Shown: positions 1 through 32,000, numbered from the stretch's first letter. The stretch: 32,000 nt of DNA from Pyrodictium occultum (GCF_001462395.1 NZ_LNTB01000001.1:330001-362000), one strand, 5' to 3'. A program made the numbers and translations. Notes: generated from the letters alone by a model not told the origin.

Positions 1-70
1 ACGTGAAGGCTCATGGTGCCTGGCTGCCGCCGGCGGGCACGGGCCATCTATGGGACCCGGTGAAGGGTGA

Positions 71-1222
71 ATGGGTGGCGACCTGGCCGCCGGTGTTCGT
101 GGTAAGGTAGCGGGGGGCGCCGAGGAGGGCGGGGAGCCCCTGGTATCCATCGTAGTCCCCACGTACAATGAGCGGGAAAACATACCCAGGCTCCTAGATG
201 AGCTGGACCGGGTGCTGGGGGGCCGGGGTATAAGCTACGAGGTAGTCGTGGTTGATGACGACAGCCCGGACGGGACCTGGAGGGCCGCCGAGGAGTACGC
301 GAGGCGCCGCGGGCTCCCGGTCAGGGTTGTCCGGAGGGTCGGGGAGCGGGGGCTCGGGAGCGCTATAGCCAGGGGCCTCAGGGAGGCCCGGGGCCGCTAC
401 ATAGTGGTCATGGACGCGGATCTCCAGCACCCGCCGGAGGCTGTGCCGAGGCTCCTCGAGGAGGCGCTGAGGAGCGGGGCCGACCTGGTGGTCGCCTCCC
501 GCTACACCCGCGGCGGGGGCGTGGAGGGGTGGAGCAGGCTCCGGCTCCTCATCTCCCGCGTCGCCTGCTTCCTAGCCCACCTCCTCCTCCCCGAGTCCCG
601 GGCGACGAGCGACCCGATGAGCGGCTTCTTCCTCGTCTCCCGGAGGCTCGCCGGGAGGGTGCCCGAGAGGCCTAGGAGCTGGAAGGTGCTACTCGACCTC
701 CTCGTGGCGGCGGAGGGGAGGGTGTCGGAGGTCCCCTACGTCTTCCGCCGCCGCGCCGCGGGCGAGAGCAAGCTCGGTCTGAGGGAGATGGCCGGCTACG
801 TGCTCCACCTGCTTAGGCTCTCCGGCTACCGGCCCCTCAGGTTCGCGGCCGTGGGGGCCTCGGGGACCCTGGTCAACCTCGGGGTCCTGGGCCTCCTCCA
901 CGGCCGGCTCGGGCTCCCCCTGCCCCCCAGCCTCCTGGCCGCCTACGAGGCCTCGCTGACCTGGAACTACGTGCTCCACGACTCCTGGACCTTCAGGGGC
1001 CAGAGGCCCCCGGGGAGGCTCAGCTGGCTCCGCCACTGGGTGCGCTACCACGCCGCCGCGGCGGCCGGGATGGCCTCCTACCTGGCTGTTGGCGAGGCTC
1101 TCGCCAGGCTCGGGGTCCACTACCTGCTGGCGGCCTTCCTCGGGATACTGGCGGGGTTCGCAGCCAACTTCACCATATCCTCGCTCCGGGTCTGGACAGG
1201 GCCACGCCGGGCGGAAGCCTAA
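71..1222 (+). CDS. Family-2 glycosyltransferase (Dpm1-like dolichyl/polyprenyl-phosphate hexosyltransferase) fused to a GtrA-like membrane domain
   Basis: 383-aa ORF. VSIVVPTYNERENI, VVVVDDDSPDGT and VMDADLQHPPE are classic GT-A/GT2 motifs. The C-terminal ~130 aa is hydrophobic (RFAAVGASGTLVNLGVLGLL...) like GtrA-family helices. Confidence 0.8.
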   Translation: MGGDLAAGVRGKVAGGAEEGGEPLVSIVVPTYNERENIPRLLDELDRVLGGRGISYEVVVVDDDSPDGTWRAAEEYARRRGLPVRVVRRVGERGLGSAIARGLREARGRYIVVMDADLQHPPEAVPRLLEEALRSGADLVVASRYTRGGGVEGWSRLRLLISRVACFLAHLLLPESRATSDPMSGFFLVSRRLAGRVPERPRSWKVLLDLLVAAEGRVSEVPYVFRRRAAGESKLGLREMAGYVLHLLRLSGYRPLRFAAVGASGTLVNLGVLGLLHGRLGLPLPPSLLAAYEASLTWNYVLHDSWTFRGQRPPGRLSWLRHWVRYHAAAAAGMASYLAVGEALARLGVHYLLAAFLGILAGFAANFTISSLRVWTGPRRAEA

Positions 1223-1261
1223 TGGCCGCCTCGGGGCCTGCCGGGCCCCGGCGCAGGTGTC

Positions 1262-2245
1262 TTGGAGGGGGCCGGCGTCCACCAGGTGGAGGTGCCCATC
1301 CCGATCCCCTCCCTGAGGAGCGTTAACGTCTACCTCGTCGCCGGCGACGGGGGCGAGCCCTGGCTGGTAGACGCGGGGATGTACACCGCCGAGGCGGCCA
1401 GGGGCCTGCTCCACGGCCTCCGGGAGGCCGGCGTGAGCCCCTGCAGCATAGCCGGCATAGTTGTTACCCACTTCCACGTGGATCACGCCACGCTGGCGCC
1501 CCTCCTGGCCGAGCTGGGCTAGCCCAGCCTCTACATGGGGCGCCGCGACCTCGAGGTGGTCAGGGAGGGTGTGGACTCGTTCATGGAGCGGGTGCTGGAG
1601 CTCTACGCGTGGAGCGGGGCCCCCAGGGAGGAGGTGGAGGGGATGAAGCACTACCACCCGGCCTCCAGGATGCTCGAGGCCTACCGCCGCGCCGCCGAGC
1701 TGGACTGGAGGCCCCTGAGCGGGGGCAGCGTGCTCAACGCCTCGGGGCTAGAGCTGCGCGTCGTGGAGGCGCCGGGGCACACGCCGGGCCACATAGTCCT
1801 CGTGGCGGACGGCCTAGTCTTCACCGGGGACACCGTGCTCCCGGGGATAACGCCCCACGTGACGCTCCACAGCCTGGACGAGGACCCGCTCGGCAGCTAC
1901 CTGGAGACGCTCAGGAGGATAGAGGAGCTGGGCCCGCTAACCGGGCTCCCCGGCCACCGGGGGGTGATCCGCGACACGGCGGCCAGGGCCAGGGAGATAC
2001 GGGCTCACCACGAGCAGAGGCTGCGGGAGGTCCTCGACCTCCTCAGGCGCCACGGGCCCCTCACCGGCTACGAGGCAGCGAGGATGATGCGGTGGAGGAC
2101 TGGGTACAGCAGCTGGAGCGAGTACCCGGTCCCCGAGAGGTTCTTCGCACTGGGGGAGGCGCTGGCCCACCTTAGGCACCTGGAGGAGCGGGGGCTCGCC
2201 GAGAGGGTGGAGAGGGGCGGGCTGCTCGCCTGGCGCGCCGCCTAG
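1262..2245 (+). pseudogene. MBL-fold metallo-hydrolase interrupted by an in-frame TAG at 1520-1522
   Basis: ORFs 1262-1522 and 1535-2245 are in the same frame and separated only by TAG. The upstream piece carries THFHVDH (HxHxDH). The downstream piece carries APGHTPGH and TGDTV. The junction reads ELG*PSLYMG, which is continuous MBL-fold sequence. Confidence 0.75.
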
Positions 2246-2736
2246 CCCCCGCCGCCCGCGCCGCCGGCGTCCAGGCCGGAGAGCAGGTCTAGGAGCATCA
2301 GGGCCTCGGCCGCTGAGAGCAGGCCCAGCATCGGGAGGAGGGGCGCGATGGCCAGCAGCTCCTCCTCAGGGAGCCCGGCGTCCGCCGGGGCCTCCAGGCG
2401 CCGGGCTTCCTGGCGGGCGAGCCTGGCCTCGACGAGCCTCTTGGCCGCCTGGGCGGCGTGCTCCATGAGCCTCATCGCCTCGGGGACCGCGTCGAGCCCC
2501 CTACGGGTCAGGCGGAGCCTCCTCCTCTTGAATATGAGCCCGGACCTGTACTCCTCCAGCATGCCCATGGCCTCGAGCTCCCCTACTATATCCTCCACAG
2601 TCTCCCGCGGGAGCCGCAGAGCCCTCGCTAGCTCCTCAACCCTGTCAACGCCGCGGTAGACCGCTAGCAGCACCGCCGCCTGGCTGGGCGTCAGGCCCCC
2701 GCCGGTGTCCGCGGCGCCCATCTCCCCACCAGCCAT
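2242..2736 (-). CDS. Winged-helix (MarR/TrmB-like) transcriptional regulator with a hydrophobic Leu-rich C-terminus
   Basis: 164-aa ORF. LTPSQAAVLLAVYRGVDRVEELARALRLPRETVEDIVGELEAMGMLE looks like a wHTH, followed by a charged helix and then LLAIAPLLPMLGLLSAAEALMLLDLL. Its stop shares a CTAG tetranucleotide with the convergent MBL gene. Confidence 0.55.
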   Translation of the reverse strand: MAGGEMGAADTGGGLTPSQAAVLLAVYRGVDRVEELARALRLPRETVEDIVGELEAMGMLEEYRSGLIFKRRRLRLTRRGLDAVPEAMRLMEHAAQAAKRLVEARLARQEARRLEAPADAGLPEEELLAIAPLLPMLGLLSAAEALMLLDLLSGLDAGGAGGGG

Positions 2737-2801
2737 TCCGGCTAGATCCCTCCCTCATCTACACCGGCCGCGCGTGAATTAGCATTACCCCGCGGGGAGG
2801 G

Positions 2802-2822
2802 GCCCCGGGTTTATCCCGGGGC
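2802..2822. promoter_or_regulatory. Perfect 8-bp inverted repeat (GCCCCGGG-TTTAT-CCCGGGGC) in a divergent intergenic region
   Basis: Read directly: 2802-2809 is the reverse complement of 2815-2822, with an AT-rich 5-nt centre. It lies between the wHTH regulator start (2736) and the small ORF start (2864). Confidence 0.35.
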
Positions 2823-2863
2823 TGTCGCCCCCTGCCCGGGGCTCCCGAGGGTGCCGTCTGGGC

Positions 2864-3112
2864 GTGGTGTACCGCAGGGCTGTCGAGGAGGCCTACTCGA
2901 TCGTACGGGCTGTAGAGGTGGCCTGCGGCTCCACGGCTGAGATGGAGGAGGCTCTCGAGATACTGGAGGAGCTCGTCTCGGGCGCCGCCGGCCTTGATGA
3001 GGCCGCCTACGCTGCAGAGCTTCTCCGCGAGGCTGCCGACGTGCTGCGGGCCCGCGGCTGCCTGGACTGGCACCTCCTGGGCCAGGCCGCCGACATCCTG
3101 GAGCACGCGTAG
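2864..3112 (+). CDS. Small hypothetical helical protein (82 aa)
   Basis: The ORF has the local coding codon style (GAG/CTC/GCC third positions) and a GTG start. I recognise no motif. Confidence 0.4.
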   Translation: MVYRRAVEEAYSIVRAVEVACGSTAEMEEALEILEELVSGAAGLDEAAYAAELLREAADVLRARGCLDWHLLGQAADILEHA

Positions 3113-3197
3113 CAGGGGTCGGCTAACCGCGGCCGCCTCACCGCCTCCCCGGGGCTCGGCTGGGGCCGGGGAGCCGGCCTGCTCGCCATCCCCCGGG

Positions 3198-3971
3198 CTA
3201 GACCTCCACCTCTGCCAGGAGGTCCTCGAGGAGGGCGAGCTCGGGGAACTCGAGGACGCCCAGCTCCTCTGCGAGCACGTAGGGCTTAACCTCCCCCAGG
3301 GGCACCTCCTCGCGGAGGATGGGTGAGAGGTAGGTGTCGGGGCTGAGGGAGACTGTTGTGCCGGTCTGGTACTGGCCCACCGCGGGGAGCACCACTAGCC
3401 TCGCCCTGAGGGGCGGGTAGGGGGCTACGAGGAAGGCGGGGAGCTTCGCCACGTAGCCCAGCTTGTCTCGGAGCCTCAGGCTGGGGTGCTCGTGGCCCAT
3501 GATGACCGCCTCCACGGGGCCGGGGTAGCCTCCCTGCGGCTTCCGGTGCCCATGTATCACCAGGATGCCCCTCTCGTAGAGCTCCTGGACCAGCTCGACC
3601 CCGTAGTCCCTCGCCACCAGGGGGAGGTAGTTGTCGTGGTTCCCCCGCACGATGGTCACCCTCACGCCCCTCTCCCTCGTCAGGTACTGGAAGACCCTGG
3701 AGAGCTCCTCGCGCTCGCTCCTCAGCAGCCTGGAGAAGCTGTGCTTCACGTCACCGGCGAATATTACCCAGTCGGCGCCGGTGGAGTCGAGGCCCTCGCG
3801 GAGCACCTCGAGGGTGCGGAGCAGCTGTATCCTGGGCACGTAGAGGCCCTGCTTGGCCGCCTCCTCCTCGAAGCCCAGGTGGGTGTCGGCGAGCACAAGC
3901 GCGTTGAGCCTCCTCACATACACCGCTGGCAGGTCGCCGACGGTCTCTATCCCCGGCAGCAGCTCGATCAA
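3198..3971 (-). CDS. Metallophosphoesterase (archaeal ICC-like, SbcD/Mre11-related phosphoesterase family)
   Basis: LVLADTHLG, FAGDVKH, RGNHDNY and GHEHP match calcineurin-like phosphoesterase motifs. The track start is TTG. Confidence 0.8.
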   Translation of the reverse strand: MIELLPGIETVGDLPAVYVRRLNALVLADTHLGFEEEAAKQGLYVPRIQLLRTLEVLREGLDSTGADWVIFAGDVKHSFSRLLRSEREELSRVFQYLTRERGVRVTIVRGNHDNYLPLVARDYGVELVQELYERGILVIHGHRKPQGGYPGPVEAVIMGHEHPSLRLRDKLGYVAKLPAFLVAPYPPLRARLVVLPAVGQYQTGTTVSLSPDTYLSPILREEVPLGEVKPYVLAEELGVLEFPELALLEDLLAEVEV

Positions 3972-4118
3972 GGCTCCGCAGGCCCTGGCTCCAGGAGCGG
4001 TAATACTGCGAGCTATAACGCTCGCGTAGCCCCCGCCGCGGCAGGTGTGGGCCGCGGGGGAAGCCTCCGCCCATCGCCCGGGGCCTGGCCCCCCGGGGCC
4101 TAGCGGAGGAGCGGGGGC

Positions 4119-4862
4119 GTGCCCGCGGCCCCGAGGGACCGGGACCCCCGGGCCCCGGGGATAGGTGTAGCCTCGTTGGCCGGGAGGGGGCTCCGAAGGC
4201 GCCCCGTCATCCCCGGTGAGGCCTCAATTACGCTCCTCCTGGGCGCCCCTGGGTGGAGGGAGGCCTTGCCGGCCGTGGGGCCGAGCGCCCGTCTCCTCGA
4301 GCTGCTCGAGCGGGTTGAGGAGGAGTCCGCCAGGGCCGGGATACCCTCCATCGAGAGGGAGGACGGCTCCGCCCTCTACGCTGTGGCGTACCTCTACACC
4401 CTCGGCAGGGGCGGGGAAGGGGTGGCCGCGGCCGACCTGGGGGCCGGGATAGGCTACTCCACCCTGTGGCTCGCCGGGGGCGTCGAGGCAGCCTGCACCA
4501 GGGGCTGCCGGGTCGTAGCCGTGGAGGCTGACCCCTGGAGGTCCCGGAGGCTCCGCGAGGTGCTGGGGGAGGCGGGGCTGGAGAGGACGAGGCTGGAGGC
4601 GGTCCAGGGCGACGCCCTAAGCTACCTGGAGAGGCTGGGCCCGGGGAGCCTCGACATAGTGTTCGTCGACGTGGATAAGCACGAGTACGCCAGGGTGCTC
4701 GAGCTGCTCGAGTCCAGGCTGAGGCCTGGAGGGGTCGCCGTGTTCCACAACGCCTACTTCCCGAGGCCGCCCGGGTCCTTCTTCGAGGCGGTGGAGAGGG
4801 GGCCGTGGAGGAGCACCGTGGTGCCCACGAGGCTGGGGCTCCTGGTGGCGGTCAGGGCCTAG
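4119..4862 (+). CDS. Class I SAM-dependent O-methyltransferase (family 3-like); start uncertain
   Basis: Motifs DLGAGIGYSTLWLA, VVAVEADP, DIVFVDVDKHEY and LRPGGVAVFHN. The first ~50 codons are Arg/Pro-rich and probably untranslated. In-frame TTG 4266 or GTG 4275 are alternative starts. Confidence 0.7.
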   Translation: MPAAPRDRDPRAPGIGVASLAGRGLRRRPVIPGEASITLLLGAPGWREALPAVGPSARLLELLERVEEESARAGIPSIEREDGSALYAVAYLYTLGRGGEGVAAADLGAGIGYSTLWLAGGVEAACTRGCRVVAVEADPWRSRRLREVLGEAGLERTRLEAVQGDALSYLERLGPGSLDIVFVDVDKHEYARVLELLESRLRPGGVAVFHNAYFPRPPGSFFEAVERGPWRSTVVPTRLGLLVAVRA

Positions 4863-5848
4863 ACGGGCCTGGCTATGAATATCCCGTCCCGGTCCCTGGT
4901 TATCCTGGCTAGCGCCACGTCGCCGGGCTCGAGGCCGCGGACGCCGACGAGGGTCACGAGCCTCTTCATGTCCAGTGTCGCTGCGAGCAGCTCGCCGCGG
5001 AGCCAGCCCGGGCCGACTACCTGCAGCTTGGCCACCTGGCCCCTCCGGAGCGGGTGGCGTACCCGGGGCGCGGGCCTCATGCCCCACTCCTCCATGCTCC
5101 ATGTGAGCCTCCTGCCGGTCCTCCTCTCCAGCTCGCGGAGCCAGCTCCAGTACTCCTCCCAGCTGGGCTCCTGGACCCCGGGCGGGCGGCGGCCGTGCCG
5201 GTGGGCGATGTACTTCTGAACCGTGACTGGGGGCCAGCGCTTTCCAGCCCCGATCCTGTAGGCCCACTCCACGATCTCCACGACGTCCTCGTCGTTGACG
5301 CCTGGGAGCCAGACGGGGGTCACGTGGAGGTCTATGCTGGTCTCCCTCGCAATGTACTCCGCCATCCTCTTAACCCGCTCCACGTCGTACCAGGGGGTCG
5401 CGGCTAGCCGGCGGGCCTTCTCGGGGTCGAGCGTCTCTATGCTGAGGTTTATCCTGTCGAGCCCCGCCTCCTCCAGCCGGTCCACCAGCTCCCTGGTGAG
5501 GGTCTCCCCGTGGGTCTCCGCGGCAACGCTGGCCACGAGGGGGATGGACTTGAGGAGGCGCACCAGCCGGGGGAGCCAGGGGTAGGAGAGGGGCTCGCCA
5601 ACCCCGTCTATCAGGGCCTCGACCGCCACGCCCTTCTCGGCGGCAGCCCTCCCCACCCAGTGGGCCAGCCAGCCCGGCTCAACCAGGTACTCGGCCTGTC
5701 TCCACCTGCTCCCCGGGCCCGCGTCGACGCTGCAGAATATGCAGGAGAGGGGGCACACCGTGGTGGGCCTCACCTGGAGCACGTTGGTGCCCCTGTCTAT
5801 GACCCCGAACTGTATGACCCCCATTAGCGGCAGCGGCTCCTCCACCAT
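4859..5848 (-). CDS. Radical SAM protein (uncharacterised archaeal Fe-S oxidoreductase type)
   Basis: CPLSCIFCSV is a CxxxCxxC cluster motif. I chose ATG 5848 (MVEEPL...) because the upstream 59 codons of the 388-aa track ORF are Ala/Gly/Arg-rich and overlap the upstream gene. Confidence 0.8.
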   Translation of the reverse strand: MVEEPLPLMGVIQFGVIDRGTNVLQVRPTTVCPLSCIFCSVDAGPGSRWRQAEYLVEPGWLAHWVGRAAAEKGVAVEALIDGVGEPLSYPWLPRLVRLLKSIPLVASVAAETHGETLTRELVDRLEEAGLDRINLSIETLDPEKARRLAATPWYDVERVKRMAEYIARETSIDLHVTPVWLPGVNDEDVVEIVEWAYRIGAGKRWPPVTVQKYIAHRHGRRPPGVQEPSWEEYWSWLRELERRTGRRLTWSMEEWGMRPAPRVRHPLRRGQVAKLQVVGPGWLRGELLAATLDMKRLVTLVGVRGLEPGDVALARITRDRDGIFIARPV

Positions 5849-5907
5849 GTAGACCCCGCGGCGGCCCCAGGAGGCGGTTCTCCTGAGCCCGAGCCTGGCC
5901 CTGGCCC

Positions 5908-6513
5908 TCAAGCCCTGCCAGCCCCGCGGCGGGGCCTGCATCCGGGCGGGGGGCTCCTCCTGCAGCCCGCGAGAGCCTCCAGCTCTGGGAGCCGCTCCCG
6001 CAGCCGCTCCCCCTGCCTGGTCCACCGGGTGTCGCTGAGCCCTATCACGTAGACGTGCACCGTGCGGAGTATGTCGCCCTCGTCGCGGAGCCTGCGCGTG
6101 TAGAGCGGCACCCAGCCGGGCACCGGGAAGTCTACCGTGACCACCCGGGCGCCGGGCCCCAGCTCCTCCTCGAGCTTGGGGCGGAGCCTCTCGTTTATAC
6201 TCTTGTAGAGGTAGAGGTAGACCAGGGTGGCGCCCCGCAGGCTAGTCTCGAAGAAGTCCCCCTCTATTATCTCCACCCTGTCCGCAACCCCGTCCATCCT
6301 GGCCTTGGCCCTCGAGACCTCCACCAGGACGGGGTCTATCTCGACCCCGACGGCCCTGGCCACGCAGAAGTCTCGGGCGGCTATCACCACTGCACGGCCG
6401 TCCCCCGAGCCCAGGTCGTAGACGGTGTCGCATGGCCCGGCCCAGGCGGCCTCGAGGGCAGCGTAGACTACGCTGACCGGCGCCGGTATCCAGGGCGCAG
6501 CCGCACCACCCAA
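5908..6513 (-). CDS. Small class I SAM-dependent methyltransferase
   Basis: VYDLGSGDGRAVVIAA (motif I), VGVEIDP (motif II) and IEGDFF. It lies immediately upstream of the radical SAM gene on the same strand. Confidence 0.7.
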   Translation of the reverse strand: MGGAAAPWIPAPVSVVYAALEAAWAGPCDTVYDLGSGDGRAVVIAARDFCVARAVGVEIDPVLVEVSRAKARMDGVADRVEIIEGDFFETSLRGATLVYLYLYKSINERLRPKLEEELGPGARVVTVDFPVPGWVPLYTRRLRDEGDILRTVHVYVIGLSDTRWTRQGERLRERLPELEALAGCRRSPPPGCRPRRGAGRA

Positions 6514-6606
6514 CGACTCCCCCGCCCCCTCACCGGGCCCGGGGGCCGGGAGGGATAAACACCCGGAGCAAGCCGGGGGCTAGCCGCCTGGAGGAGCGGC
6601 TGCGGG

Positions 6607-7425
6607 ATGCCCTCGGGAGGCTCGATGGAGGAAGGGGGACACGGGATACCGAGGAGCCACCCCAGGTACTGGAGCCTGGTGCTCCGCGAGAGGCTCGTGG
6701 AGGCCATGCGGGAGGGCATAGTAGTGCCCCAGGGCCTCATAGCCCATGGGAGGGGCGAGTGCTTCGACTACCTGATAGGCGAGGAGACCCAGTGGTTCGC
6801 CCGGGAGGCGGCCCGGGCCGCGGCCGCGCTGCTCCTCCTCGCGGAGCACCCCGTGATATCGGTGAACGGTAACGCCGCCGCCCTTGCCGCGGATGAGCTG
6901 GTGAGGCTATCGAAGCTCCTCGACGCGCCGCTGGAGGTGAACCTGTTCTACCGGACGGAAGAGAGGGTCCGGAGGATAGCGGAGCTCCTCCGCCGCAAGG
7001 GAGCCCGCCGCGTCCTCGGCGTGGAGGATGCAACCGCTCGTATACCGGGGCTCCCCCACCCCAGGGGCATGGTAAGCCCCGAGGGGATCCTCAGGGCAGA
7101 CGTAGTGCTCGTGGCGCTGGAGGACGGAGACCGGGCCGAGGCGCTCCGGAGGATGGGGAAGCGCGTGATAGCGATAGACCTTAACCCGCTGAGCCGCACC
7201 GCGAGGATGGCGGACGTGACGATAGTGGATAACATCGTGCGCGCCGTCCCCCTCATAGCAGGGGAGATCGAGAAGCTGCGAGGGAGACCCAGGAGTGAGC
7301 TGGGGGAGATCGTCCAGGGCTACGACAACAACAGGGTGCTGGCGGGGGCGCTGCTCCACATAAGAGAGCGGCTGGAGAAGCTAGCCCGGGAGGGCGTCGC
7401 GCTCAACCCGCTCGGGGAGGGCTAG
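6607..7425 (+). CDS. Archaeal phosphopantothenate synthetase (4-phosphopantoate--beta-alanine ligase)
   Basis: IPRSHPRYWSL, GLIAHGRGECFDYLIGEET, VISVNGNAAAL, LEVNLFYRTEERV, LEDGDRAEAL, IAIDLNPLSRTARMADVTIVDNIVRA. This closely matches my memory of the Thermococcus enzyme family (COG1701 type). Confidence 0.85.
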   Translation: MPSGGSMEEGGHGIPRSHPRYWSLVLRERLVEAMREGIVVPQGLIAHGRGECFDYLIGEETQWFAREAARAAAALLLLAEHPVISVNGNAAALAADELVRLSKLLDAPLEVNLFYRTEERVRRIAELLRRKGARRVLGVEDATARIPGLPHPRGMVSPEGILRADVVLVALEDGDRAEALRRMGKRVIAIDLNPLSRTARMADVTIVDNIVRAVPLIAGEIEKLRGRPRSELGEIVQGYDNNRVLAGALLHIRERLEKLAREGVALNPLGEG

Positions 7426-8163
7426 TCTGCCGCGCTCCCGGTAGACGCGGCTCAGCGCCTCGTAGACGATGGCCAGCCGCTCCGCCCGGGGGGCGTCGCG
7501 CAGCTCCACCTCGGCCTCGACCCTCGCCGGGGGCTGGGTGAGCACGTAGACCCGGTCAGCATAGTAGGCTACCTCGTCCAGTATATGGTCCACTATCACG
7601 ACTGTCTTGCCGTGCCGGTGGGCTATAGCATCGACGGCCTCCAGCAGGCTGCGCCGCGACTCCACGTCGAGCCCAGCCAGGGGCTCGTCGAGGAGGAGTA
7701 TATCCGGGTCCAGGACGAGCATCCTGGCCACCGCCGCCTTCCTGGCCGTGCCGCCGCTCACCTCCCCGGGGTACTTGTCGAGGTGCTCCTCTATCCCAAG
7801 GAGCCTGGCCGCCCAGGCAATCCTCTCCTCCACCACCCGGCGCGGGGCGCCCCGGTAGCGCAGCCCCAGGGCTATGTTGTCGCGGAGCCTCTTCCAGGGG
7901 AGGAGGAGGTTCTCTTGAAACACCAGCAGCGCCCTCCCCCTCACCACCACCCTGCCCTTGTCGGGCCTCTCGAGCCCAGCTATTATGCGGAGGAGCGTCG
8001 TCTTCCCCGAGCCGTTGGGGCCCACTATCCCGACGATCTCCGAGCCGCGAGCCTCCACGCTGACCCCTGCCAGCACGGGGCGGCCGTTGTAGCTCTTCCA
8101 TACCTCCCGGGCCTCGACCCTCGCTACTGCTGCCTCGGCAGCGCCGCCCATCTCCGGGCCCAC
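7381..8163 (-). CDS. ABC transporter ATP-binding protein (nitrate/sulfonate/taurine SsuB/TauB-like)
   Basis: Walker A GPNGSGKTT, signature VSGGTARK, Walker B LLLDEPLAGLD, H-loop VIVDHIL. The 3' end overlaps the convergent phosphopantothenate synthetase gene by 45 nt. Confidence 0.85.
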   Translation of the reverse strand: MGPEMGGAAEAAVARVEAREVWKSYNGRPVLAGVSVEARGSEIVGIVGPNGSGKTTLLRIIAGLERPDKGRVVVRGRALLVFQENLLLPWKRLRDNIALGLRYRGAPRRVVEERIAWAARLLGIEEHLDKYPGEVSGGTARKAAVARMLVLDPDILLLDEPLAGLDVESRRSLLEAVDAIAHRHGKTVVIVDHILDEVAYYADRVYVLTQPPARVEAEVELRDAPRAERLAIVYEALSRVYRERGRLALPERVERDALPG

Positions 8164-9005
8164 TCCTCCAGCCTCTCGAGGACAAGCTTATCCAGGGCCA
8201 CCATGAGGGTTACGAGGAGCAGCCCCCAGGCGAACACTCCCCGGGGCTCGGCGAGGCTGTAGTAGGAAGCTATCATGTAGCCTATCCCGCCGCTGCTCCC
8301 GAACGCCTCGGCAACGACGCTTATCCGCAGAGCCGCTCCGAGGGCGGCGCGGCCGGCGCCCACGAGGGACGGGAGGAGGCTCGGCAGGAGGAAGTCCTTG
8401 TAGAGGCTCCAGCGGCCCGCGCCGAGCACTGCGGCGAGCTCGAGGAGCCTCGGGTTGGCGGATTCGAGGCCGGAGAGGAGGGAGGACAGCATTATCGGCA
8501 GCGCTACGAGGGCGGCTACCAGCACCGGGGGCAGGGGGCTCAGCACGCCGAAGAGCATGACCAGGACCACAACCCACACCAGGACGGAGACGCTCTGGAG
8601 CACCGTGTTGACTGCCCTCAGCGTCTCCCGCGCCAGAGGGCCCAGGGTGTAGAGGAGGCCCAGCGCGAGGGCGGCGGCCGTGCCCAGCGTGAAGCCGGCC
8701 AGCGACCTGGCTAGTGTGAGGAGCGTGTTCCGGAGCACCTTCCCCGGGCCCTCCTCCGCCAGGAAGATTATTGACTCCTCCACGCCGGGCACCTGGCCAG
8801 GGTAGGCTATGTGGGCTAGCTGCCAGGAAAGGGTTAGAAGCGCGAGCGCTACCGCCCAGCCTGCCAGAACGCGCCCTCCGCCAGAGACTCCGGGCTTGAG
8901 CTGATGTAGCCACCCTCCCGGGCCAGCCTCCAGACTGCCAGAATGTTCTCCACCATGCTCTCGGTGAGGCCCTTCTCCTCGTTCATCCTTACCCTCTTCC
9001 AGCAA
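8124..9005 (-). CDS. ABC transporter permease (SsuC/TauC-like)
   Basis: Multiple TM segments and an EAA-like loop (LESANPRLLELAAVLGAGRWSLYKDFLLPSLLPSL). The only in-frame start before TM1 is TTG at 9005, which gives a 157-nt overlap with the binding-protein gene. Confidence 0.75.
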   Translation of the reverse strand: MLEEGKDERGEGPHREHGGEHSGSLEAGPGGWLHQLKPGVSGGGRVLAGWAVALALLTLSWQLAHIAYPGQVPGVEESIIFLAEEGPGKVLRNTLLTLARSLAGFTLGTAAALALGLLYTLGPLARETLRAVNTVLQSVSVLVWVVVLVMLFGVLSPLPPVLVAALVALPIMLSSLLSGLESANPRLLELAAVLGAGRWSLYKDFLLPSLLPSLVGAGRAALGAALRISVVAEAFGSSGGIGYMIASYYSLAEPRGVFAWGLLLVTLMVALDKLVLERLEEWARRWAALPRQQ

Positions 9006-9889
9006 AGCTCCGCCGCCCCCTCGCTGAGCCCATAGCCCTTGACGAGTATGGAGGCCGCCAGGGCCTTATCCCGGTTCCACTTCCTGGCCGCCTCCGCCCT
9101 GGCCTCCTGGAGCCGCTCCACGAGCCCGGGGTGGCTCCGGGCCCAGCTGCCCCTGGCGGCGTAGACCACCATGACCCCGTTGTCGCCGACGCTGCCGTTC
9201 CAGCTGCGCCAGAAGCCGCTGTATGTAGCCACTATCCTGCCGCCCATGTCGGCGACCATCTTAGAGACCAGGGGCTCCCAGAGGACCACCGCGGCCACGT
9301 CGCCCCTCTCGAACGCCTGGAGCAGCTGGGGCGGCGGCGCGTCCACGAGCTGCATCTCCTTCTCAACGTCGATGCCGTAGAGGACCCTCATATAGGCCTT
9401 GAACATGGCGTATGTGCCGGTGGGCTTGAACATGCCCACCCTGCGGCCCCGGAGATCCTGGACCGTCTCGATCCCAGAGCCGCGCCTGGCGACCACCGCC
9501 TGGTTCTGGTAGAAGTCGACAGCTATTATGACAACGTCGCTGCCGTGCTCGCGGAGCTTGGCCACGAACTCCGCCGGTATCACAGCCGCGTCTAGGTCTC
9601 CACGCGCCAGTGCATTGGCGAGGTCGAGCGTCTTGGTGAAGTAGACCACCCTCACGTCTATACCATGCTTCCTGTCGAGCCCCAGCTCCTTTATGACGTC
9701 GAGGCTCGAGATGCCGCCGCGCAGCGTGCCGACACGCACTACCGGCAGGGCGGCGCCCTGCTGGCCCGCTGTGCCCGTCTCCGGCGCCTGGGCGCCAGGC
9801 CCGCCCCCGTGGATCAGGAGGGCCGCAGCTACAGCGGCTATAGCGGCCAGCGCGGCTGCCACCGCTATCCAGGCGCGTCGGGCCGCCAC
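8849..9889 (-). CDS. ABC transporter substrate-binding protein (NMT1/THI5/SsuA-like)
   Basis: N-terminal hydrophobic anchor (AWIAVAAALAAIAAVAAALLI) followed by a periplasmic-binding-protein-like body. It is the first gene of a binding protein-permease-ATPase operon. Confidence 0.75.
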   Translation of the reverse strand: MAARRAWIAVAAALAAIAAVAAALLIHGGGPGAQAPETGTAGQQGAALPVVRVGTLRGGISSLDVIKELGLDRKHGIDVRVVYFTKTLDLANALARGDLDAAVIPAEFVAKLREHGSDVVIIAVDFYQNQAVVARRGSGIETVQDLRGRRVGMFKPTGTYAMFKAYMRVLYGIDVEKEMQLVDAPPPQLLQAFERGDVAAVVLWEPLVSKMVADMGGRIVATYSGFWRSWNGSVGDNGVMVVYAARGSWARSHPGLVERLQEARAEAARKWNRDKALAASILVKGYGLSEGAAELCWKRVRMNEEKGLTESMVENILAVWRLAREGGYISSSPESLAEGAFWQAGR

Positions 9890-9959
9890 GCCCGCACCAC
9901 CCCAGGGTGGTGGCGTAGGGGCCGCCTTTAAGCCGTGATGGGGATGATGATTGGCCCTT

Positions 9960-9992
9960 GCCCATCCTCCCCGGGCCTCGGGGAGGATGGGC
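9960..9992. repeat. Perfect 12-13 bp inverted repeat (CCCATCCTCCCC / GGGGAGGATGGG) with a 7-nt spacer
   Basis: Read directly: 9961-9972 is the reverse complement of 9980-9991, and G9960/C9992 extends the pairing. It sits between divergent TATA-like elements (CTTTAAG 9926-9932 for the ABC operon, GGTTAAGAG 10025-10033 for the MFS gene). Confidence 0.9.
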
Positions 9993-10065
9993 GCATAGAC
10001 GGGGGCTGACCCCGGCCCCGCACCGGTTAAGAGCCAGGGGCGGGGCTGGCCCTCGGGGCCGCGTC

Positions 10066-11124
10066 GTGGGGGATGGCGGGGAGCGCAGCGGGGGGCTCGG
10101 CCTGGCGGAGGAGGCGCTGGCTGTCGTACTCCTCTTCGGCGTCGTCAGCCTCCTCGGCGATATGAGCTACGAGGGGTTCCGGAGCGCGCTCCCGGTCCTG
10201 GTGAGGGGCGGGCTGGAGCTGGGCGGCGTCGTGGGCCTCGGCGAGGTGCTCGCCTGGAGCCTCCGGCCCGCCACGGGGCTGCTGGCAGACAGGCTGGGGG
10301 CCTACTGGGGGTTCACCGGGCTCGGCTACGCGCTCATACCGGTGGGGGTACTGGCGGCCTCCCAGGGCGGCGTCCTGCTAGTCCTCGGCTACGGCCTGGA
10401 GAGGCTCGGGAAGGCTCTGCGCAGCCCCAGCAGGGACGCGCTCCTCGGAGGACTGGCGGGCGGGAGGAGGGGCCTCGTCTTCGGCCTCCACGAGGCCATG
10501 GACCAGGTGGGGGCTGTGGCGGGGCCCCTGCTCGCCTACGCCGCGCTGGCCCGCGGAGCCGGCCTCTGGCTGCTCGCAGTCCCGGCCGCCTTCACGCTCC
10601 CGGTGCTCGCCGCCGCGTGGCGCCTCTACCCGAGGAGCGCCGTGCCGGGGCCGAGGAGGAGCCTCCGGGAGTCGCTCGGGGGAGGCTTGAGGGCCTCCCT
10701 CTACGTGGCGGCGGTTGGGACCCTTGTAGCAGGCCCCCTCGCGGTCGAGTACGTGGCGCGGGTGCTGGGCGGTGTGCCGCGGGGCTCTGCACCCCTACTC
10801 TATGCCGTAGCCATGCTCTCCGACGCGCTGGCCGCCGTGCCCCTCGGCGTGCTCTACGACCGCAGCCCCGGGGCGGCGGCGCTGCTCCCCGCGCTCTTCG
10901 GCGTGGCGGCCGGCGCCACGGTGCTCGCTGTGGGAGGCTCGCCCGCCGGGGCCCTGGCCGCGGCCGCGCTCAGCGGCGTCGCCGAGGCCGGGTTCGAGAC
11001 CGTCGCCCGCGCCATGGTCCGCGGCGGGGCCGGCGGCTACGGGCTCTACGGGCTGGCCCGCGGCGCCTCGGCGGCGGGGTCGATAGCGCTCTACAGCTGG
11101 CTCGCCGGCCTAGTGGCGGGCTAG
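10066..11124 (+). CDS. MFS-type transporter
   Basis: About 10-11 hydrophobic segments. GLLADRLGAYWG matches MFS motif A (GxLxDRxG). The track ORF begins at TTG 9958, but that part is Arg/Pro-rich and encodes the palindrome, so in-frame GTG 10066 is preferred. Confidence 0.6.
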   Translation: MGDGGERSGGLGLAEEALAVVLLFGVVSLLGDMSYEGFRSALPVLVRGGLELGGVVGLGEVLAWSLRPATGLLADRLGAYWGFTGLGYALIPVGVLAASQGGVLLVLGYGLERLGKALRSPSRDALLGGLAGGRRGLVFGLHEAMDQVGAVAGPLLAYAALARGAGLWLLAVPAAFTLPVLAAAWRLYPRSAVPGPRRSLRESLGGGLRASLYVAAVGTLVAGPLAVEYVARVLGGVPRGSAPLLYAVAMLSDALAAVPLGVLYDRSPGAAALLPALFGVAAGATVLAVGGSPAGALAAAALSGVAEAGFETVARAMVRGGAGGYGLYGLARGASAAGSIALYSWLAGLVAG

Positions 11125-11452
11125 AGGCTTGAACGCATCCCCGCGCCCCTGGGGGACGCGGGATGGACTGCGGCTTCAGGACAGCGTTCCCGCCTGGGCG
11201 CCTATGCTTCGCCGGCAGGCGGGTGGACCGGGGGCAACCTCTGCCCCTGGGGCGGCTGGCGGGGCTTGGATGGAGCGGGGAGAGGCTGGAGGAGATGAAC
11301 CTGGTTACGAGGCTTAGCAGGCTGGCAAGCCTCTCGGAGCCCCGGGAGCCCGGCCCGGATCCAGGGGTCGGCAGGGAGTGGGCGTGGCAGACGCCGGCGT
11401 ACAGGCTGGCGGCTGGGAGGCTCCTAGGCCTGGGCCCGGCAGGCTCACCGGG

Positions 11453-11463
11453 ATAAAGTATTA
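11453..11463 (+). promoter_or_regulatory. TATA-like box (ATAAAGTATTA) for the NurA-like gene
   Basis: This is the only AT-rich patch in the GC-rich gap and lies 33-43 nt upstream of GTG 11496. Similar GGATAAAG elements precede other genes here, for example at 26353. Confidence 0.4.
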
Positions 11464-11495
11464 CCCCTGTTCTCCCCGGTTTAGGGCGCCCTGCG

Positions 11496-12836
11496 GTGCC
11501 AAGGCTGGCCGGCGACTGGTTCGTAGACCTCTTCACGAGCGAGGCCGAGAAGCTCATAGAGTCTATCAGGCTGCGGGGCGGCGGCCGGCAGCTTGAGGGG
11601 CTCCCCTCCTACTGGTGGGTGCCTGGGCTCCCCGAGCCTGCCGGGAATAGGCGGGTCGCGGCCGTCGACGGGGGCGGGGGCCTGGAGCCCGCGGGGGGCG
11701 CCGGGGCCCTCTACATAGCCAGGGCCTACGGCTACGTGGAGGCGGGGGAGCCGGAGAGGGGGCTGGAGCTGCGCTACTACCCCGTCCGCGAGTCCAGGGT
11801 GCTGGACGCGCTCCGGAGCTGGCTGGAGCACAGGATAGCTGTGAGGCTGGCCCTGCGCCTGCCGCCGGGGAGCGTGCTGCTAATGGATGGCAGCCTCTGG
11901 GTCACGGTTACCGCCGGGCTGACCGCCCTGGCGAAGCTCGCCAGCCACGGGGCTCAGAGCCTGGGGCTGGTCTACACCGCGCTCCTCAGCGGCTACATGC
12001 TCGCCGAGATAGCGGGGCTCGTGAGGGCCGCGAGGGAGAGGGGCGTAACGGTAGCCTACGTCTCGAAGGACCACGGGTTCAGGGCGCTGAAGGAGAAGGT
12101 GCTCCTGGAGGCGGTGGCGGAGAGGGTGAGGGCGCTCCAGCCCCTCGCCTCGAGGGCGCTCGACTACTACCCGCTAGCCTTCCGGGAGCAGCTGCTGGAG
12201 GCGAGGAGGCTCGTCCCCCACGAGCTGCGCGGCGCGTTCGACGCCGCGCTGGATATGAGCTACCGGGACAGCTTCTTCATAGCCGACGCCGCCGGCCAGG
12301 GCCCGGGGTACAGCTGGGTCCTCCGCATGCCCCCTCCGCTGAGGCTCAGCAGGGCGCTGGCGAGGGGCGGGATCAAGGGCCTGGTAGAGCGCGCGGCCTC
12401 CCGGGCCGAGGCCCTCCTGGCGGGGGAGCCGGAGGCGGAGGAGTTCCGCTCGCTCGCCGAGAGGCTGCCGGGGCTGCTGGACGAGCTACCCTGCAGCAGG
12501 ATGATCTACGTGAGGCTGGGGGCGGGGGATGCCCCGCTCCTCGCCGAGTTCCCCGGAGAGCCGGGCTGCTACTACTCCCCCGGCAGGGTGCTGGAGGAGC
12601 CGGGCGCCCGGGAGGAGGAGCTGGTGGCGGTGCTCCGCGCCGGCTACGCCGGCCCCGAGTACTATAACGTGCAGCTCGTGGCCGCGCACATGAACGCCAC
12701 CCTCACCTCCAGCCAGCTTGCAGGCTACATTAGGCTCCTGGAGCAGCTCGCCGCGGCCCGGGGGCTGCAGCTGCGCCTGGCCAGGAGGAGCATTATGGGC
12801 AGGACGCTGGCCCGGCGGAGGCGCCGCCTCGTCTAG
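11496..12836 (+). CDS. NurA-like (RNase H-fold) nuclease domain protein
   Basis: 446-aa ORF with the NurA-type acidic motif pattern: RRVAAVDGGGG (first strand Asp), a Glu-containing helix (ESRVLDALRSWLEHRIAV), VLLMDGSLWV (DGS motif) and a C-terminal YNVQLVAAHMNATL. Recognised by eye only. Confidence 0.6.
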   Translation: MPRLAGDWFVDLFTSEAEKLIESIRLRGGGRQLEGLPSYWWVPGLPEPAGNRRVAAVDGGGGLEPAGGAGALYIARAYGYVEAGEPERGLELRYYPVRESRVLDALRSWLEHRIAVRLALRLPPGSVLLMDGSLWVTVTAGLTALAKLASHGAQSLGLVYTALLSGYMLAEIAGLVRAARERGVTVAYVSKDHGFRALKEKVLLEAVAERVRALQPLASRALDYYPLAFREQLLEARRLVPHELRGAFDAALDMSYRDSFFIADAAGQGPGYSWVLRMPPPLRLSRALARGGIKGLVERAASRAEALLAGEPEAEEFRSLAERLPGLLDELPCSRMIYVRLGAGDAPLLAEFPGEPGCYYSPGRVLEEPGAREEELVAVLRAGYAGPEYYNVQLVAAHMNATLTSSQLAGYIRLLEQLAAARGLQLRLARRSIMGRTLARRRRRLV

Positions 12837-12884
12837 CCAGGGGATAAGGTCTGGGGCTGCTCTGAGGCCCCGGGGGGCAGGGGC

Positions 12885-13688
12885 TTGGCTGGGGCTAGGA
12901 GGGAGCCCGTCCCGGCTATGCTGCTTCTTCGGGGCCGGGTGCTCGGCGCCCGGGTCCCCAGGGTAGGCTCCCGCTGGCTAGGCGGCCTCATGGTCGAGCT
13001 TGAGACGGGGGCGCGCGTCCACCTCCTCATGCCCGGGGCTATAGCCAGGTGGATGCAGAGGGGCGAGAGGGTCGAGGTGCGCTTCCTGGAGGAGCCCGAG
13101 AACCTTGGAGGCGTGTACGTCGCCCCCAGGGACACGTTCGAGCTTTGGAGGATCTGGGGCGGGGAGGAGGGGGAGGAGAGGATCCAGGTCTGGCCCCTCT
13201 GGAGGAGGGAGGCCCGGCTCGAGCGGGAGAGCGTGCTGGGGGAGAAGGTCTACGAGTACCGCGTCGTCGCCAGGGAGGCTGAGAGCGAGGAGGACTTCAA
13301 GGAGATTGTCGGGCTCGAGCAGTACCACTACGCTAGCAAGGAGGAGGTCGTAGCTATATGGAGGTGCCCGGTCTGCGGCGCCTACGCCGAGGCCAACGTG
13401 CAGCCCACCTGCCCCCGATGCGGGGTGCCGATGAAGCTGCAGGAGATAAGGGGGAGCCTCCCCTCGAGCCGCTTCATGGTGCTCGAGCTCGTCTCCAGGG
13501 AGCCCTACGAGCCGAGGATAGTGGCGTACGTTAGGGTCGACACGCCGATACCCTTGATGCACCGCCGGATAGTCCGCGAGGACGGCAGGGTCGAGATAGA
13601 GAGGATGATAAGGGGAGAAGATGTTCCCCCGGGACTGGTTCCACCCGACCTTCTGGCCCCTGGCCTACGCGAGGAGGGCCGAGCTTAG
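12885..13688 (+). CDS. Fragment 1: N-terminal beta-rich region, GNAT N-terminal half and a CxxC-x11-CxxC zinc ribbon
   Basis: 267-aa ORF with a TTG start (ATG 12918 is an alternative). Zinc ribbon CPVCGAYAEANVQPTCPRCG lies at 13365-13421. FMVLELVS...RIVAYVRVDT looks like GNAT strands beta2-beta3. The last ~20 codons after 13630 look out-of-frame. Confidence 0.55.
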   Translation: MAGARREPVPAMLLLRGRVLGARVPRVGSRWLGGLMVELETGARVHLLMPGAIARWMQRGERVEVRFLEEPENLGGVYVAPRDTFELWRIWGGEEGEERIQVWPLWRREARLERESVLGEKVYEYRVVAREAESEEDFKEIVGLEQYHYASKEEVVAIWRCPVCGAYAEANVQPTCPRCGVPMKLQEIRGSLPSSRFMVLELVSREPYEPRIVAYVRVDTPIPLMHRRIVREDGRVEIERMIRGEDVPPGLVPPDLLAPGLREEGRA

Positions 13689-14286
13689 GAAGAGGTTCCA
13701 GGAGCTGGCGGAGCTCTACGGCTCGAGGAGGATAGCCCGGGCGGCCGTGGGCGAGGAGATAGCGGAGGAGGCGCTCCGCCGCGCCAACACCGCCGCGGCG
13801 AGGATCGCGAGGGTGGTGGTGCACCCCGACTACCGCGGCGACGGCCTCGGCGTCCTAGCGGTTAGGATGGCTCTCGAGTGGATCGCCGAGAGACGGATAC
13901 CCGAGATGAAGAGGAGGAAGCACGTGGTAGAGACCATAGCCCAGATGGCTAGGTACAACCCGTTCTTCGAGAAGGCGGGGTTCCGCTACATGTGGGACAC
14001 CGCGAGCGGCCGCCCAGTGCTCATGTACCCGCTGACCCAGGAGGCTCGGAGGAGGATCGAGGAGTTCCTCGAGAAGGACCCCTACGCCCGCCGCCACGGC
14101 GGCAGGCTGTTCAGGCCCAGGTACGGGAGGGTTGAGCCCCTAAGCTCGCCAGTAAGGCTCGTAAACGTGACCAAGATGTACAGCGGCGAGCTCGACGTCT
14201 CCAGGCTGCCCCCGGGGCTGCAGGAGGTGCTCCGCGCCTTCGGGGCGGAGAGGAGGAGGGGGAGCGCTACGTGCTCCGCAACGTGA
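13621..14286 (+). CDS. Fragment 2: GNAT acetyl-CoA-binding core plus the first strand of the ABC domain
   Basis: RIARVVVHPDYRGDGLGVLAV (motif A, R/Q-x-x-G-x-G/A; 13801-13860), NPFFEKAGFRY (GNAT alpha4), then VRLVNVTKMYSG, typical of the first ABC NBD strand. Confidence 0.6.
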   Translation: MFPRDWFHPTFWPLAYARRAELRKRFQELAELYGSRRIARAAVGEEIAEEALRRANTAAARIARVVVHPDYRGDGLGVLAVRMALEWIAERRIPEMKRRKHVVETIAQMARYNPFFEKAGFRYMWDTASGRPVLMYPLTQEARRRIEEFLEKDPYARRHGGRLFRPRYGRVEPLSSPVRLVNVTKMYSGELDVSRLPPGLQEVLRAFGAERRRGSATCSAT

Positions 14287-14879
14287 ACCTGGAGATAGGG
14301 CCGGGCGAGGTGGTGGCCGTGGTGGGCGCGAGCGGGGCCGGGAAGACCACGCTCCTCCGCATGATAGTCGGCGCCGCGCTGGGGGAGAGCAGCGAGAAGT
14401 ACCGGCCCAGCCAGGGCAGGGTCGAGGTGCCAGGCAACGTCAGGCTCGCCGTCCTCCTGCCCGGCGAGATGGAGCCCGGCTTCGGGGAGGCCCTGCTGGA
14501 GCACGTCGCCAGGAAGATCGGCGACCCCGCCGCTGCGGTGGAGGTGCTCAACGCTGTGGGGCTGAGCGACGCCATCTTCTACCGGGCGAGGTTCGATGAG
14601 CTGTCGACAGGGCAGAAGGAGAGGGCGAGGCTCGCAAGCCTCCTGGCGGAGAGGCCCAACCTCATGATAGTGGACGAGTTCACAGCACATCTAGACAGGC
14701 TGACGGCCCAGAGGGTTGCTAGGAAGCTCGGCGCCCTAGCCCGCCGCGCGGGGATAACGCTCATAGTCTCCACCAACAGGCCGGAGGTGCTCAGGGCGCT
14801 GGCCCCGGACAAGATAGTGCTCGTGGGCTACGGCTCCGCAGCCGTGGTGGAGGAGAGGGGCAGGAAGGCCGGGGCCTAG
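14271..14879 (+). CDS. Fragment 3: ABC-type ATPase nucleotide-binding domain
   Basis: Walker A GASGAGKT (14325-14348), signature LSTGQ, Walker B LMIVDE, D-loop FTAHLD. The H-loop position reads STNRPE (Asn instead of His). There is no adjacent permease. Confidence 0.8.
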   Translation: MLRNVNLEIGPGEVVAVVGASGAGKTTLLRMIVGAALGESSEKYRPSQGRVEVPGNVRLAVLLPGEMEPGFGEALLEHVARKIGDPAAAVEVLNAVGLSDAIFYRARFDELSTGQKERARLASLLAERPNLMIVDEFTAHLDRLTAQRVARKLGALARRAGITLIVSTNRPEVLRALAPDKIVLVGYGSAAVVEERGRKAGA

Positions 14880-16042
14880 CCGCGGCGCCTCCTCTCCTCG
14901 TCTCCCTTCCCGCCGCCCGCCGCGCCCGGCGCCTGGCTGCCGGCCTGCTGGGGGTAGGCGGGCTGCACCGGAGGCGGCTGGGGCTGGTATGGGTAGGGGT
15001 AGGGCTGGGGGCCGGCGGCGGCTGCACCGGAGGCGGCTGGGTAGGCCGGGGACGTCCACCACTGCTGCTGGGGCTGGGGGGCCGCGGGCCATGGCTGCGG
15101 GTACTGCCACGTGGCTGGCGGCGGGGGCTGCTGGGCGGCGAAGGCGCGCTGGTAAGCGGCGCGCAGGTCCTCGTCCAGCAGGTGTAGGTAGATCTGGGTC
15201 ACCTTGATATCGTGGTGGCCTAGCAGCCTCTGCACCACGGGGAGCGGCACGCCGCGGCGGAGCGCCTCGGTGGCGAATGTGTGGCGGAGCACGTGGGGCC
15301 TCACCCTCCTCGGGTCGAGGCCGGCGCGGCGGGCGAGGCTCTTCAGCCTCTTGTAGAGCCCACTGTAGCTTATCCCCAGCAGCGGGTCGTCCGGCCCGAG
15401 GCCGGGGTTCAGGGCTAGCCAGAGGGCCAGGGCCTGCTCCGTTAGGGGCCCGTAGAGGACAACGCGCTCCTCGCCGTACTTGGCGTTCCTCACCCTTATC
15501 TCCCGCCTAGCCGTGTCTATATCGCGTAGCCGGAGCCCTACCGCCTCCTGGGCGCGGAGCCCGGTCTCGAAGAGGAGCGCCACTATCAGGAGGTCCAGCG
15601 GGTCGCGGGCCGCGTTGAGGAGCCTCTCAACCTCCTCCGGGCGGAGCGCCTCGATCCTGGGGCTCCTGGGCTTCCTCACCACGGGGACCTTAACCGGGAG
15701 GCCCAGCCACTCGAGGAAGCCACGGAGGAAGAGCGTGTAGTAGTGCATCGTTGTCTGCCTCTCCCTCCTCTCGTCGAGGGACCCGCCGCCGGGGCTCCTG
15801 GGCCTCCTGAGCCCCCGGGTGAGACGTTCGTATATCCAGGCTGAGACGTCGCTGCTCGTCACCTCGCGGAGAGGCTTCCCGGCTATGAAGTCTAGGAAGT
15901 CGCTTATTGCCGCCCGGTACGCCTTCACGGTCTTCGGGCTGGCGCCGGCGGCGGCGAGCGCTGCGAGGAAGGCCTCCATCGCCTCCCGGTTGCTCCTCTC
16001 GAGCAGCCCCGGCGGGGGCGGCGGGAGGTCGAAGCGTGTCAT
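14876..16042 (-). CDS. xerA: Tyrosine recombinase, XerA/XerC/XerD-like, with an 87-aa P/Q/Y/W-rich C-terminal extension
   Basis: N-terminal SAM-like domain (SPKTVKAYRAAISDFLDF). Catalytic residues ETGLR, HVLRHTFAT, LGHHDIKVTQIYLHL (R..HxxR..H..Y). ATG 16042 (MTRFDL) is preferred; the track ORF extends to 16159. The stop shares CTAG with the convergent ABC fragment. Confidence 0.8.
   Translation of the reverse strand: MTRFDLPPPPPGLLERSNREAMEAFLAALAAAGASPKTVKAYRAAISDFLDFIAGKPLREVTSSDVSAWIYERLTRGLRRPRSPGGGSLDERRERQTTMHYYTLFLRGFLEWLGLPVKVPVVRKPRSPRIEALRPEEVERLLNAARDPLDLLIVALLFETGLRAQEAVGLRLRDIDTARREIRVRNAKYGEERVVLYGPLTEQALALWLALNPGLGPDDPLLGISYSGLYKRLKSLARRAGLDPRRVRPHVLRHTFATEALRRGVPLPVVQRLLGHHDIKVTQIYLHLLDEDLRAAYQRAFAAQQPPPPATWQYPQPWPAAPQPQQQWWTSPAYPAASGAAAAGPQPYPYPYQPQPPPVQPAYPQQAGSQAPGAAGGGKGDEERRRRG
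14961..15041. repeat. 22-nt exact direct repeat (GGCTGCACCGGAGGCGGCTGGG) at 14961-14982 and 15020-15041, within degenerate TACCC-type micro-repeats
   Basis: Read directly. The copies are offset by 59 nt (not a multiple of 3), so they are translated in two different frames of the recombinase tail (QPQPPPVQPAYP versus YPAASGAAAAGP). Confidence 0.9.
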
Positions 16043-16205
16043 CGCGCAGCCCACCCCTATAGCTTGCTGCCTCGTCCCGGGGCCGCCGGGCTGCGGCTCC
16101 ATAGCTACCCGGGTAACACTCCGCCCCGGCCTCGCCGGGATTGCGGGGCCCGCCCACATGCTTACGCGATTCTAACGTTCCAACATTTAAGATGAAGCGT
16201 TATGC

Positions 16206-16213
16206 TTTAAATA
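16206..16213 (+). promoter_or_regulatory. TATA box (TTTAAATA) upstream of acs
   Basis: Near-consensus archaeal TATA in a ~100-nt AT-rich island, 53 nt upstream of ATG 16266. A GGTGG Shine-Dalgarno-like stretch precedes the ATG. Confidence 0.45.
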
Positions 16214-16265
16214 GATTAGCAGCGTGGAGTAGAGTCGAAAGCCTGGCTCGTCGGGTGGCGAGGCT

Positions 16266-18272
16266 ATGACTGAGGAGCAGGGCCTACCTTTCGGCGAGAA
16301 GTACATCCCTGCCATCAAGCAGCTGATGGAGATTAGGCGTGAGAGCCTCGATAACCTCGAGAAGTTCTGGGACGAGAAGGCCCGCGCGCTCATCTGGTTC
16401 AAGTACTGGGACAAGGTCCTCGACGACTCCAACCCGCCCTTCTACCGCTGGTTCGTGGGCGGCGTCACCAACATAACCGTCAACGCCCTAGACCGCTGGA
16501 TGAACACCGAGGTCAAGAGCAAGGTCGCCTACTACTGGGAGGGCGAGCCCGGCGACACCAGGGTGATAAGCTACTATGAGCTCTGGCGCGAGGTAAACAG
16601 GTTCGCCCAGGTCCTCAAGAACCTCGGGGTTAAGCCCGACGACCGCGTGGTAATCTATATGCCTATGATACCCGAGCTGCCCATAGCCATGCTGGCCGCC
16701 GCCAGGATAGGCGCTATACACAGCGTTGTGTTCAGCGGCTTCAGCCCCAAGGCGCTCGCCGACCGCATAGTGGATGCCAAGGCTAAGGTGCTCATAACCG
16801 CCGACGGCTACTACCGCCGCGGCAAGGTCATAAACCTGAAGAAGAACGCTGACGAGGGCGTCAAGCTGGCCGAGGAGCAGGGCGTTAAGGTGGAGAAGGT
16901 ACTGGTGGTTAAGAGGAGCGGGCTCAACCTCGACGTGAACATGGTTGAGGGCCGCGACTACTGGTACGACGAGCTAGCCAAGGAGGTGCCCCACAACGTC
17001 TACGTGCCCCCGGAGCCCAGGAAGAGTGATGACGTACTCTTCATACTCTATAGCAGCGGTACAACCGGCAAGCCTAAGGGCATAATGCACAGCGTCGGCG
17101 GCTACATGGTCTGGGTCTACTGGAGCTTCAAGTGGACCTGGGACCCGAGGCCCGACGACGTGATGTGGACCGCCGCGGACATAGGCTGGATAACCGGCCA
17201 CACCTACATAGTCTACGCGCCCCTCATGCACGGCATGACCAACGTTATGTACGAGGGTGCGCCCGACTACCCGCAGCCCGACCGCGTCTGGGAGATAATA
17301 GAGAAGTACAGGGTGACGATACTCTACACGAGCCCGACCGCCATAAGGCTGTTCCGCAAGTACGGCGACGAGTGGGTGAAGAAGCACGACCTCAGCAGCC
17401 TCAGGCTGCTCGGCACCGTGGGCGAGCCGATAAACCCCGACGTGTGGAAGTGGTACTACGAGGTCGTCGGCGGCGGCAAGCTCCCGATAGTGGACACCTG
17501 GTGGCAGACCGAGACCGGCGCCGCGATGATAGCCCCGGCTCCAGGCATAGCCCTGGTGCCCCTGAAGCCCGGCAGCGCCACGTACCCGCTGCCCGGCGTG
17601 GACGCCGACGTGTTCAACGACAAGGGCGAGCCGGCGAAGCCCGGCGAGAAGGGCTACCTCGTGATAAAGAAGCCGTGGCCCGGCATGCTGATGGGGCTCT
17701 GGGGCGACCCGCAGCGCTACATAAGGACCTACTGGCAGAGGTTCAGCCAGCCCGATAAGGGGATATGGATCTACTACCCCGCCGACTACGCTGTGAAGGA
17801 CGAGGACGGCTACATCTGGATGCTGGGCCGCGCGGACGAGGTGCTGAACGTAGCGGGCCACAGGCTGGGCACCACGGAGATAGAGGACGCGATACTAACC
17901 CACCCCGCCGTGGCCGAGGCCGCTGTGGTCGGTATACCCGATCCCATCAAGGGCGAGGTGCCCCTCGCCGTAGTGGTGCTCAGGGAGGGCTACAAGCCCA
18001 GCAAGGAGCTCGAGGAGGAGATCAAGCAGAGCGTCCGCAAGGCACTGAGCCCGATAGCCGTGCCGAGCAGGGTGCTCTTCGTGAACAAGCTGCCAAAGAC
18101 CAGGAGCGGCAAGATAATGAGGAGGCTGGTAAAGGCTGTCGCCACCGGCGCCCCGCTGGGCGACGTAAGCACTCTGGAGGACGAGGCCAGCGTAGAGGAG
18201 ATCAAGAAGGCCTGGGAGGAGTTCAAGAAGGCTGTCGAGGAGAGCGAGCGCCTGCTCCGCGAGAGCAGCTAA
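16266..18272 (+). CDS. acs: Acetyl-CoA synthetase (AMP-forming)
   Basis: 668 aa. [11 protein letters not shown] (AMP-binding motif), [39 protein letters not shown]. Confidence 0.95.
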
Positions 18273-18282
18273 GCCCCCCGGG

Positions 18283-18302
18283 GGAGCGGCGCTCCTCTTT
18301 TT
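18283..18302 (+). terminator. Small hairpin (GGAGC-GGC-GCTCC) followed by a T5 tract downstream of acs
   Basis: The T5 run at 18298-18302 is the only oligo-T run I noticed in this GC-rich convergent spacer. Oligo-T tracts are the usual archaeal termination signal. Confidence 0.35.
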
Positions 18303-18336
18303 CCCCGCGCCCGGAGGGGCTCCCCCGGGAAGGCTT

Positions 18337-19179
18337 CTAGCGTTTCAGCTCCTCTATCAGCGCCTCGGCCAGCCTCACCGCGGGGTTTATCCCGGTGGCG
18401 CGGTAGAAGCCCTTGAACTCCGGGACGCCGTTGACCTCGTTCACCAGGTAGCCCCTCTCCCGCGTCTCGAACACGTCTATCGACACGAAGAACCCCTTCA
18501 CCGCCGCCGCTGCCCTTAGGACGAGGTCCTCCAGGGCGGGGTCCGCGTTGTAGGCCTCGGTCCTCGCGCCTAGGGCTACGTTGCTCCTCCACTCGCCGCT
18601 GCCGGCTATCCTCCTTATGCATCCGAGGAGGCTGCCAGCCATCACTATGCAGCGTATGTCGCTGCCCCCGGTGTCGAGGTACTCCTGGACTATCATGCTC
18701 CTCGTCTGGCTGCAGGGCAGGCCCTGGCGGAGCCTCGCGAGCTGCTCCAGCTCCACGGGGTTGTCGACGCGTGACACGAGCCTGCCCCAGCTGCCGAGCG
18801 GCGCCTTGATGACTACTGGGTAGCCTAGCTTCTCCGCGGCCTTCAGGGCTGCCTGGGGGCTTGAGGCGTAGAAGCTGCGGGGCGTGGGCACCCTCGCCGC
18901 GGCTAGCCGGGCGTAGGTCAGCATCTTGTCCCCAGCCAGCATTATGGTCTCGGAACGGTTCACGGTGAATACCCTGGCTGCCTCGAAGCTCGCAGCGGCG
19001 TAGGCAGCGCGGTACATGCTTATAGGCCTTATGACTGCCGCGTCGAAGCTGTTGCTCCCTACCTCGAGGGGCATAGAGCCAGCGTCCACCGTCTCAGTCT
19101 CGGCCCTGGAGCGCAGCACGTCGAGCAGCATGCGCTCCTCCATCCGCACCACGTCCACTACGAGAGCCACCCTGGGCAT
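18337..19179 (-). CDS. lysX: RimK/LysX/ArgX-family ATP-grasp ligase (amino-acid--LysW carrier protein ligase); context suggests the arginine-branch ArgX
   Basis: Matches remembered LysX features along its whole length: ERMLL, GDK, GYPVVIKAPLGSWGRL, VQEYL..GSDIRCIV, WRSNVALGA, DVFETRERGYLVNEVNGVPEFKG. It is the last gene of the arg/car operon. Confidence 0.8.
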   Translation of the reverse strand: MPRVALVVDVVRMEERMLLDVLRSRAETETVDAGSMPLEVGSNSFDAAVIRPISMYRAAYAAASFEAARVFTVNRSETIMLAGDKMLTYARLAAARVPTPRSFYASSPQAALKAAEKLGYPVVIKAPLGSWGRLVSRVDNPVELEQLARLRQGLPCSQTRSMIVQEYLDTGGSDIRCIVMAGSLLGCIRRIAGSGEWRSNVALGARTEAYNADPALEDLVLRAAAAVKGFFVSIDVFETRERGYLVNEVNGVPEFKGFYRATGINPAVRLAEALIEELKR

Positions 19180-19181
19180 GG

Positions 19182-22100
19182 CTAGAACGCCTCCACCCCT
19201 GGGCCCCAGTAGTCGCGGAGCTCGAGGGCCTCGATGGCCTCGAGGCCGGTCCTGGATATGGCCTCGGCCAGCATCCTGGCGAGCCTCGCGTCGAGCACCA
19301 CGGGAACGCCGAGGTCCACTGCTAGGCGGCGGATGGCGTAGTCCCGGTCGGGCGCGTAGTCCGTGGTCATGATCATGCCGGCTGAGCCGCTCCTTATGAG
19401 GCGCAGCGCCTGCTCCACCGGGAGCGGCTCGGCCCCGTCGGCCTCCATGCCCTCTACCGTGTATATCCTGTAGCCCCTCTCTGCCATCAACCTCACGGCT
19501 TCCGAGAGCTCGCGGCGGCCCCTGCCGGTGGGCGTGTAGACGAGGATCACCCCGCCGGGGGGCGGCAGCTGGTTGCCCTGCACGCTCAGCCAGCTCTTGA
19601 GCAGCGCCTCTGGGAGGCTGCGGCCGAGCGCCGCCACCTCGCCGGTGCTCCTCATCTCAGGGCCTAGGCCGGGGTAGGCCCCCCGCAGCCTCTGCCAGCT
19701 GTACTGGGGGCTCTTCACCCCCCACCAGCCCGCCGGGCGGAGGAGCTTGAAGCCCTCCTCGCCGGCCTCGAAGCCGTACCTTATCCCTCCCCTGAGCGCC
19801 GCCTCGGCGGCTGCGCGCATCAGGTTGTAGCCGGTGGTCTTGCTGGTGAAGGGCATCGAGCGGCTGGCGCGGAGGTTCAGCTCCACCACGTAGACGCTCC
19901 CATCCTTTACGAGGAACTGTATGTTGAATGGGCCCTTTATCCCCAGCACCTCGTTGAGCGTCTCAGCCACTCGGATCATCTCCCTGACCACGGCATCTGG
20001 GAGGCTGAACCAGGGGATCACCATGGTTGAGTCGCCGCTGTGGACCCCGCCAGGCTCGATATGCTCTATCACCGCGCCGACTGCCCGGCGACTGTCCCCC
20101 ACCGCGTCTATCTCAGCCTCCACGGCTCCCTCGAGAAACTTGGACACGACCACGGGGTACCTGGGCGAGACCCTAGCGGCCTTCTCTATATAGCTCCTCA
20201 GCTCCTCGGGGCTCCACGCGATCTTCATAGCGGAGCCGCTGAGCACGTAGCTGGGCCTCACGAAAACCGGGTAGCCGGCCTCCTCGGCGAAGCGGAGCGC
20301 CTCCTCAACGCTCGTGGCCGCCGTCCACTCGGGCTGCTTTATCCCTAGCTCCTCGAGTAGCTGGGAGAACTTCGCCCGGTTCTCGGCCCGGTCGACGCTG
20401 CTGCCCGGGGTCCCCAGGAGCCGGACCCCCCTCTCTTCGAGCGGCCTGGCCAGGTTGTTCGCTATCTGGCCGCCGAGGAAGGCGACCACGCCCACGGGCT
20501 CCTCGAACCTATATATGTCGAGGACGCGTTCGAGGCTGAGCTCCTCGAAGTAGAGCTTGTCGTTCATATCCCAGTCTGTGGAGACTGTCTCGGGGTTGTA
20601 GTTCACCACGACGACCTCGTAGCCGAGCCTGCGCGCCTCTTCGGCGAAGCTCGCCACCCCCCAGTCGAACTCGACGGAGACGCCGATCCGGAAGACGCCG
20701 GCGCCGAGCACCATTATCCGCGGCCGCCCAGTGGTTATAGGCTTATCGTCCTCGTACGCGCTGTAGCTCATATAGAGGTAGTTGGTCGCCGCTGGCCACT
20801 CGGCGGCGAGGGTGTCTATCTGCCTCACCCTGGGCCTCTCGAGGCCTATGCTCCGCCTCGCCCTCTCCACCTCCTCCACGCTGAGCCCGGTGAGCAGCGA
20901 CACCTGCTCGTCGCTGAAGCCGAGCCTCTTAGCCTCGGCGAGCAGCTCGAGGAACTCCATGCTCCTCGGCCTTGCGCGGCGGAGGGCCTCCGCCACCTCG
21001 ACTATCTCCCGGATCTGGTTGAGGAAGTAGGGGTCAATCCCCGTGGCCTCGTAGATCTGGCCCACGCTCGTGCCAAGGCGGAGGGCCTTGGCCACCCATA
21101 TGGGCCAGTAGGGCTCGCGGCTGCGGAGCCGCCTTAGGACGCTCTCTAGGCTCTCCGGCTCCTCGTACCTGGGCCCGGCCACCACGCCGGGTTCGCCTAT
21201 GTCGAGCATCCTTATAGCCTTCTGCAGGGCTTCAGCGAAGTTCCTGCCTATAGCCATGACCTCTCCTATGCTCTTCATCTCGCTGCCAATGCTCTTCTCC
21301 ACGTTGTCGAACTTGTCGAGGTCCCAGCGCGGCACCTTGACGACTACATAGTCGAGGCTGGGCTCGAAGCAGGCGCAGGTCCTGCCGGTGACGCGGTTGA
21401 GCAGCTCGTCCAGTCGGTAGCCGAGGGCGAGCTTGGCCGCTATGTAGGCTAGCGGGTAGCCGGTGGCCTTGCTCGCTAGGGCACTGCTCCTGCTCATCCT
21501 GGGGTTGGTCTCTATCACGTAGTAGCCCCGGCTGTCCCTCGGGTTGAGGGCCAGCTGCACGTTACCCTCGCCAACCAGGCTTATGGCCTCCGCCACCCGG
21601 AGGCTGGCCTGGCGGAGGAGCTGGTACTCCTGGTCGGTGAGCGTCTGGCAGGGCGCTACCACCACCGACTCGCCGGTGTGGACCCCCATGGGGTCGGCGT
21701 TCTCGAGGCAGGCCACGGCCACGCTGATGCCATACTGGTCGCGGACCACCTCGAACTCTATCTCCTTCCAGTGGTGGAGGTACCTCTCCACAAGCACCTC
21801 GCCGGAGCCCGACTGGGCGAAGGCGCGGGCAAGCCACTTCTCCAGCTCCCCGCGGCTCCGGGCCACCAGGCTCCCGCCGCCGCCGAGGTTGAAGCTCACC
21901 CTCACTATCACGGGGTAGCCTATCCTCTCGGCGGCCTCCAGCGCCTCCTCAATGCTCCTCGCCGGGACGCTGGGCGGGACGGGGAGCCCAGCGGAGACCA
22001 TGGCCTCGCGGAAGAGGCCGCGGGACAGGGCCTTCTCGATCCCCTCCACCTGGGTGCCTAGGACGCGCACCCCGTAGCGCTGGAGCACACCGCGCCGGTG

Positions 22101-22412
22101 CAGCTCGACCCCTAGGCTCAGGGCGGTCTGGCCGCCGAAGCCTAGGAGGATGCCGTCGGGCCGCTCCCTCTCGATGACCTTCTCCACGAACCAGGGCTTC
22201 AGAGGGCCCAGGTACACGTGGTCGGCCAGCCTGTAGCTGGTCTGGATGGTGGCTACGTTGGGGTTCACCAGTACGGTCTCAATACCCTCCTCGCGGAGGG
22301 CCTTGAGCGCCTGGCTGCCACTGTAGTCGAACTCGGCCGCCTCAGCTATCTTTATCGCGCCGCTCCCGAGCACCAGCACCTTCCTCACGTCAATCCTCCT
22401 GGGCACTTCCAC
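19182..22412 (-). CDS. carB: Carbamoyl-phosphate synthase large subunit
   Basis: 1076 aa. KVLVLGSGAIKIAEAAEFDYSGSQALKALREEGIETVLVNPNVATIQTS, duplicated ATP-grasp halves and a C-terminal MGS-like domain. Confidence 0.97.
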   Translation of the reverse strand: MEVPRRIDVRKVLVLGSGAIKIAEAAEFDYSGSQALKALREEGIETVLVNPNVATIQTSYRLADHVYLGPLKPWFVEKVIERERPDGILLGFGGQTALSLGVELHRRGVLQRYGVRVLGTQVEGIEKALSRGLFREAMVSAGLPVPPSVPARSIEEALEAAERIGYPVIVRVSFNLGGGGSLVARSRGELEKWLARAFAQSGSGEVLVERYLHHWKEIEFEVVRDQYGISVAVACLENADPMGVHTGESVVVAPCQTLTDQEYQLLRQASLRVAEAISLVGEGNVQLALNPRDSRGYYVIETNPRMSRSSALASKATGYPLAYIAAKLALGYRLDELLNRVTGRTCACFEPSLDYVVVKVPRWDLDKFDNVEKSIGSEMKSIGEVMAIGRNFAEALQKAIRMLDIGEPGVVAGPRYEEPESLESVLRRLRSREPYWPIWVAKALRLGTSVGQIYEATGIDPYFLNQIREIVEVAEALRRARPRSMEFLELLAEAKRLGFSDEQVSLLTGLSVEEVERARRSIGLERPRVRQIDTLAAEWPAATNYLYMSYSAYEDDKPITTGRPRIMVLGAGVFRIGVSVEFDWGVASFAEEARRLGYEVVVVNYNPETVSTDWDMNDKLYFEELSLERVLDIYRFEEPVGVVAFLGGQIANNLARPLEERGVRLLGTPGSSVDRAENRAKFSQLLEELGIKQPEWTAATSVEEALRFAEEAGYPVFVRPSYVLSGSAMKIAWSPEELRSYIEKAARVSPRYPVVVSKFLEGAVEAEIDAVGDSRRAVGAVIEHIEPGGVHSGDSTMVIPWFSLPDAVVREMIRVAETLNEVLGIKGPFNIQFLVKDGSVYVVELNLRASRSMPFTSKTTGYNLMRAAAEAALRGGIRYGFEAGEEGFKLLRPAGWWGVKSPQYSWQRLRGAYPGLGPEMRSTGEVAALGRSLPEALLKSWLSVQGNQLPPPGGVILVYTPTGRGRRELSEAVRLMAERGYRIYTVEGMEADGAEPLPVEQALRLIRSGSAGMIMTTDYAPDRDYAIRRLAVDLGVPVVLDARLARMLAEAISRTGLEAIEALELRDYWGPGVEAF

Positions 22413-22438
22413 GCACCCCCTGCTTTACGTCGACCCCG

Positions 22439-23620
22439 CTACCTCCTCCCCGCGACCATCTTAACGAAGAGGTCGAAGACCCAGGACGAGTCCCAGGGCC
22501 CCGGGCCCGCCTCCGGGTGGAACTGGGTGGCGAGCACCAGCCCGTCCCTGCTCCTCACGCCCTCCAGGGTGCCGTCGTCGGGCTGCCGGAACCAGGGCTC
22601 CAGCCCGGTCCCTTCCAGGCTGTCCCAGTCTATAGCGTACCCATGGTTGTGCGTCGTCACCATGCAGCGGCCGGTGCCCAGCTCCACCACGGGCTTGTTG
22701 ACGCCGCGGTGGCCGTAGGGGAGCTTGTAGGCGCGGGCCCCGAGGCCGAGGGAGAGGAGCTGCATGCCCAGGCAGACGGCGAGCACCGGCTTGCCCGAGG
22801 TGGCCACCTCCGCCGCCACCCGGGCCTGGGCCCGGAGCAGCGCGGGGTTCCCCGGCCCGTTGCTGAGCACCACAGCGTCGTAGCCGTCCAGCAGCTCGTC
22901 CGCCCCCGCCGTGCAGGGGTAGCGTGTCACCTCCACGCCACGGTGGAGGAGCTGGCGGAGTATCCCATACTTCACCCCGCAGTCGAGCATCGAGACCCGG
23001 GCCCGGGGGCGGCCCGGCGGGCTATGGGTTATGGGCTCCCTCGGGCTCGTCTCCAGCGCGAATAGCCTCTCGTCGTAGGACTTGGAGCTGGAGAGGACCC
23101 GGGCCAGCTCATCCCAGCTGGGGGGCTCCTCGTCGAGCGGGTAGACGGAGAGCACCCCCATTATGACGCCGTGCTCCCTTATCCTCTCCACGAGCATCCT
23201 GGTGTCGACCCTATAGATGCCTGGCACGCCCTCCCCGCGGAGCCACTCATGGAGGCTCATGGCCGAGGCGTAGTGGCTCGGCTCCGGCAGCTCGGCGACC
23301 ACGAAGCCCTCCACCTGTATCCTGTCGGACTCGTAGTCCAGGGGGATGCCGTACACCCTCCTAGCCCTGCTGGGCACCCCATAGTTCCCGACCATGGGGT
23401 GGGTCTCTACGAGTATCTGGCCACGGTAGCTGGGGTCGGTGAGGCTCTCCGGGTACCCCGTCATAGCGGTCGTGAACACTACCTCCCCCACCCTGGTGGC
23501 GGGGGCGCCGAACCCGCAGCCCTCGACGCCGAGGCCGTCGGCTAGCAGCAGCCGAGCCCCCAGCCCCGTGCGGCAGCGTAGCAGCGGCATCCTGTAGACC
23601 CTGATCTCACCTACCTGCAT
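22439..23620 (-). CDS. carA: Carbamoyl-phosphate synthase small (glutamine amidotransferase) subunit
   Basis: GEVVFTTAMTGYPESLTDPSYRGQILV, catalytic Cys in AVCLGMQLL, HNHGYAI, FHPEA. ATG 23620 overlaps the argH stop by 10 nt. ATG 23590 is an alternative, and the track ORF extends to 23662. Confidence 0.93.
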   Translation of the reverse strand: MQVGEIRVYRMPLLRCRTGLGARLLLADGLGVEGCGFGAPATRVGEVVFTTAMTGYPESLTDPSYRGQILVETHPMVGNYGVPSRARRVYGIPLDYESDRIQVEGFVVAELPEPSHYASAMSLHEWLRGEGVPGIYRVDTRMLVERIREHGVIMGVLSVYPLDEEPPSWDELARVLSSSKSYDERLFALETSPREPITHSPPGRPRARVSMLDCGVKYGILRQLLHRGVEVTRYPCTAGADELLDGYDAVVLSNGPGNPALLRAQARVAAEVATSGKPVLAVCLGMQLLSLGLGARAYKLPYGHRGVNKPVVELGTGRCMVTTHNHGYAIDWDSLEGTGLEPWFRQPDDGTLEGVRSRDGLVLATQFHPEAGPGPWDSSWVFDLFVKMVAGRR

Positions 23621-25008
23621 CCCCGGGCCGCCTCCTCCGCCCTCTCCACAAGCCTCCTCCACGAGCCGCTGAGCCTCCCGGCCAGCTCCTCCAGCTCGCC
23701 CGCGTCGCGGGCCAGCCTCTCCCTAGCCCCCGCCAGGTCGGCCGGGCCGCGGCAACCGGTGCGCCTCATCCCGACAAGCTCCATGGGGTCCTCGACCCCC
23801 AGCTCTCTCAGCAGCTCGCGGCCCCTGCCCTCGCGTATGGCCTTGGCGGCCTCCTTGTAGGCCTCGCGGAGCGGCAGCCCCCGGCGGAGGGCGAGGAGCT
23901 CGGCCAGCTCAGCGCCCCAGGCCATGTAGGCCTCGGAGAGCCGGCGGAGCCTCTCCGTATCGAATTCTAGGCCGGAGAAGAGGTCGGCCAGCACCCTCGC
24001 AGCCTCGGAGGCGTCTCGGAGAAGGCTGTAGAGGAGCGGGTTCGCCTCCTGGAGGTCGAGGTTGTAGCCGTAGGGGAGCCCCTTCTGCACAGCGAGGAGC
24101 CCCGCCGCGAGCCCCGCTGCACGCGCCGCCCGGGCCCGGAGGACCTCCAGGGTGGCGGGGTTCCTCTTATGAGGCATTATGCTGCTCGTCGCCACGTGGC
24201 CCTCGGGGAGCCGGGCGGCCGCCACGTAGGGGCTTGAGAGGAGTATCAGGTCCCCCGCTATCCTCGAGGCCTCAACCAGGAAGGCCGCGGCCGCCAGCCC
24301 GGCGGCCGACACGTCTAGCCTGCCCCCGGCCGCGTAGAGACTGCTCCCCAGCACGCCCCCGAAGCCCAGGAGGCCCGCCAGCTCGGAGGGGTCGAGCCCG
24401 GCGAGGCTGCCGGCCCCCGCGCTCGCCCCCAGGGGGCTCCGGTCCACGAGGGGCAGGACGCCGGCCAGCAGCCGGTAGGAGGAGGCGAGGGCCTCCTCCC
24501 AAGCCTCGAGGAGGCAGTCCAGGGTTGCCAGCTGGCTAGGCTGCTGGTGGGTGTGGAAGAGCACGGGCACGCCACGGTACTTCTCGGCGAGCTGGAGGAG
24601 CCTGGACCGGGCCTCCAGGATCCACCGGAGCGTCTCGGCGACGCGCTCGAGGGTGTAGAGGCGGAGAGCCGCCGATACGTGGTCGTTCCGGCTCCTCCCT
24701 ATCCATATGTAGGCTGAGGCGCCCCCGGTCCTCGCCGCAAGCCAGTCCTCGAGGGCCTCGAACACGTCCTCGTAGCCGGGCCGGAGGAGCTCGCCGGGAT
24801 CCTTGGCGAGCGCCTCTAGGAGGGCGGCGAGACTGCGGCACGCCGCCTCCCGGGGTATAATCCCGCGCTCCGCCAGGTGGAGGGTGTGGGCGAGGAGGAC
24901 CCGGACAACATACCTATAGATCTCATGGTCGTGGCCGAGGCTGGTGGTGTACTCGTAAACCAGGCCCGAGCCCTCGCCGATGCCGGCCTCCTCCCGATAC
25001 CTCGGCAA
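23611..25008 (-). CDS. argH: Argininosuccinate lyase
   Basis: GRSRNDHVSAALRLY and the fumarate-lyase signature SSIMPHKRNP. TTG start with a GGAGGATGGTG Shine-Dalgarno-like stretch upstream. Confidence 0.93.
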   Translation of the reverse strand: MPRYREEAGIGEGSGLVYEYTTSLGHDHEIYRYVVRVLLAHTLHLAERGIIPREAACRSLAALLEALAKDPGELLRPGYEDVFEALEDWLAARTGGASAYIWIGRSRNDHVSAALRLYTLERVAETLRWILEARSRLLQLAEKYRGVPVLFHTHQQPSQLATLDCLLEAWEEALASSYRLLAGVLPLVDRSPLGASAGAGSLAGLDPSELAGLLGFGGVLGSSLYAAGGRLDVSAAGLAAAAFLVEASRIAGDLILLSSPYVAAARLPEGHVATSSIMPHKRNPATLEVLRARAARAAGLAAGLLAVQKGLPYGYNLDLQEANPLLYSLLRDASEAARVLADLFSGLEFDTERLRRLSEAYMAWGAELAELLALRRGLPLREAYKEAAKAIREGRGRELLRELGVEDPMELVGMRRTGCRGPADLAGARERLARDAGELEELAGRLSGSWRRLVERAEEAARGCR

Positions 25009-25092
25009 TAACCCACCATCCTCCGCCCGCTGCTACCCCCTTATCAACGCAGCGCCCCCAGGGGGTTCGGGAGGCCTGGACTCCGGGAGCCC

Positions 25093-26283
25093 TCAGCCGC
25101 GGAGCCCCCGAGCCTTGGCGGCCGCTAGGCTGTGGAGGCTCCAGATGGTTATGAAGCCCCGGGCCTCCTCATCGCTCGGGTACCAGCCCTTGTTGTAGTC
25201 TATGACCTCGCGGCTGTAGCTGCTGTAGGGGCTCCAGCGGCCGACGACCTGGAGGCTACCCTTATACACCTTCATCTTGACTACTCCGGACACCCAGCGG
25301 TTGAGCTCATCCACAGCCTTCTCTATCACTAGCCTGAGGGGTTCGATCCAGAGGCCCTGGTAGACCAGGTCGCTCCACTCCTGGTCCAGGAGCCTCTTGA
25401 ACCTCAGCTCCCTAGGGGTATAGACGGCCTTCTCCAGGTCGCGGTGGGCCTCTATGAGCGTGAGGGCGGCGGGGGCCTCGTAGACCTCGCGGCTCTTAAG
25501 CCCGACCACCCTGTTCTCTATATGGTCTATCCTACCGTAGCCATGCGCCCCCACGAGCTTGTTCAGCATAGAGACTATCTTGGCCAGGCTCATCCTCTCC
25601 CCGTTGACCGAGACCGGCACGCCCTTCTCGAAGCCTATCTCGAGGTAGAGGGGCTGGTTGGGCGCCTTCTCCGGCGCCACGGTCCAGGCGAAGGCGTCCT
25701 CTGGGGGCTCGGCGAGAGGGTCGTCGATGGGGCCCCCCTCTATGCTCCTGCTCCACAGGTTCTCGTCGATGCTGTAGGTCTTGTGGAGCCCTGGAGGCTC
25801 GAAGCCGTTCCTCCTCAGTATCTCGACTGCCTTCTCGCGTGTGAGCTTAAGCTCGCGGACCGGGGCTATGATCTTGAAGTCGTCGCCCAGGTGGTAGCGG
25901 AGTACTGTGTCGAAGCGGACCTGGTCGTTGCCCTTGGCCGTGCAGCCGTGGGCTACGGCGTCGGCGCCCTCCCTCTTGGCTATCTCGGCCACCTTCTCGG
26001 CTATCAGTGGCCTGGCCAGCGCGGTTCCGAGGGGGTAGCGGTCCTCGTAGAGCCCGTTAGCCTTTATTGCCATGGATATGTAGTTGTTTGCGAACTCCTC
26101 CACGGCATCTATAGTGTAGTGCTTGTAGGCGCCGAGCTTATAGGCCTTCTCCTCAACCCCCCGCAGCTCCTCCTCTTGGCCAACCGAGACTGTGACCGTG
26201 ATTACCTCGTGGCCCTGCTCCCGGAGAAGCGCGAGTATAGCCGAGGTGTCGAGGCCGCCGGAGTAGGCTAGCACAACCCTCAA
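25093..26283 (-). CDS. argG: Argininosuccinate synthase
   Basis: VVLAYSGGLDTS (PP-loop), AHGCTAKGNDQVRF, IDENLWSRSIEGG. Confidence 0.97.
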   Translation of the reverse strand: MRVVLAYSGGLDTSAILALLREQGHEVITVTVSVGQEEELRGVEEKAYKLGAYKHYTIDAVEEFANNYISMAIKANGLYEDRYPLGTALARPLIAEKVAEIAKREGADAVAHGCTAKGNDQVRFDTVLRYHLGDDFKIIAPVRELKLTREKAVEILRRNGFEPPGLHKTYSIDENLWSRSIEGGPIDDPLAEPPEDAFAWTVAPEKAPNQPLYLEIGFEKGVPVSVNGERMSLAKIVSMLNKLVGAHGYGRIDHIENRVVGLKSREVYEAPAALTLIEAHRDLEKAVYTPRELRFKRLLDQEWSDLVYQGLWIEPLRLVIEKAVDELNRWVSGVVKMKVYKGSLQVVGRWSPYSSYSREVIDYNKGWYPSDEEARGFITIWSLHSLAAAKARGLRG

Positions 26284-26317
26284 GCTCCTGCCCCCCGGGC
26301 TCCTGGGCCGATACTGT

Positions 26318-26325
26318 CTATTAAA
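26318..26325 (-). promoter_or_regulatory. TATA-like box (TTTAATAG on the minus strand) for the argG operon
   Basis: An AT-rich octamer whose downstream edge is 34 nt upstream of the argG ATG (26283), consistent with a short-leader archaeal promoter. Confidence 0.4.
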
Positions 26326-26328
26326 CTA

Positions 26329-26348
26329 CGTGCACTAGCCGGTGCACG
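26329..26348. promoter_or_regulatory. Inverted repeat CGTGCAC-N6-GTGCACG between divergent promoters
   Basis: Read directly. It lies between the argG TATA-like box and the GGATAAAG box (26353-26360) that precedes the ACT-domain regulator gene. Confidence 0.3.
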
Positions 26349-26390
26349 CTAGGGATAAAGCTCCTCGGAACCCGTTACACAGGACACTGC

Positions 26391-27119
26391 GTGTTGCAGG
26401 AGGGGCTGGAGGGGTTGGCGGCCCCGAGCTTCTCCGAGATAGTCCGCAGGTTGGTGGACGCCGATCCCTGCATCCAGGAGTGCCTGGCCCGCGGTATAGC
26501 CAACTACTCCGAGCTGGCCCGCCGTATCAAGCCGGTGGCGGAGAGAGAGGTCGGGCGGAGCGCCAGCCTTGAGGCCATAAAGGCGGCGCTGGTCCGCTAC
26601 GCCTCGAGGCTCCGGGGCCAGGGGACGAGGACCCCGCAGAGGAAGCTGCTGGAGATCCTGGCGAGGAGCGCGCTGGAGCTCCGCACTGGGGTGACCGTGG
26701 CTACTGCGAAGATCCACGCCCTGCCCAGGCTTGCGGAGGCTGTCGCCGAGCTTGCGGGGCGTAGCAGGCTGCTCTTCCTCATGCAGAGCCTCTCCAGCGT
26801 AACGGTCACGGTTAGCAGCGAGTACTTCGGCCGCATAGAGGAGAAGGTGGGCCGGGAGAACTTCATAGAGGTTTACCCGGACCAGGCGGTGCTAGTGATA
26901 GTTAGCCCGCAGGAGGTGGTTGAGACGCCGGGCTTCGTGGCGCATATAACCAATATTCTTGCGAGGAACGGGATAAACATATACCAGGTGGAGTCCGTCT
27001 ACACGGACACCATACTCGTCCTAGGCCTAGACGACGCGTTGAAGGCCTTCCAGCTCCTCCGCGAGGCGATTGAGGTTGCGAAGAGGAGCCTAGAGGAGGC
27101 CGGGGGAGGCCGCGGCTAG
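26391..27119 (+). CDS. Predicted amino-acid-metabolism regulator: N-terminal HTH-like region plus C-terminal ACT domain
   Basis: The C-terminus (VLVIVSPQEVVETPGFVAHITNILARNGINIYQVESVYTDTILVLGLDD) has a typical ACT fold pattern. The N-terminus (FSEIVRRLVDADPCIQECLARGIANYSELARRI) is HTH-like. It resembles the archaeal family listed, as I recall, as predicted regulator of amino acid metabolism with ACT domain. Confidence 0.65.
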   Translation: MLQEGLEGLAAPSFSEIVRRLVDADPCIQECLARGIANYSELARRIKPVAEREVGRSASLEAIKAALVRYASRLRGQGTRTPQRKLLEILARSALELRTGVTVATAKIHALPRLAEAVAELAGRSRLLFLMQSLSSVTVTVSSEYFGRIEEKVGRENFIEVYPDQAVLVIVSPQEVVETPGFVAHITNILARNGINIYQVESVYTDTILVLGLDDALKAFQLLREAIEVAKRSLEEAGGGRG

Positions 27120-28186
27120 AAAACCTGCTCCACCAGCTTGTAGTAGAGCTCCGCTATCAGCACCCCGGTGCCGGCCGCACCCCGGAGGGTATTGTGGCCC
27201 AGCACCAGGTAGCGGAGCAGGGGCTCGCCCTCCAGGGGCAGCGAGGCCCTCCCCACAACCACGCTCATCCCACGGCCCGTCCTCCTATCCAGCCTCGGCT
27301 GGGGCCTATCGGGCTCGCGGCGCACCACTATAGGCCTCTCCGGCGCTGTGGGGAGCCCCAGCTCCTGGGGCAGGCTCCTCCACCCCTCCCAGGCCTCAAC
27401 CACCTCCTCGACGCCGCCGGGCGCCTTGGAGAGCCTCGCCACCACGCTCTCCAGGTGGCCGTCGAGCACCGGCACCCTGGTGGCGGTGGCCACCACGCGG
27501 AAGCCTGCGGGCCTGACCTCGCCGGCCTCAAGCCTCCCGAGGATCTTCCTGCTCTCCCTCACAACCTTCTCCTCCTCGCCCTTTATGAAGGGGATTATGT
27601 TATCCACTATAGCGTAGCCGGGGACTCCGGCGAAGCCGGCGCCGCTTATCGCCTGCATGCTGGTCATGTAGACCTCCTCTAGGCCATAACGGTCCAGGAG
27701 AGGCTTGAGGCTGAGCGTCAGCACCGCCGTGGTGCAGTTGGGCACCTTGAGTATCGCCCCGCTCCAGCCGCGGCGCTGGCGCTGCACCTTGACCAGCTGT
27801 ATGTGCTCCCAGTTGGCCTCGGGGTTCAGCAGGGGCACGTCCGGCTCCATGCGGTAGACGCTGGCGTTGGACACCACTATCTTGCCCATCCGGGCCAGCT
27901 CGGGCTCTATCCCGGCTGCAACCTCCTTGGGGAGAGCCACAAACACCACGTCGGCGTCGCGCACAGCCTCCGGCCTGGTGGGCCTCAGCTCCAGCTCAGC
28001 GGCCTCATCGGGGAACGGCTCGTCTATATACCACTCCACTGCCTCGCCGTAGCGCTTGCCCACCCTCCTCTCGCTGGCGGTGACCGCCTCGAGGCTGAAC
28101 CAGGGGTGGCGGGCTAGAAGGCTCACGAACCTCTGCCCGACGAGCCCGGTTGCGCCGAGGACTGCCGCCCTTAGTCGATCCGCCAC
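27116..28186 (-). CDS. asd: Aspartate-semialdehyde dehydrogenase
   Basis: [14 protein letters not shown] (NADP-binding), active-site Cys in [19 protein letters not shown]. Confidence 0.9.
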
Positions 28187-29547
28187 TGGGAGACCACCTC
28201 CTCGTGGAGCTTCTCGGCTATAGCCCAGGACTCGTCGGGCTCAACAAATGTTACGAGTATCGGGCTGCCAGGGGCCCAGAGGATGCTCTTCACCCCGCCG
28301 AGGCCCGCGGCCTTCTCCACCACGTTGCCCGAGACGTCGGGCTCGCGGAGCCCGTCGCCCACCACGCTGACGGCTGAGGCGTCCTCCACCTCCACCTCGG
28401 ATACTATGTGGCCCAGCTCCTCGGAGAGGGCCTTGGCAAGCTTCTCGGCGCTGTCGCGGCGAACGGCGAGGCTTACCCTCGTCTCGGTTATAGGCTGCAT
28501 TATGGCGAGTATGTTTATTCCCAGCCTGGCCGCGACTCCCGTGATCTTGGCGGCTGTGCCTATCCTCCCCACGAGGCCGCCGCCTACCACTGTTACGAGG
28601 GAGATACCCTCACTCACCACCACGGCCTTCAGGGGCGGCGGCCCGCCCTTGCTGTCCACCAGGGTGGACTGGCTGGAGCCGGGCATAGTTATCCTGACCC
28701 TGGTGCTGGTGCCCATGACCGGCTCGAAGGTCTTGGGATGCATCCTCTTAGCCCCCAGGAGGGCCAGCTCCATGGCCTCTGCGAAGCTGAGCCTCTCAAT
28801 CACCCTCGCGTTCTTCAGCCTCCCGGGGTCGGCCGTCATGACGCCGGGTACGTCGGTGTAGAGCACCACCTCGTCGGCTCCGAGGAACCGGGCGAGCAGC
28901 GTGGCGGTGTAGTCGCTCCCGCCCCTTCCCAGGAGGACTATACGGCCCTCCCGGGTGCCGGCCACGAAGCCGGTGACCACGGGGACTACGCCGCGCTCGA
29001 TGACCGGGAGGAGCTTAGACCTCACCATGGGCTCGGAGGCCTCGTAGTCGACTACCGCCTCCCAGGGGTCACCCTCCGCTATTATCCCGGCCTCGCGGCC
29101 GCCGAGCCAGACGGCCTCAACCCCGTTGCTGCGGAGCGCCGCCGCCATGAGGGCGGCGGAGAGCCGCTCGCCGAACGAGACTATAGCTGCCCGGGCGTTG
29201 CCGGTGGCCTCCCCTATAACCTTCACCGCCCAGACGAGCTTGAACAGCTCATCGAACAGCCTGCTCAGCTCCCCCAGCACGCTGGTAAGCTCCCTCTCGC
29301 TGCTCACCGCGCCCCTGGCGGCGGAGTAGTAGCGCTCCATTATCCTCCTGAGCCTGGGCTCCCAGCCGCTGGGGCTCTCGAGGATCTCTATCAGCTCGTC
29401 GGTGACACCCTTCATAGCCGAGACTACCACTACCACCTGGTAGCCCTCCTGCCGGAGCCTAGCCACCTCCTGCGCTGCAGTGATGTAGCCGGAGGCGTCG
29501 CGGAGCAGCGAGCCCCCGAACTTGGCGACCAGCAGGCCTCTAGCCAT
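28171..29547 (-). CDS. Aspartate kinase with C-terminal ACT domains
   Basis: [33 protein letters not shown], and two ACT-like repeats at the C-terminus. It overlaps asd by 16 nt and starts 1 nt after the hom stop. Confidence 0.9.
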
Positions 29548-29548
29548 A

Positions 29549-30577
29549 CTACACCACCCCCAGCGCGTAGGCCGCCGAGACTAGGTCGCTCAGCATGGCG
29601 GAGGCCGTCGCCGAGGGGCCCGCGCCGGGCCCCACCAGGGTTATCGGCTCAGCCTCCGCGGTCTCTATGAGCGCCGCGTTGTAGACCCCCTCGACCCTGT
29701 AGAGCGGGTTCTCGGGCCCAACCTCCACCAGCTCCACCACCGCCCTCCCCGCGCCCGGCTCGACGAGCGCCACGTACTTGAGCCTCTTCCCCCGGGCCGC
29801 CGCCTCCGCCGCCCGGCGGAAGGCCTCCTCGTCCACGCGGTTCAGCCGCTCCACCTCGAACACTGTCTTCGGGGTCCCCAGGGTGCAGGAGACTATAGCC
29901 GCCTTGGCCGCGAGGTCGTGGCCCTCGAGGTCCGCGCTGGGATCCGGCTCGGCGTAGCCCCTGGCCTGGGCCTCCCTCACCGCCTCCTCGAAGCTCATGC
30001 CCTTCTCGGCGAGGCCTAGCACGTAGTTGGTGGTGCCGTTGAGCACGCCCTGGAGTCTCTTCACCCGTCTGCCCGCAAGCCCCCAGCGCAGCACATCGAT
30101 GAGAGGGGTGCCCGCCATGACGGTGGCCTTGTAGAAGACCCGGCGGCTCCAGGAGCCCCGGAGGAGCCTGCTGCAGCTAGTAGCGAGCGGAGCCTTGTCA
30201 GCCGCCACCACCGCGCCGCCCGAGGAGAGGACGCGCTCATACCAGGAGAGGGCCTCGCCCGGCGAGTCGTAGCGGCTTGGAGTAGCGTCGACGAGCACGT
30301 CGATATCAAAGCGCTCGAGGGCCTCGGCCACGCTCCCCTCGAAGCCGCCCTCCAGCCTGGAGAGGCCGCCGCGTGGCGCACGGAGGGCGGCCTCCACCCT
30401 ACCCCAGTCGAGGCCCAGGCTGGAGCCGAGGAAGCCCCTGCTGTCAGCTATGAAGACGAGCCGCGGCTCGAGCCCGTAGCGCTCAGCGAGAAGCCCTTGT
30501 CTCTCGGCGAGCATGCGCGTAAACGCCCTACCAACATTGCCGAAGCCCGCCAGCCCGATGCGCAGTGTATGCGCCAC
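29549..30577 (-). CDS. hom: Homoserine dehydrogenase
   Basis: IGLAGFGNVGRAF (NAD(P)-binding), LNGTTNYVL, EADPSADLEGHDLAAKAAI. Confidence 0.9.
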   Translation of the reverse strand: MAHTLRIGLAGFGNVGRAFTRMLAERQGLLAERYGLEPRLVFIADSRGFLGSSLGLDWGRVEAALRAPRGGLSRLEGGFEGSVAEALERFDIDVLVDATPSRYDSPGEALSWYERVLSSGGAVVAADKAPLATSCSRLLRGSWSRRVFYKATVMAGTPLIDVLRWGLAGRRVKRLQGVLNGTTNYVLGLAEKGMSFEEAVREAQARGYAEPDPSADLEGHDLAAKAAIVSCTLGTPKTVFEVERLNRVDEEAFRRAAEAAARGKRLKYVALVEPGAGRAVVELVEVGPENPLYRVEGVYNAALIETAEAEPITLVGPGAGPSATASAMLSDLVSAAYALGVV

Positions 30578-30616
30578 TGGAGGCCCACCCTTGTGGGCCC
30601 GAGGCCGCCGGGGCTC

Positions 30617-31348
30617 TTAAGAGCCCCCCGGCTCCGGGGTCTCGACGCTGGCCTCAGCCTCCCTCTCCGCGCGCCTCCTCGCCCGCTCTATGAGACCCTG
30701 AAGGATGCTGAGGAACCGGAGCGGGTCTATCGAGACCACGCCTAGCATCTCGGCGAACCTCCTGACACCCTCATCGTTGGTCACCAGCACACCCTGGGTC
30801 TCAAGGGCCAGCAGCACAGCGTCCAGGTCCTCTATGCTGTCCAGCACGCCGTGCCTGGTAGCCTCCCTGTAGCGCTCCCGGAGCCCCCGTATCAGGGCGC
30901 CCAGCTTCTCCCTCCGGGCCTCCCTGCTGGCCACGCCGCTCGGGTACATGCTACCGGCCTCGAAGGCGCGGCGGACATGCTCCTCCGCCACCCGCAGGCC
31001 CCTCGTCACCCTGTTGCGCATCTCCTCTACGTAGGCCCTGAGCACCGTCGCTGGGAGGCTTATCTCGTGCCTCGCCGGCGGCTTTATGGTTATCCAGGTC
31101 GCTAGCGCCTCGAAGCTCTGTATAGTCACCCCGTTGGCCTGGAGGAAGCGTCGGGCCTCCTCGTAGACCGTCGGGGGCATGTATATCTCCAGCCCGTAGC
31201 CGAGCCGGGCCTCGGCAAGCATCCCGGCAAGCACCCGCACCGCCTCGTCAAGGCTGCCCGCGCCCAGGATTGCACGGAGCCGGGGGTCTGTGACCGCGCT
31301 AGTGTCAAGCACGTAGACCCTGAGCCTCCTCTGCAGCTTCTCCCTCAT
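30617..31348 (-). CDS. PIN-domain protein of the UPF0278 / MJ0950 RNA-ligase-partner family, now named HARP / RNA-free RNase P homolog as I recall
   Basis: VYVLDTSAV, EIYMPPTVYEE, IKPP, RNRVTRGLRVAE, LRERYREATRHGVLDSIEDLDAVLLALE, VLVTNDEGVRRFAEMLGV. This is collinear with my memory of Pyrococcus/Methanocaldococcus members. ATG 31348 (MREKL) is preferred over the track start 31399. Confidence 0.65.
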   Translation of the reverse strand: MREKLQRRLRVYVLDTSAVTDPRLRAILGAGSLDEAVRVLAGMLAEARLGYGLEIYMPPTVYEEARRFLQANGVTIQSFEALATWITIKPPARHEISLPATVLRAYVEEMRNRVTRGLRVAEEHVRRAFEAGSMYPSGVASREARREKLGALIRGLRERYREATRHGVLDSIEDLDAVLLALETQGVLVTNDEGVRRFAEMLGVVSIDPLRFLSILQGLIERARRRAEREAEASVETPEPGGS

Positions 31349-31528
31349 CGCCTCACCACCGCTGCCGCCGCCAAGGATCCCCCGGGGAGGACACATCAAC
31401 AGCGCCCCGTAGCCCTCCCACTAGGGCGTGCAGGACAAGCCAATAACACTTGTCCCAAGAAGCGGGAGCCGACGTGTTATAGCCGCTCCCCTCCCCGACG
31501 CAGCGCCCGGAAGGCTGGAGGGGGAGCC

Positions 31529-32000
31529 TTGACAGCCTCTAGGCTCGCCGCGCTGCAGGGGGCGCTAGCCTTCACCACCCTTATAGGCCTGCTGGCCGTG
31601 GCCACCGCTCCGGCCAGGGAGCTAGTGCTACACTTCGCAGGCTACCTGGCCCTCGCCTCAGCCGTCTCCGCCGCCGCCGCCCGGATGCTGGCGAGGGGCT
31701 ACGCCGAGGCACTGGCTAGGGCCCTCGCACACGTCTCCAGGCTAGGCGTGGCGGAGCTGGGGCCCCGGGGCGCCACCGACGCTACCCTCGTGGCCCAGAG
31801 CATCGCGGGGCTGGAGCAGGTGGCGGGCCTCTGGCCCCTGGCGGCGGCAGGCGCCGGGGTGTCAGGGCTGCTAGCCTCAATACTATCATACTACATCGCC
31901 AGGAGGGGCGCCGCGGCCCTGCTGAGGCTTGCCAAGAGCCTCGGGGCGGAGCCCGCGTGCAGAAGCCCGCCGGGGCTCAGCGTGGCCGCGGTCTCCTCGA
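31529..32000 (+). CDS. Partial ORF running off the window end; hydrophobic, possible membrane protein
   Basis: My own translation from TTG 31529 in frame 2 is open to the end of the window (LTASRLAALQGALAFTTLIGLLAVATAP...GVSGLLASILSYYIARRG...). The ORF is not in the supplied track, the start is uncertain and I recognise no motif. Confidence 0.3.
   Translation, partial: MTASRLAALQGALAFTTLIGLLAVATAPARELVLHFAGYLALASAVSAAAARMLARGYAEALARALAHVSRLGVAELGPRGATDATLVAQSIAGLEQVAGLWPLAAAGAGVSGLLASILSYYIARRGAAALLRLAKSLGAEPACRSPPGLSVAAVSS

Follow-up and report, generated by a model that had tools for sequence, protein, structure and literature searches.

We analysed a 32-kb stretch of the Pyrodictium occultum genome (GCF_001462395.1 NZ_LNTB01000001.1:330001-362000, hereafter the window), focusing on the locus 11453-14879, where a second copy of NurA adjoins a frameshifted acetyltransferase-ATPase fusion gene. 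The features of the locus are collected in Table 1. All the motifs quoted by the first-pass annotation of this DNA are present, with consistent coordinates, and its domain assignments are right: a NurA-type fold for the first product, and for the second a beta-rich N-domain, a GNAT fold with a zinc ribbon, and a single ABC nucleotide-binding domain. As to how the two relate, our reading, to which we give a probability of about 0.72, is that they are separate genes, adjacent through shared ancestry, and that they form no functional module.

Table 1. Features of the P. occultum locus and of the adjoining recombinase gene (positions in the window).
Feature	Position	Strand	Remarks
Promoter-proximal motif ATAAAGTATTACC	11453..11465	+	conserved upstream of NurA-like orthologs
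NurA-family paralog, 446 aa, CF15_01865	11496..12836	+	ORF, Foldseek, conserved ligands
AAVDGGGG	11658-11681	+	motif in NurA-like ORF
Predicted metal ligand D58	11667-11669	+	invariant
Predicted metal ligand E111	11826-11828	+	invariant
LLMDGSLW	11877-11900	+	motif in NurA-like ORF
Predicted metal ligand D131	11886-11888	+	invariant
LVAAHMNA	12675-12698	+	motif in NurA-like ORF
Predicted metal ligand H398	12687-12689	+	invariant
Frameshift-disrupted fusion gene	12885..14879	+	ortholog of 'ABC-type ATPase with predicted acetyltransferase domain' family
Zn-ribbon insert CPVC-x11-CPRC	13365..13421	+	within N-terminal arm of GNAT fold
Frameshift 1, GGGG, one extra G vs intact orthologs	13612..13615	+	inside GNAT region
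GNAT acetyl-CoA-binding strand and P-loop RVVVHPDYRGDGLG	13810..13851	+	+1 frame
NPFFEKAGF, GNAT motif	13957-13983	+	+1 frame
Frameshift 2, G5 run, one G short vs intact orthologs	14258..14262	+	beta-1/Walker A interval
ABC ATPase core	14325..14678	+	PF00005 E 7.5e-19
Walker A GASGAGKT	14325-14348	+	ABC domain
Signature LSTGQ	14601-14615	+	ABC domain
Walker B LMIVDE	14661-14678	+	ABC domain
XerA-type tyrosine recombinase	14876..16159	-	convergent with fusion gene, overlaps its stop by 4 nt

The product of the first gene is 100% identical to the P. occultum protein CF15_01865. A structure search against NurA, suggested by the first-pass annotation, bears out the assignment: for the AF2 model (pLDDT 88.8), the best Foldseek match in the PDB is NurA from S. 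solfataricus (2ygk_A, E 1.7e-11, prob 1.00), and RNase H, PIWI and EndoV folds rank after it. The paralog thus has the RNase H-like fold of NurA (PF09376; 2YGK). Sequence-profile searches with it recovered no solved NurA, nor was any sequence similarity detectable with the canonical paralog or the solved NurA structures, and the P. occultum protein itself has no Pfam NurA score at E<=0.1; its orthologs do clear the Pfam cut-off of 21 bits (PF09376, 41 bits for P0004 and 36 for P0010). The four predicted metal ligands are invariant across 33 homologs, and their D-E-D-H order and spacing (58/111/131/398) are those of PfNurA, a protein of similar length whose ligands are Asp51, Glu105, Asp126 and His411 (PMC3300031). 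The paralog is probably an active nuclease copy.

It differs from NurA proper in having no adjoining HerA, Mre11 or Rad50, none of which is encoded within the 32-kb window, in being a second copy beside a canonical NurA, and in having its own conserved palindromic motif upstream. The earlier label of orphan therefore fits the surroundings of the gene but not the genome, in which the canonical NurA (CF15_07000) lies on the same 1.5-Mb contig. In H. butylicus and Pyrofollis, HerA-NurA pairs are found at a distance of 5-9 kb from the paralog. The NurA-like family comprises 33 clusters, present only in Pyrodictiaceae-type genomes and MAGs. Gene 1 would be an accessory, lineage-restricted NurA paralog, most likely a Mn2+-dependent two-metal nuclease of the RNase H fold that digests DNA ends via D58, E111, D131 and H398; a motor, if needed (e.g. 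a HerA-type ATPase), would have to be provided in trans by a gene at another locus.

The AT-rich 'TATA-like box' noted earlier at 11453-11463 is real, and is part of a conserved motif that also precedes the orthologs, with the family consensus WTAWGGTAWTACC and a near-palindromic core, GGTAWTACC. Each of 12 fetched loci has a single exact core, always just 5' of the NurA-like match, and the distance from motif to conserved GDWF codon is 47-121 nt in the 11 loci measured. The P. occultum copy has one mismatch, and no exact core is present elsewhere in the 32-kb window. Divergent orthologs have degenerate versions, such as AGTAATACC, AGTATTACG and GGTAACACC. In no fetched locus does the motif precede the fusion gene, XerA or HerA-NurA. 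It is probably a TATA-like element combined with a putative operator for a dimeric regulator, and gene 1 would be transcribed from its own promoter, the consensus probably being a regulator site that overlaps the TATA box. The non-coding gap in which the motif lies (11125-11495, 371 nt) may not be the longest of the window, as had been claimed: the interval 2737-3197 (461 nt), without any ORF of at least 150 aa and with unverified short ORFs only, could be a longer one.

The second gene shares its three-part architecture with a family bearing the JGI/COG-style name given in Table 1: an N-terminal beta/OB-like domain, a GNAT domain with an inserted zinc ribbon, and an ABC nucleotide-binding domain. 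Members of this family are called 'GNAT family N-acetyltransferase' by NCBI. Once repaired, the product counts 653 aa from ATG 12918, and the conserved N-terminus suggests TTG 12885 as the true start. Among the matches listed, it is 63-88% identical, at 94-100% length coverage, to intact proteins of 620-696 aa; relatives with an intact fusion include Pyrodictium delaneyi, Pyrolobus, Aeropyrum and Staphylothermus-type MAGs, and the family counts no fewer than 120 clusters with identities of 63% and above. Pfam recognizes the GNAT domain (PF13508, E 1.5e-6; PF00583, E 1.4e-5), fold searches place it with the GNAT enzymes PatZ, NAT9 and NAT10/Kre33, and H-P-D-Y-R-x-D-G-x-G is invariant throughout the family. 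In the zinc ribbon, which forms short strands at 156-168 of the model and weakly matches rubredoxin-like and Zn-ribbon models of Pfam and NCBIfam, C160, C163 and C175 (P0035 numbering) are invariant, and the fourth ligand is Cys, Asp or His among relatives. Of 128 family members, at least 90-98% have the ABC motifs; in the H-loop, the P. occultum clade has STNR, with an Asn, and three distant members have THR or SHR. Gene 2 is the P. occultum ortholog in this very strongly conserved, thermophile-associated family, from whose intact members it differs by being split into ORFs of 267, 221 and 202 aa.

These ORFs (12885-13688, 13621-14286 and 14271-14879) are in frames 0, +1 and 0, and a single fusion product requires two repairs, of 1 nt each, in G runs. 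At the first site, frame 0 reads ...ERMIRGED and frame +1 GEKMFPRDWF, where H. butylicus has one frame, MIREKVFPRDWF. The second site falls between the first ABC beta-strand (VRLVNVTKMY, 14152-14181) and Walker A; frame +1 gives AFGAERRRGSAT and then a stop, frame 0 gives GERYVLRNVNLEI, and H. butylicus is continuous, AFGAERRLVERYVLRDVNIEV. An independent Logan assembly (L002, DRR667394) is base-for-base identical over 12885-14879, both frameshifts included, and has 19 differences from the window at other sites. At each of the 202 alignment columns with 95% conservation or more among 127 relatives, the repaired product has the conserved residue, and dN/dS against P. delaneyi is about 0.07. Since a second, independent assembly has the same frameshifts and the conserved residues are retained, the lesion looks recent: two 1-nt indels, each in a G run, have broken gene 2, and its product in P. 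occultum would probably be non-functional, or at best expressed as fragments.

Two other explanations of the frameshifts were weighed. Misreading or misassembly of homopolymer G runs, the living organism having an intact gene, would fit the nature of both sites, the 70% GC of the DNA and an otherwise undecayed fusion gene; moreover, clustered indels between the window and the Logan assembly in GC-rich 9976-10037 and 15020-15052 imply local errors in at least one of the two. Such errors are nevertheless highly unlikely here, given that an independent read set reproduces the whole gene while differing elsewhere, and that the H. butylicus gene is disrupted in the same manner at other positions. 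Somewhat less improbable, though still unlikely, is a gene 2 that remains functional, either as three separately translated, self-assembling polypeptides or through ribosomal or transcriptional slippage. Start codons are placed exactly at both junctions (ATG 13621 for the second ORF, GTG 14271 for the third), each after a purine-rich, GGAGG-like stretch; the two shifts are opposite in sign, which brings the last third back into the starting frame; and to the intact conserved columns is added a dN/dS relative to P. delaneyi of about 0.07 (0.06-0.09) in all three segments, even the out-of-frame one. However, both breaks are intradomain, the G4 and G5 runs are short, with no canonical slippery heptamer evident, and the 120 best matches listed, several of which come from other species, are all unbroken at the two sites. 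The frameshifts of H. butylicus are independent and at different sites of the same gene, and its product also departs from the family at four conserved columns, which resembles decay more than a recoding signal that has been conserved. We favour recent breakage of gene 2.

Linkage of the two genes was then compared across relatives. They are co-oriented and 48 nt apart in P. occultum, directly adjacent (about 210 nt) on the metagenome contig L023, and within 4 kb of each other also in H. butylicus, P. delaneyi, Pyrofollis and L005/L027. All these loci form one clade of the NurA-like tree, and therefore count as one historical event. What lies between the two genes varies: a PBP gene, three opposite-strand genes, or an opposite-strand pair with a defence-type ATPase. 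At six NurA-like loci of other clades (L004, L006-L009, L017), no fusion gene is found within 5-10 kb downstream, nor is there one in the 1.7 kb covered downstream in L026. Reciprocally, the fusion family is far broader, and no NurA-like gene lies near the fusion gene at the three loci examined (Aeropyrum, Pyrolobus, Desulfurococcaceae MEX13E). The self-contained nuclease-ATPase-acetyltransferase module of the first-pass annotation finds no support in a synteny restricted to one NurA-like sub-clade and interrupted even there; the lack of synteny in other genomes, which that annotation itself had said would speak against the idea, is seen in part, the pair being unlinked at the loci just named in both families. 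The comparison suggests neighbours by descent, not a working pair. Within the Pyrodictium/Hyperthermus/Pyrofollis clade, a facultative functional link may exist, as the two genes have kept the same orientation and a separation of no more than 4 kb while their proteins diverged to 58-80% identity, and are adjacent in P. occultum and L023. In Pyrolobus, the fusion gene is 1.2 kb from herA-mre11-rad50, a possible sign of some loose tie to the processing of DNA ends.

Could the two proteins still make up one nucleic-acid-directed machine, the ABC ATPase replacing HerA as motor or clamp? Soluble ABC ATPases partner with nucleases in known systems, the close spacing described above is in favour, and in PADLOC the ABC domain has partial similarity to mad3 (1.8e-29), AriA (2.6e-7), GajA (1e-4) and PtuA (about 2e-3). 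We consider such a machine, acting in DNA-end processing, defence, or acetylation-coupled cleavage, distinctly unlikely: besides the single clade of origin, the unlinked loci and the tolerance of unrelated, opposite-strand genes within the pair, only gene 1 has the conserved promoter motif, the fusion is frameshifted in two genomes where the NurA paralog is intact, the latter has no PADLOC match, and the neighbourhood is metabolic. That the region is a defence island or an integrated mobile element, bounded by the tyrosine recombinase, is barely credible. A recombinase does adjoin the pair, as pointed out earlier; Pyrofollis has a HEC-01A/PtuA/AriA-like ATPase and a mad4-like gene inserted between the two genes, and it shares with P. 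delaneyi an extra gene of ~400 aa with a weakly nucleoside 2-deoxyribosyltransferase-like C-terminus. Yet the recombinase reaches 206.7 bits on the archaeal XerA model (NF040815 XerA_Arch), just below the cut-off of 220 (PF00589, E 1.8e-30), and occupies the same place in H. butylicus, P. delaneyi and Pyrofollis, that is in four genomes with P. occultum. The region has no tRNA or Rfam match and no GC anomaly, and is flanked in the window by transporters, acetyl-CoA synthetase and arginine/aspartate-pathway genes. Inserted genes differ from genome to genome, indicating a variable spot and not a single element. The recombinase ends in a Pro/Gln/Tyr-rich C-terminal tail of ~90 aa.

As the first-pass annotation held, function appears never to have been tested: no experimental study of the NurA-like paralog family or of the GNAT-ABC fusion family was found in the full-text literature. 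Intact relatives of the fusion would most plausibly dimerise through their ATP-bound ABC domains, and the ATP cycle would control the transfer of acetyl groups from acetyl-CoA to a macromolecular substrate bound by the N-domain, with RNA as our leading guess and protein as the alternative. Three known groups were compared. The defence systems Gabija, Septu, PARIS and OLD share a soluble ABC-type ATPase, the HMM similarity being partial and confined to this domain, but the P. occultum pair is without the Toprim or HNH nuclease domain and the system partners of GajA, PtuA, AriA and OLD systems, and the fusion family differs by its housekeeping-level conservation and metabolic neighbourhood. E. 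coli PatZ is the best overall fold match (N-terminal 413 residues, E 2.7e-4), and the GNAT domain of S. lividans PAT is matched as well; PatZ however has an NDP-forming acyl-CoA-synthetase-like domain instead of the ABC domain, and TM-scores with these protein lysine acetyltransferases, made of a large regulatory domain and a GNAT, are low (0.14-0.27). The likeness is essentially that of the GNAT fold.

The ATP-dependent RNA cytidine acetyltransferases TmcA/NAT10/Kre33 have in common with the fusion the principle of joining an NTPase to a GNAT; the GNAT of NAT10/Kre33 is among its best fold matches (E 5e-4 to 2e-3), and PF13718 is weakly matched (E 0.015). In these enzymes, however, a RecD-like helicase is N-terminal to the GNAT, whereas the ABC domain of the fusion is C-terminal to it; DUF1726 and the tRNA-binding C-domain are absent from the fusion, which has a different N-terminal beta domain and a zinc ribbon. 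The fusion is no member of this group, the working principle being similar at most. One bacterial member of the fusion family (a single cluster, one member) has a C-terminal ASCH domain, and there are reports that ASCH proteins, which are linked to ac4C turnover, remove or hydrolyse ac4C (PMC6972931; bioRxiv 10.64898/2026.02.27.708502). Together with the NAT10/Kre33 fold matches, this ASCH fusion is a hint that points to RNA.

The first of the two genes, hereafter the NurA-like paralog, adds a further member to the NurA family. All motifs that the first-pass annotation had quoted for the two genes were found in the window at consistent coordinates, and its NurA-type call for the first ORF was borne out by fold, by the Pfam scores of orthologs and by invariant D/E/D/H residues. 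An AF2 model of the product, built from a 33-sequence alignment (pLDDT 88.8, pTM 0.86), was compared with the PDB by Foldseek. The sole strong match was S. solfataricus NurA (2ygk_A, E 1.7e-11, probability 1.00, TM (target) 0.61), RNase HI, Argonaute PIWI and EndoV folds ranking lower. The window protein itself had no Pfam match at E ≤ 0.1; two orthologs (65% and 58% identity) scored 41.3 and 35.7 bits on PF09376, for a cut-off of 21, and this domain is precomputed on 25 of the 33 homologs. No NurA, and nothing else of relevance, came up when PDB sequences were searched with a profile and with the single sequence, and hhalign gave no match between the family profile and the canonical H. butylicus NurA. 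The paralog is linked to NurA solely through its fold and the Pfam HMM. Residues D58, E111, D131 and H398 are unchanged throughout the 33 sequences; compared along the sequence, their order and spacing agree with those of the P. furiosus NurA metal ligands Asp51, Glu105, Asp126 and His411 (PMC3300031). The product is a predicted two-metal, Mn2+-dependent nuclease; NurA enzymes are characterised by Mn2+-dependent 5'-3' exo/endonuclease activity and by assembly into a ring-shaped dimer.

This gene is a second NurA paralog. Its earlier description as an orphan holds locally, since no HerA, Mre11 or Rad50 homolog was found in the 32-kb window, but not genome-wide, the canonical NurA of P. occultum (CF15_07000) being present on the same 1.5-Mb contig. 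NurA systems have HerA in the operon or adjacent, usually with Mre11/Rad50, whereas the paralog has none of them in the window. In 3 of 14 loci, a HerA-type gene is found 5-9 kb away from the ortholog. At that distance, H. butylicus and Pyrofollis japonicus carry a HerA(DUF87)-NurA pair; in a related MAG, a HerA-type gene and a 312-aa gene are found at a similar distance. The paralog family consists of 33 clusters, all of Pyrodictiaceae/Desulfurococcales type. All-against-all clustering of neighbours at 14 NurA-like loci revealed no universal neighbour, the paralog itself being the sole gene common to all.

Positions of the features discussed, in the window and in fetched loci of relatives
Feature	Sequence	Position (strand)	Remark
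NurA-like paralog	window	11496-12836	446 aa, 100% identity to CF15_01865
Gap upstream of paralog	window	11125-11495	371 nt
97-aa ORF	window	11163-11456	called as gene in Logan assembly
Motif copy ATAAAGTATTACC	window	11453-11465	promoter-proximal; one mismatch to core
WTAWGGTAWTACC motif	H. butylicus L001	7958-7970
WTAWGGTAWTACC motif	P. delaneyi L013	4932-4944
WTAWGGTAWTACC motif	Pyrofollis L016	9974-9986
WTAWGGTAWTACC motif	L004-L011, L017, L022, L025, L026, L028
GNAT-ABC gene, ORF 1	window	12885-13688	frame 0
GNAT-ABC gene, ORF 2	window	13621-14286	frame +1
GNAT-ABC gene, ORF 3	window	14271-14879	frame 0
Frameshift 1	window	13612-13615	extra G in GGGG run, vs H. butylicus and P. delaneyi orthologs
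Frameshift 2	window	14258-14262	G5 run short of one G, vs same orthologs
GNAT-ABC ortholog	H. butylicus L001	10060-12055	frameshifted
H-loop STNR	window	14769-14789
XerA C-terminal tail	window	14876-15150 (-)	~90 aa, Pro/Gln/Tyr-rich, low complexity
Window/Logan discrepancies	window	9976-10037; 15020-15052	GC-rich; clustered indels and substitutions
Pair spacing 48 nt	window		nothing between
Pair spacing ~210 nt	L023		nothing between; fusion gene intact
Pair spacing 0.8 kb	H. butylicus L001	9382-10002 (+)	PBP (PEBP-family) gene between
Pair spacing ~0.8 kb	L005, L027
Pair spacing 2.4 kb	Pyrofollis L016	11369-13550 (-)	two opposite-strand genes between: HEC-01A/PtuA/AriA-like ABC ATPase, mad4-like 170-aa gene
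Pair spacing 3.7 kb	P. delaneyi L013	6259-9836 (-)	three opposite-strand genes between: SBP_bac_5 gene, two unknown
~400-aa gene	P. delaneyi L013	12090-13280
~400-aa gene	Pyrofollis L016	15715-16953
GNAT-ABC gene and herA-mre11-rad50 cluster	Pyrolobus fumarii L019	8001-16526
ASCH-fused family member	L021	2039-4336	765 aa

The paralog and the gene downstream of it, which fuses a beta domain, a GNAT and an ABC ATPase (GNAT-ABC gene), had been read as one self-contained module. The five linked loci present in the NurA-like tree, from which L023 and L027 are absent, form one clade. In other clades, no fusion gene was found within 5-10 kb downstream of the NurA-like gene (L004, L006-L009, L017), nor in the 1.7 kb of downstream flank of L026, and the fusion-gene loci of Aeropyrum, Pyrolobus and Desulfurococcaceae MEX13E contain no NurA-like gene. 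Synteny of the two families, which the first-pass annotation had made a test of its proposal, is therefore confined to one clade, and even there unrelated genes interrupt the pair, which by the annotation's own terms goes part of the way to refuting it. As the linked loci in the tree are one clade and the families are unlinked at the other loci compared, we infer a single juxtaposition event that was inherited and repeatedly interrupted. The linkage thus looks like neutral gene-order conservation. Loci where nothing separates the two genes would also suit a facultative link between them within the linked clade, which we hold to be very unlikely in view of the interrupted loci. A functional pairing is not supported, and the "module" carries little weight, since the two genes seem to be neighbours through a gene order passed down by descent.

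The spot that separates the NurA-like paralog from the GNAT-ABC gene varies in content from genome to genome. In Pyrolobus fumarii, a herA-mre11-rad50 cluster devoid of adjacent nurA follows the GNAT-ABC gene at a distance of 1.2 kb; a 454-aa ORF after rad50 was checked and is not the paralog. A radical-SAM gene stands immediately upstream of the Pyrolobus GNAT-ABC gene, and another is near the MEX13E ortholog. Between the GNAT-ABC gene and xerA, P. delaneyi and Pyrofollis have a gene of ~400 aa (67% identity between them), with a weak C-terminal nucleoside 2-deoxyribosyltransferase-like match (E about 1e-3). It is missing in P. occultum and H. butylicus, both of which have a frameshifted GNAT-ABC gene. 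As a general partner it was rejected, as it is not beside the fusion gene in Aeropyrum, Pyrolobus or MEX13E, and the downstream gene of Aeropyrum is unrelated to it.

In P. occultum, the GNAT-ABC gene is split into three ORFs. The "reconstructed product" of the first-pass annotation can indeed be read as a single protein, but two repairs are needed and the frame is not uninterrupted. One break falls in the GNAT region, the other in the ABC domain, past beta-1 and ahead of Walker A. Errors are unlikely, because the DNA of the whole gene is the same in an independent Logan assembly (L002, reads DRR667394), although the two assemblies differ at 19 other positions. The lesion looks recent, because dN/dS relative to P. 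delaneyi is low (~0.07 in each of the three segments) and the product, once repaired, keeps the family residue at all 202 columns with at least 95% conservation across 127 relatives. In a relative-rate test, 20 lineage-specific substitutions were counted in P. occultum against 11 in P. delaneyi (raw counts), which we read as a small excess. The same low dN/dS could be expected if the gene were still expressed in some way despite its frameshifts; with two breaks in domain-coding regions, this appears unlikely.

A recently frameshifted gene, as we prefer to see the P. occultum copy, is a poor basis for reading function. The H. butylicus ortholog is frameshifted elsewhere, after LAVEWIK and after LTEEA, and probably a third time close to the N-terminus; with 4 substitutions in positions of at least 95% conservation, it looks like a gene in early decay. 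Inactivation is thus independent in these two cultured species, and independent frameshifts in two type strains bear on the dispensability in culture of an otherwise strongly constrained gene. In the two stretches where window and Logan assembly disagree, the MFS protein has a different called N-terminus (388 vs 352 aa) and the XerA-type recombinase a different C-terminal tail (427 vs 388 aa); there, either the cultures differ or one of the assemblies, if not both, contains local errors.

The GNAT-ABC gene belongs to a known but unstudied family. A search with the repaired product (653 aa) gave full-length orthology: among the matches listed, intact proteins of 620-696 aa from P. delaneyi, Pyrolobus fumarii, Aeropyrum and many Desulfurococcales MAGs are 63-88% identical over 94-100% of the length. 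Several are named "ABC-type ATPase with predicted acetyltransferase domain" by JGI (COG2401-type). The statement that the function of the gene pair had never been tested seems to stand, as far as a literature search on this family (COG2401, ATPase-acetyltransferase fusion in archaea) goes, since no relevant paper was found. The domain calls made from sequence (GNAT, inserted Zn ribbon, beta-rich N-domain, single ABC domain) proved correct by Pfam and by modelling. The GNAT matches PF13508 (E 1.5e-6) and PF00583 (E 1.4e-5), with an invariant acetyl-CoA P-loop YRGDGLG of the R/Q-x-x-G-x-G/A type, and the C-terminus is a single ABC nucleotide-binding domain (PF00005, E 7.5e-19) whose GASGAGKT, LSTGQKER and DE motifs are kept in at least 90-98% of 128 family members. 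In the model of the N-terminal 413 residues (pLDDT 82.1), a beta-rich domain at residues ~13-130, with weak fold matches to Mop/TOBE-like and OB folds, is followed by a GNAT fold into which the Zn ribbon is inserted, and a helical insert is seen. A narrow family is delimited by the N-terminal part: clustering at 50% left 44 representatives in a set of 1.84 billion proteins, and the members that carry a name belong to Methanopyrus, Oceanithermus and two MAGs, one Thermoprotei and one euryarchaeal.

The H-loop His of the ABC domain is replaced by Asn in the crenarchaeal clade. The column of the P. occultum STNR is at least 90% conserved in the 128-member alignment. Two distant members (P0171 and P0180) have VVNR, and three others keep His as THR or SHR: P0157, whose cluster includes proteins named for Methanopyrus; P0165, named for Oceanithermus; and P0162, the bacterial member with the ASCH fusion.

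What might such a protein do? RNA acetylation is prominent in hyperthermophiles, and the family members seen are mostly from hyperthermophilic archaea. The GNAT fold matches of the model are led by PatZ, NAT9 and NAT10/Kre33. TmcA/NAT10 combines a RecD-like helicase, PF13718 and a tRNA-binding domain, whereas the NTPase here is ABC-type; Pfam searches found neither helicase nor tRNA-binding domains, and PF13718 came only at E 0.015 (15.1 bits, cut-off 24.6). One protein of the family, from a bacterial contig, is extended at its C-terminus by an ASCH domain (PF04266, E 2e-6), and ASCH proteins are reported as ac4C amidohydrolases or erasers (PMC6972931; bioRxiv 10.64898/2026.02.27.708502). Together, the NAT10-like matches and the ASCH fusion are a weak pointer to RNA acetylation. 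We give a probability of about 0.2 to the reading that the family is an unrecognised ATP-gated acetyltransferase acting either on RNA, as an ac4C-type writer other than TmcA/NAT10, or on a nucleic-acid-binding protein, dispensable in culture and possibly loosely coupled to the accessory NurA paralog in the Pyrodictium/Hyperthermus clade. With its catalytic motifs intact, the family would make a clean candidate ATP-dependent acetyltransferase of hyperthermophiles. Close to the ASCH-fused gene, whose cluster has one member, are sigma-70 and RluD-type genes.

A defence setting had also been proposed, and the surroundings argue against it. The product of the paralog had no match in PADLOC, the PADLOC matches at the locus cover just part of the ABC domain, and no cognate partner genes of defence systems were found in the window. 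Gabija, Septu, PARIS, OLD and MADS systems are recognised by a system-specific ATPase model matched along the full protein, together with the cognate nuclease or effector; the pair shows neither. GC content is about 70% throughout the window, with no local anomaly, and tRNA and Rfam scans of it were empty. The products of the remaining genes are two transporters (NMT1-type ABC importer, MFS transporter), acetyl-CoA synthetase, carbamoyl-phosphate synthase, phosphopantothenate synthetase, enzymes of the arginine and aspartate families, a glycosyltransferase, radical SAM and methyltransferase enzymes, and a PIN_5 protein. With the archaeal XerA model, the neighbouring recombinase reaches 206.7 bits, slightly below the 220-bit cut-off, and a XerA-type recombinase occupies the same position in four genomes. 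Neither reading, defence island or mobile element, fits the region. The stop codons of the recombinase and of the GNAT-ABC gene overlap by 4 nt.

The finding as a whole is modest, and the leads of most value are the uncharacterised GNAT-ABC family and a conserved regulatory element of the NurA-like paralog. The TATA-like box noted upstream of this gene turned out to be part of a conserved motif, WTAWGGTAWTACC (also given as ATAAGGTATTACC), with the near-palindromic core GGTAWTACC. The exact core occurs once per locus in 12 fetched loci, always just upstream of the NurA-like match. In 11 loci the distance from the core down to the conserved GDWF codon was measured and comes to 47-121 nt; four further metagenome contigs likewise have it upstream of a NurA-like gene. 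No exact core was found elsewhere in the window. In the fetched loci, the motif was confined to the NurA-like genes, and neither the fusion gene nor XerA nor HerA-NurA was preceded by it. It is kept upstream of every NurA-like ortholog having upstream sequence, in degenerate form for divergent orthologs, and in L006 and L008 another degenerate copy follows the first after 3 nt.

The element is a putative site for a dedicated regulator, overlapping the TATA region, in which case the paralog would be an independent transcription unit. A bacterial GntR-type operator, TGGTAtTACCA (PMC6731338), has the same core, a resemblance that may serve as a lead only. The element would offer a handle on an archaeal regulator and on when the second NurA is used. 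The gap upstream of the paralog holds a 97-aa ORF that matched no family in Pfam or PADLOC; in P. delaneyi, an unrelated 193-aa gene occupies its position.
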